DNA of 64,000 nt from Octopus sinensis (Eukaryota), in assembly GCF_006345805.1 (NCBI RefSeq), contig NC_043002.1, forward strand, positions 83,700,001 to 83,764,000, written 5' to 3'. This document shows, in pieces, positions 1 through 64,000 of the stretch. The notes under the pieces are model-generated. The model ran no database searches. It worked only from the letters and a program-made list of their open reading frames with translations, and was not told the origin of the DNA. A program made the position numbers and the translations under genes. Numbering within the stretch: position 1 is the stretch's first letter; every line of letters begins with the position of its first letter.

Positions 1-8
1 CGAAATAT

Positions 9-50
<42 letters not shown>

Positions 51-60
51 GTATATATAT

Positions 61-220
61 ACGACGGGCTTCTTTCAGTTTCCGCCTACAAAATCCACTC
101 ACAAGGCTTTGGTGGCCCGAGGCATATAGTAGAAGACACTTGCCCAAGGTGCCACGCAGTGGGACTGAATCCAGAACCATGTGGTTGCTATGCGAACTAC
201 TTACCACACAGCCACTCCTC
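61..220 (-). mobile_element. tRNA-derived SINE type A, 5' half
   Basis: Reverse complement starts AGGAGTGGCTGTGTGGTAAG...GGATTCAGTCCCACTGCGTGGCACCTTGGGCAAG (A/B-box-like head); matches the copies at 26699-27098 and 44149-44523. Confidence 0.85.
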
Positions 221-421
221 AATATGTAGGGCTAATGTGAACTTCTTAAAGCAATAAGGATTGCGGTGGGGTGATTTGAGGGCGATGTGGTTGTAAAAGC
301 TCCATTATTTGGCTCATTAAGATCATTGATATTTTTGATTGTGTTATTGTTATTGTTTCCCCGTTGAGCAGACCTACGACCTAATGAATTCCCGTCTTCA
401 TAGGGTCATCTAGGATTTTTC

Positions 422-735
422 GGAGACCCCCCCTTCGGTCAGGAATGACCATGTGATTGCACATAGAAAGTTACCCTCCGAGGCACAAGTCCGGGCAAGG
501 TTGTTTTGTGGAAGGCCAGCAGTTGCCCATGCATACCAGGCTTCCCTCTCCACACCACTGATGTTATCCAAGGGAAAGGCAAAAGGCAACTCATTTCTAC
601 AGCTGAGTTAACTGGAGCAACGTGAATTAAAGTGTCTTGTTCAAGAACACGACACGCAGCCTGGTCCGGGAATCGAACTCACAACCTCACGATCGTATGT
701 TCGACGCTCTAACCACTGAGCCATGCGCCTTCACA
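422..735 (-). mobile_element. tRNA-derived SINE type C
   Basis: Minus strand starts GTGAAGGCGCATGGCTCAGTGGTTAGAGC...GAGTTCGATTCCCGG with clear Pol III A and B boxes; body continues into non-tRNA sequence. Confidence 0.75.
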
Positions 736-2199
736 TCTAGGACTACATTCTTCTATATGTCCCTTTTTTTTCAAGATAAAGAGCGTTGACTCCTTTTTCT
801 GAAGAATTTAGTTGATGTTTCTAACACGTCAATCGACCATACTGAGGCTCCTTCGTGACCTTGAGCTGTTGATGGTGAAGGTGTTGCATATAAACTGAAG
901 TAGTCACGATTTCAGCTCCAGACAACATTACATAAAGTGAAAAAAAAAATTAAATATTAAAAATAAAGTTAAAATAGAATTGAAAAGGTTATATTTTATA
1001 TTATTTTTATGTCATCCAAAGTTTCGGTTGAGCAAGATTTATTGTAAACGACGCAGTCGCTTTATTTTCTTTATTTTTAAAGTTTACGTGCAAGAACATT
1101 AAGTTTGTTTTGTTGTTGTTGTTGTTGTTGCTGTTGTTGCTGTTATTGTTGTCTTTTTTAACAATAGATTTGAAATCACAGTCCGGCAATATTGTACTTT
1201 GACTGACTTGCTTGACAACTTCTTTATCGTTGCAGAAGCAATTGTTAATCGCTGGCTCAATTCACTCAGCCATAAATATGTAACATTATATAAACTGCGG
1301 GAGTGCTTAGTGGTGGTGGTGGTGGTGGTGGTGGTTGGAGGTTTCATACTCGAGGACACAGTTAAAACCAGGACTGATAAAGGCCTGGAATGAAAATACA
1401 GCTTTGCATTTACTTCGTCTGGCATTCCAATGACCTTGCCGATTAGCCGCGTAGAATTGATCTATTTTTATTGATTTATGTATACAAGCACAAGAGACTG
1501 AATTATTATTGTTTTTCTTGTTACTTCTGATTGTTGCTGTTGTTGTTGTTGTTGTTATTGTTGTTTTGCCCCATTCAGCGTTCATTGACCAAGGCTTTAA
1601 TCAAGAGAATTTCTACTACGACCATCCTATCTTTGCAAATACTGATAAGGCACAGAAAGTGTGTCAATAGCCAACTGGAGGAGATGTCCTCCTGGTGCTA
1701 CAAGCAACAGTAGCATCAACCCTTAAGGGTTAGCCACATTTAAGTGGCAAATATACTTCACGTTGTCTTGCAGCTATTGTTTATACCTTGCTCAGAGATT
1801 TATTATAGCATCCTATCTTTTTATCTTTTTTTATCTTAGCCTATTGTTCGATTTAACACCAGCATTTGATCCTTAGTTGCCTACACAGAGTTCACTCTGT
1901 TAGCAGCTTTTGCGTCCGGTTTCCCATTTTTGGATAGCTTCCTTTCTTCTTTATTTACCAAAACTCAGAGACCCAGGCGAACCGAATCGCATTTTCATTT
2001 TCTTTATAGATCACGAATGTGATTATACATCGCTATCAAGTCTTTCACAAGAAGCATAAATAGTACGAGTTAGTGTCACGTTTGAATGCGTGGAAGTAAA
2101 CAAAAAGTGGGTCTCGGAATGAAGGACTGCATACACTGCTTGGTTTGGGATTTGCTGTAGTTATTATATGGGCGAAAACGTTGAATGATAATTCTTTCG

Positions 2200-2649
2200 A
2201 ATTTTGTAACAAGGCCAGCAATTTTAGGGAAGGGGATAGATTAATTACGTTGACACCCAGTGCTCAACTAATATTTATTTTATCGATCCCGAAAGGATGA
2301 AAGGCAAAGTCGATCTCGACGGTATTTCAACTCAGAGCGTTATTTCGGAAGAAATACTAAAAAGAGTTTAGTCCAGCGTATTAGACATCCTGTCAGCTCG
2401 CCACCTTAAACAGTTAAATTTGAATAATCCTTTCTACTTTAGGCACAAGGCTGGAAATTTAGTGGCGGGGAGGGGGGCGGTATTAGTGGATTACATCGAT
2501 TCCACTGCTTCACTGGTACTTATTTTATCGACCCCGAAAGTCGACGGAATTTGAACTCAGAACGTAAGGACGGGCGAAATACCGCAAAGCATTTTGCCCA
2601 GTGTGCTAACGATTCTGTCAGCTCGCGGCCTTAGTAATACTACTACTAC

Positions 2650-2687
<38 letters not shown>

Positions 2688-2800
2688 TAATAATAATAAT
2701 AATAATAATAGACCAGAGAGATAGAACTGGTACTTATTTAATCGACCCCAAAAGGATGAAAGGCAAAGTCGACCCCGGCGACATTTGAACTCAAAACGTA
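2200..2800 (-). mobile_element. Cluster of three SINE type B copies (about 2200-2407, 2427-2632, 2722-2800) with an (AAT)n tract
   Basis: Repeated motif ACTGGTACTTATTTTATCGACCCCGAAAGGATGAAAGGCAAAGTCGAC...GAATTTGAACTCAGAACGT, the reverse complement of the copy at 6494-6726. Confidence 0.8.
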
Positions 2801-2846
2801 GCGATGAGCGAAATAGCCTCGGACTTACAAATGCCTTTGCAGTAAA

Positions 2847-3158
2847 ATTCGACAGCCGGAAACTGCCGAACCCATCGTTTGCGAGTTTGTGTGTGTATAT
2901 GCGTGTGTGTGTGTGTGTGTATGTGTATGTATGCGTATGTGTGTGCGTGTGTGTGTGTGCGCGCGCGCGCATGCGTTTGTATTTAAACCTCTACCATCGC
3001 TTGACAACTGGTGTTGGTTTGCAACCTAGCGGTTCGGCAAACAGCCCAGGAGAATATGTATCAAATTAAAACAAAGTACTGTGATCGGTTTGCTCCACTA
3101 AGCCTTTCCAGGCGGGACCCAGTATGGCGCCCGTCCAATGATTCAAGCAAGTAAATAC
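2847..3158 (+). mobile_element. SINE type A, decayed 3' part with internal (GT)n
   Basis: CCATCGCTTGACAACTGGTGTTGG...GCGGTTCGGCAAA matches the reverse complement of the 26699 copy. Confidence 0.6.
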
Positions 3159-3394
3159 AAACGCGCACGCGCGCACGCACACACGCACATATATTTATCA
3201 ACATGCCATCTGATGATGCGATCGTTGGTCAATCTAATTTGTGATAGTTTTTAATTGCTTATTGATTTTGATTATCGATTATAGAAACAATCGTAACGGA
3301 ATAACTGAAACGCCAGCAATTTGCTTCCAGTTTTTCCTTCACATAATATATATATACGTGTGCATGTGCGCACGCATGTGTGTATGTGTGCGTG

Positions 3395-3427
3395 TAGACA
3401 GACAGACAGACAGACAGACAGATAGAC

Positions 3428-3480
<53 letters not shown>

Positions 3481-3529
3481 TAGGTAGGTAGATAGGTAGT
3501 AGAGTAGGTAGGTAGTAGATGATAGATAG

Positions 3530-3565
<36 letters not shown>

Positions 3566-3641
3566 TAGATAGATAATAGATAGATAGATAATAGATAGAT
3601 AAGATAGAAGATGGACAGATAGATAGATAGATAGATGATAT

Positions 3642-3674
<33 letters not shown>

Positions 3675-3700
3675 GGATAGATATAGATAATATAGATTAT
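3395..3700. repeat. (GACA)n/(GATA)n compound microsatellite
   Basis: Direct tetranucleotide repeats. Confidence 0.95.
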
Positions 3701-3835
3701 CTAATGACAAGGAACAAGAGAATATGTAATGAACTTCATCAGCTTACAGCTGTTTCTGCGATAAGATGCAATGCACTCATATTTGAGTGCTTATGTTTCT
3801 ATCAACTTATAGTATCGCTGTGCCTAAGTGAAATA

Positions 3836-3871
<36 letters not shown>

Positions 3872-4000
3872 TGTATGTATGTATGTATGTATGTATGTAT
3901 GTATGTATGCATGTATGCTCGTACATATGAATGTATGTATGTATGTATGTATGTATGTGTGTATGTATGTATGTATGTATGTGTGTATGTATGTATGTAT

Positions 4001-4272
4001 GGCCACTGGTATTTGTGGTGTAACACGCCATGCTAATCATATCTGTCGGGCATGTGGAAGAGAGTGTAATTCGGCAGGAGGACTTAAACGACATGCAAAG
4101 GTCCATGAAGCCTAGTTACAACTACAGTCAGCTATTACCGGTAAAGGTTTTAGTTGCCAATTCTGTACAAGACATTGTAGATCTTTAGCTGGGCTAAAAA
4201 GTCACATTCGATCACAGCACCAGTAACAGTTAAGTTTCGTGCAATGGCCATACTCGATAACAAGGGGGCAAT
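4001..4272 (+). mobile_element. 3' end of RTE-like LINE with two C2H2-type fingers, 5'-truncated, abutting (ATGT)n
   Basis: Translates HICRACGRECNSAGGLKRHAKVH and FSCQFCTRHCRSLAGLKSHIRSQH; 3' tail (about 4231-4270) is shared with 62705-62743. Confidence 0.65.
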
Positions 4273-4837
4273 GTGTATAGTGACTTGATCTAAGTTTGTA
4301 TGTTGAAACTTGGCCAATTACATGATGGGCAAACCATTTTAATAATAAGATTTCAAAAGTTTCGCCGCAAAACGCAACCTGGTCGCTGACATAAACCCAC
4401 AACGTGACTAGGCCGTATCGCTGTGAAGAAAATCTGGACGTTTCAAGAAGTAAATCAAATGTGAATTTAACATTTATTTCAATGTCTTATTTTGTTTTAT
4501 GGCTAAAAAGGTTTTTTACTGCGTAAATGCGCAAGTTTTGAAACACTTTCTAGAAAATATCTGACGACGTGACGAGAACGTCTGTGCTGTGGCGCCGAAG
4601 AATAAAAAATTCATTTATATTTTATTTTACTTGTTTCAGCCGATGGCCTGCGGCCATGCTGGTGCACCAATTTGAAGAATCTAGTCGAACAAATCGACTC
4701 CAGTATTAATTTTTAAGCCTGGCTTCTTTTACTAAGCCGAACCACTAAGTTACGAGGACCAGTTGTTAGTTGGTGGTGAGGAACAACAAAAATAAAAAAA
4801 CACACGCACAAACAAATATACATACAACATACATACA

Positions 4838-4870
<33 letters not shown>

Positions 4871-4917
4871 GCCATAGAGTTGCCACAGCCTTAGGGCTGA
4901 AACAACGCATTAAGCAA

Positions 4918-5668
4918 CATATATATATATAACAAATTAATAAATAAAACATATTCATATATACATACATATATGTACGTACCTACATCGACATGTATAT
5001 ATACACATGCATAAATGGGTCGTTCTTTCTGGTTTTCTCTACAAACATTCCCTTTTTTTCTCTCCCTTTCTCTCACTCCTCCTCTATCCCATCGCTGACC
5101 AGCGACGAGAAAACTACTGTCTTTCTGACCTCGCTTCCTTCGAGTGTAGACAGCTTTCCTGTGTCTCTCTCTGCCGTTCTCAACAAGCGTTCGTAATATT
5201 TTCTCTCGTTTGGCTTAACAGCCCTCAATGTCTGTGTTACTGTTATTCTCCTTGTCCTGTCTTTTACTGTTTATAATTTGTACTTTCTTTACTGTCCTGT
5301 TTTTGTTACCATTTTTACCCCTCCGCAAAAAAATCTCAAATTTTATTTAATTTGCTTTTTGCGGGAAGGAATGTTTCATAAAGTCGTGTCTCGCCTTGAC
5401 CTTCGAAACGCGGAGTAGATGAAACAGAGGCTACTGAAGAAGGGGAATTTTCCTTGTGTTGTATGTCCTGTACTCTATTTTTTCGTTGTTTAAGAAAAAT
5501 GTCCATTTCCTTGGTTTTGTGTTTATGTTTTCATTTCTCATTGTGTTCGACGTTTTTTTTTTGGTGTCCTGTACCCATATATGCATGTATATATACATGT
5601 AGATGTAGGTACGTACATATATGTATGTATATATGCATGTGTTTTATTTATTAATTTGTTATTATATG
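4918..5668. repeat. Fold-back repeat with about 95-bp inverted arms around a PLE pseudo-LTR-like core
   Basis: 4918-5019 is the near reverse complement of 5574-5668; the core is homologous to about 15690-16390. Confidence 0.7.
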
Positions 5669-5823
5669 ACGGAACGTACGCATCCATTTCTAAGTAAGTT
5701 TGTTCTTAATATATATATATACACACTCACACACACATACGTACAGACATACATACATACATACATACATACATACATACATACATACATACATACATAC
5801 ATACATACATACATACATACATA

Positions 5824-6465
5824 CGAGGTCTGATCATTAAGTATCAGGACTGTTGCCATTGTAGCGACGCTGAAGCACGCAGAGTGAAGCCGCTTGACAA
5901 AGATTGACCTTGAACTCTGCTGTGCATGTGCACTAAGTTTTAACGCTCTAGCTCACTTCCACTGTTTACAGCAGTGCTTGGTATGAAGGTGGGTTGCGTG
6001 TAATCATCGCATTAGCCGTGACAGAGAAAGTTGTCATGGCGATACCTGCTCAGTGGCCTATGCAAAACTGCAGAAAGTATATGGAGAGGCGTTTATGAGT
6101 CGCACACAAGTGTACGATGGTTCATAAGTTTCCAAAGTGGCCGAAAAATGTCGATATTGACTAACATTCTGGGAGACATGCAACCAGCAGAACTGAGAAA
6201 AATATTACAGGTGTGCTTGCAGCTGTGACAGGAAATCGTCGAATCACCATCCGTGAGTCATCAGAGGATGTGCAGATTAGTTACGGTTCATTTCAGTCCA
6301 TTATCACTCAGGATTTGTGTATGAGACGCGTGCCTGCCAAGAACATTAAAACTTAGAGCGCATGCACAGCAGAGTTCAAGATCAATCTGAGCCAAGTGAC
6401 TTTACTCTGCGTGCTTTAGCTTCGTTACTATGACAACAGTCCTGGTACTTATTGATCAGACCGCG
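5824..6465 (+). mobile_element. Internally deleted mariner element with long (about 120 bp) TIRs and TA TSD
   Basis: TA|CGAGGTCTGATCATTAAGTATCAGGACTG ... CAGTCCTGGTACTTATTGATCAGACCGCG|TA; internal remnant AYAKLQKVYGEAFMSRTQVY..WF..FQSGR is a mariner HTH region. Confidence 0.9.
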
Positions 6466-6493
6466 TACTTACATGCGATGGTACTGTCTTCTT

Positions 6494-6726
6494 AAGGCGG
6501 CGAGCTGGCAGAAACGTTAGCACGCCAGGTGAAATGCGTAGCCGTATTTCGTCTGCCGTTACGTTCTGAGTTCAAATTACGTCGAGGTCGACTTTGCCTT
6601 TCATCCTTTCGGGGTCGATAAATTAAGTACCAATTACATACTGGGGTCGATATAATCGACTTAATCCGTTTGTCTGTCCTTGTTTGTCCCCTCTGTGTGT
6701 AGCCCCTTGTGGGCAGTAAAGAAATA
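6494..6726 (+). mobile_element. Full SINE type B with 14-bp TSD
   Basis: GGCGGCGAGCTGGCAGAAACGTTAGC...GAGTTCAAATT head and A-rich end; TSD GGTACTGTCTTCTT at 6480-6493 and 6727-6740. Confidence 0.9.
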
Positions 6727-6736
6727 GGTACTGTCT

Positions 6737-6880
6737 TCTTTCAGTTTCCGGCTATCAGATCGACTCACAAGGTTTTGGCCGGCCTTGGACTATAGTAGAA
6801 GATGCTTGCCCAAGATGATGCGCAGGGGGACTGAAACCGAGACTTTGTGGTTAGGAAGCAAGCTTCTTACCACAGAGCCA
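6737..6880 (-). mobile_element. SINE type A, 5' half
   Basis: CTTCTTTCAGTTTCCG...CTTGCCCAAG...CTTACCACAGAGCCA. Confidence 0.75.
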
Positions 6881-7472
6881 TTTATGTTGTAATATGAAAA
6901 ATAATGGGGTTAATATAGCTTAGCTAGATACTATGATGTAAGACAGGACAGGTGAGATGAAAGACAAAATGTGTCTTTCATTTCATTGGCTACTAACGGA
7001 GTGAACGACGACAACGTTAAATATGAACTGACCTTGCCTTTCATTTCCTGTTCCAAGTAATCTCAGCATCAGAAAGCTGTCAGATGGCTCGCACATTATT
7101 ACTTCAGCAGAAAGCATGTTTTTCAAGATCGACAATAGAACTAAAAATAGTTATCGGCTTATTGGATGCTTGATTTCTGGTGTGTGTGCTTGTGTGTGTG
7201 TGCGTGCCTGCCTACATACATATATACGTATGCATACACACATACACACACACGCACATATTGCATTATATGAATTATATATATATTTGTATCCGAGTAT
7301 GAGTGTGTGTGTATGTGTCTGTGTTTATGTGTGTGCGTATGTATGTGTGTTAAATTACATATATACATTTCTATGTGTTTGTGTTTGCACATATGTAAGA
7401 ATTTTAATATACCTATTATATATATATATATATAATATATATATATATATAATATATATATATATATAATAT

Positions 7473-7515
<43 letters not shown>

Positions 7516-7546
7516 GCACATATATGTTGTGGCGGACATATGTGTT

Positions 7547-7783
7547 AAGGTGGCGAGCTGGCAGGTACGTTAGCGCGCCGGGCGAAATGCTTAGCGGTAT
7601 TTCGTCTGTCGTTACGTTCTGAGTTCAAATTCCGCCGAGGTCGACTTTGCCTTTCATCCTCTCGGGGTCGATAAATAAAGTACCATTTTCGTACGGGGGG
7701 GGGGTTGATGTAATCGACTTAATCCCATTGTCTGTCCTTGTTTGTCCCCTCTATGTTTAGGCCCTTGTGGGTAGTAAAGAAAT
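7547..7783 (+). mobile_element. SINE type B
   Basis: Near-identical to 6494-6726. Confidence 0.85.
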
Positions 7784-8187
7784 ATATATGTTGTGTGTGT
7801 TTATGTATGTGTGAGTGTGTGCGTATGTGTCTGTGCGTGTATGCGTGTAGACATATGCACATGCAAAAGCATATTTATTACTCTATGCATATCAACAGAG
7901 TGAATTAGAGAAAATAAGGTTGAAGTTTTTAGGTACTGGAATACTATGAACGTATCTGACGTCTCGTTATTTTGCTAGGATAGTCCTTTCTTTGTTTTAG
8001 ACCTTAGTGTAGATAGAGTTGTGTGTGTGTGTGTATCAATAACAAGAACTAAAATAAATCAATGCTCTCATTATCAGGTTTGGTGTGCCAATCAGTTAAG
8101 AGGGTGCCATTGATGAAATTCTGCTCGCTGTGAATGATATAACCAAGGTGGCTTGTCTACAATTTATGTATAGTAGTTGTTATTGAT

Positions 8188-8750
8188 AGTGGTGGTGGCG
8201 AAGGCACTTGTTGTTGTTGTTGTTGTTGTTGTGGTGGTGGTGGTGGTGGTGGTGGTGGTGTGGTAGTGGTGATGGTGATAGTGGTGGTAGTGACGAGGGT
8301 GTTTGTAGAAGTGGCGGTAAGGGTGGTAGTGGCAGTAGTGAGGGGAGTGGAGTTATGGAAGTGGTGGTGATGGTAGTGGTGGTGATAGTGATGGTGATGG
8401 TGACGGTATTAACGAGGGTAGTTATAAAAGTGGTGATGGTGGTGGCGGTAGTGGTAGCAGTGGTAGTGGCGGCAGTGGTGGTAGTGGCAGTAGTGAGGTT
8501 ATGGAAGTGGTGGTGGTAATTGTAGTGGTGGTGATGTCAGTAGACATGGTGGAAGTGGTGATAGTGGTGGTGATAGTGACGGTAGTGATGGAGGTAGTTA
8601 TAGAAGTGGTGATGGTGTTGGTGGTGGCGGTAGTGGTAGCGGTGGTAGTGGTGGCGGTGGTGGTGGTGGTGGTGGTAGTAGTGGTGTGGTGGTGGTGGTG
8701 GTGGTGGTGGTGGTGGTAGTGGTGGTAGTGGTGTTGGTGGCGGTGGCGAT
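8188..8750. repeat. Cryptic (GTG/GTA/GGT)n trinucleotide repeat
   Basis: Degenerate GTN triplets that generate the poly-V/T/H/P pseudo-ORFs. Confidence 0.9.
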
Positions 8751-9794
8751 AATGTTGGTAGTTGCTCAAATCCATCTCCACCCTGATCGAGCTGGCCTAT
8801 AATGCTATAATTTAAAGCATTCCAGGTGTGACCGTAACACCTGAAAATGTCACATAAGGCTCCTTGTACGGTTTTGTGGGTAAGGATGTTCGTTTTGCAA
8901 CCACGCGGTTTTGGATTCAATCTCACTATGCGTCACCTTGGTCAAGCGTCCTCCATTATGACTGCTAATCAGCCGACCTTGTGAATGAATTTCGTAGACC
9001 GTAACTGTACAGAAGCCTGTCGTGTGTGTGTGTGTGTGCGCGCAAAGTACCTTGAATCTGAGTTGCCTCATGTCCTCGTCTAGCGGCCGCAGGAATTTGA
9101 AGTTCCTTGTCATAAATTCGTACGTATTATAAAAGGTTCCGGATTATCAGTCTCCTGAAATTTGGTGTTGCACCTGTAGTTATGACTCATTAAGAGTTTA
9201 CGTCTTTATAATATCACAAAGAAATTCCATTAGAAACAAGACAGATTAATGCAACTGATCAAAGGAAAAGAAGTTTGATTTTTTTTTTTGTTTCTTGCTC
9301 TGCATAAATTATAAATTGACTCTGGTTTTATATCATATTGTATATAGTTATCAGTAGTCGCCAAGATCGTCGTGAGATTATGTTTTTAAAGCACAGAATA
9401 TACAATGACCTTTCGTATTACATATATAAAATGACAGACAATAAAAGGTAAGGAAAATAACTGCCGAACTTCCACGTAATCAACTGCAGTCTATTCATTT
9501 CGTAGATCCCAATGGATACAACGGTATATTCGAACACAATAGAGGAGATATGGATTTTCATCAAAAGTAAATTATCTTTTCTAAAGTATGCCTGAAATTT
9601 TATAGGAGCGAGTAGTCGAGTACATCGACCCCAGTATTCAGCTGGTACTTATTTTACCAATCCCGAATTTTTTCTTTCGGTCCTATACTAAGGTCGATTT
9701 TTCTCTTTCTCTTTCGGTCCCTGTCTCTTTTTCTGGAAGAAATCACCTACGATCAGACATGGAGAAAGATGGACTCATTTAGGTTAAATAATAG

Positions 9795-10005
9795 TTTCAA
9801 ATGTTGGCACAAGGCTAGCAATTTCGGGGCAGGGGATCAGTCGATTACTTAGACCTCAGTGCTCAACTGGTACTTATTTTATCGACTCCAGAAGCATGAA
9901 AGGCAAAATCAACCTCGGCGGAATCTTAACTTAGAACGTAAAGCCGGAAGAAATACCGCTAAGTATTTTATCCGACATGATAAAGATTCTGTCAGCTCAC
10001 TGTCT
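9795..10005 (-). mobile_element. SINE type B, diverged
   Basis: CTGGTACTTATTTTATCGAC...AAAGGCAAAATCAACCTCGGCGGAAT. Confidence 0.75.
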
Positions 10006-10719
10006 TACCAAAAGTAAATAATATGCCATGCACGGAACCTCAGACAAGAGTTTCCCTGGCGTCATCTTCACAAACAATACTGGGATGATCTTTCTGCGTA
10101 AAGAGGACTGTAGTTTATCGTGTACGAGTTCGACAGTTGTTTTGCTTTCACTTTGTTGCCCGCCATTTTTAATACGTAAAGCAACTCACATAAAAAAATA
10201 TATCGTCAAGATTTCTGAGCAGCTATTTTAAGATAGATTAACATTAATGTCCCAGCCAAGAAGAGCGGAATTTAAGCATCTACCTAATGTCGAAGACAAC
10301 AGCGTCAGATGTTTGGTGGCACAATGCTTGAGTCGCAGGTTATTCAGGACATCACTTTCTATCTGAATTACCTAAATTTATGCCCTTAGTCAATTTTTAT
10401 AATTCCTTTTAATTATTTTAACCATTCCTTTTAATTATTGCAATCCTTTGCTTTCCGCAATGGTTATACATAAAACTCCTATGAATATTCAAACTCTAAA
10501 ATTCATATGCTAGGGAAGTAATTCCAATAAAACATCTTCATTGAATTTTTGCAACAACTAAAATCGCTGTAAAAGGAGGGGTTTTCTTTTTAAGCCAACT
10601 CTTGATAGCAACGTACATGTTTCGATTATAATAGACCTCCTCAGCGAACATCTGCAGGGAGTTTTTGTCTACTAATTGCATGGATAATTTGCGATGTTTC
10701 AATTTGTCCAAACATTTCA

Positions 10720-10765
10720 CCAGTTGTCAATAGGTGGTGGGGAACAAATAGATATATACATATAC

Positions 10766-10814
<49 letters not shown>

Positions 10815-10828
10815 TGTATGTATGTATG

Positions 10829-10859
<31 letters not shown>

Positions 10860-10876
10860 GTGTGTGGGTGTATGAC

Positions 10877-10972
<96 letters not shown>

Positions 10973-11135
10973 TTGATACACGACGGTCTTCTTTCGGTTT
11001 CCTTTGACTAAATTCACTCACAAGACTTTGGTCGGCTCGGAACTATAGTAGAAGACACTTGCCTTAGGTGCCATGCAGTGGGACTGAACCCAAGACCACT
11101 TGCTTGAGAAGCAAGCTCCTTAACCATACAGCCAC
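10720..11135 (-). mobile_element. SINE type A with expanded internal (TA)/(ATGT)/(GATA) microsatellite
   Basis: Head at about 10980-11135; CCAGTTGTCAA-GGTGGTGGGGAACAAA body remnant at about 10720. Confidence 0.7.
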
Positions 11136-11345
11136 AACACATTAGATAATTTAGTTTCTCCGAGAATGGAATGGGTCACAAGTTGAGTGTCTTTGGTTAT
11201 AAGTCTGCTCGATCAGAAATGACCAGGCGCTAAACAACAGCTGCAGTCACATTTGTAGTCCTGTGTAAAGTAGCAATAATGCTTATGTTTCCATAGAAAA
11301 TAACTTTCTTTAAATTTCATACGTTTCTACTTTATTTTCCCACAG

Positions 11346-11396
11346 ATGATGAATGCTTATGAAATCATGCATGAAATCGTGTCATGAAATTGTAAA
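11346..11396 (+). other. Candidate 51-nt exon, possibly 5'UTR
   Basis: Acceptor TTTCTACTTTATTTTCCCACAG ending at 11345 and consensus donor GTAAGT at 11397-11402, in non-repetitive sequence. Confidence 0.35.
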
Positions 11397-12142
11397 GTAA
11401 GTATAAAATTGCGTATTCTTATAATAGATCGTGATAATTTTATTAGTGAATTTTCTGAAATACTGACAATTTTTGTATAAGTACTTGTTATCAGATGTAC
11501 AAAAGTGTTTAGAAGTGATAACTGACGCTTTCATGTCACTTAATAATAAATAATTGACAAATGCGTTGTGAGAACCAGGTGGCGGTGTTAAACCGAGACA
11601 AGGATTAAGTCTACCACCCAGGAATAGTTCTGGTTACCAAATTTCAATTGCAAGGCCCAAGGATATATAGCAGAAAAGTCTCCCACAGCATGCCTCATAG
11701 TGGGTTCGAATCCAAGCCCATGCATTGCGAAGCGAACCTACTAACCATTATGGCCTTGGCTATGCGTTTATTTCGTCAGAGCCTATTTCCTGGACGTTCG
11801 GTGATTTTATTATCTTGCACAGCACAATTGAAAAGAGAAAGGGAAAAAAATCCTCCTCAGATGTTTGTATCGCAAAGCAGAAGTTCAGATTATCACTTCG
11901 TAACACTTAACTTTAAAAATAAACAATATATTCTTTTCCTTTTTAAATATATTATTTCAACGGCAAATCCAATAAAAATATACGGGCAAACCTTTAAATG
12001 CTTTTAAAGTCTTTCAAATAATATAATTAAAAGACACATACAAATATATTTACACTCTCTCGCAAGCACATACAATAAGCATACGTGTGTCATAAATACA
12101 TTAAATATATACTGATGTATTACAGACACACTCACGCACACC

Positions 12143-12225
<83 letters not shown>

Positions 12226-12232
<7 letters not shown>

Positions 12233-12384
12233 AAGTAAGGGCAGAAGAAAAAATTTTCTAATGCCAAAATATGCCGAAAATGGACACTACGTCAATAACC
12301 ATGTAATTTATCACTACAAGCAAGTGTCATTTTCGGCATATTTTGACATTAGAAATATTTTTCTTTTGCCCTTGCTTATAAATT
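12226..12384. repeat. Imperfect inverted repeat, arms about 60 bp, spacer about 35 nt
   Basis: ATTTATAAGTAAGGGCAGAAG...CCGAAAATGGACACT pairs with AGTGTCATTTTCGG...GCCCTTGCTTATAAAT. Confidence 0.85.
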
Positions 12385-12468
12385 GTTTATAAATTTAACC
12401 TTTAAAGGTATTTTTTAATATGCTGGCCATTGATAGAATTTTTTTCGAAAAACTCTATCCTATATTAG

Positions 12469-12541
<73 letters not shown>

Positions 12542-13660
12542 ATATGCATGGAATACAACACATTCACCTATCACAAATACATCAAAATGGATTAGTCGAA
12601 AGTGCATTGATCGAAAGTATGTTGGCCGAAGTCAAATTATTCAAAGGGCATGCTAGTAGAAAAACAATATGACTGAAAAATGAATTGCTCGAAAAACATT
12701 CAAACGTAATGTCATTTATTTTTTTTAAAAAACAACCAATTCTAATTTTAAAATATGGACAAATTATTTTATTAACGAAATATATTTTCGTGTGTGTGTG
12801 TGTGTGTGTTCGTTATATTATGTTTAACGTCCAACACAGGATATGCATTTGAATGTTCTAACTTCTTTACTGGCAGTAATAATAATAAAGATTCCTAAGA
12901 GAGGCTAACAACCACCTTTTCTAGAATCACAACCTCTATGGTTGGAGTATAATCGTTTAGATCTGCCTAGTAATTTGATATAAACAGAATTAATACAGAG
13001 GACGGAAATTTCGTCTATTACAATTCCAAGGTCGATAAAGTATGTTTTTAGTTCATTGGAATAGAATATTTCCTAACAGCCTCAAGAAGGTCATAATATA
13101 ATGACTGAGACTTGAGGGGAGAATACATTTATGTATATGTGCATATGTCTTTTTCTTACATTTTTTCATTAGTATCCGTTTTAGAAGATGGGAGTCGGTT
13201 CCTATGAAAGAGACAAACTGCATCCTTGGAGTCTGAATAACAACAATAATTGTCACAAAGTCTTGGATATTTTTGCTGTTCAAATTACAGATTGTGTCTG
13301 TAAAGTTCGTGTTAGCCGGGTCTTTCTTTTGCTTTTAAATTCTAGCTTCTCCAACTTCTCCAAATCGTCGCTTAGACAGTTATTAACACAACGGAATGCA
13401 TCAACGGTTATTGGTATGAATGTAGAACGTAGAGGCTGGTTTCAAAGTAACTGTCCATAAATATTCTCCTCATTGATTTTGGAAGAAATACTTACAACTG
13501 CTACGTAACTAAAATCTATGACTGTACATGAATTCTCTTTTCCATCCCAAATAACTGTCAGGTCTTTTAAGTTTGCACTTGGTAGACGTTTCGATGAGAA
13601 TGACCCAATAATATTCCTTGGGCTGATTATGTATGTATGTATGTATGTATGTATGTATGT

Positions 13661-13948
13661 GTTCCTTCTCGAGCCACGCCTGGCTCATTAGAGCCGGTTT
13701 CCCGGTTTCCTTGGCGTATAGGTTCCCCACCTGGACGGGATGCCGGTCCGTCGCAGGTGAGCTGCAAGATGCAGGAGGAAAGAGGAGTGAGAGAAAGTTG
13801 TGACGAAAGAGTCAGCAGAAGTTCGCCATTACCTTCTGTCGGAGCCGCGTGGAGCTTAGGTGTTTCGCTCATAAACACACACATCGCCCGGTATGAGATT
13901 CGAACCCACGAGTCCGCTGCTCAAACCACTAAGCCATGTGCCTCCACA
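13661..13948 (-). mobile_element. tRNA-headed SINE in (ATGT)n
   Basis: Minus strand TGTGGAGGCACATGGCTTAGTGG...GGGTTCGAATCTC; related copy at about 19800-19997. Confidence 0.75.
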
Positions 13949-14139
13949 TATATGTATGTATGCATGCATGTATGTTTGTTTGTATGTATGTATGTATGAA
14001 TGTATGCATGTATGCATGCATGTATGTATGTATGTTTGTATGTATGTATGTATGAATGTATGCATGTATGCATGCATGCATGTATGTATGTATGCATGTA
14101 TGTATGTATGTATGTATCTATGTATCTATGTATTTCACC

Positions 14140-14357
14140 ATGCTCCAGTCCACTCAGCTGGCAAAAATTGAGTTGTACCTGTATTTCAAAGGGCCGGCCT
14201 TGTCACACTTTGTGTCACGCTGATTCTCCCCGAGAACTACTTTATGGGTACACGTGTCTGTGGATTGCTCAGTCACTTGCACGTTAATTTCGCGAGCAAG
14301 CTGTTCCGTTGATCGTATCAGCTGGGACCCTCGTCGTCGTAACCGACGGAGTGCTCC
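14140..14357 (+). mobile_element. SINE body / 3' part
   Basis: Reverse complement of 19610-19790; related remnants at about 35640-35785 and 55290-55420. Confidence 0.7.
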
Positions 14358-14364
14358 TATTCCA

Positions 14365-14900
14365 CAACGGAACTGTTTATACTTATCCCAGAGCAGTCTT
14401 TTTCCTACGGATGGCATTGTATGTTGTTTTAACAGCATCATGTCGCAGTGAGCGGTAGTAACTCGATCATATTGTTGGACAGCAGCTGATTATATGTGTT
14501 ATGTTTTCCACCGAAGCCACATAATCAACATCTGCGGTTGCATCATGGGATTTTAATGGCTTCGCTGTTCCGTTTGTTCATGAAACATTTACGATTGTAA
14601 AAGCATAGACTTCAAGTTGCGACATGATGACGTGGTCTTGAGTCCAATAGCGGTCTACACTTCATGTTAATATTGTAATTCTTTTCTAGTTTAGGGAAAG
14701 CATATCCATGCATAAGTTTTTTGTAGTGTGCAGAGACTTTCTTTTCAAAGTCTTTGCTGCGACATGCAAGCCCTGCTCTTTGGGTTTGTATGAGAGGCCA
14801 AAAAGAAGTGAACTCCCTTGGAGAATTCACTGTCAACATGCAGGATGTTGTTCACTTGATTCTTTAGCTTTCGAAAGCTTGACGATACCTGCTTAGAGGC
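14365..14900 (-). mobile_element. Decayed R4/Dong-like non-LTR retrotransposon fragment (restriction-like endonuclease type)
   Basis: Minus-strand translation RC*LCGF..ENITHIISCCP..SSYYRSLRHDAV (CCHC knuckle plus RHD motif), and KLMHGY further upstream. Confidence 0.55.
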
Positions 14901-14904
14901 CTAC

Positions 14905-15521
14905 GCAAAGTTTTTTAAAAGTTTTCATCGTTCTCGACACAATCAAGGAGATCTTGTGCAATTGAAACCCGAGTGTCTTTTTGGTCAGCTGAAAGCAGTA
15001 TGGGCAGAAACTAGGTAGACACGTGTCTCATACCCAAATCTTCGTTGATAATGGACTGAAATGAACCGTAACTAATCTGCACATCCTCTGATGACTCACT
15101 GATGGTGATTCGACGATTTCCTGTCACAGCTGCAAGCACACCTGTAATGTTTTTCTCAGTTCTGCTGGTTGCATGTCTCCCAGAATGTTAGTCAATATCG
15201 ACATTTTTCGGCCACTTTGGAAACGTATGAACCACTCGTACACTTGTGTGCGGCTCATAAACGCCTCTCCATATACTTTCTGCAGCTTTGCATAGGCCAC
15301 TGAGCAGGTATCGCCATGACAACTTTCTCTGTCACGGCCAATGCGACGATCACACGCAACCCACCTTCATACTAAGCACTGCTGTAAACAGTGGAAGTGA
15401 GCTAGAGCGTTAAAATTTAGTGCACATGCACGGAAGAGTTCAAGGTCAATCTTTGCCAAGCAGCTTTACTCTGCTTGCTTCAGCTTCATTACTACGGCAA
15501 CAGTCCGGATACTTATTCATC
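14905..15521 (-). mobile_element. Truncated mariner element, inverted relative of 5824-6465
   Basis: About 15040-15521 is the reverse complement of about 5830-6330; extends into LLSADQKDTRVSIAQDLL transposase sequence. Confidence 0.85.
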
Positions 15522-15689
15522 ATATATATATATATATATAATTATATATGTATTGTATAAAACTTACGCATCCTCTTCCAAATAAGTTTTATCTTAATAG
15601 TTCTGATGTGCACACTATATATCTTTTTACTCTTTCGTTTTTCTTTCCCTTATTCTTTTACCTCCTCTTCTCCAATTATTCTATGCTAT

Positions 15690-16195
15690 TACTCTCTCAC
15701 TCTCTCTCTCCCTCATTCCTCCTCCCTTGATCACCTGCCTCCCACGTGATCATCGGTCATCTTTCTTTCTTATCCTAACTTGTGTTTCTTTCTTTCTCTC
15801 CGTTGTAGGTGGAACAAGGAAGACGTGTTCTTGTCTGTCTCCTGTCAAAGTTTGATTTACGCGTTCGCTATCAAAACATCGTTTAGGCTTAGCAGCCCCT
15901 CCTGTTAGTTTTTATTGTCCTGTTTGTGTTACCAATTTTGACCCCCGGCAAAATCCCAAATGTTATTTAATTTGCTTTGCGGGAGCAACTGTTTTATCGA
16001 AAGCGTGTATTGTTGTTACATAGTCGAAATACGAGAGTAGAAAAACAGTCAACAACTGATGAAGGTCGTACTATATGTTGTTTGTTTTGTTTCCTATTTG
16101 TTTCTTTCGTTGTTCGAAAAATAATAGTTCATATTCCATGTACTCGTACTTCGTATTTTTTGTTGTACACGTTCGTGACGTCATGTGCCCACATA

Positions 16196-16284
<89 letters not shown>

Positions 16285-16390
16285 TGTATGTATATATATA
16301 AATATGTACATATACGTATGTATGTATGCATATATATATATATATACGTATAGATGTAAATATGTACATATACGTATGTATATATGCATA
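15690..16390 (+). repeat. PLE pseudo-LTR-like repeat, same family as 5020-5668
   Basis: Shared GTCCTGTTT.TGTTACCA.TTTT.ACCCC...TTATTTAATTTGCTTT..GCGGGA block and CGAAA...CTGA(T/A)GAAGG motifs. Confidence 0.55.
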
Positions 16391-16395
16391 TATAT

Positions 16396-16432
<37 letters not shown>

Positions 16433-16919
16433 GCGTGTGTGTCGTACCATGTCCAGTAATGTTAAGGGCAATGTCAGGTGATGCAAAAACCACTGACTTA
16501 TTACACCAGACACGAAAGTCAAACTAACTTCGTTGTAACATTATACCAACCTGTGTCTGTCTGTACGATAAGACTGATAACTAACAACTCTGAATATAGT
16601 AATTGGTTAACTAAAGTCTCGTAGAAACACAGACCTATTATGGTGTTTATTATTATCATTAGCACATATTTCTTTTAGCAAATCTAAAGAACGTGCTTTG
16701 AATGTGATATCGAGTGTTTGTAAGCGAGGTGAGTTTCAAAAGCTTGAACAGTGACTTGATTGCAATATATAAAGAAACAGACAACGGGTAACATGGAAAC
16801 AAAATGAAAGAAATGTAGTAAGATTTTAAGAAAAGAGTAAAAAAAAAAAATTGAACTTGGGTATATTGATATGTAATAGAGATGTTCTACGATAGAGTAG
16901 AAAGACAGCAGAAGAGAAT

Positions 16920-17912
<993 letters not shown>

Positions 17913-18195
17913 TAGATAGATTCTTCTGTGTTTAATCTTTAGTGTTTCGTATATATCGTTCACGTTTGTTTTGTTATTCAAGAATAGCCACAAACTAATA
18001 CTGTTTTGTTGTTACTTTTAAAGTAAACACTAAGCGTGACTCACAGATCGAGTGTTGATAGGTGCAAGAAAAACTGTTGGGAAAATAACAAAAGAAATAG
18101 CTTTAATAGGAAAATATTCATATGGAAATTATAAAACGTCACATATATGTACGTGTGTATGTATATATACATAGATACAAACAAACACACACACG

Positions 18196-18229
<34 letters not shown>

Positions 18230-18480
18230 CATACATACATATGTATGTATATATATATATATACATACATAAGTATACATACATATATATATATATAATA
18301 TATATACATATATGCATATACATATGCATATATACATGCATATATATATATACATACATATATATATATACATATATGCATATACATATGCATATACATA
18401 TGCATATATACATGCATATATATATATACATACATACATATGTATGTATATATATATATATACACATGCATATATATACA

Positions 18481-18678
18481 TGTAACCTCATGTGAATCGT
18501 TGGCGATTTTCTTCCTCCATCTTCCCTTCTATTGGACTTTCCTGTTTCCGAAGAAGAGCGTCTGCTCGAAACGTTAAACTATCTTTCTTTCCTTTTCTGA
18601 GCGTCTGCTAATACAATCCATGTACCACGTCCTCGCGTTGTTATGTTTTTTTTTCGTATTTTTCTTCTTTTTTGGATC

Positions 18679-18680
<2 letters not shown>
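18481..18680 (+). mobile_element. About 200-bp non-coding hammerhead-bearing element in (TA)n
   Basis: Homologous to the reverse complement of 38229-38415; contains GTTT-CCGAAGA-A-GAGC(GTCT)GCTC-GAAAC-GTT-AAAC at 18544-18579. Confidence 0.7.
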
Positions 18681-18766
<86 letters not shown>

Positions 18767-18836
18767 TGCATATACATATGCATATACATATGCATATATA
18801 CATGCATATATATACATATGCATACATACATATGCG

Positions 18837-19463
18837 CAGGGTGCGATGAATAAATTGTCGTGTAAATTACGCAAACATGTCTCATTTTAACAAATATACT
18901 TACCAAATTTACATAAAAATATCTTGAAATACCAAACAGTAAATTTATTCAATAAAATCGCCATTGGCTTCAACTACGGCCTCCAGACGACTTCGGAATC
19001 TCTTGCAACTCTCTGGGCGGTCTCTTTGTTTAAGTTAGTGAATGCTGCCATAATCTTTGCTTTCAATTCATCTCTGATGTTACAAGGAGTTTTGTTGGTC
19101 TCTCGCTCAGCTGCGCCCCACACATAATAACCATGGAGGTTGTTTTCTGGGGAATTAGGTGGCCAGATGTTTGGTGTGATGTGGTCGCAGAAATTTCTGA
19201 CAGCCATGCTTGGGTACTCCTGCTTGTGTGGCATGGTGCAGGATCGTGTTGCCAGACATAGAGTCTTCCAGCACACACCCTTTTGACCCAGGGCAGCACT
19301 ACCTTCTCCAGGCACTTGATGTTGGCCTCCGTGTTGAGTCTATGGCCGTGCGGAAAGATGAAGGGAGACATAACGTCGACATCACTAGTGATTACTCCAG
19401 GCAAACAATGCGCATGCGTGAAACAAAAATATAAAATGGTGACAGTTTACCCATCGCACCCTA
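18837..19463 (-). mobile_element. Internally deleted Tc1/mariner element, DD37D/maT-like
   Basis: TIRs CAGGGTGCGATGAATAAATTGTC and GACAGTTTACCCATCGCACCCT; frameshifted WQHDPAPCHTS..TQAWLS / WPPNSP..YYVWG catalytic region. Confidence 0.85.
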
Positions 19464-19609
19464 TATGTATGTATGTATGTATGTATGTATGCTTGTATGT
19501 ATGTATGTATGTGTGCGTATGCATATATATATATGCATATGTGTGTATGTATATATTTGCATGTGTGTGTATGTATATATAAGCATATATATATAAACAT
19601 ATACATACG

Positions 19610-19997
19610 TGGCACTCCGTCGGTTACGACGGTGAGGGTTCCAGTTGATCCGATCAACGTAACAGCCGGCTTGTGAAATTAACGTGAAAGTGGCTGAGCA
19701 CTCCACAAACACGTGTACCCTTAACGTAGTTCTCAAGCAGATTCAGCGGGACACAGAGTGTGACAAGGCTGGCCCTTCGAATTACACGTACAGCAGAAAC
19801 AGGGAAAAATAGTGAGAGAAAGTTGTGGTAAAAGAGAACAGTGGGGTTCGTTCGCCACCACCTCCTGCCAGAGCCTCGTGGAGCTTTAGGTATTTTTGCT
19901 CAATAAACGCTCACAGCGCCCCGGTCTGGGAATCGAAACCGCGATCCTACGACCGCGAGTCCGCTACCCTAACCGTTGGGCGATTGCACCTCCACAC
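19610..19997 (-). mobile_element. Composite tRNA-headed SINE
   Basis: Head TGTGGAGGTGCAATCGCCCAACGGTTAGGG...GGTTTCGATTCCC on the minus strand, joined to a body matching 14140-14357. Confidence 0.7.
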
Positions 19998-20052
19998 ATA
20001 TACATATGAGTATACAGACACATATATACAAATGTATACAAACATATATATG

Positions 20053-20084
<32 letters not shown>

Positions 20085-20106
20085 TGTATGTATGTATGTA
20101 TGTATG

Positions 20107-20155
<49 letters not shown>

Positions 20156-21649
20156 GAAGTTATTGTATGAGTGTTTTTGTGTGTAATATATTTATCACAG
20201 GTATGTGCATACATGTTTATTGTGTGTGTATTACTCTGTTTGTATCTGTTTTTTTCTTATTTTTATCTCTCTTCTCCTCCCTTCTGTCTTTATTCGTCAT
20301 GTGTGGTGTATTGGTGGGCGTCATTGTTCCATTCGTGTTTTCTATTGAGGCTCGGTCTGTCTATTAGTATATGTGTAGTCTCTGTGATCTAAGTGTTGTG
20401 TCAGTTCTATGCGTCAATAATACCTTAACCTCTATGTTCTGCATGAACATGTTGGTAGAGCACTGACGATCCTTTCTCGTGTTTGAGCTCTCGCCAGTGG
20501 TCACCTGTATATTCCCTTATGCTGCGAGCAGTCTCTACGTTGTAAGTAATTGTTATGTTTCTGTCTCGTCCCTCAGAACATCGTAAGCTATACACTATAT
20601 TCTTAACCTTACAGTTAACCCGTGGGTTTCATCCTACATACAATGCAATTGTTTTCTGTAAATGGGAACTTATCAAAGGGCTAAGTTCTACAGATCAGGG
20701 ATGGATTTTATAAAAACCACTAGGCCTTTCTACTACTTTAATCTGTAGATTAGCCTTACTTTATGTTTAGCTAAAAAGGTATGCTGGTTTGCCACTGGGG
20801 GTAGCATCAATGAACATGATATTCTGGTTGTCATACCATGGGTTGGTCTTATCTATCTTATTTCTGGTCCTTTCTGTGCTGTTCTATGATTTACTCCTGT
20901 ATAGCAGACAGAAATGCTCGCATAAATGTATATATATCATGTTTATACATATATTTTATGTATTCATATTACACACACGTACACGTGAGCGCGTGCACAC
21001 ACACATGCACACATATGCAGATCTCAAAGGATGCATATATGTTGTGCAACTCTGTGTGTGTGTGTCTTCACAAACACACACGTGTATCACACACACATCT
21101 ACATATAAGTATACACATTACACATATATGGATATGTATTACATGTACATACATGTCTTGTATATGCGCACATATCATTGCAACTACGTGTGTATGTGTA
21201 TGTGTGTATGTGTGTGTGAGTTTGTGTGTGTATGTGTGTGTGGTCTCCTTATGAAAAACAAAACATTGTGAATGAGAAATGAAGTACTCTTTAGGTTAAT
21301 CATACAAAAACGAGAAAATAAAGAAATAAAGAAGGAAATTGAAAAAAAATGCTTTGAAATACAGACCTTGATTATTGATATCGCATTAAAGAACTCAATG
21401 TATATTCGCACTAGAGAAAATAATTCCATAAAAAATGTCCAAATATGGCTAGTCTCAGGTTTCCAATTCACCCCAAGCTTAGGTTTTCGTGCCATATGTA
21501 TCGAACAAAAATTAAGCTCATGTTACCTGCAGCATTGCCACACATTTTTTATACCTTTCTTTATCAAATAACAAAATGAAATTTGAAAAGAAATTTTTTT
21601 TTATTAAAACTTAAGCGGTACCTGGAGAAATCGCTGCTGGAAATATTTG

Positions 21650-21862
21650 TTTCAAATTTTGGGACAAGGCCAGCGGTTTTGGTGGAGGTGTTAAGTCGAT
21701 TAAATCGACCCCAATGCTCAACTGGTATTTATATTCGTCGATCACGAATGGATGAAAGACAAAGTCAGTCCCAGCAGAATTTGAACTCAGAACGTAAAGA
21801 TGGACGAGATGCCACTAAGCATTTTGCCCGGTCTCCTAACGATTCTGCCAACTCGCCGCCTT
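21650..21862 (-). mobile_element. SINE type B, diverged
   Basis: GAATTTGAACTCAGAACGTAAAG...AACGATTCTGCCAACTCGCCGCC. Confidence 0.75.
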
Positions 21863-23640
21863 TCCTACAGAAAATATTTAACAATCAGTCCATCAGCACC
21901 CGTGTGCATTTCGATCAATAACTATTCCCTGTTTTACTGAGTCATGGTGTCTCCAAAATATGACTTAAAGCTTCATCTGGTATTGCTGTTAAACATGGTC
22001 TGGGATCGTAATGGCCTCAACCTGTAAGCAGTTACTTGCGTTTTTAAGATTCCAAGATCTATTGTTGGGGTTTGTGTCGTATGTGTCGAGTTAGTTTGCG
22101 ATTGTTAGAGAAGATTTTACGAAACTATTTTTTCCTTTCTCAGGTTTATCTCTTTATGAAACTTTTACTTCACACTGAAAGCGCTCAATAAGCAATATAA
22201 AATTAAAATAATTAGAGCTACAGCCATATCTTATGTGAATAAAATAGAACTGAAAGGGGGAATCTTAAATATATCATAAAAGACACGTTTTTATTAAATA
22301 CACAAACACACATACGCGTGTCTGTGAGTCTGTATGTCTTTCTGTATATATTGCCTCAAATCTGTAACACCAAAAGGTAATATTTATCACCCACTAAAAG
22401 TGGAGGTTGTGTTAGAACACAGAATACTGCGTAATTTTTAATGAAAGAACTTCTTGTGTGGACTTGTGGTGCATTAAGCACTCATGTATTTATCGTTGGC
22501 AGGCGATAATCGTTCGCCGTGGCCGCTGGAACTACCGAATCATGTTATTTCGGCCTTCCTCGGCCTTGTCAGTGGCAGACATCCAACTAGACACAGTATC
22601 CGATACCCTGGTCAGGGATATATAGAATCTCTGTGTTTATCCAGGCACTAGTGTCGTAAATAGCTGGTGGACTTATTAAGAAATAACTAACATAATATAG
22701 ATTAAAAGTAGTATGGAGAAATAAAACGAGTGAATTTTCATGGTACGATTTTCTCTGTATACTACCGGCTTATCACAGGTCTGCACAAAGCGAAATAAAC
22801 CGTAGAAAAGGACGAAACCAATGTAATATACGTACGGACATATATTACATATATTGTCTTTCTGAAGTTGTTTAAATACCTTTAAGTGCTTACCCGTACA
22901 CACACGGGCGTGTGTGTGTGTTTGTAAAATAATAACTTTAAACTAAGACATAAGGCCGAGAAAAGCTATATTTTAATCTCCATACTGATTTCAAATGTCG
23001 TTCAGACAAAGATAGCTTTCGGCTACCTAAGGTATATATCAGATTACCCAAGGTATATCGCATTACTGTCTCTTGTAAATATTACCTTGGAACTTTTCTT
23101 TCATTTCATTTTATTTTATTTCATATTTTTTCTATATACAATCAGTCGATTGGTAAAAATGATAAAACGTCAGATAAAATACTTTACAAAATTTTCTTCC
23201 TTGTACTTTCTGAGTTCAATAAGGTCATTTTCATATTAGGAGTAAATAAAACCAGTTCACATAATATACTAAGTAGTATAAAATGTTGTTTAGTTTGCTT
23301 GTTTACTATTTTCCCTGTTGGTATATCGATTTCCAATTAGCTTTATTTAATAATCTTATCTTTTTGATAGAAGGTTTTTCTGTACGATTTAATTGCTACA
23401 CACGTTTCTATTTTCATACGGCAACAAATATAGAAACATTTACACATTTATTTTGTGATTCATTCATTATTACTTCGCTAAGTAACATGGAAGCGATACT
23501 TTGATGACGAAGTCAGAATAACTCTGAAACATGTTTCGAGTTGTCTCTGGTAAATATCACTAAAAATGAAGATAATATTGGTTAGTGATTTATATCATTT
23601 TCTCCCACTGTATGTTTACGTGTGTGTGTGTGTGTGTGTG

Positions 23641-23680
<40 letters not shown>

Positions 23681-23694
23681 TGCGTGTGTGTGTG

Positions 23695-23726
<32 letters not shown>

Positions 23727-24174
23727 CGTGTGTGCGTGTGTATATTTATAGGGGATATTTTTGTTCCTTGCTTTAAATACTAAATATCTTGATATTAAAT
23801 TACATCCACCTTAACGCGGATATATTGTTAGAACGCCGAGTACTGTGGTATTCGCCGTGAGAGGTCCTTTCATACAGGCGCACAGTGCTTAAAAGCAGTC
23901 ACACATGTCGCAGCAGACGAGAATCGTCTGGAATTGGTGCCGGAACTACCAGATCGCGTGATTTCAGCATATTTTGCTTCCTCAGTAATAGGTGCCTGCT
24001 CATTGCATACCTGCCAAGTTTCGCTGCCATCGATATATAGAATAACAACAGCGTCTTTTCAGATACTGATGTCACAATAGACTTGTGCCAATGTAAAATT
24101 AGGTAGGCACGGTAACGCGACGACGATGTGGCTGCAGTTGCTGCAGAAGGTAGTGGTAGTGGCACAGCTACACC

Positions 24175-24215
<41 letters not shown>

Positions 24216-25371
24216 ATGCTGAGGATAATGGTGTGCATGCATGTGTGTGTGTGTGTGCGTGTGTGTCTATCTATCTATGCAAGTTGCTAATGTTTTGGCT
24301 ATATTTTATGTTATTGAAAATATGACAATAATACAATGTCCCTCGTAAGGAGCTGATGACTGCAAAGATTGATAAAGCTGCGGGGGGAAAAAATTGCCTT
24401 TCTTTAATAAGATGTAGTTTGTTTCGAAGTCATTAAGCTTGATTAACACTATGGAGAAGAAAAAAGAACTCTACAGATGAGATGCAAACTATTTTGTCTT
24501 CGCACTACAAAAAAATTCACTTTTTTTTTTCTTCTGGAGAGGGAAGGTATATTTTCCGTTTGAAAACCCTTACTATATTGTAGTATATTAACTCTTTACC
24601 TGTGCAATGCATTTTCAGAAGTTTTCTCCTGAATATCTATGATTGTTTTCAAGCTTTTAGTTAGCTCTTGTTCCATACATTCTAAATAATATAAAGCTTT
24701 CGTTTCTTAAGTCTCAAGTTTCTCGGGTGATTGAAAAAGAATGGGAATGTGAACTATATATTTGATGCATGGATGCCAGAGAAATATGTTCTGTTTATCA
24801 CTTGTGATACACAAGACAAGCAAAAGATTAAGAAAATGTATTCGCACTACTTTTTGTGAGGGTGGTTCTTTTTATTATTATTTTTTTTTCTCTAATTAGA
24901 AAATTTTATATTAACTGCAGTATGAAGTATTTTTAGATTTAAGGAAATAATTTATTTAAACGAATTCTTCAACTCTGTTTGTGCGTTGTTTTGCTGACGC
25001 CTACCATCATCAGGTCCCTCATGTACTGTTTCGAACGAGTTAATCCCATAAAACTTAAAGAAGAGAAAAAAAACTCGGATTAATCAATAGCTTTAATTTG
25101 GTGGTGAGAAGAAATAACTGGTGCAATAACTAATATTATTTTGATCTGATTTTGTCAAGAATGGGTAACAAAGCCAGACGTTTTTTTGTCTTTTAGACCG
25201 CCTCGGCGAAGCAATGGTCTTTTCCATATCTGCCAAATCGATGAAAAGAGAATTACTATTTTTTTTTTGTATGCAACACTGACTCTCAGCTTTTTGTCGC
25301 ACATCTCTACTCCCTTTCACTGAATAACGTTTTACAAATGTCCCATCTAAAGATTTTCAAAACGAAGAAAG

Positions 25372-25997
25372 TGTAGCGTACACTCGAGTGAAATTCCTCA
25401 CCTCTCTATTATATATACATACATACGAACGTAGTAGATAACAGCTAGCCTTTGGCTAGCGTGAAGTTGTGGCTGTGATGCTGCTGCCTGGGTCACTTGG
25501 TACAGGAGTTCTCGCAGGTTGTGTTTTCGTTGTTGATCCATAGTGAAGTAATTCACGAACAGTGCAGTGTTGTAACCAGGGCGAGTTGCTTGTTGAGTTG
25601 TGTACGTAGAGAGATGTTGACGTTAGGACAATGGTGGCACCATTTTATAATGGAATAGAAGGTTTATGATACCTGTGGAGTATCTCCTTCTTCCATTATA
25701 ATTTTTGTGGTCAGTGGCTAGACCTTAAAAGGTCTGGAACCGAAAGACATCGAGATGAGGAGAAGCTGGGTTTTTATAAGGAGTTGTAGGCTCAAAACAG
25801 GCTGTCACACGTGACCTTATTTAGGTGCTTCGATTGGTTATACGCTGCGCATTGGCGCAATTGAGTAAGAGACAAATTGAGCCAATGCCAACCAATCAGA
25901 GTAGTGTACACAACAGGGTTCAAAATGCGGCCAAACGCTAGCTGCTATCTATTACGTTCGTATGTATGTATAGAATTTCACTAGAGTGTACGCTACA
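25372..25997. mobile_element. Non-autonomous TIR transposon (MITE), Ginger/TDD-like
   Basis: TGT...ACA termini; about 70-bp TIRs (TGTAGCGTACACTC(G/T)AGTGAAATTC...CAGCTAGC); 4-bp TSD AAAG at 25368-25371 and 25998-26001. Confidence 0.8.
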
Positions 25998-26698
25998 AAA
26001 GAAAAAAAAAGATTAATTTAATAAAACAAAAGTTAACTGTGGACTGTGGTTTATTTATTGTCCATAGTTTCTGAAACTTTTACCATCCGGCATGTACTCT
26101 TTTCTAGATAACTACTTGGACTTGTGTGCTCAGTGTTTAATCATTCACGGATATTATAGAAGATGAGGATTAATACAACGAACTTATATTGAGCTTTGAC
26201 GCCCACCTGATAGCACAATCATTATTATTCATATTTTCTCTCGACAAAAAAAAAATTTGAAAATATCTTTGTATGTAAGAAACGTACTTGGTTGAAATAT
26301 TTTTGAATCTAAGAAAATTCATGACTCCTCCCTCTAAACACCCAGTTCTTTCGTTGTGCCCTCTTCATATTTCCCGCTTTCTTCTTGTGAGCACACAACG
26401 ACCCACCAAGAAAGTCATCACCAACCGGGCTAAAAACTACTTGTGTGCAATTAGACGCGCTATTCGCACATAAAACAACTATATCACGTAGATAGCATGA
26501 TCTGGGACACATTTACCATGTTTGGCCTAGCCTCTGCACTTACTTCACCTAATATCGCTCATATAAACTCTACTTTTATTGACTGCCTTATCACACAACT
26601 ATCTTTTTAGTATTGTTCTCTTCGCCCACACATCTGTCATAGACGCTTTCAAACACATTGCACGTAGTCAAGTAGTATTGAATCTCTTTTTTTTTTTC

Positions 26699-27098
26699 TC
26701 TCTTTTACTTGTTTCAGTCATTTGACTGCGGCCATGCTGGAGCACCGACTTTAGTCGAGCAAATCGACCCCGGGACTTATTCTTTGTAAGCCCAGTACTT
26801 ATTCTATCGGTCTCTTTTGCCGAACCGCTAAGTGACGGGGACGTAAACACACCAGCATCGGTTGTCAAGCAATGCTAGGGGGACAAACACAGACACACAA
26901 ACACACACACATATATATATATATACATATATACGACGGGCTTCTCTCAGTTTCCGTCTACCAAATCCACTCACAAGGCATTGGTCGGCCCGGGGCTATA
27001 GCAGAAGACACTTGCCCAAGATGCCACGCAGTGGGACTGAACCCGGAACCATGTGGTTGGTTAGCAAGCTACTTACCACACAGCCACTACTGTGCCTA
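26699..27098 (-). mobile_element. Full-length SINE type A, about 400 bp, with internal (CA)/(TA) tract
   Basis: tRNA-like head at the right end, AAACAAGTAAAAGA tail at the left; near-identical to 44149-44523. Confidence 0.9.
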
Positions 27099-27989
27099 TA
27101 CTGTGAATGTATATTTAAAAAATATAAAAATATATTCATCCTCCGTCTGTCATCGACGATGAGTATTCCCAATTTCTGATCATTGGAACTACTTATTTAT
27201 GTTTTAGTATGGACGTAATCGAGAGACCTCACAGAGGTTATATGTAATTAGCTTCGCTGGGAAGCTATACAAATGAGCTGGGCCAAGCTTAGTTTTATTT
27301 ATATTTTCAATAAATCGCCATCAGCTACGTCATCTAGACATTTTGGAAGGGCCAAGTAGATATTTTTATGAATCTTTAGTAACACTGAAACTAATCGGTT
27401 GGAACCCTATCCCAAGCCGCCGAAAAGGACCACTGGTTCTAGCTATAAGACGGACGATTTATAAATCAGTAAAGAATTATTATTGAATTAGAGAAGGATT
27501 TATGAATTAATTTAAATGGTATGTAGGCGGAAGGTTACTGCTGTTGTTGTTTAGCATCAGGTCAATCTTAATAGAATAGATTTGGAATCAAAGGCATTCT
27601 AGCCTTGATTATCTTCTCTTTTTTTTTTGTCAGCCATACTGTATTCAGTACTACAATATCAATCTTATTTCTTTTTAAAGCCTGTATCGTTTGACTTAAA
27701 GAAAATTTAGATGTTATTTCTTGCACGTCGAACCACTGCACAGAATACTGTATCAAATATAGGTTTTAGCTAACAGAAATACTTCGACGAGACTTAGTTA
27801 ATATTACTAAGGATTTAGAGGCAGAAATTAATTGGGTTGGTGAAAAGATAGTGTACAAGTTAGCAAAGATATGTTCAAAAGATAACATAACTGAAGGCGT
27901 TGTTTCTACTGTTGTAAGCTAGAAGAGAAGCGACGCCCATGATCTATGGAAGTCATTTGACACCGGCGAGATTACTGCAGCTGATGTTT

Positions 27990-28230
27990 AGCTTGAATAG
28001 ATCAACGACAGTTGGAAAGATGTGGATGTAGGGGTAATTCCATGGGGCTGACGTTCCGGAAAGGAAAGACTGGAATAAAACACTTTGTCTGGGGTTTAGC
28101 GAGTGTGAGGCATAGTTGGAGTGACGTGAGGAGAAGGAATGGGTGAGCTAGGAATGAGCTGGCATGTAATTAATTAAAGGAGCAAAGGCCGTTGTAGTAG
28201 GGATAAGAGAGATAGGGAGAAGGAGGAGGA
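27990..28230 (-). mobile_element. Decayed CR1/L2-group LINE 3' fragment
   Basis: Minus-strand SYPYYNGLCS...QSFLSGTSAPWN resembles the YRYYHG.CS...SF.PRT..LWN tail of CR1-group ORF2. Confidence 0.4.
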
Positions 28231-29083
28231 GACAGTGATTCAATTGTCTAGAGTTTACAAGGTACTAATGAGTGAGTATTTGCCAATCAGTTGAATGATT
28301 TTCTCTTTTTTGCTTGTTTATTTGACGACCAGGGAGAGAAGAGCAAGCTGGTTTGAGGAACCTGGGAAGGAAGGGAGTAATTAGACGGCGAGCCTGGCGC
28401 CAGGTTATTCTAACATAGTGAACTCCACTAAAGGTACCCAAGGCCCAAGTGTTAAATCGAGTGGCAACCATCAAGAACTCAGAACAAATACCACAAGGCA
28501 TTTTGTCCGATGCTCTAATTGGGGCTTCATTTTATCGACGTCGAAAGAATGAAAGGCGAAATTAAATTCGAGGAAAATTGAACTCAGATCGCAGACAGCC
28601 TGAACAAATATTCTTACCATCACCTGCCTCAACAGAAAAGTAGGAATAGTATCGACTCCATTGACGAGAACACCCCAAAGAAAAGTGACCATAATTTGCA
28701 TAAACTTTGCTCATGTTCTCAAAACTTAAATCTATAATATAAAATTCAAATATGCCATAGATTAGAAATGTCATGACATTTCTCAATTATATAAAAACAA
28801 AATTAAGTTGAAATCACTGTGTAACAAATGTAAAACAAATACACAACACTACTGTAAACGACAGTAACTCTTTCGCAAAAGACACGTAGCTACTTTCATA
28901 GAGTATTCTGAATATATGAAATCGTCTTTGTCAAAGATACTTTACAGAGCATCTGCTTATTGTAGCCGGATATGTCGTCACAATTACCAACATAACAGTA
29001 TATTTTCAGTACACTCGTTAAATTTCACAATAAAAAAGATAAGCATTATTTCTTAATCTAAAATCAAAATTAACATATATATA

Positions 29084-30380
29084 CGAGGGACGTTCAATAA
29101 GTAATGCCTCTGACCCACTTGCAGTTGTTTGATCTAGCTGAAATTTTGCATGTGCAATCATTTATATCTCTATAGAGTACGTGGCAAATTACAGCTCTGA
29201 ATTAATTGTGGTTTCTGATTTACAGGTGTTTGAACCGAGTCAAGTGTGAAATGGAGCCTGTTGAGTGTCGAGCAGTGATCCGGTTTTTGTATTTGAAAGG
29301 ACGCACACCACGGGAGACTTTTGATGAAATGAAAGTAACTTATGGTGATGATGCCCCATCATATGACCTTGTAAAACGCTGGCATCGTGAATTCAAACAT
29401 GGTCGTAACTCTGTGGAAACAGCTCCCAGATCTGGTCGCCCCTTCTGCCATTGATGAGGCATCTGTCCGTCAAGTTGAGGCTGCCATTTTGGAAGATCGA
29501 CGCATAATTATTCGCCAAATAGCCCATGAGGTCAAGATTAGTACCGGGTCTGTGGAAACTATCATTCATGACCATTTGCATATGCAAAAGGTGTCAAGGT
29601 GTCTGCCAGATGGATTCCCAGGTTGCTCACGCCTTTCCAGAAGCAAGAACGCGTCGAGTGCTCGAGGGTGAATTTGGAGATGTGCCAAGAAGATGAGTCA
29701 AAATTTTTCAAAAGACTGATTATACAGGATGAAACCTGGGTCCATCACGATGATCCAGAGACCAAAGCCCAGTCAATGCAGTGGAAGCACCGTAACTCAC
29801 CCCCTCCAAAGAAGGAAAGGGTGCAGCCCTCCGCTAGCAAGGTCATGCTCACAGTCTTCTGGGACCAGGATGGAGAAGTGATGACAGATTTCCTGGCAAA
29901 GGGTACCACAATTGCAGGAGCTTATTATGCTTCACTTTTGAGGAAATTAAGAGAAGTTATCAAAATCAAGAGGCGGGGCAAGATCAGCAAAGCATCCTCC
30001 TCCTGCAGGACAACGCTCCGGTCCACAACTCGCTTGTCGCCAGATCAGAAGCACAGGCGTATGGCTATGAACTCCTCCCCCATCCCCCTACTTTCCTGAC
30101 CTTGCACCCTCTGATTTTCACCTCTTCCCAGTCATGAAGTTGTTTTTGAAAGGAAAGCGTTTCCCAGATGATGCAGCCTTGATTTCTGAAGTCACGTTCA
30201 GGTTGGAGGACCAAGCTGGGGTCTTCTACAAAAACGGTCTCCAAAGCTGCATCAAACAATGGGAGAAATGCGTAACTCTGGGTGGTTCCTATGTAGAAAA
30301 AGACTAATAACTGTGCCAAGTTTCGTTGCTTTACTGCTATGGGAAGTGGGTCAGGGTCATTACTTATTGAACGCCCCTCG
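29084..30380 (+). mobile_element. Near full-length mariner (DD34D) transposon, 1297 bp
   Basis: TA|CGAGGGACGTTCAATAAGTAATG ... CATTACTTATTGAACGCCCCTCG|TA; inserted in (TA)n. Confidence 0.97.
29251..30307 (+). pseudogene. Frameshifted mariner transposase
   Basis: MEPVECRAVIRFL HTH, WIPRLL, DETWVHH, QDNAPVH, HPPYFPDLAPSDFHLF; frameshifts near 29440, 29595 (AAGGTGTC duplicated) and 29990. Confidence 0.95.
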
Positions 30381-30534
30381 TATATATAATCAAAATAAGC
30401 AACAAGAATATCTTCGGTAATTTGGTACGATCGTTTCACGCTACATCATTTTATTAAACATTGTAAGTATTACAACAGTTTTAAAATGTTGAGCAATCAT
30501 CAGCCGTTTATAGAGGTTTTCCATAAAAACATAT

Positions 30535-30589
30535 AATTATTTTCATGTTAATTAATAATTAATAATTATTAATTAACATGAAAATAATT
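30535..30589. repeat. Perfect AT-rich palindrome, 26-bp arms with 3-nt spacer
   Basis: AATTATTTTCATGTTAATTAATAATT-AAT-AATTATTAATTAACATGAAAATAATT. Confidence 0.95.
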
Positions 30590-31454
30590 TTCTTGCTCCA
30601 TCAACACCATGTGTGGTGGTCTCTTTCTGGATATAGACCGGCTGGAGTCGGACCAGAATCTCTGAGCCTACCGGGTGTAACACTGTCACCATCACTGGCT
30701 TCAGTTTCATTACCACCGTGATTCACAATATTTTGTTTTTTCATTGTCACTCATATGAGGTAGCGATTATCAGGTTGCACAATTACCAGTGTTTTTATTG
30801 TGACACCCTCACTAGATGTATCATTAATCAGCCCATGGGGAGATCCCACTCGTTTCCTTTCATTATTATTATTATTATTATTATCATCACTGTTATCACT
30901 GATATTATTGTTTTTATGTGTAGTAGCAGCAATGGTTGCAGCAACAGCAACAGTAGCAGGGGTGGGGTTGTAGTAAGGGTGGTAGTTGGGCCTCAGATTC
31001 CTGTATTATCATAATAGTAGTAGTTGTAGTAGTATTGTAGTATGAGTAGTATTTAGTATTAGCAACTGCAGCGTATTATTATTTTTTTTATCATTATTAC
31101 CATCACCATCACTACCATTGTCATCATTATTACTATTTCAATTTATTATTAAAGGATTTTACAAAATGTTCAGTATTTTCAACTAAATGTTTTGTATGCG
31201 GTTTCTGAAAGAAATAGTTGGGTAGCAGTTTGGTGAGTATATCATATTCTACAGGTCCATAAATAGATTCAGCAGATGATGGGGAAGTCAGCCATAGAGA
31301 CAAAAGAATCTTCGCACCCTTTAGGTCAGCGGAGGTCAAATATGTTTACTACTACCAGTGGCCACTGAGAGCGCTGCCTTGAAAAGAAGCAATTCAACAT
31401 GCTCTATTTGTAATTACTGGTAGAAAAAACAATAATATATACATATGCATACAC

Positions 31455-31491
<37 letters not shown>

Positions 31492-31496
31492 TAGAC

Positions 31497-31613
<117 letters not shown>

Positions 31614-31649
31614 TACACTCACACATATATACTGATATTCACGTCGCTG

Positions 31650-32830
31650 AATTTTTGAATTTCTGAATTCAATTGTGTTGTTGCAATAAAAGGTGTGTTT
31701 ATGTATTTGGGCAATATATTAAAGTTTTGAATTTTTCTTGAGATGTTCGTTTGTCCATCTAGTTGGAGAATACAGTAGGACTTTTGCAATGAAAAGGATG
31801 TTTACATTTTCGAATACTCAGGGAGAGTCAAAAAGGAAAGAAAACAATTTGTAGATAGTAAAGTTTTAAGATTTACTAAATATGGTCTTTTGTATGACCG
31901 TACAGAGAGAAATGGTAGTGTTCTTAAAATAAAAAGGAGGATGATGTTTACGTTTTCAAATACCCAGGGAGAGAGGAAAGGATAGGTATTCACACAGTAG
32001 TTGTAGATATTAAAGGGTTTTTTTTCAAAGCTGATCGTTTGTGTGTTCGTAAGCTGTAGGTATGTAAGTTTCCTAACTTATTTTATTTTGAAGGAGATTT
32101 AAAATATTCCCAGGAAATTGTAGATATTCCAATCTTTGGGAATAGTAAGAGGAAGAGATGTTCACCTTGTTGGATTTTTGAATTTCTGAATTTCTTTTTC
32201 TTTGGGGATTTTTCCTTTCTTTTTAAAACGTTTGCTGTGGTTTACAGCTTTTGTAGTTGCGCAGTATGTATATATTGGAAGGTGCTTACTTCCTTAATTT
32301 TTTATCGTGCATTTAATTGTGTAGTTACAATAAAAGGCATGTTTACATATTCTGTTAGTCAGGGAAGAAAACAAAAAAAAAATGTTCACACAAAATTGGA
32401 GATATTAAAGTTTCTAAATTTTTTGAGGTGTTCATTTGTATGTCCGTTCAGAGAAAACTGTGATGTTTTTTTTTACAATAAAAAGGATGTTTACATTTTC
32501 GAATATTCAGGGAAAAAGGAACGGAAAGAAAAAGAAGGTAAAATTTTTTTACAGAAAATTGTAGATATGAAGTTTTTAAAATTTACTGGAGATGATCTTT
32601 TGTCTGTCCGAACAGAGAAAACTGTAATGTTCTTGGAATAAAGAGAGTATTTGCATTTTCGAATACTCGGGGGAAAGGAAATGATAGGTATTCACAGAAG
32701 GTGTAGATACTAAAGGTTTTAAAGATGATTGTTCATGTGTTCGAAAGCTGTAGATATGTAAGTTCCTTAACTTATTTTTAGGGAAATTCAAAAAACTCAC
32801 AGGAAACTGTAGATATTCCAGTCTTTTAGA
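31650..32830. repeat. Degenerate higher-order tandem repeat: two blocks of about 640 bp built from about 130-bp subunits
   Basis: GATGTTTACATTTTCGAATA(C/T)TCAGGGA...GTAGAT...AAAG recurs at about 31797, 31943, 32486 and 32650; block ends TGTAGATATTCCA at about 32120 and 32808. Confidence 0.7.
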
Positions 32831-32936
32831 GTTATTTTTCAGTTGTCCTGCTGGGTTGTATTAGTGTTTCTATGTCTTCAGCTGCTGACAGGTCAGAGCA
32901 GCGAACAACACGTCCAGCCGCTGTCACTATTATTAT

Positions 32937-32990
<54 letters not shown>

Positions 32991-33067
32991 CATTATCATC
33001 ATCATCAACATCATCATCATCAGCATCCTCATCATCATCATCAGCATCATCATCATCAGCAGCAGCA

Positions 33068-33104
<37 letters not shown>

Positions 33105-33105
<1 letters not shown>

Positions 33106-33637
33106 GAGTGAGAGAGCAGTGCATGCCATCAACGTGATACAGGTGTACAAATATACGAAGCCCAATATACCAATCATGACTACCTGTCTGACAAGGGTTC
33201 ACCAGGTACATGGAGCACAACCATATGTACGCGACATGGTGATCTCATACAATTGGATGGGGCCCAGTTAGAATTTTCTTCATGTTGAATAGCCTATCCT
33301 ACTCAAATGGTCCCTGAATAATGTTTGTTTAAGGATGATGAACAAAACACCCATATTTAAAGAGGTGAATTATTCAAACCCCAAAGAATTCCTCTCAACA
33401 CATGGCTATGATGCTCTCCCACTACTTATGCTCGTGATCAGAGATGCACATATCGTCAGCCACTAAGGGACATGCTCAATTGTTAAGATCAAGCAACTGA
33501 CAAGCAAATCTGAGGTATTGAGCAGAATATTTGCTGTAGCCCATCTTTTATACCAAGACAGAACAATGTACATGATAACACTTCCAATCAGTTAAGATCA
33601 AAAACGTTGAGAGTCACTGCTTGGTACTGCATCAGGG

Positions 33638-33640
<3 letters not shown>
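33105..33640 (-). mobile_element. About 535-bp interspersed element inserted in an (ATT)n array
   Basis: Complex sequence with sharp boundaries to (ATT)n on both sides; weak MIGILGFV similarity to the RLE-LINE C-terminus. Confidence 0.45.
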
Positions 33641-33704
<64 letters not shown>

Positions 33705-33830
33705 CTTCTTCTTTCAAATTTGCTTCCATTTCTTGCCGAGTGTCTTCCCGACTCCTAGGGCAAAGAAACTCACAGTATACATTGGTAGGCCATTAAACTA
33801 AACTCAATAGTTCGTTCATTTTTTTTTATC

Positions 33831-33934
<104 letters not shown>

Positions 33935-34347
33935 TATTATTATCATTCATAATCTAATATAATTAATAGAATATATACATTCGTTAAATTTACACAAATG
34001 TTAATTCTATTATATTTCTTCTTTCAGATTGCTGGAGTGAGAATACCTGAAAAAAGAAATAATATATGTCCAAGGCCTTATACATTTAATCAAAACGCAG
34101 ACCTGTCTCACTTGTAAGAAGAAAAAGTCGGAGGATTTTATTTTGTTGCTGTTTTTGCTATTTGTAAATTTCACTTCAATTACTGGACCATTATGTGAGA
34201 AATCAAAACCTTAACATACTTATTTTTCTTCCAACCTGAATCTCGAAGAAATACTCATATATAATTACAATCACTAAATATCAACGATACTTTGATAAAT
34301 AAAAAAAATATCACATATTTTCTAATATAAAATTTAAAAAATAAAAC

Positions 34348-34665
34348 ATGGAAACGATTAGAAATTACTTCAAAAAGAAACCAAAAGATCCAAATGGTAT
34401 TGACGGCAAATATACCATTCCTGAAGAGCTTAGGAGACAATTTTCAGACTATAACACAGATTCTACGGAAACGCATCGTGTACGAACAATTTCAATTTCT
34501 AGGTCCGGTAGATTCAAACCAAAACGAGATCGCGGTGCCATTTCACAGAGACCGGATATATTCCAACAGCCAACCAGCGAAAAGAAAGAGGAAGTGGCAT
34601 CCAGAGAAGAAAGGAAACATGATAGCCCTCGAACAACTCGGTCATCGAATAATAACTACCGGTAA
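34348..34665 (+). CDS. Small basic protein (105 aa) with PRR15/PRR15L(ATAD4)-like SISRSGRFK motif
   Basis: Non-repetitive ORF with coding-like composition in AT-rich flanks; AAAC-ATG-G start context; splice acceptor TTTCTTCTTTCAG ending at 34027; AATAAA at 34810-34815. Confidence 0.7.
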   Translation: METIRNYFKKKPKDPNGIDGKYTIPEELRRQFSDYNTDSTETHRVRTISISRSGRFKPKRDRGAISQRPDIFQQPTSEKKEEVASREERKHDSPRTTRSSNNNYR

Positions 34666-35788
34666 CAAACTATCGCTAAAATAAGCTGGTTATCCGTTTA
34701 AGCTATAACTTTCTGGACTCGAGAAGCCATGTAATACGGCGTTTACAAATTCGCGCCGTATTGCAAAAAAAAATGTATATCTAACAGAGAAAAAAAATTG
34801 AAAATGAAAAATAAAGAGTTACATCCAAGAATACATCGTATATGGACAAATGTATATACATTTGTGAGCACAGCGATTATCACTAAATTCTTTGAAGACG
34901 CTTTTATAACAAATTGTTCTTGGATGTGCGGGAGGGATAAGAAAAAAGTACCAGACATAAACTGGAATAGATTCAAAACGTTCAGTCGGTCACACTCTTC
35001 CTCTACATATTCGTCGGCTTTGCACCAATGTAAAAAAAAAAAAGTCGAAGTGTTTTAAAATTTAGTATTGTTTTAATTCAACAGCATTTTAGTAAATGAC
35101 ATTGTTAAAATAAGATTTAAACATGTAATTATAAATATGCATGATTCATGCATATAATGTATGTATAACTTGTGTGCGGATATATATGTGTGTGTGTGTG
35201 TGTGTGTGTTTGTGTGTGTGCGTGTGTACGATAGCCCTTCCAAGACACGTCATGTTTGTTTCTCTTTAGAGTTGGTACGGACCACACGAATTCGTTCTCG
35301 CACGAATTCTGAAGAGCAAGAGACACGACTGGTCTTACAAAAGACATCATCATTATAAATATCCTTACTTTATGTCTTGAATACTTTGCCTCAAATTGCG
35401 GTTTCTTCATTGTTTTAAACGTAATTATGCAACTATGTGTATGTGCATGAGTATATGTGTGTGTACGTGCGTGCGTGCGTGCGTGCGTGTGTGCGTGTGA
35501 GAGAGAAAGTAGGGAGCGCAGTTTGATTGTTTTAGGAGATTGTTTTACAGCCAAAAGATTCTGGTATCGATTCCACTGTGTGCCATCTTGGGTAAATGTC
35601 ATTTTCTGTAGCCATTGTAAATGGAACTGGACAGCATGAAAACTACATAAAAGCTCGTGACAGATCGTACCTATAGGACAAAATGCATGACCTTACTGCA
35701 CATCGTGTCCCGCTGATTCTAGCTACGTTAAGGGTATAGGTGCAGGCAATTCACTTGATCGAACTGAGTCCTCATCGGCGAACTAAGT

Positions 35789-35820
<32 letters not shown>

Positions 35821-36067
35821 AGAAAGAAGAAAACAAAGGACCACTGATGCGGTCACAGGAGTGTGACGAAAGAACTCTGGCCGAAATAAGATTAAGATTA
35901 ATATAAAAAATAAATAACACTGAAGCAAAATAACACCAAATATATAGTGCGTGTGTTTTTATTGGGTAAACTGGCAAAATGACCATTCCGAAATATACAA
36001 TATCTGTTTCAACACACGACTTCACATAAAAAATCTTGCACAACAAATATATACACCACACACACAC

Positions 36068-36127
<60 letters not shown>

Positions 36128-36593
36128 TATATTATGTGTGTGAGTGTATGTGTGCTTATATACGTTGAGAACGAAATACGTGTGTGTATGCAGGTATTAC
36201 TCAGGCAAAGATATATCAATATATAAGATATATGAATACATTTATAAAGACATATAGATATATTTATGTATATTGTGGGATATGTAGATATGTAGACACA
36301 TATAGACATACAAAAGTTGCACAGGTTGCAGACTATGATTAGTTTCCGTGTCTCATTTTTTTCTACTTGAAGCCTTCCCAAATTCATATTCTTCTCGCAC
36401 TTATATGGAGTTGATACAATGTACACCAGTAATATTTTAGGGTGCGTTCAGCCTTCTTTAACCATGAAATTTGTTAAATTTGGTATTACAAAGATATCAG
36501 TATTTGTTAGTCTCTTGGGGAGGGAGTTTCTAGGGTCGTTTTAGACCCTCTCTGGTTGGGGACACGCAATGACGAGGTAAGATTGTGTTGCAC

Positions 36594-36669
<76 letters not shown>

Positions 36670-36906
36670 GTGTGTGGTGTGTCTGTGTGTGTGTGTGTGT
36701 ATACAAACATATATATACATATATATTATATATGTATGCATATATATATATATATGTATATATATATATGTTTGTATCATATATCTATATATATATAATG
36801 TAATGTATGTATATTGATTCAAAGAATCAAATAGAGCTCAGCTGTCAACAATTAATGAACATCTATTCTCTCACTTCAATTGTTTTATCTGATCAAGTTA
36901 TGTATG

Positions 36907-36953
<47 letters not shown>

Positions 36954-36960
36954 GTGTGTT

Positions 36961-37000
<40 letters not shown>

Positions 37001-37026
37001 CGTGTTTATGTGTATATAAATATAAA

Positions 37027-37079
<53 letters not shown>

Positions 37080-37159
37080 TCAAGATTAAATAAAAAGACA
37101 GCGGAAAATATGACATACCTGTATATTATATATATATAATTAAAAAAGCGTGTAGAAAA

Positions 37160-37518
37160 AAACATACAAACATATACTAAACACACAGACTAACGGAAAA
37201 GACAGGTCACCAACTCCTCTTCAGTTATCGACCAGAGGGTCAAGCGTAATTTTGCCCACTATCACGTGATTCTCAATGGCCTAAAGTGGTGTCATACTTT
37301 TTCGTATTGCCTTCGACCGAAATGGTCACGATTTTCTGAGCTCCTCGGTTTACTCCTTCCGTGTTTATAGCCCTCTAGGGCAGTTTTTCCAGAGTGGAAT
37401 CAGTATTATCGATAATGGCCGAAATTGCGCTTGACCCTCTGGCCCATAACTGAAGCGGAGTTGCTGACCTTCTGTGTTTTCCGTTCGTCTGTGTATTTAG
37501 TATATGTTCGTATGTTTA
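37160..37518. repeat. Fold-back element with about 105-bp inverted arms, embedded in (TA)n
   Basis: 37160-37263 pairs with 37408-37518 (CAGAGGGTCAAGCG / CGCTTGACCCTCTG etc.). Confidence 0.85.
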
Positions 37519-37579
37519 TTTTCTAAACTTTTTAAAAATTATATATAATGTATATGTGCATATATATATATATATATAT

Positions 37580-37621
<42 letters not shown>

Positions 37622-38179
37622 TATATGAAAATATTATTTATGTAACGCACGCACTCATTAATTTTTTTACCTATATATATATACTTACAGAAGTTATGCA
37701 TACATACATGCATGCGTGCATACATAAATACATACGTATATGCATGCATGCATACATATGTGTGTATATGTTTATATAAAGTGAACGTGTATATATTACT
37801 GTACATCTCTCTATGTATACATTTATGTTTGTTTTTGTTTTTTTTATTTTTGTATGCCTCCTTTTATTTTGATATTAATAAATATGGACCCGGTTTCCAA
37901 CTAAGAGACTACGCTTCCGCATTAAATTTCTGTTGTTGTTGTCTACAATTGTGTAATAAACTACAAAAAAGTACTTTGCGTAAATTTTGCTCCATGTACG
38001 GAATTCATTTTCAAACCGAGATTTTATTTCTTTTTGTCCCCTACCCCCGGTTACTACGAATTATATATTTTCAGTGTTTGCTATTTACCAATGCGAAAGG
38101 ATTGTTTACTTTACTCTCAAGCTCATGAATGATTTTATGTGTAAATTATGTACACATACGCATATATATATATCTATAT

Positions 38180-38224
<45 letters not shown>

Positions 38225-38228
38225 TTAA

Positions 38229-38415
38229 TCCAACATGAAAACACAGAGAGAAACACAACAATGCGAGGACGTGGAACAAGTATGCTGTTAATGGGAAAGG
38301 AAAGAAAGAAGGAGGATTTAACGTTTCGAGCAGAGCTCTTCGTCAGAAACATAGGAAAAAGAAATATCCAAGAAAGGGATGACGGAGGGGAAAAAAATCG
38401 CCAACGATACACACA
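38229..38415 (-). mobile_element. Hammerhead-bearing non-coding element, family of 18481-18680
   Basis: Shared ATCGTTGGCGATTTT and CCACGTCCTCGC blocks; abuts (TA)n. Confidence 0.7.
38316..38350 (-). ncRNA. Minimal type I hammerhead ribozyme, canonical C3-G8 core
   Basis: Minus strand GTTT-CTGACGA-A-GAGC(TCT)GCTC-GAAAC-GTT-AAAT; palindromic helix III AACGTT. Confidence 0.7.
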
Positions 38416-38552
38416 CGGTCACATATTGAATGACCGGAAGGGAATGGGTGAAGAAAAAGTTCTTTCAAGGACAGGAGAGTGCAAGAGAAGGAGGTATGTG
38501 TGGGTATGTGTGTGCGTGCAGGTCTATGTGTGTGCGTGTATGTGTGTGTGTG

Positions 38553-38587
<35 letters not shown>

Positions 38588-39559
38588 GATAGCACGTGTG
38601 TCTGTCATTACCTAATAATTCGATAACTTGAACCTAAAATTTGCAGCAAGTAGTCTTTTAATTTATGTATTAGTCAAACATAATAAAGGAAACTTCCAAA
38701 CATTTATTAAATCTAATTAATTGATATTATATATAGAAAACAGTTCAAATCACTAATCGTTTATTCTAAGAAATCTGCCCAATAATTTGAGCAAACAAAA
38801 TAATCTGGTAAAATGAAATATTTAAAAAAGTAGCGAGCATTTACAACAATGCACGGGCATGTAAAGATTTCAAAGAAACTAAATAAAACTGATTCATACA
38901 AGAGAGTAATGGAGGGGGAGCAGAACGATAATGTGGCATAATCCTCCATTTTGATAAATGTATGTACACCGATACGTAAACAGCTCTCCAACAGTTAAGA
39001 ATACAGTTTTTCTCCTGGCTATAATTATAAAAATATCCTTAATATCAATTCATTTAAATTTAACTTCTCTATCCTAACAGCCTTCAACAACACTGTTACA
39101 CATTTGGAAAGAGGGAGTAAAAGTAAAGATAGAAATAAGACCGAATTCTACAAAAAGAGTCGAAGAATTAGAGTTGTAACGTGATAAAATACGTAATCTG
39201 AAAAGAGAAAGACATATCTATACTGAGAAATTTGGAGAAGAGAAAAAGTAATATAGAGGTGGATTCGATAAATAGAGAGATAATTGGGAGAATTAAATAG
39301 TGTAAGAAAGAAAGAAAGAAAGAAAGAAAGAAAAGAAAGAAAGTCAACCATTAACTAACGCAGACAGTCAGGTGAGTAGATAGGGAAATATATGGATAGT
39401 GGGAGACAGAAATATATGGATCTGGGAGACAGAAACGTAGAATCAAGAAAGGTAGAGCCCTACAAAAGAAAAGCGTAATTTGTGGGGTGTGATGCTAGAA
39501 AATAAGACAAGTATATTGACCTTTTTCTTTCCTTTAAAAATCGGCACGAACTTTCCGGA

Positions 39560-41133
39560 CAACTCAATATTTTTTGCTTGTTGGGGAACAGATGATAGTG
39601 AGATGGGGTCAAATCAGGAGAATAGGGGAGGTGATCAACCAGTTCAAAGTTACAGTCATGCACAGAAGCCATTGCAATCAAGGACTTGTGTACTGGAACA
39701 TTATCCTGGTGGAATAAGATACCTCCGTTAGTTTTCCTGGGCGTTTGGTCTTGATAACCTTTCGTAGCTGCCTCCACAAGTTGGGATGGTACTCTCCATT
39801 GATGGCGCGGCCCTTTTGAAGATAGTTAATAAGCACAATGCCTTTTGCATCGCAAAAAAAAACCTGAGATCATCACCTTCCCTATCGATGGATCGTCTTT
39901 GTCCTTCATTGCAGCAGGTGAGAAATGGTGCTTCCACTGCATAAATTGTCTCTTTGTCACTGCGTCAAAGTCATGAATCAACGCTCGTTCTGGGTTGGGA
40001 AACATTCAAAGAAACCAGCTGGATCTGTCTCAAACAATGTCGGGCTTTCCCGCGCGCTTTTGATCAGGTTTCAGAAGATGAGGCACTGAAGAAAAACCTT
40101 CGTCATGCCAAGTTCATTGCGCAGAATATTCTCAACTCCCCCACGGGGCATGTTAATAGCATTGACTGTTTAATTTATTGTCAATCGCCTGTCACCCATC
40201 ACTATGTGGTGAACACGATATTTTTTTTTCCTCGGTGGAAGGTGGCGAGCTGGCAGAAATGCTTAGCGGTACTTCGTCTGCCGCTACGTTATGAGTTCAA
40301 ATTCCACCGAGGTCGACTTTGCCTTTCATCCTTTCGGGGTCGATTAAATAAGTACTAGTTACGCACTGGAGTCGATATAATCGACTTAATCCGTTTGTCT
40401 GTCCTTGTTTGTCCTCTCTATGTTTAGCTCCTTGTTGGTAGTAAAGAAATAGGTATTTCGTCTGTCTTTACGCTCTGAGTTCAAATTCCGCCGAGGTCGA
40501 CTTTGCCTTTCATCCATTCGGGGTCGATAAATTAAATACCAATTGCGTACTGGGGTCGATCTAATCGACTGGCCCCCTCCCCAAAAATTTTGAGCCTTCT
40601 GCCTAGAGTAGAACAAAATATATTTTTTCGGTAATGGCTGTTACAGGACATCCAGATCTTGGGTCATCTTCAAGAGTCTCCCTTCCCTTGCTAAATTCAA
40701 CTGCCCGTTTTTGCATTGTTGATGAAGCTGGTATGCAATCCCCTAATGTAGCAAACATGTCTTCATAGATGTCCTTGCGAGCAAAACCATTTTTCTGAAG
40801 GTACTTGATAACACCACGATACCAAATTTAATCCATTTTCAGAAGTCGCTACTAGTTACTTTTGAACATTCAGATGTCAGTTTATCTACGCCGGGCGAAA
40901 TGACTCGTGGTATTTTGTTTGCCGTTACGTTCTGAGTTCAAATTCCGCCGAGGTCGACTTAGCCTGTCATCCTTTCGAGGTCGATTAAATAAGTACCAGT
41001 CAATCACTGGGGTCGATGTAATCGACTTAATCCCCTTGTCTGTCCTTGTTTGTCGTCTCTATGTTTAGCCTTCTGTGGGCAACAAAAACATAATTGATAA
41101 GTAGAGTTGAAATTAGTGCATGCAAGATTTCAC
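39560..41133 (-). mobile_element. Decayed mariner transposon interrupted by three SINE type B copies (about 40240-40450, 40452-40615, 40888-41090)
   Basis: ILFHQDNVPVH..HLPYSPDLTPSHYHLFP near 39580-39720; N-terminal YRGVIKYLQK..LEDDPRSGCP near 40630-40830. Confidence 0.85.
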
Positions 41134-41666
41134 ACACACACATACATGTATACTTATATATATAAAGAAGCATTGGTTATAGAACAAACATTAAATTTGG
41201 GTCAACAACTTTACATACAACACCACCCCTCAAACATTTAATCATATATAAAAAAAAACACCATGGTCTACAAACACATTAAAAAACAATACACATGCAT
41301 AAAATAGCAGGATGTAAAAATATATATATTCTAATAAAATACAAATAGAACGGCTTATCAAAAGTTAAATATAACGACTAAAATTTTCAAAACTATCAAA
41401 AGGCCTAATGGACAAATATAAAATAAATAATGAGAAAAATTAAAATTTTATCAGACGATTAAAATATTTTTTTTTAAATTATTAATTTTTTTTTTATATT
41501 TGGAAAAGTTTTTTACTCCCCTCACACAAGTACGTCCAAAGTTTATAAGTAAACAGACTTCCACAGTTCAAGTTCACACACATCTTGAAAAAAGTCTTTT
41601 ACTCCCCTCACACAAGTACGTTCAAAGTTCATAATAAACAGATATCACCGGTCAAATTCAACATTC

Positions 41667-41758
41667 ACATATATGTATGGCCATTTCGGGAGCTCCACAC
41701 TGCAGATCATTTACACTAAAGTGCATCATGGCGATAACCCCCTCATCAGGATAAACAT
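41667..41758 (-). ncRNA. Type I hammerhead ribozyme with extended stem II
   Basis: Minus strand ATGTTTATC-CTGATGA-GGGGG(about 45 nt)CTCCC-GAA-ATGGCCAT-A-CATATATG; palindromic helix III, AUA cleavage triplet, imperfect stem I. Confidence 0.6.
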
Positions 41759-41949
41759 GAAACATGCGCATATCAAAACTTTTTATGAAAATGATTCTTT
41801 ATTACCCACAAGGAGCACACAGAGAATGGACAATACAATACATGTGGTGACATTGTTGGCATCCTTTTTGTCTCGGGAGACAATGGAGTTGCGCATAAAA
41901 TAGTCTAGTCTGTAGTCTGGCTTTTACATTCATGTCCTGATACATTTCC

Positions 41950-42245
41950 TGCTGTGGCTGTGTAGTCCTATCCTGGACAACACTCCCTCTGGCAGGTACC
42001 CTGCAAATGTACGAAGACTGTTCCTGGCTTGTTGTAATGTCATAGTTTCTTGTTGACGGTCTTTCTTGTCTTTCTCCATTTCTCCTCTCTCTCTCTGTCA
42101 CTCCTTTGTATTCCTTCTTTTACGGTACGTCGCCAATCTCCACGGTTGCTGGCAACTGCTTCCCAATTGCTAATATTGATGTTGCAGGCCTTCATGTCCC
42201 TTTTGCAAACATCCTTGTAACGTAAGAACGGTCTTCCCACAGACC
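41950..42245 (-). mobile_element. RTE-clade LINE 3' fragment
   Basis: RSVGRPFLRYKDVCKRDMKACNINISNWEAVASNRGDWR is a typical RTE ORF C-terminus. Confidence 0.85.
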
Positions 42246-42499
42246 TATATGTGGTGACATATAACAATTAAAACAATAAAATTATGATAAACATGAATGA
42301 AAAATGAAATGATGTATGGAAACGAGCTACCTACCCCGCCTCACTAGCATCATTTACTTCCTTCTAGATCCAGTTCATGTTGATTCCATAACGTTCTTCC
42401 AATTCCTTATTTTCAATCTCATTTGGCACATCCTTTATATTGCAAATCATATTTCTGTATCTAACACCCTCCTTACATTCTTTAACCTCTCTCATCCAA

Positions 42500-42990
42500 C
42501 ATTACGGCACCAATACACTTGCGACCATATCTTCCTTCTTATCTCCCTTCATACTAACAAACCTCACATCTCTCCATCGTGGCAATTTCTCCACCAGTTT
42601 CTTATCCACACCCTTAAACAAAACACAAGCATAACACATGGCAGGGGAGTTTTGTGAATTTTTGTGTGTTTGTACTTCTTTTTTCCGTTTTTGTGTCGGT
42701 GGGGAATGGCTGGGTTTGGTGTCTGCAGTGGGAGAGTGGGGTTGTGAAGACATGGGTGAGGTGGGTACGGGTTGGGGCTCACTTTAACTATCCTTCTTCT
42801 TCATCCTCTGTTTTTGCCTTCCAGCCACTCTCCATACTTCTTCCTCGTCTGTTTCATCCTTATCTTCCACTATCTCCTTTTCCTTCTCAGCTTTCTCTTG
42901 GGCTTGCTTGTTTTTTTTAGGGCTATCCGCTCTAATGTGGCCCTTTTGGCCACATTTATAGCAGCGAGGGGTTCTGCCCTCCACCTACAC
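42500..42990 (-). mobile_element. L1/Tx1-like ORF1 (gag-like) fragment
   Basis: PRCYKCGQKGHIRADSP zinc knuckle (last Cys mutated) followed by a charged low-complexity stretch. Confidence 0.65.
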
Positions 42991-43189
42991 TTTTATCGTC
43001 GTTTCTCCTACAGTCACTGTTTCTGCCAATTTCTCTAGATTTTAAGCCGAAGATTGTATCATCATATCTAGACATTTCCCTCGCCAAATGGTTACAAAAA
43101 TTAAGGATTGCAAGGCATTCCTTTACACACAGCTTACACTTATTTACATTTACTCTGAAGTAAGGAGCTCTCGAAATAACGGACCATTC

Positions 43190-43440
43190 CAGAGAATAAC
43201 TCTTATCATTCTTCTTTAAATCGTGTCAATAAGATGCGAGTGTGATAGGGCTACAGTATTTTTCGTTTGAAAACGAGCTCATGTGGGCCCTATATCTAAC
43301 CTTAAATTTTACTGCACTACTTGTATAAAACTGATTTAAATTATCCTCTTCCTTAACAACGCGTTTGTATATAGCATTAGTAATTAGACAGAACCCATCA
43401 TGGGGAGATAATCCAATTGTGTGTGTAGAGGTATGCATGT
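43190..43440 (-). mobile_element. Decayed PLE GIY-YIG fragment
   Basis: PHDGFCLITNAIYK..FKVRYRAHMSSF aligns by eye with 45469-45960. Confidence 0.55.
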
Positions 43441-43846
43441 GTAAGAATGCAACTTTACTTATCTACCTGAGATATAATACAACTATATAATCATCTACAC
43501 GCCACCTAGCAATGTCACTGCCTGTCGACATAGATCAGTCTCTCTGTCAGTAAGTATGTATGCATGCATGTATGCATGTATGTATGTCTGTACGCGCGCA
43601 CTGGTGTATTGCCAGCTTTCCAACTTAATTTCCCCACCTATCTTGCATTATAATTCGTCTTCCGTTATTTCTATTTACATTCTCTGTACAAATTACATTA
43701 TCTGTCCGAACTCAGTCGAACCACCTACATGTATTTTATTTATGTCACCAAACCACCTGTTCCATTTCTTTTGTTCATTATATTTTCTCCCTCTCTCTCT
43801 CTCTCCCTCCCTCTCTCTCTCTCTCTCACTCAGTCACTCTCTCGAT

Positions 43847-43886
<40 letters not shown>

Positions 43887-43997
43887 TATATGTATGTATG
43901 AATGTATGTATCTATGTATATGTATATACATATATTCCATACGTATCTTGCCATTGTCTCCACTATATATTTATTTATATATATACACATACATACA

Positions 43998-44028
<31 letters not shown>

Positions 44029-44052
44029 TTACATACATATATATATATATAT

Positions 44053-44104
<52 letters not shown>

Positions 44105-44107
44105 TTA

Positions 44108-44148
<41 letters not shown>

Positions 44149-44150
<2 letters not shown>

Positions 44151-44523
44151 TTTACTTGTTTCAGTCATTTGACTGCGGCCATGCTGGAACACCGCCTTTA
44201 GTCAAGCAAATCGACCCCGGGACTTATTCTTTGTAAGCCCAGTACTTATTCTATCGGTCTCTTTTGCCGAACCGCTAGGTGACGGGGACGTAAACACACC
44301 AGCATCGGTTGTCAAACACAGTCACACAAACATATACACACACACTTATATATATATACATATATACGACAGGCTTCTTTCAGTTTCCGTCTACCAAATC
44401 CACTCACAAGTCGGCCTGGGGCTATAGCAGAAGACACTTGCCCAAGATCCACGCAATGGAACTGAACCCGGAACCATGTGGTTGGTTAGCAAGCTACTTA
44501 CCACACAGCCACTCCTGCGCCTA
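44149..44523 (-). mobile_element. Full-length SINE type A
   Basis: Near-identical to 26699-27098; flanked by (TA)n. Confidence 0.9.
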
Positions 44524-44525
44524 TA

Positions 44526-44602
<77 letters not shown>

Positions 44603-44630
44603 ATATATATATATATATATATATATAGAT

Positions 44631-44691
<61 letters not shown>

Positions 44692-44959
44692 CGTTTTTTG
44701 CATTTTGGTTTGCAAGATTATGTGAATTCGTATGTTGAAGCATATTCATTGTGTCTGGGGAGAGTCGTTCTGTTTTAATGTCTTATTAACCAGTCGCCTG
44801 TTCGATAATCATTCGTTTACTTTTGTTCCTTTTTTTTTTTTCTAAAGTTTTCGTTGCTTCTTGCAACTTCTTCAATAGTTGTTGACTGTTATCGGAGCTG
44901 CGTTCTTTTTGATAGTATATTTCTTGTAAGATTAACCCTGGCATTAACTGCGGAAGTAG

Positions 44960-45260
44960 AAATGTAGTCTACAGCATAAACTACACAGAGGGTGCTTGCA
45001 AAGACAAGAACATAACATACATTGGTGAGACGTCTAGAAACATTGCAGAGAGACTAAATATAGACATTTGAGACAATATGACGACAGGCCTCTACCAACA
45101 AGTCAAAGACCAACATGGAGGTATAGTGGGCCGACTTGACATCTTCATTCTATTCAAGCACCCGAAGGGCCCAACACTCAAAACAAATACAGGAGTACGT
45201 GCTCATAAATGAAACGTCCCTAGTATTAAATAGGAGATATATACAGAAGGTAGTGTTACC
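44960..45260 (+). mobile_element. Decayed PLE GIY-YIG fragment
   Basis: CKDKNITYIGETSRNIAERL motif. Confidence 0.55.
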
Positions 45261-45499
45261 CCAGTACCCACAGTTTATACATACACAGATAGATTTGTTA
45301 GTACGCTGTTATCCAGACGCTGGTGAGTTTACGTCTCCGTAACTTAGCAAAAGAGACCGATAGAATAAGTACTAGGCCTACAAAGAATAAGCCCTGGGGT
45401 CGATTTGCTCGATTAAAGGCGGTGCTCCAGCATGGCTACAGTCAAATGACTGAACATATAAAAGAGTAATGAGAGAGAGAGTAAAAAAGTTTTTAAATA

Positions 45500-45960
45500 T
45501 AATTGCACGTAACACAAAAAAAAAACACGAAACCGGCTCTTCCTGCAGAGATAAAGACTTGTGCCCGCTAAATGGAGCCTGTATGACCGAGACCATTATT
45601 TATGAAGCCACTGTAGATTCTACGACCGCTAAGGACACAGTTTCGTCAAAGAAATATGTGGGTCTTACAGAGGGAAATTTTAAGGCTAGGTTCAATAACC
45701 ATACCTTAAGCTTCAGACACTGGGATAAAAGAAAAACGACCAAATTATTCAGTTATATATGGTTCTTAAACGCACAAGGTGTCAATTATACGATTCACTT
45801 GAAGATCTTGGCCAAGTGTACACCTTCTACCAACAGGAGTGGCAAGTGCCTTCTTTGTGATATGGAAAGATGGCACATCTGCAAAAGTTCCTTAAACCCC
45901 GCTACATGTCTAAATTCAAGAACTGAACTTTTTGGATCATGTCTACATATGACAAAATAA
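45500..45960 (+). mobile_element. PLE 3' fragment encoding GIY-YIG endonuclease
   Basis: CPLNGACMTETIIYEATV...YVGLTEGNFKARFNNH...CLLCDMER...LNSRTEL; preceded by a SINE type A tail (about 45300-45465). Confidence 0.85.
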
Positions 45961-46327
45961 ATCGTTACGGTTTTGCCCCCCCCCCCCGATCACGGATAGA
46001 ACCTGCTTTTTTATTATGCCCCTATACAAGCCTTTCATGTCTTAACATTTTTTATTGTTTTATATATATTTTTTCATTTTTTCCTTTTTTATTTGTGTGA
46101 TTGTATATACGTGTGAGTATATGTATATATAAGTATATATTAAATGTGTATGTGTGTGCGTGTGTATATATGTGTACGAGTGTATGTATGTATGTATATA
46201 TGTATGTATACGAGTGTAAGACTGTATCCAGTGCATAAGGGCGACTGTTATGCACATGTCTCCTTCTGTATATTTATGTACATACGCTTTTATATCTGCG
46301 GTTGTAGGTGTGTTGATTGATAGGAGT

Positions 46328-46403
<76 letters not shown>

Positions 46404-47035
46404 ACCTTTATATACACGTTCATATATGTATATTCATGTATTCGGAGAGTGTGAGAACATGCCTATTCGAGTGTACATATATGTATACGTTTCTGTTTAT
46501 GTATGAGTATATTTATTTGTATAAATGTCTAATATAAGTGTACGCATATATCTATGTGAGGATGAAGTTGCGTATACATATATACGTATGTGTGTGTGTA
46601 TATTTATACATATATATACATATACGTGTATATGTATATACGTGTGTGTGTGTATGTCCATTCATATATGCGGCGTGTGTGAATATATGCCTGTACAATT
46701 GTGCATATATGTATATATTTACGTTTGTGTACGAGTATATTTATTTGCATAAATGTCTAATATATAAGCATAGGCATATATCTATGTGAGGATGAAGTTG
46801 TGCATACATATAAACGTGCATGTGTGATGTAAATATGAGCATGTAAATATGAGCATGTAAATGTGTGTATGGGCATATATATATGTGTGTTGTGGTGTGT
46901 GTATGTATTGATATATATTATATATGTATGTATGTATGTTTATATATATATATATATTATATATATATATATATACATATAAATGTATATATATATATAT
47001 ATAATATATATATTATATATATATATATATATATA

Positions 47036-47667
47036 CTAGCAGTATCGCCCGGCGTTGCTCGGGTTTGTAAGGGAAATAACTATATAAGCATTTTTAGAGA
47101 GTTATAGCCAAAAAATAGCAAAAAATGCATAAAAATGGAAAAAAATATGATGGTAAATTTTTTGAAAAATCGTTGACTCATCGTAGACATTTTTAGAGAG
47201 TTACTTCCCTTATATAATAGCGAAAAAATGCATTAAAATGGAAAAAAAACGATGGTAAATTTTTTTTTTAAATCGTAGACTCGTGTAGACGCTTTCTTAT
47301 CCATTTCTGTTTTGGTGTATTCAAGCCATGAAGTCGTTGTTCTAAAAGAACGCTGGTCTCCTTGACAACGCATTACGACGTTGATTTCCTTACACTCTCT
47401 TCCCCACAGTGCAGGTGTGAGCGGGACGCCAACTCCGCCGCCATCGACACACGAAAATTATGCAATAAATGGAATAAAAATGATGTTAAATTATTTTTAA
47501 ATCGTAGACTCATCGTAGACGCGCGCTAATATTCAGACGGGCTCGATATGAATCACGACTATAAGCTACCCGAATTTGGTTAAACTGTACCGCAAAATGT
47601 GGGAGTAGTTAGGAATCTAAATCGAAGGGGACAGACACTCACACAACTACAGTTTTATATATATAGA
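47036..47667 (-). mobile_element. Non-autonomous Helitron
   Basis: Minus strand 5' TCTATATATATAAAA, 3' hairpin CCCGAGCAACGCCGGG then CGATACTG-CTAG; inserted between A and T; internal duplicated ATCGTAGACTC units. Confidence 0.85.
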
Positions 47668-47749
47668 TATACATAGCGCAGCAGTAGTGGTGAGATATGA
47701 CAGCCAAAGAAAAGCATACATTCACTCTCTGCATGCAATTAGACTCGGA

Positions 47750-48050
47750 AAGTTCGTGAGGAACCCATTGACCCAATTTGCTGACTTTTCCGATAGCACA
47801 CAGGTGTCAATGAATGGTTGAATGACCAAATCCAAGCTTCTCTGCTAGTTCCTCAACAGTTACGATGATATTTTGTTCCACCAGGGTTTTCAGGATGTTT
47901 GTCGAGTTCTACAGATCTTTCAGGATGAGGCTCGTCTTCTAGGCTGTAGTTTATGGCTCGGGATTTCTGGAACCACCATTGACACTGCCTTACGCTTATT
48001 GTCCAATCCCCATATACTGCATTAATATTTCTTGTACTTTGCACACATTT
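47750..48050 (-). mobile_element. Mariner transposase N-terminal fragment
   Basis: TRNINAVYGDWTISVRQCQWWFQK...SLEDEPHPERSVELD HTH. Confidence 0.75.
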
Positions 48051-48128
48051 ATATTCTGTTATTTTTTATATGTTTCAGCCTTGAGGTTGTGGCCATGCTG
48101 GATCATGTGTGGGTGTGTGTGTGTGTGG

Positions 48129-48159
<31 letters not shown>

Positions 48160-48634
48160 TGTCTATCTGCTGTCTGTCTGTATGTATATATGTATATGTA
48201 TGGTGTGAACAATAATATTTTCAACAGATGTGTTGCAAATGTATCTGATTGTTCTCAAGCTTCAATACTGTGTGTGTGTGTATGTGTGTGTGTGTATGTA
48301 TGTATGTATTATATGTATGTATGTATGTATATATATGTATGTATGATGTGTGTATGTATGTGTGTGTGTAGATGTGTGTGCGTGGTGTGTGTGTGTATGT
48401 ATTTATGTATGTATGTATGTATGTATGAGTGTATGTTTACTTTATTACTAATTACTCTCTTCCAAGAACATTTTCACTCACTCTTAGCTCTTAGCTCCCA
48501 TACATTTTACTCATGTATCTATCAGCGTCATAGACAGAATACTTTCACTTTAGTCTTCCTCAAATCACTCTGTCGCTATTTACTTTCATTTTATTCGTTG
48601 CCCACTGTGTGTGTGCGTTTGCGTGTGGTGTAAA

Positions 48635-48848
48635 CCAGACTAAGAAAAGCATTTGACACACACACCAGAATGTGAGTTTTCTGTAAATTTTGCTTAATTG
48701 GAGTTTAAATTTAAAAAAACTGGACCTGGTATGACGCGATGCATTGTACTCTTAAAACTGCTAGGTAAATTGTAATTGAAGAAATCCTATATTGTAGATT
48801 GATAACTCCAAAGGGAGGCAGATAAAATCTGCCTTTTATAATAAGAGA
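48635..48848 (-). mobile_element. Probable Helitron 5' end fragment
   Basis: Minus strand starts A|TCTCTTATTATAAAAGGCAG, the same style as the 47667 terminus. Confidence 0.4.
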
Positions 48849-48860
48849 TATATATATTAT

Positions 48861-48891
<31 letters not shown>

Positions 48892-49071
48892 CTTGTCTGT
48901 GCAAGTGTGTAGGTATGTAGATTTTACGAACGCAGAAGGTTTCTATCTATTGTGAGAATGTGGTTGCGTGTATTTTTTTTTTTTTATATTTTATATCTTT
49001 TATTTTTTCATGCCTATAAGAGTAACTTCTCTTTAATTCAACGGTTTTTCATTGCGCCTATCATCAAAATA

Positions 49072-49302
49072 TATTTCTTTACTACCCACAAGGGGCTAAA
49101 CACAGAGAGGACAAACAAGGACAGACAAAGGGATTAAGTCGATTACAACGACCCCAGTGCGTAACTGGTACTTAATTTATCGACCCCGAAAGGATGAAAG
49201 GCAAAGTCGACCTCGGCGGAATTTGAACCCAGAACATGTGACAGCAGACGAAATACGGCTACGCATTTCGCCCTGCGTGCTAACGATTCTGCCAGCTCGC
49301 CG
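49072..49302 (-). mobile_element. SINE type B
   Basis: Reverse complement of 6494-6726. Confidence 0.88.
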
Positions 49303-49599
49303 ACGAAAATGCCTCGAAGCTCTTAGCTCCAGCATTTGAAACTCTGAGTTCTATTACGACAACTTACTGATTGTCCTATACTATATATATATATATAGTA
49401 GAATAATAAAAGAAACTTCTTGGTACAGCATTATGGATATTTGAAAAAATGAGTAAAGAAGGCGCTTTGGCAGGGATAACTTTTATTTTAATCTTAATAA
49501 TACTGTATACAGTGAGTTAGTCTGATATGAGTTTCGAGCTTCAAGTAGCCGTTTTCAAACTTCATTCTTGATTATCCATGTTGGACGAATAATGAGGAG

Positions 49600-51290
49600 A
49601 CAACACAAGGACAGACAAGGGGTCGGGGAACGAATGAAACAACATGAAGGTGTACATAAATAAAACTGATGATAAATAGATACAAAATCGAATGAATTAA
49701 CAAAAATGTAATGAGGGACGTGGCCGACCCCCACAAACCACATTCCAACACTGAGTACCTGGTAGACCCTTTATGCTCTCGCTCAAACAGGTTCACTCGC
49801 TCTCAACAAACTTGCTACACTCTTCTATATTTTCCCGAACACTCCGTGTGACAAGCATCTCCTCTCCAGCTTTATTTTTCTTTTTAAGTGAAAAAGAAGA
49901 AAGTCAACCAACTAAGGTTGGCGATGAAGATGCCCGTCGCGATCCCTTTCATTCGCGTCTTCCTTATAACCTCCTTCGTAGTAGCTACTACACAGAGGAA
50001 ACAAGGCTGCTCTTCCCTATTCAGAGAAGACGGCGGGTATATCTTAATTATAGACTCGGATGACAGTTGAACTCTTCCTTGTCGTGACAGCAGTTGTTCG
50101 GAATAAACCCAAAGTTCCTTAATCTTCGGACATTGCACAATTGCGTGCAGAACAGTTTCACGGTCCTGCCCGCATCTTGGAGAAGTTGGCGTGGATGAAG
50201 AACCATGTCTGTAAAGTTTATCCTGAACAGGTAAGGTTCCTCGGTAATATTGCCATGCCAGGGACTTCTGGAAATTATCAATGGGCCCTGGACCAAATGT
50301 TCTCCGGTACAGGCCGGCGGGTTGACCTTCATCGAAGCCCAGGGTTTCTCCCAGGGCGTCGTCACGTTTGAACTCTACCAGCCCTCTATAAAATGACATT
50401 GCCCGTCTGGGAAAGAAGCAAGAGTGCCTGACGACACTCTGCTTGCCAAGCACCCAACTTCGGTCCACGCTTAATCCATGGCTTCAGTTCACTAAAAAAG
50501 GTGAAACGCGGAAGCAACAGTCTGACGAACAGAGACCACACATGCTTACCGTCCAGGTAGATCCAGCGATGCCTCAGCCTCAGCGCATGCCTGCGCATTT
50601 TTAGCCATGACATCCCCAGCCCATCCTTCAGCGGTTGTTGGCAGCAAATAGAGCGCCTTACAAGTTCTCCAGTCCCGCCACAAATAGCAGAAAAGCATGC
50701 GTTCCAACTTATTCAGTCACGAATCTGAGCAAAGCACGACGGTTAGGCGATAAGTAATACCAGATGCAATAAACACACCTGCAACCTCTGCCCTCCCTTT
50801 CAGGGATAGCTTCCGCTCATGTTAGGTCTGAGTTAGGAGAGCCAACCTGCTGGCGACCTCGCTCCAGTTCTTTTCTATCTGGAAGTCTGGGCCGAACTAG
50901 ATCCCTAGCATTTTTACCGGTCCGTTCAACGTCCAGCAAGGCTGTTGGGCGGCATCGATTTGCCCCTCCAGGTGCCGAGTTCCAAGCCTACCGATTTATC
51001 CCGGTTAATTTTTGCTCCTACCACCGCTTCGTAATCTCTTGTGGCCTCACCTACCCACTGTAGGTGTTCGACCCGGAATACGATTACGGTGATGTCCGCA
51101 TACGCCGAAACCGATTTTCCACACCCTAGATCTCGCGGGATGCCTCTCATAGCCTCCAACTTCCGCAGCAATAGCTCGAGGGCCAAAACATACAGACGTG
51201 GGAAGAGAGAACACTCTTGCCGTACCGAGCGCTCAATGCAGAACGGTTCCGAACATAAACCGTTCACCCGAATGATCGATGTTGCTATAT
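49600..51290 (-). mobile_element. L1/Tx1-clade LINE ORF2 remnant (RT plus C-terminal zinc finger), 5'-truncated and frameshifted
   Basis: RSVRQECSLFPRLYVLALE..AYADITV (RT QG.PLSP / YADD region) and LAWQYYRGTLPV..PRCGQDRETVLHAIVQCP. Confidence 0.85.
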
Positions 51291-51435
51291 AAAGCGGTGA
51301 TCCACCCATGGAAGGTCGGGCCAAACCCGGCCAAACCCGGCCAAACCCGGCCATCGCAAGGACCGCCGCAAGCTTCTTACCACACAACCACGCTTGCACC
51401 TATATATATGGAGGGATGGGGTACGTGTCTATCTA

Positions 51436-51495
<60 letters not shown>

Positions 51496-51509
51496 CATCT
51501 ATCTATCTA

Positions 51510-51540
<31 letters not shown>

Positions 51541-51569
51541 TTATGTATGTATATATGTATGTATGTATA

Positions 51570-51623
<54 letters not shown>

Positions 51624-51652
51624 ATGTATACATATTTGTATATTATATATAT

Positions 51653-51699
<47 letters not shown>

Positions 51700-52167
51700 T
51701 ATGTATGTATTGTGTATGCATTACGTATGTACGTACGTATGTGTATGTGTTTATGTGTGTGTGTGTGTGCGTGTTTGTACTCGTGTGCATGTCTAATTGG
51801 AACATAGATATGTATACATCTACGTTCAAGTTATAAACCAAATACATCCAGGTCGCATAAGGAGTGGGGCATATCCTACTGTATTTGAACATGTAGGAAG
51901 GTCATTGATATGTTGAACAATGGAAGTCTATAAATTCTCAGTCAAATGAAGAAAGCACATGCATAGAAATACTACTTCGTGTAGAAGAATATAATATTGG
52001 ACAAAGCCATAAGTTATTGACAAATATTCAATGTAATGTAATGTATTCGAATATTTTTTTTATATACACGTACATACACAAATGCACACTACATAAATCT
52101 CATCAACACGTTTTTCAGCTCCCTGTATACATATATAAAACAATGCTATGCGTGTATGCAATCATTA

Positions 52168-52347
52168 TATATATATAGGGAGAGTTTACGAAAAAACAAA
52201 AGACGAAGACAGGTGGTGTACAAAACAAACAGATGTATTAGTATAACGCTCAGGAATAGAAAAAGTCTTTTACGTTTCGAGCCTACGCTCTTCTACAGAA
52301 AGGGACACCGAAAAAGCAAGGAGAGAAACAAGGAGAGAAAAAAAGTG

Positions 52348-52350
<3 letters not shown>
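52168..52350 (-). mobile_element. Hammerhead-like non-coding element in (TA)n
   Basis: Minus strand CTTT-CTGTAGA-A-GAGC(GTAG)GCTC-GAAAC-GTA-AAAG; decayed homolog at about 62870-63005. Confidence 0.6.
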
Positions 52351-52406
<56 letters not shown>

Positions 52407-52796
52407 TGTAAGATCAGGCATCGAAGTGTAGGAAGAAAGTTAGCTTCGAGCGATCCGTAGTAAATATAAAAAAGCAACTTTCAGGGACGCTAGTGGTTTA
52501 TTAAGACGGAAGATTGTGGATTTGTTTCATATCGAAGAACGATAAGTTAAAAAAGTTATTCTTATATTCCACGGTAGGCGACCAGTGTTGCCGTGTGCGC
52601 GACTAATACTCGAGATACGGAAAGAAGCAGGAAAGACCCGGCTACGTATGTTTCGTAGTGAGCGGAACCTGGGAAGTGGTAAAATCCAGGTGAGGTGTAT
52701 ATTGCCTGCTAATCTTTAGGCTAAGGATATCTTGATTAGATTAAAGGTTACATTGTTGCAAAGAGGTACCTGTTGACAACAGCGGTATGCAATAAA

Positions 52797-53025
52797 GCGG
52801 CGAGCTGGCAGAAACGTTAGCACGCCGGGCGAAATGCGTAGCTGTATTTCGTCTGCCGCTACGTTCTGAATTCAAATTCCGCCGAGGTCGACTTTGCATT
52901 TCTTCCTTTCGGGCTCGATAAATTAAGGACCAGTTACGCACTGGTGTCGATATAATCGACTTAATCCGTTTGTCGTTTCTGTGTTTAGCCCCTTGTGGGT
53001 AGTAAAGAAATAGATATTTCGTCTG
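52797..53025 (+). mobile_element. SINE type B
   Basis: Near-identical to 6494-6726. Confidence 0.88.
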
Positions 53026-53114
53026 CCACCAAAAAGTAAAACTATAATTGTCATCAAGTATGACTAAGGGTGTCAGAACACCTACACTGCAAGAAATAAG
53101 AAATAAACTGCTCT

Positions 53115-54600
53115 AACCCGAGCTGCTCCAGTGATTGCGAACCTTGTAATGGGTTACCTAGAACTTAAAATAAACCAATCATCACTACAAAAATATGGCA
53201 CCTCATTTCATTGCTATGTAAAGGAGAACTGGAAGAGGTATTTGGACGATTGTTTTATACTTTGGAAAGATAGCATGGGCAAACTCCTCGATTTCAAAAT
53301 AATGCTCAGCAATATTAATAGCAACATACAATTCACCATGGAGTACAGCAATAAACAACTCCCTTTTCTTGACATCCTAATTAAAATAGTCAATAACCAC
53401 ATCGAAACAGACATCTTCTATAAACCAACAGATTCTAAACAATACCTATTATTCAACTCATGCCACCCCAAACACATAAAAATTAATATACCTTATAATC
53501 TAGCGAAAAGAATCTGTACTATAGTTTCGGACACCTATACTCGTGAACGAAGACACCTTGAACTCAGATCAATATTAATAAAAAAAACATTACCCAATAT
53601 CATTAATAAATGATGGCATTAAACAAGCAAAGGAAATAGACATACGAACATTAAGGGAAGTCAACCGAAATACTACACCAGACTTTAAAATACTCCCATA
53701 TATCTCCGCACATAACCCTAGAAACAATGCAGCCTTCAACATTATCATCCAAAATCTATCCATCCTCACAGGAGATAAAACAATGAACAAAATTTTAGGC
53801 TCATACAAAATTATCAAAAGCAAAATGCAACCGAAATCATTGAAAAAAATATTAACCAGCGCAAGACTATATGCATTAACAACGGAACCTAAAATGAAAA
53901 AATGTGGTCGACCTAACTGTGGCACATGCCCCCACCTTTTGGAGGGTTCAGAGTTCCACTTTAATCAAGGTGAAATATCTAAGATTAAATCAAATTTCAC
54001 CTGTGCCTCGGAAAACCTAATCTATAACATTACATGCTTTGGGCGCGATAATCAGTATATTGGCCAAACAGGAATATCACTCGTCGAAGAACCACTCTCC
54101 ACAAAGAACAAATCCGCCATCTATAATACAGACAGGTACAAGTTAGTGAACACATAGAAAGGTGTGCTAAGAACCTTAATCCTAATTTCCTAATTTTCTC
54201 CTATCAATGTTCACAGAACACCTCAGTACAGCAAAGAATGGATAAAGAGGCAACTTTCATCAATAAATATCTTCCACAACTCAATATGAACACATAACAT
54301 AATACAGAACACTACAAACCTTTCAGTTAATACCACTAACCCCTATATATCCCATACACCATTCACATTACAGTATTATATCTACCCTAATTGCATCAAA
54401 TCCAGAACTACTTACCTCCCTTACACATAAACTTTTTACTCAGAGACTAGTAGACCCGACACCGTTCGGTAATCGGTGCGCATTCAAAGCCAGTGAACAG
54501 TAATTTACGAAACCGGTATACCTTCGAATCTCTTTAATAATTCCCAATAATGACTTTTATTACTTTTATTCCTACCTCAGTTCATCTAATTGTATATATC
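53115..54600 (+). mobile_element. 5'-truncated Penelope-like element (RT C-terminal half plus GIY-YIG), frameshifted
   Basis: ANLVMGYLE..WKRYLDDCF..LPFLD..YKPTDSKQYL..SCHP; KKCGRPNCGTC..FTCASENLIY..YIGQT; clearly homologous to 58058-59821. Confidence 0.93.
54487..54524 (+). ncRNA. Minimal hammerhead with G3-C8 core variant in PLE 3' region
   Basis: AAGCCA-GTGAACA-GTA(ATT)TAC-GAAAC-CG-GTA-TACCTT; helix III palindrome ACCGGT; stem I partly mismatched. Confidence 0.5.
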
Positions 54601-54899
54601 TATTGTTAATTTTCATAACAAGCCTTTACTTTTTCTGATTTCCAATGTGCATTTTCGCTTTTTTTTCTTCTTACTTTCCCCTTACATTTCCACGTGTAGC
54701 TTCTATTTTCTTTTTGTAACATTTTCTATTATGTGTGTGTGTGTGTGTGTGTGGTGTGTGTAATGTATATTTATACATACATACATACATACATACATAC
54801 ATACATACATACATACATACATACATACATACATACATACATACATACAAATTAGCTGCCCGGTAGATGTTAACATAAAGCTGAGGATCATTGAAAAAG

Positions 54900-55150
54900 A
54901 AAATAAGTTGAGGCGATGAGGAGACATACCAGATGGAGTGAGTGGGTTTATGAATTCAAATGGATAGTTCTGAATCTCCTCTTCGTTATTGCAGGACACT
55001 GAATCTGTGCTTAAGTACGTTTTAAGTGCCTCATGTATAATATAAAGAACTTTTTCATTTATTGCAAGACAGTCAGAATTTTTAGGAGATAAAATTACTC
55101 GTTTTTCCATTTCGTCTGGTGTTTAGTTATTGAAAATTTCTGGGTACAAA
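54900..55150 (-). mobile_element. Helitron PIF1-like helicase fragment
   Basis: RVILSPKNSDCLAINEKVL..YLSTD..YPFEFINPLTPSGMSPHRLNL. Confidence 0.85.
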
Positions 55151-55842
55151 TTAAAATGCAAAAGAACGAAATAATAAATGGTTTGGTAATTGCGTCTATT
55201 CCCAGCACGCGACACTTATTATCACAAACATGTTTTAACTAACCTTAGCTATACACACACACACAAATACATTCATATATATATATATATGTCTCGGGTT
55301 GTAGCTGTAATTCAAAGGGGGCCAGCCTTGTCATATTCTATGTGAGGCTGAATCTCACTGAGAACTACGTTAATATTATGCATGTATGTGGAGTACTCAG
55401 CCATTTGTGAGTTAATTTTATCCTCGTGTGGTAATGAAAAGTGAAATGACAGCCAATATTTGCTGTGTCTATGTATCTATATATGAACTTTTCTTTGGAT
55501 TTATGTATCTACTGTCTCTCTCTCTCTCTCCCTTTCTCTTTCACTTCCTTTGTGTCCTTCTCTCCCACTTTTGATTTAACAATGTGTATATGTATCTTTG
55601 TATCTACTCTTGCGATGTGATAAACATTTAAAAACACAAAACGAACGCCGTCACCTCTCACTGTCTCTTTCACTCTCTCTCTCTCCCTCTTTCTTTTTCA
55701 CTTTTTCTCTCTCTCTCTTTCTCTCTCTCACTCTCTCTCTCTCTCTCACTCTCTCTCTCTCACTCTCTCTCTCTCACTCATTCCATCCTTATCACTTACT
55801 TCCTCTCTGTCCTTCTCTCTCTCGCTTGCCACTTCTTCAGCG

Positions 55843-56053
55843 TCCTGCACTAATGAAGAAGTTCAGAACTGTCCATTTGAATTCATAAACTCACTCACTC
55901 CATCTGGTATGCCTCCTCATCGCCTCAACTTAAAAGTAGGAGCTATTGTAATGATGCTAAGAAATCTTTCGATAAGTCAAGGATTATGTAATGGAACTCG
56001 CATGAAAGTGCAAAGACTTCATGGACATTGTGTAGAGGTATCATTGGTAACAG
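55843..56053 (+). mobile_element. Second Helitron PIF1-like helicase fragment, absent from the ORF track
   Basis: Open frame SCTNEEVQNCPFEFINSLTPSGMPPHRLNLKVGAIVMMLRNLSISQGLCNGTRMKV. Confidence 0.9.
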
Positions 56054-57078
56054 TATTTCTATCACTGCTGTAGTTGATGGCTTTTGCTGCTTTTGTCGAC
56101 GTTGTCGTCGTTGCCGTAAAATCAAAATATCGAAGCTTGAAAAACCGAAAACTCAGAATCCCGAATACAGTAATAACAAGTTTGAACTATTTTAGAGAAA
56201 ATAATGATAAAACGGCTTTAAAAGACATTTATTTGCAGTTTTAAAAGAGAGTTTGAGAAACTTATTGTAACACATTTACTTAAAGAAAAAAATTAAAATA
56301 TTATAGCATGAAAATGATATCGAAAATATCAGTGAAAACGTAAATAATATATTTATCAAATATTTTTGTTCTTTAAGATCTCATATTATTGGGTATTTTC
56401 CTTCTTTTAATATAAGCAAAAGCATACGATAAAAAAAAAATCCGAATTTCGATAGACCGCAACGCAAGGGAGGTAAGTAAGTGCATGAAATTAATTCCTA
56501 TCCACACCTGTCTCGGAAGCCACGAAAAAAGGTCACGATCGCTGCTTTTCCTCTTGTGACTAAGTCGTTAAAAAAATACTGTTCCCCCGCCTCTGCAACT
56601 TGTTTATATGATAATCAAAACATTTGTTGTTTACAACTTCCTCTGTAATAACCTGCGGTTACAATGCCGGTATTAAGATTATAAAGCAATACAAGTCTAA
56701 AATTAAAAAAACCATCAGCTTTAAGAAACTAACTCCCACTAACATCCTACGCAACGCGTTTCTATGAGAACCAAGTTATTTCCTTGTGTTTCCTGTGAAT
56801 GCCATTCTAAGACTTGCTATACTTTTATAATATACCCCCAAAAAATTAAAATAAAGAAAATTTTTTGAACTTCTTTAAGATTAATGCCTTTTCATTTCCT
56901 CTTTTTCTCATATCAATGTCCGTTCGATGACTTGTAGTTATTCATCATGCATAAATTGTATACTTGGGCCTTATGAATAACGTATTTCACAGGCAATTCG
57001 TGTGTCGTGATTTAGTATCAGCTATTGATGATTCACTCTAGATGTCTCATATATATATATATATTATAATATATATAT

Positions 57079-57127
<49 letters not shown>

Positions 57128-57217
57128 ATATGTATAAGGGTGAAAAGGGACACACGAGTTGATATATATGAAAAAACAAGTCAAAAATAGAAAATGCTAA
57201 AATAATTTTATAGTGAA

Positions 57218-57265
57218 CATTTCAGTACCGGTTTCGGTCATTTTGAGACCTTTTCAACTGTAACG
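57218..57265 (-). ncRNA. Minimal type I hammerhead ribozyme, U3-A8 core variant
   Basis: Minus strand CGTTACAG-TTGAAAA-GGTC(TCAAAAT)GACC-GAAAC-CG-GTA-CTGAAATG; stem I 7 of 8 paired, stem II 4 bp, palindromic helix III, GUA triplet. Confidence 0.75.
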
Positions 57266-57616
57266 ATTAAATAATTAAATTTAGAAAAATTAGAAGAAAA
57301 GTTTTTTTAAAAGAATATTTCTATAGTAGTGTTCAGATTTAAGTGGCATTCTGCCTTTCTCTGACCCTTGTTTGCACTTGTGTGTTCGAGGTAGTTGTGA
57401 GTTCTTGGTAGGGTAGTAGAGGAAGAAGGCTGGTGAGGAAAGGGTGGTGGGAGAATCTGGGAGTGCCCTGATGGTCGTATTTTGAATGGTCAGTGGCGGC
57501 TGGCAGTCTCAGTTCAATTCAGGAGAATATTTATATTGACAGGCTTGTTTATAGAATTAGCGTAGGTGTTATACTAAAAAACATTAGTGACAAAGTTAAG
57601 GGGTAGGGGTGGAGAA

Positions 57617-57930
57617 GTAGAAGAAGAAGAAGAAGAAGAAGAAGAAGAAGAAGAAGAAGAAGAGAAGAAGAAGAAGAAGAAGGAGAAGGAGAAGATGACG
57701 ATGATGGTGATGGTGGTGATGATTATGACGACGATGATGATGATAATGATGATGATGAAGAAGAAGAAGAAGAAGAAGAAGAAGAAGAAGAAGAAGAAGA
57801 AGAAGAAGAAGAAGAAGAAGGAGGAGGAGAAGGAGAAGATGGTGGTGATGATGGTGGTGATGATGATGACGACGATGATGATGATAATGATGATGATGAA
57901 GAAGAAGAGGAAGAAGAAGAAGAAGAAAAA
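57617..57930. repeat. (GAA)n/(GAT)n compound repeat with a duplicated block, inside the PLE 3' UTR
   Basis: Direct triplet repeats. Confidence 0.9.
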
Positions 57931-58057
57931 AACAGAGAAGGGAGAATATGAATGGGTGTAAGTATAGCTTTGAAGGGGCTGATTAGTAATGGATTCTATG
58001 GAGTGTAGTATTTGTGTGTGTATATATATTTTTCTTTTATTCTAAAGTTGAGGTATA

Positions 58058-59821
58058 TTAATTGTTTGTCGTAGACCCGTTAAGAAGTGGCTGGTATTTT
58101 GTAATAAAGAGATTTTCTTTACTTATTCGTTGTCTCGAGGTTGTATCGTCCCTAAATTGGTAGAGGGGGAAAATTCTGAAGTTTGGTGTTTTTTTGTTGG
58201 CGCAAGTATCTATGTGTTGGCTAAAAGCTATTTTTCTGTTTTGGGGAATTTTTATCTGGGATCTGTGCAGGGCCATTCGTTTACGCAAACCATTTTTTGT
58301 TTGGCCTATGTACTGCTCTTGACACCCGGAGCAGGTTAGTGAGTATATTAGGTTCTCCGAAGCACATGTGAAGTTGCTTTTCACTGTAAACCGTTGTCCC
58401 TGTTTGAAGGAGAACTCAGAACCCTCGATTAGATAGTCGCATATCCCGCAATTGGGTCTTCCACATTTTTTTACTGTCGGCTTCTGTGTTGAAGAGTGAA
58501 TTCGGGCTTGTGTAAGGAGACTTTTCATGGATCTAGGCTGTCTTTTGCTTTTTATGATCGTGTGTGTTTGGAGGATTGTGTTCATTCTGTGGTCTTTTTT
58601 TAGGAGGGGTATGTTGTGGAGGATGGTGTCGAAGGCTTCGTTATTGAGAGGGTTGTGTGTGGAGATGTATGGTAAGGCTTTTGGTTGTAAGTTTTTCTTT
58701 GATTTGGGATGTCTCAGTTCCTTGATGTTAAGTTGAAGGGCACGTTGAATGCACTTGTCAATAAGTGAAGGTGGATAGTTCCTGGTGATTAGGGTATCTT
58801 TTAGTTCTTGTAGTCGTGTGTCTCTGGTGTTTGCGTTAGAGACTATAGTGCATATCCTTTTTGCTAGATTGAAGGGGATATTCATCCTGGTGTGTCTGGG
58901 GTGGCATGAATTGAATGGAAGATATTGCTTAGAGTCTGTAGGCTTATAGTATATGTCTGTTTCTGTTATATTATTAGCTTTCTTAATGAGGATATCGAGG
59001 AAGGAGAGTTGTTGTTGGCTATATTCCATCGTGAATTGGATGTTTACGTCCAGTCCGTTTAAAATTTTCTGGAATTCTATGAGTTTTTCTATATTTTTAT
59101 GCCAAAGGATGAAACAGTCATCTAGATATCTCTTCCAGTTGTTTTCTATGTAGATGGAGAAAGGGCTGCCATATCTTTCTAGAACCTTACGATACAGACT
59201 GATCTCTAGGTATCCTATGACTAGGTTGGCAAAGGAGGGGGCCATTCGTGTACCCATCGCAGTCCCCGATTTTTGTCGGTAGAAGTTGTCATTGAAGGCG
59301 AAGAAGTTATTTTCCAGGATGAATTTAACCCCTTCTATCACAAATTCTTTTTTGATGCGGTGTGGTAGTTCGTTGGCGTGATTCTCTAGCCAGAATTGGA
59401 TTGCCTCTAGTCCTAGGTTGTGGGGGATATTGGAGTAGAGGTTGACTACATCGAAGGATACCAGTATGGTGTTTTTGTTTATAGTATTCGGTAGGTGATT
59501 GAGCATATCTAAGTCGTCCCTTATATAGCTTTTGACATGTTTGAGGAGTGGTTTTAACAGGGTGTCTAAAAAGTTACTGAGGCGGTGGGTTTCGCATGCG
59601 GGACTTGCTATTATGGGTCTCAATTTGAGGTCATTAGGATTAGGGACTTTAATTATTTTGTCTGTAGCTATCTTGCATGCGTTGCTTATTTTTTCACTTT
59701 TGTGGATCTTAGGTATACCGTAGAATTGGCTAGTTTTACTTGTGAAATTGGTCATATAATCATATTCTTTGTCGGTGAGCCCTGCTTTGTATGGGTTTAA
59801 TATGGATTTTAGTTCCCTCAT
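58058..59821 (-). CDS. PLE reverse transcriptase plus GIY-YIG endonuclease, C-terminal 587 aa
   Basis: FYGIPKIHK, LRPII, SFDVVNLY, GTAMGTRMAPSFANL, WKRYLDD, FLD, CGRPNCGIC linker, LIY..C..C..YIGQT. Confidence 0.95.
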   Translation of the reverse strand: MRELKSILNPYKAGLTDKEYDYMTNFTSKTSQFYGIPKIHKSEKISNACKIATDKIIKVPNPNDLKLRPIIASPACETHRLSNFLDTLLKPLLKHVKSYIRDDLDMLNHLPNTINKNTILVSFDVVNLYSNIPHNLGLEAIQFWLENHANELPHRIKKEFVIEGVKFILENNFFAFNDNFYRQKSGTAMGTRMAPSFANLVIGYLEISLYRKVLERYGSPFSIYIENNWKRYLDDCFILWHKNIEKLIEFQKILNGLDVNIQFTMEYSQQQLSFLDILIKKANNITETDIYYKPTDSKQYLPFNSCHPRHTRMNIPFNLAKRICTIVSNANTRDTRLQELKDTLITRNYPPSLIDKCIQRALQLNIKELRHPKSKKNLQPKALPYISTHNPLNNEAFDTILHNIPLLKKDHRMNTILQTHTIIKSKRQPRSMKSLLTQARIHSSTQKPTVKKCGRPNCGICDYLIEGSEFSFKQGQRFTVKSNFTCASENLIYSLTCSGCQEQYIGQTKNGLRKRMALHRSQIKIPQNRKIAFSQHIDTCANKKTPNFRIFPLYQFRDDTTSRQRISKENLFITKYQPLLNGSTTNN

Positions 59822-60330
59822 TATTTTTGTTGACTGTAGTTTTGTGCCTTTTCATAGTATGTTGTGTCTTCCAGCATAGAAAGTACCAAAGTTATGTAAA
59901 ATGTCGTATCCATTAAGACAACAGCACTCCCTTTATCGGCCTCTTTGATTGTTATTGTTTTATCTAGTTTTAATTTGTTCAACTCAGCCCATTCTTTTTT
60001 GCTGAAGTTTGGTTTGTGTTTTTGTTTGTGCATATGTTGATATGGGTAATTTGATATGTGGTCACAGAAATCATCAAGTGTTTTATTCTTACCTTTCGAG
60101 GGGGTGTAGTTACTCCTATTTCTGGCTAACGATTCGTCCTCGTTGTATTTATCGTATAGCTCCTCAGTAAGTCTTAATTTTCTGCAGAATTCTGCGATGT
60201 CTTCTTTCATTTCATTGTAGTTGGGGTGTTGTGGGGTGGGTGTAAACTTGAGTCCTTTGGAAAGTATGTTTATTTGGTTTGCTGTTAGTTCCTTGTGAGT
60301 TAGATTAATAATTTTTATTACTTTTGGTTC
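59821..60330 (-). CDS. N-terminal part of the same PLE ORF, separated by a single-base frameshift
   Basis: IINLTHKELTANQINILSKGLKFTPTP...ITIKEADKGSAVVLMD. Confidence 0.85.
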   Translation of the reverse strand, partial: EPKVIKIINLTHKELTANQINILSKGLKFTPTPQHPNYNEMKEDIAEFCRKLRLTEELYDKYNEDESLARNRSNYTPSKGKNKTLDDFCDHISNYPYQHMHKQKHKPNFSKKEWAELNKLKLDKTITIKEADKGSAVVLMDTTFYITLVLSMLEDTTYYEKAQNYSQQK

Positions 60331-60924
60331 CTCCTGCTTGTTTGGTGCTATCTTGAGTCTCTGTGTTTGCGTATTGGGTCTAAAAGATGAATGCGGTTGT
60401 TGGGACAGTAGCTAGTATATAGTTGTTCTTTGTTGATTAGGGGTCTCCTGTTGTGATTTATGGTGTGTGTTCTTGGAGCAGTATTGAGGAGAGCATCCCG
60501 ATATCCCATATTCGGGTGTGGTGTTCTAGGAGGCCTTCGTTGGTAATCATTGCAAGTGGTGTGGGTTTGTTGTGCATGGTTGTTTAACCGGTTAATGGGA
60601 CGAAGATTTCGTTGGTAACTCCTTTGGGTGGGGATGAGGTTGCAGTGTCTATGCTGTGGGTGTTGATTTATCCTTTCTCTGCTTGAAGTGGGGGTATACC
60701 TGATATTGTATCGCTGGCTGCTTACAGAGTTAGGGTTAGGTCCTGTATTCTTTTTTTGATAGTAGTGAAGGTTCCGATTTTTAGACAGGTGTGTATCGGT
60801 GTTTGGGTGTTGTTTTGGTTTTCTTATTTTCTGGAAAGGGTTGTTGGAGGCGTGCTCTGTTTGAAAGACGGCTTCATAGTCTGAGAACCAAGTGGCGCTT
60901 TTCTCCCAGCGTTGGAGGACCCAA

Positions 60925-61335
60925 TTGCGGTAAAACTCAAAGTAAACTGCATGAAAACAAACTACATGCTGTCTGAAAATGCAGCACAAGGTCGAACAGT
61001 GGTGGAAAGTGATGAAATTGGGGCGGGGAAGGAGTATATATACTTAGGACAGACAGCAAACATACGTCGATACACGAACATTGAAATCTCAATCAGAGTG
61101 AGAGCAGTGTGAAAGGTATTTGCCTCGATTAAAGATGTGTACAGAGCACAGCTTAACAAGATACTGCTTACCAATCTCTTCAATATCACCGTCCGAGACC
61201 ATACACTCTTATACACTAGTGAGTCGTAACTCACAACGGAGAAAGAAGAACGGTGACTAGCTACGACACAGAGGGTCACAGAAAATTCTATGCTTGGAAT
61301 ATCATTGCGGGAGCATATTAGAACCGAAGTGGCGG
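60925..61335 (+). mobile_element. Decayed RTE-clade RT fragment
   Basis: LKVNCMKTNYM..EYIYLGQ..EISIRV..LLYTSES..MLGISLREHIR. Confidence 0.75.
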
Positions 61336-62144
61336 GGAAAAATACAAATACAAAGATGTACACATACAAACACATATGCTTGCACGCACACACACACATA
61401 CACACACACAAACGCACGATGGTTTTATATACAATTTTTGCCTACCAAGTTCACGGCGAAGCGCACTTTACTATCTTGTCATGACTATGCAATTTGAAGA
61501 AATATCGTAAATAATATTAACAAACAACTATACAGCATATCTTCCAAAGGGAGGGGACACCTTTAACAGTTCTTTTCATTAACACGAGAGAGAATAAAAA
61601 GACTAGTTTTACAGACAAAATTCTTCACATAGAAAATAATACCAGTCTTTATAAACGTAAAAATTGGGATAAACGGCGATATTTTGTGGTATAACCACCT
61701 CTTTAGTTTAAACGATATTTAAAATTAGATATATACGCATATTCCTATACATAACAACTATAATATTGTCACTGTCCATATACACTATTTTTCTTACTTA
61801 CTTTATACTTACCGAAAAATAGATTAGACGCCGAAGAAACTTCAGTTTTAAGTATTCACTGTTCACTGCAATACTCAAATGTTTTCACTATCCCAGAATA
61901 CAGTCTTCATACACCATTTTCTATATTTGTTTTGATATTTTGATTTAATTTTGGGATGGCTCTTGGCTCCTTATTCCCTTTCTTCCACGTAAACTCATTT
62001 CATCCCATCATCGTTTCATTATATTACACTCTAACTTAAGACATGTCACAGTTCACTACTTCACCTTCCCACCTTTCAGAGTACCAACAAGAACAGCTGG
62101 AATGAATTATCATACTCTACCATATTTTTTCTTCCCTAATGGAA

Positions 62145-62177
<33 letters not shown>

Positions 62178-62202
62178 TGTATGTATGTATGTATGTATGT
62201 CA

Positions 62203-62750
62203 GGTCACATTCGTGTGCTACTGGTAACATATAACCCAGTACTACCTGTTGCATGGTCGGGTCGTCGGCGACTAAACTGGCAACTCCACCAAGCTCGCTT
62301 GGTGAGGAGGGTGTTTATTGGTCACCCTGGGGGATGAAAAACAAAACCCGTCAAAGTGCGGAGGAACTATTGAGAGTCAACGGCCATCTAATAAATGTCT
62401 TAAAGCTGTATCATGCGCGGGGACATAGAAATAATCGGATTGAATATCCGATCGCGCAGTTAAACCATTGGGAGTGAAAGACTCCTAGCCTTTGTCAGGG
62501 CATGCTTCTAGGAGAAGGGAACTCAGGTAACTGGGATAACTCCGACATAAAACATGCGGCTCAGTGGTTACCGATGATGTTGACTTGTTCTTCTTTTCGG
62601 ATTATGGCTGCTGTTACTTAGTGAGTGGGATTGACTCAGTGCACAGCCTTTCCTCACTAAAAAAATATCTTCTTGCACAGGCATTGCACGATAACAACAT
62701 TGATTAAGCTTCGTGCAATGGCCATACTCGATAACGAGGGGGCAGCCACC
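62203..62750 (+). mobile_element. Bipartite non-autonomous RTE derivative (5'UTR plus 3' tail) in (ATGT)n
   Basis: 3' tail TCGTGCAATGGCCATACTCGATAAC.AGGGGGCA shared with the LINE end at 4231-4270; CTAGGAGAAGG motif typical of RTE 5'UTRs; no RT coding sequence. Confidence 0.65.
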
Positions 62751-63149
62751 ATGTATGTATGTATGTATGTATGTATGTATGTATGTATGTATGTATGTAT
62801 GTATGTATGTATGTATGCATGCATGTATGTATGTATGTATGTATGTATGTAAGTATGTATGTGTGTACAAAACAAAAAAAGACTGAGACAGATGAGGGAA
62901 CTACAAACAGGTGTATTAGTTTGAGGGTTGGGAAAATGGAAAAGTCTTTGGCGTTCTGTGCCTACGCTATTCGACATAAAGAAATAAGAGGTAAAAAAAT
63001 GGAGAGAGTACATGTATGTATGTATGTATGTATGTATGTATGTATGTATGTATGTATGTATGTATGTATGCATGCATGCATGTGTAGATTTGTATGTTTT
63101 ATGTATGCATTCTCATGCATATAGTTATATATCTAGACGTGATCATATA

Positions 63150-63628
63150 TATTTAAATGATAAACTTCTGGAAAGTCTTACAGATTTTTACAGTTCCAGT
63201 GATGGATTGGATCTGTAGTCTTCGAATTAGCTTTCTTCTTTCTGGTTTTGAGAAGCCTAATTTATCAAGATTGGTATTTAGGCAGTGTGTTACATATCCC
63301 AGGGTCCCAATAATTGCAGGTATAAACCTGAACTTGTAATCTGGATAGAGAAACTGCAGATTTCTCAATAGTTCAGTAAAGGTGTTTCACTGATTTTCAA
63401 CTTTATATTAACATCCACTGGGCCACTAATTTCCACAACTGTGCAGCTTATTTTCTCTATCCCAAATCATTATATCAGGATTGTTGTACTTACACACAGA
63501 TACACGGAGTGTATCTGTGAGGTCTTCACTGGTACATTCCACTAGTATTCCTTTTCATTATGAGTGGCTATGGCTTCTACCAAATTGTGTGTTCTTATTT
63601 CTTTATCCACGGGATTATCCTTCCGACA
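63150..63628 (-). mobile_element. R4/Dong-like non-LTR retrotransposon 3' end (restriction-like endonuclease)
   Basis: PDIMIWD...VVEISGP and FIPAIIGTLGYV...IQSITGTVKICK. Confidence 0.8.
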
Positions 63629-64000
63629 TGTATGCATGTATGTATGTATGTATGTATGTATGTATGTATGTATGTATATATGTATGTAGGTATGTACGTA
63701 TTCCAGAACAAATCGTGTGCTCAGTTGCATCCCGTGATAATGACGCGTTAACGTTGCCGTGGAGAATGGCTAACTTACTCAAAAAGACAGGCTTCAAATA
63801 AAACGATATCAGTAATATCACATACAACCTTAAAATACATGGTTAAATATCTCTGACCGAGATAGTAATAATTGCATCAAAATCCAAGGGGGATAATTTC
63901 AAGTAACGAATGTTAAGGTTTTGTCCCTTGTCTGTTACAACGCGAAGCTATATTTTGTCTTTTTTAACTAGCTATATAATTTCTGTTTTTTTACTTGTTT

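Follow-up and report, generated by a model that had tools for sequence, protein, structure and literature searches.

Two families of Penelope-like elements in Octopus sinensis probably carry type I minimal hammerheads with family-wide U3-A8 or G3-C8 pairs

Introduction

Minimal hammerhead ribozymes have been described in the Penelope-like elements (PLEs) of metazoans, where their activity was low and was seen only with dimers, and where a U3-A8 pair was found in Cercyon of Schistosoma (PMC4209133; this and the other sources are cited for parts of their text, and what is said of them holds for those parts). By our own count, the alignment in that paper holds 53 C3-G8, 2 U3-A8 and 1 U3·G8 among 56 sequences and no G3-C8 or A3-U8, and its descriptors asked for C-G or U-A only. 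The first natural covariation of positions 3 and 8, again U3-A8, was reported in PMC3088659; the cited part of that work contains U3-A8 only and no purine at position 3, whereas G3 and A3 families are described here. A formed 3-8 pair is the mark of a hammerhead in its catalytic conformation (PMC3884650). In PAc, the Poseidon hammerhead of Anolis and a PLE hammerhead with a tested 3-8 pair, single changes abolished cleavage and the double change C3G/G8C, a laboratory mutant, partly restored it (PMC11167929). In the same work hammerhead cleavage was assisted by protein and was dispensable for insertion in vitro, and the cited part reports no RNA-seq ends at the cleavage site. The Naiad PLEs have spread without canonical hammerheads (PMC8557442).

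Another close system is the set of PLE variants of Lünse, Weinberg and Breaker, known here by title and through a review (PMC6765202), which have a short palindromic stem III and dimer cleavage, as is the case or predicted here. G3-C8 or A3-U8 variants may already be present in that paper (RNA Biol 14:1499). Families with a natural G3-C8 or A3-U8 pair did not come up in a literature search that did not extend to this 2017 paper, which is the likeliest place for a report of one.

Here we describe two hammerhead motifs in a window of Octopus sinensis DNA, that is, the whole analysed stretch of 64,000 nucleotides (NC_043002.1, positions 83,700,001 to 83,764,000), and compare them with their relatives across the genome.

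Results

The two motifs and the elements that carry them are located in the window as follows.

53092..54297, plus strand: RT / GIY-YIG frame of the family B PLE, a 5'-truncated, frameshifted 3' remnant, found by tblastn with the family A protein
54482..54529, plus strand: family B minimal hammerhead with G3-C8 core and, in this copy, a decayed stem I
54493-54499, plus strand: its core G3 U4 G5 A6 A7 C8 A9 (GUGAACA)
54500-54508, plus strand: its stem II GUA/UAC, 3 bp, with a 3-nt loop
54509-54518, plus strand: its G12-A13-A14 segment, GAAA-CCGG-UA
54512-54517, plus strand: its palindromic helix III, ACCGGU
54518, plus strand: its predicted cleavage after A17, placed by hammerhead numbering
57128..60917, minus strand: family A PLE, young, found by blastn to tandem array L265
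57129..57158, minus strand: PLE 'tail' of about 30 nt, carried by this copy but not by the inverted partner copies at several loci
57218..57265, minus strand: family A minimal hammerhead with U3-A8 core; stems I and II intact
57257-57251, minus strand: its core U3 U4 G5 A6 A7 A8 A9 (UUGAAAA)
57235-57226, minus strand: its G12-A13-A14 segment, GAAA-CCGG-UA
57232-57227, minus strand: its palindromic helix III, ACCGGU
57226, minus strand: its predicted cleavage after A17, placed by numbering
58058..59851, minus strand: open 597-aa piece of family A with RT, Cys-rich linker (C-x4-C-x2-C) and GIY-YIG endonuclease

A sequence-only reading of the window had placed hammerheads downstream of the GIY-YIG stops of two related PLEs, each on the sense strand of its own element, and both the positions and the cores were confirmed. 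The plus-strand stop is at 54295-54297 and the B motif lies 196 nt downstream; on the minus strand the stop is at 58058-58060, with the A hammerhead about 800 nt downstream, and both motifs lie on the sense strand of the RT/GIY-YIG frames. The relatedness of the two elements also held, as tblastn with the family A protein matched residues 192-597 to the B frame in three pieces at 43-60% identity. In Pfam the frames matched RVT_1 (7.8e-09) and GIY-YIG (4.2e-04, below its cut-off), and the 597-aa piece had 1173 homologs at E<=1e-20, of which the named ones were from bivalves or symbiont MAG bins. The hallmarks of PLEs were present, namely RT followed by a C-terminal GIY-YIG, tandem or inverted repeats, and the terminal tail, which is a PLE feature described in PMC8557442. 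In the Neptune/Nematis clades of PLEs, a Zn-finger-like Cys motif separates RT from EN (PMC8557442); a C-x4-C-x2-C is seen in the linker of family A, which was placed only in a tree without named PLE clade references.

The family A element of the window is 97% identical to the 4.43-kb unit of the tandem array, with a 5' end short by about 0.8 kb and no upstream repeat. The array itself contains three motifs, 4428 and 4419 nt apart, with a 784-codon open frame and an ATG about 120 nt downstream of the predicted cut. Family B is the older family, in which copies are about 90% alike, and its 40 scored relatives were at 88-93%. The A and B elements of the window are single copies on opposite strands, and neither has a partner copy. 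A dimer between the two window motifs was rejected because they are on opposite strands and have different stems I. Solitary and 5'-truncated, the two copies are likely passive and unlikely to be working ones.

Both motifs have the letters of a type I hammerhead core (U4 G5 A6 A9 G12 A13 A14, A15.1-U16.1 and H17), G10.1-C11.1 in stem II, and a Watson-Crick 3-8 pair, which is U-A in A and G-C in B. In the A copy stem II is GGUC/GACC (4 bp), and stem I has 3 pairs (CAG/CUG) and another 4, with an A·A mismatch in between. The expectation of a stem I in each motif held for family A only in the window, because position 54520 in the B copy is A, in place of the G found in 27 of 30 relatives, which leaves 1 bp of its stem I next to the core; a stem I closing on the core is present in family A and in most family B copies. 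The motifs share with the PLE hammerheads of PMC4209133 the type I layout, the terminal repeat behind GIY-YIG, the rudimentary palindromic helix III and G10.1-C11.1, and the claim that they are minimal hammerheads with a palindromic helix III is borne out by ACCGGU in both. Family A and Cercyon of Schistosoma in that paper have the same U3-A8 core, and dimer cleavage is predicted in both. The motifs differ from those in the cited part in a stem II of 2-4 bp, the lack of an extra base after A9, and a helix III of A-CCGG-U. Stem II is only 2-3 bp in families B and C, and weak stems II of two pairs were also found in the core variants of PMC3088659.

With a relaxed descriptor the window yielded 5 motifs, of which 4 combine a Watson-Crick 3-8 pair with a stem I of 1 bp or more; the mean number of such motifs in 100 dinucleotide shuffles was 0.12, or 0.02 with a palindromic insert of at least 4 nt. 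Two of the motifs are C3-G8 copies on the minus strand, with cores starting at 38346 and 41749. They exist as had been reported, but their helix III sequences differ from the ACCGGU motifs, the one at 41749 has a long stem II and no closing pair of stem I, and no Penelope frame was detectable upstream of either with the family A protein. The argument that three different pairs in one window point to selection is thus weak, as these two motifs belong to unrelated elements. The expectation that standard searches would miss the PLE motifs was correct: the window U3-A8 motif scored 19.7 bits with Rfam HH9 (gathering 52), the Rfam hammerhead models, which are built on C3-G8 and a full helix III, gave no match to the G3-C8 motif, and a scan of the whole window had no hammerhead among the 150 matches listed of 296, which were microsatellite hits to miRNA/snoRNA models.

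We collected relatives of both elements by DNA homology searches, in which 40 candidates were scored for each family, out of 1626 for A and 1551 for B, giving 30 loci each that were closest to the window copies. In family A, all 36 homology-picked copies covering the core were U3-A8, and 2 further alignments ended short of the core. Family B had G3-C8 in 17 of 30 copies, A3-U8 in 12 and an unpaired A3·C8 in 1, so that 29 were Watson-Crick. None of the 66 homology-picked A and B copies carried CUGANGA. Both window cores are therefore family states and not decay, and the proposal that they are compensatory variants stands at the level of the family; a family consensus of CUGANGA with random decay was not what we found. 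In the 30 B copies, picked without any pattern, U4, A9, A13, A14, U16.1 and A17 were invariant and G5, A6, G12 and A15.1 were kept in 28-29, with position 7 free to vary (12 A, 18 U). With positions 3, 7 and 8 open, the family B pattern had 152 matches in the genome (control 0), and a hand count of the first 100 listed gave 75 A-U, 19 G-C, 2 A·C, 2 G·U, 1 A·G and 1 U·C.

G3-C8 is here the natural state of several subfamilies, all A17, unlike the PAc mutant of PMC11167929. Among G3 copies, position 17 was A in 28 of 29 and never C, which fits avoidance of the G3-C17 trap described in PMC3884650; because all G3 copies form one clade, this preference counts as one event.

For the genome-wide counts, helix III was fixed as CGAAACCGGT with a gap of 6-22 and reversed patterns as controls; the other core letters were fixed, other helices III lie outside the count, and the classes also contain wobbles and mismatches, with some hits counted twice off register. 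Read in this way, there were 5819 U3-R8 matches (control 35) and 1385 R3-Y8 matches (control 104), the latter made up of an A3-Y8 share of about 1240 and 146 G3-Y8 matches (control 33). C3-R8 had 197 matches (control 19) of about 7400 in this helix III class, so that C3-G8 is a small minority within the ACCGGU class, unlike in the cited part of PMC4209133. The non-complementary classes summed to 297, with 196 R3-R8 (control 63) and 101 Y3-Y8 (control 53), and no large purine-purine or pyrimidine-pyrimidine family was present among the 100 of 196 and 100 of 101 matches listed. These listed matches look like single-letter decay of the families described here or off-register hits, except for a few family G members with A·G. 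The bulk of the R3-Y8 matches belonged to family C (A3-U8, 2-bp stem II). Families D and E are U3-A8, further G3-C8 subfamilies were found, family F is an ORF-less tandem family with a unit of 355-360 bp, and family G is small. All four Watson-Crick 3-8 pairs (C-G, U-A, G-C and A-U) occur across related families in one genome.

It is hardly conceivable, and we regard it as refuted, that the motifs resemble hammerheads by chance or have decayed from CUGANGA copies. The lack of an Rfam match above threshold would agree with such an origin, but the window has 4 motifs where 0.02-0.12 are expected per shuffled window, identical copies run to thousands against a reversed-pattern control of 35, and CUGANGA is missing from the homology-picked copies.

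The size and layout of family F fit the non-LTR retrozymes of animals (PMC7229834; bioRxiv 10.64898/2026.07.22.740005). It differs from those in the parts cited by switching between C3-G8, C3·A8 and U3-A8 subfamilies, and the window motifs differ from them in belonging to protein-coding elements.

Shared ancestry could by itself produce agreement between positions 3 and 8, and we compared the pairs with trees. The protein tree contained 48 genome rows, taken from 105 linked motifs, and 18 of 120 homologs, after rows of fewer than 95 residues were dropped, 5 mis-linked and 5 duplicate rows were removed by hand, and family A was thinned. It had four clades with SH-aLRT of 96-100, corresponding to A (U-A), D (U-A, together with family G), C (A-U) and B (G-C and A-U). 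Because this quick tree does not resolve the interior of family B, a DNA tree was used for that family (54 of 63 copies, columns 3, 7 and 8 left out, midpoint root), in which the G-C subfamilies were outside and the A-U copies were nested, with 2 changes and inner support of 80-85. The number of independent 3-8 switches was small.

The sister subfamilies of B, G-C (U7) and A-U (n=9 and 27), differed strongly in 5 of 618 columns and in 10 in all, and both positions 3 and 8 were among the differences. Because the groups were defined by these two positions, we used a conditional chance: given the change at 3, the chance of finding 8 among the other differences was 4/617 to 9/617 (0.6-1.5%). CpG decay as the cause of the switch was rejected, as both sites lie outside CpG dinucleotides. 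Family F showed another switch, in which the first 30 of 344 matches had 10 C-G, 19 U-A and 1 C·A; the C-G and U-A copies had 16 strong differences in 220 columns, and for this reason the co-change in F is weak evidence alone. In a test on lineages, which were delimited by the analyst, 8 of 10 were Watson-Crick (shuffle mean 3.4, p 0.005), or 6 of 8 with shared states collapsed (p 0.014). Stem I varies between families yet pairs (CAG/CUG, GCA/UGC, UCA/UGA, AUC/GAU, AAU/AUU, GCG/CGU), and within B the third stem I pair, where it is mismatched in some subfamilies, is missing on both strands in other subfamilies.

It is possible to read these data as showing little or no ribozyme selection, with the 3-8 agreement inherited from a few lucky founders in which subfamily-diagnostic sites always covary. 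The independent events are few, co-change was not rare in family F and two lineages are unpaired at 3-8, all of which would suit such founders. However, only 5-10 columns separate the B sisters, with 3 and 8 among them, four different pairs were reached, no large R-R or Y-Y family appeared among the matches listed, and stem I covaries too, so we consider this explanation unlikely. The switch between sister subfamilies is useful evidence, more so than three pairs in one window.

The pairing is not strict throughout. Family F includes a C3·A8 subfamily, a young clade with support 92 and 10 copies in the alignment (from loci fetched on purpose), on contigs C2, C4, C5 and C8. Family G, whose hammerhead has no closing pair of stem I, had 16 U3·G8, 3 C-G, 3 U-A and 2 A·G among 24 copies. 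Covariation of 3 and 8 across genome copies, as had been proposed, is thus found as family-level pairs, including a fourth pair, A3-U8, that the proposal had missed, but not in the C3·A8 and U3·G8 lineages. Elements can spread without the 3-8 pair, at lower copy number. Selection on this pair is not absolute, and lineages with a single mismatch spread a little.

In folding predictions, the family A motif formed a lowest-energy dimer that lay 7.5 kcal/mol below two monomers and had the topology of a double hammerhead, in which stem II pairs in cis while stems I and III pair in trans. Dimers through ACCGGU of seven natural A-D motifs were predicted at 7.5-11.3 kcal/mol below two monomers; as any palindrome gives such a gain, these energies show feasibility only. 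Competing folds were also predicted, of U3 with A17 in family A and of the core with the 3' strand of stem II in G3 copies. We rejected the idea that the 3-8 pair merely belongs to a simple local hairpin, because the flanking positions 2.1 and 9 are unpaired, by eye, in A, B, C and F.

Discussion

We consider it probable (about 0.72) that the motifs are type I minimal hammerheads in the terminal repeats of two PLE families, family-wide U3-A8 and G3-C8, and that selection likely favours a Watson-Crick 3-8 pair. The comparison of copies suggests that the predicted self-cutting shape is kept by selection. In such elements, two copies would pair through the ACCGGU palindrome and the element RNA would be cut after GUA, the core and stem II of one copy acting on the GUA of the other in the predicted dimer. 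A long tandem transcript, with the motif once per 4.4-kb unit, would in this way be trimmed to unit length. The cleavage would likely be slow and perhaps helped by the protein of the element. Selection would act on the transposing master copies, and would likely favour any Watson-Crick pair at 3-8; because the pair is favoured, the lineages may have moved between C-G, U-A, G-C and A-U. Rescue by a partner may ease the passage through mismatch states.

The elements might instead retain the hammerhead fold for a function that does not involve cutting, for example to be bound by their own protein or to signal dimerisation, with the 3-8 pair kept for shape. Such a role would agree with the need of PLE hammerhead cleavage for protein and its dispensability for insertion in vitro (PMC11167929), with the weak in vitro activity of minimal hammerheads (PMC4209133) and with the spread of the C·A and U·G lineages. 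However, the pattern-free B copies kept G5, A6, G12, A13, A14, U16.1 and a non-G residue 17, and a 3-8 pair is the mark of the catalytic fold (PMC3884650). We find a non-cutting role rather unlikely, if slightly less so than the lucky founders discussed above.

A wider proposal goes beyond a selected hammerhead fold. It joins a complete natural series of C-G, U-A, G-C and A-U with one-step C·A and U·G intermediates in spreading lineages, the first natural families with a purine at position 3, and dimer rescue as what makes the swaps easy. Cleavage in dimers could ease the swaps in that a copy whose core is broken might yet be cleaved by an intact copy from the same family. We offer this proposal tentatively, and as a whole it is somewhat doubtful. 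U3-A8 is ordinary and already in print; it is the natural G3-C8 and A3-U8 families and the occurrence of all four pairs, along with intermediates, in a single genome that are worth following.

The 3-8 pair forms in no other than the active fold, so its repeated compensated change is evidence from evolution for selection on that fold, and the sister subfamilies are ready natural test pairs for positions 3 and 8. Surveys fixed on CUGANGA or UUGANAA undercount, with C3-R8 at 197 of about 7400 matches here. If the full 3-8 series and dimer rescue are true, searches with CUGANGA would miss more than 95% of the class in such genomes, and cutting would matter to Penelope elements in vivo.

Hammerhead motifs and coding features in the window

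Three further motifs with a C3-G8 pair, one of the Watson-Crick states of the tertiary core pair 3-8, and two helicase fragments were placed in the window as follows.

10610-10644, minus strand: C3-G8 candidate with a CUGAGGA core, a palindromic helix III and weak stems
38317-38346, minus strand: C3-G8 minimal hammerhead, helix III without a loop, stem I of 4 bp
41675-41749, minus strand: C3-G8 hammerhead-like motif, branched stem II of 55 nt, palindromic helix III insert of 6 nt
54904-55003 and 55836-56073, inverted: Pif1-type helicase domain (Helitron-like), present as two fragments

The candidate at 10610-10644 adds to the motifs named in the sequence-only reading. No Penelope frame was detected upstream of the hammerhead at 38317-38346, and stem I of the motif at 41675-41749 is closed by a C·C mismatch. 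The helicase fragments are located between both Penelope elements.

Related families in the genome and in databases

Family A is the Penelope-like element (PLE) whose U3-A8 hammerhead lies on the minus strand of the window, and its tandem array elsewhere in the genome (L265) has in its unit an open frame of 335 codons, upstream of the reverse transcriptase (RT) frame and overlapping it, which may be a second ORF or else a frameshifted part of one ORF. Another PLE family, G (L241-L264), has mostly U3·G8 at positions 3-8 and a stem I without a closing pair; it is possibly a lineage whose ribozyme was lost. Family F (L175-L181, L211-L240 and L266-L272; 344 pattern matches) consists of tandem units of 355-360 bp without an ORF and with a type I hammerhead, in which it resembles the non-LTR retrozymes, and it falls into subfamilies with C-G, C·A and U-A at positions 3-8.

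Among the protein homologs of family A, five close ones (P0030, P0056, P0066, P0106 and P0115) carry labels that assign them to bacterial symbionts of bivalves. Their contigs, of 3-4 kb, are probably host DNA inside metagenome bins.

Base changes over the family A motif

Clustered changes covered the family A motif (window 57170-57340) in contigs of the sequencing runs X12 (T>C at 22 places, A>G at 15) and X14 (T>C at 16, A>G at 7), which belong to two studies with two organism codes and are guessed to be of RNA origin. The same region had T>C at 1 place and A>G at 4 in the large run X15, and neither change in the X4 contigs. Compared by eye, the loose ends before 57255 differed from the window by T>C only (10/10 differences in X12, 5/5 in X14); read on the element strand, these are changes of A6-A9, A14 and A15.1 to G. 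The clusters resemble the outcome of A-to-I hyper-editing, with inverted repeats as the source of the double-stranded RNA. If this is true, the A-to-G changes at A6-A9, A14 and A15.1 would disable the hammerhead core of family A.
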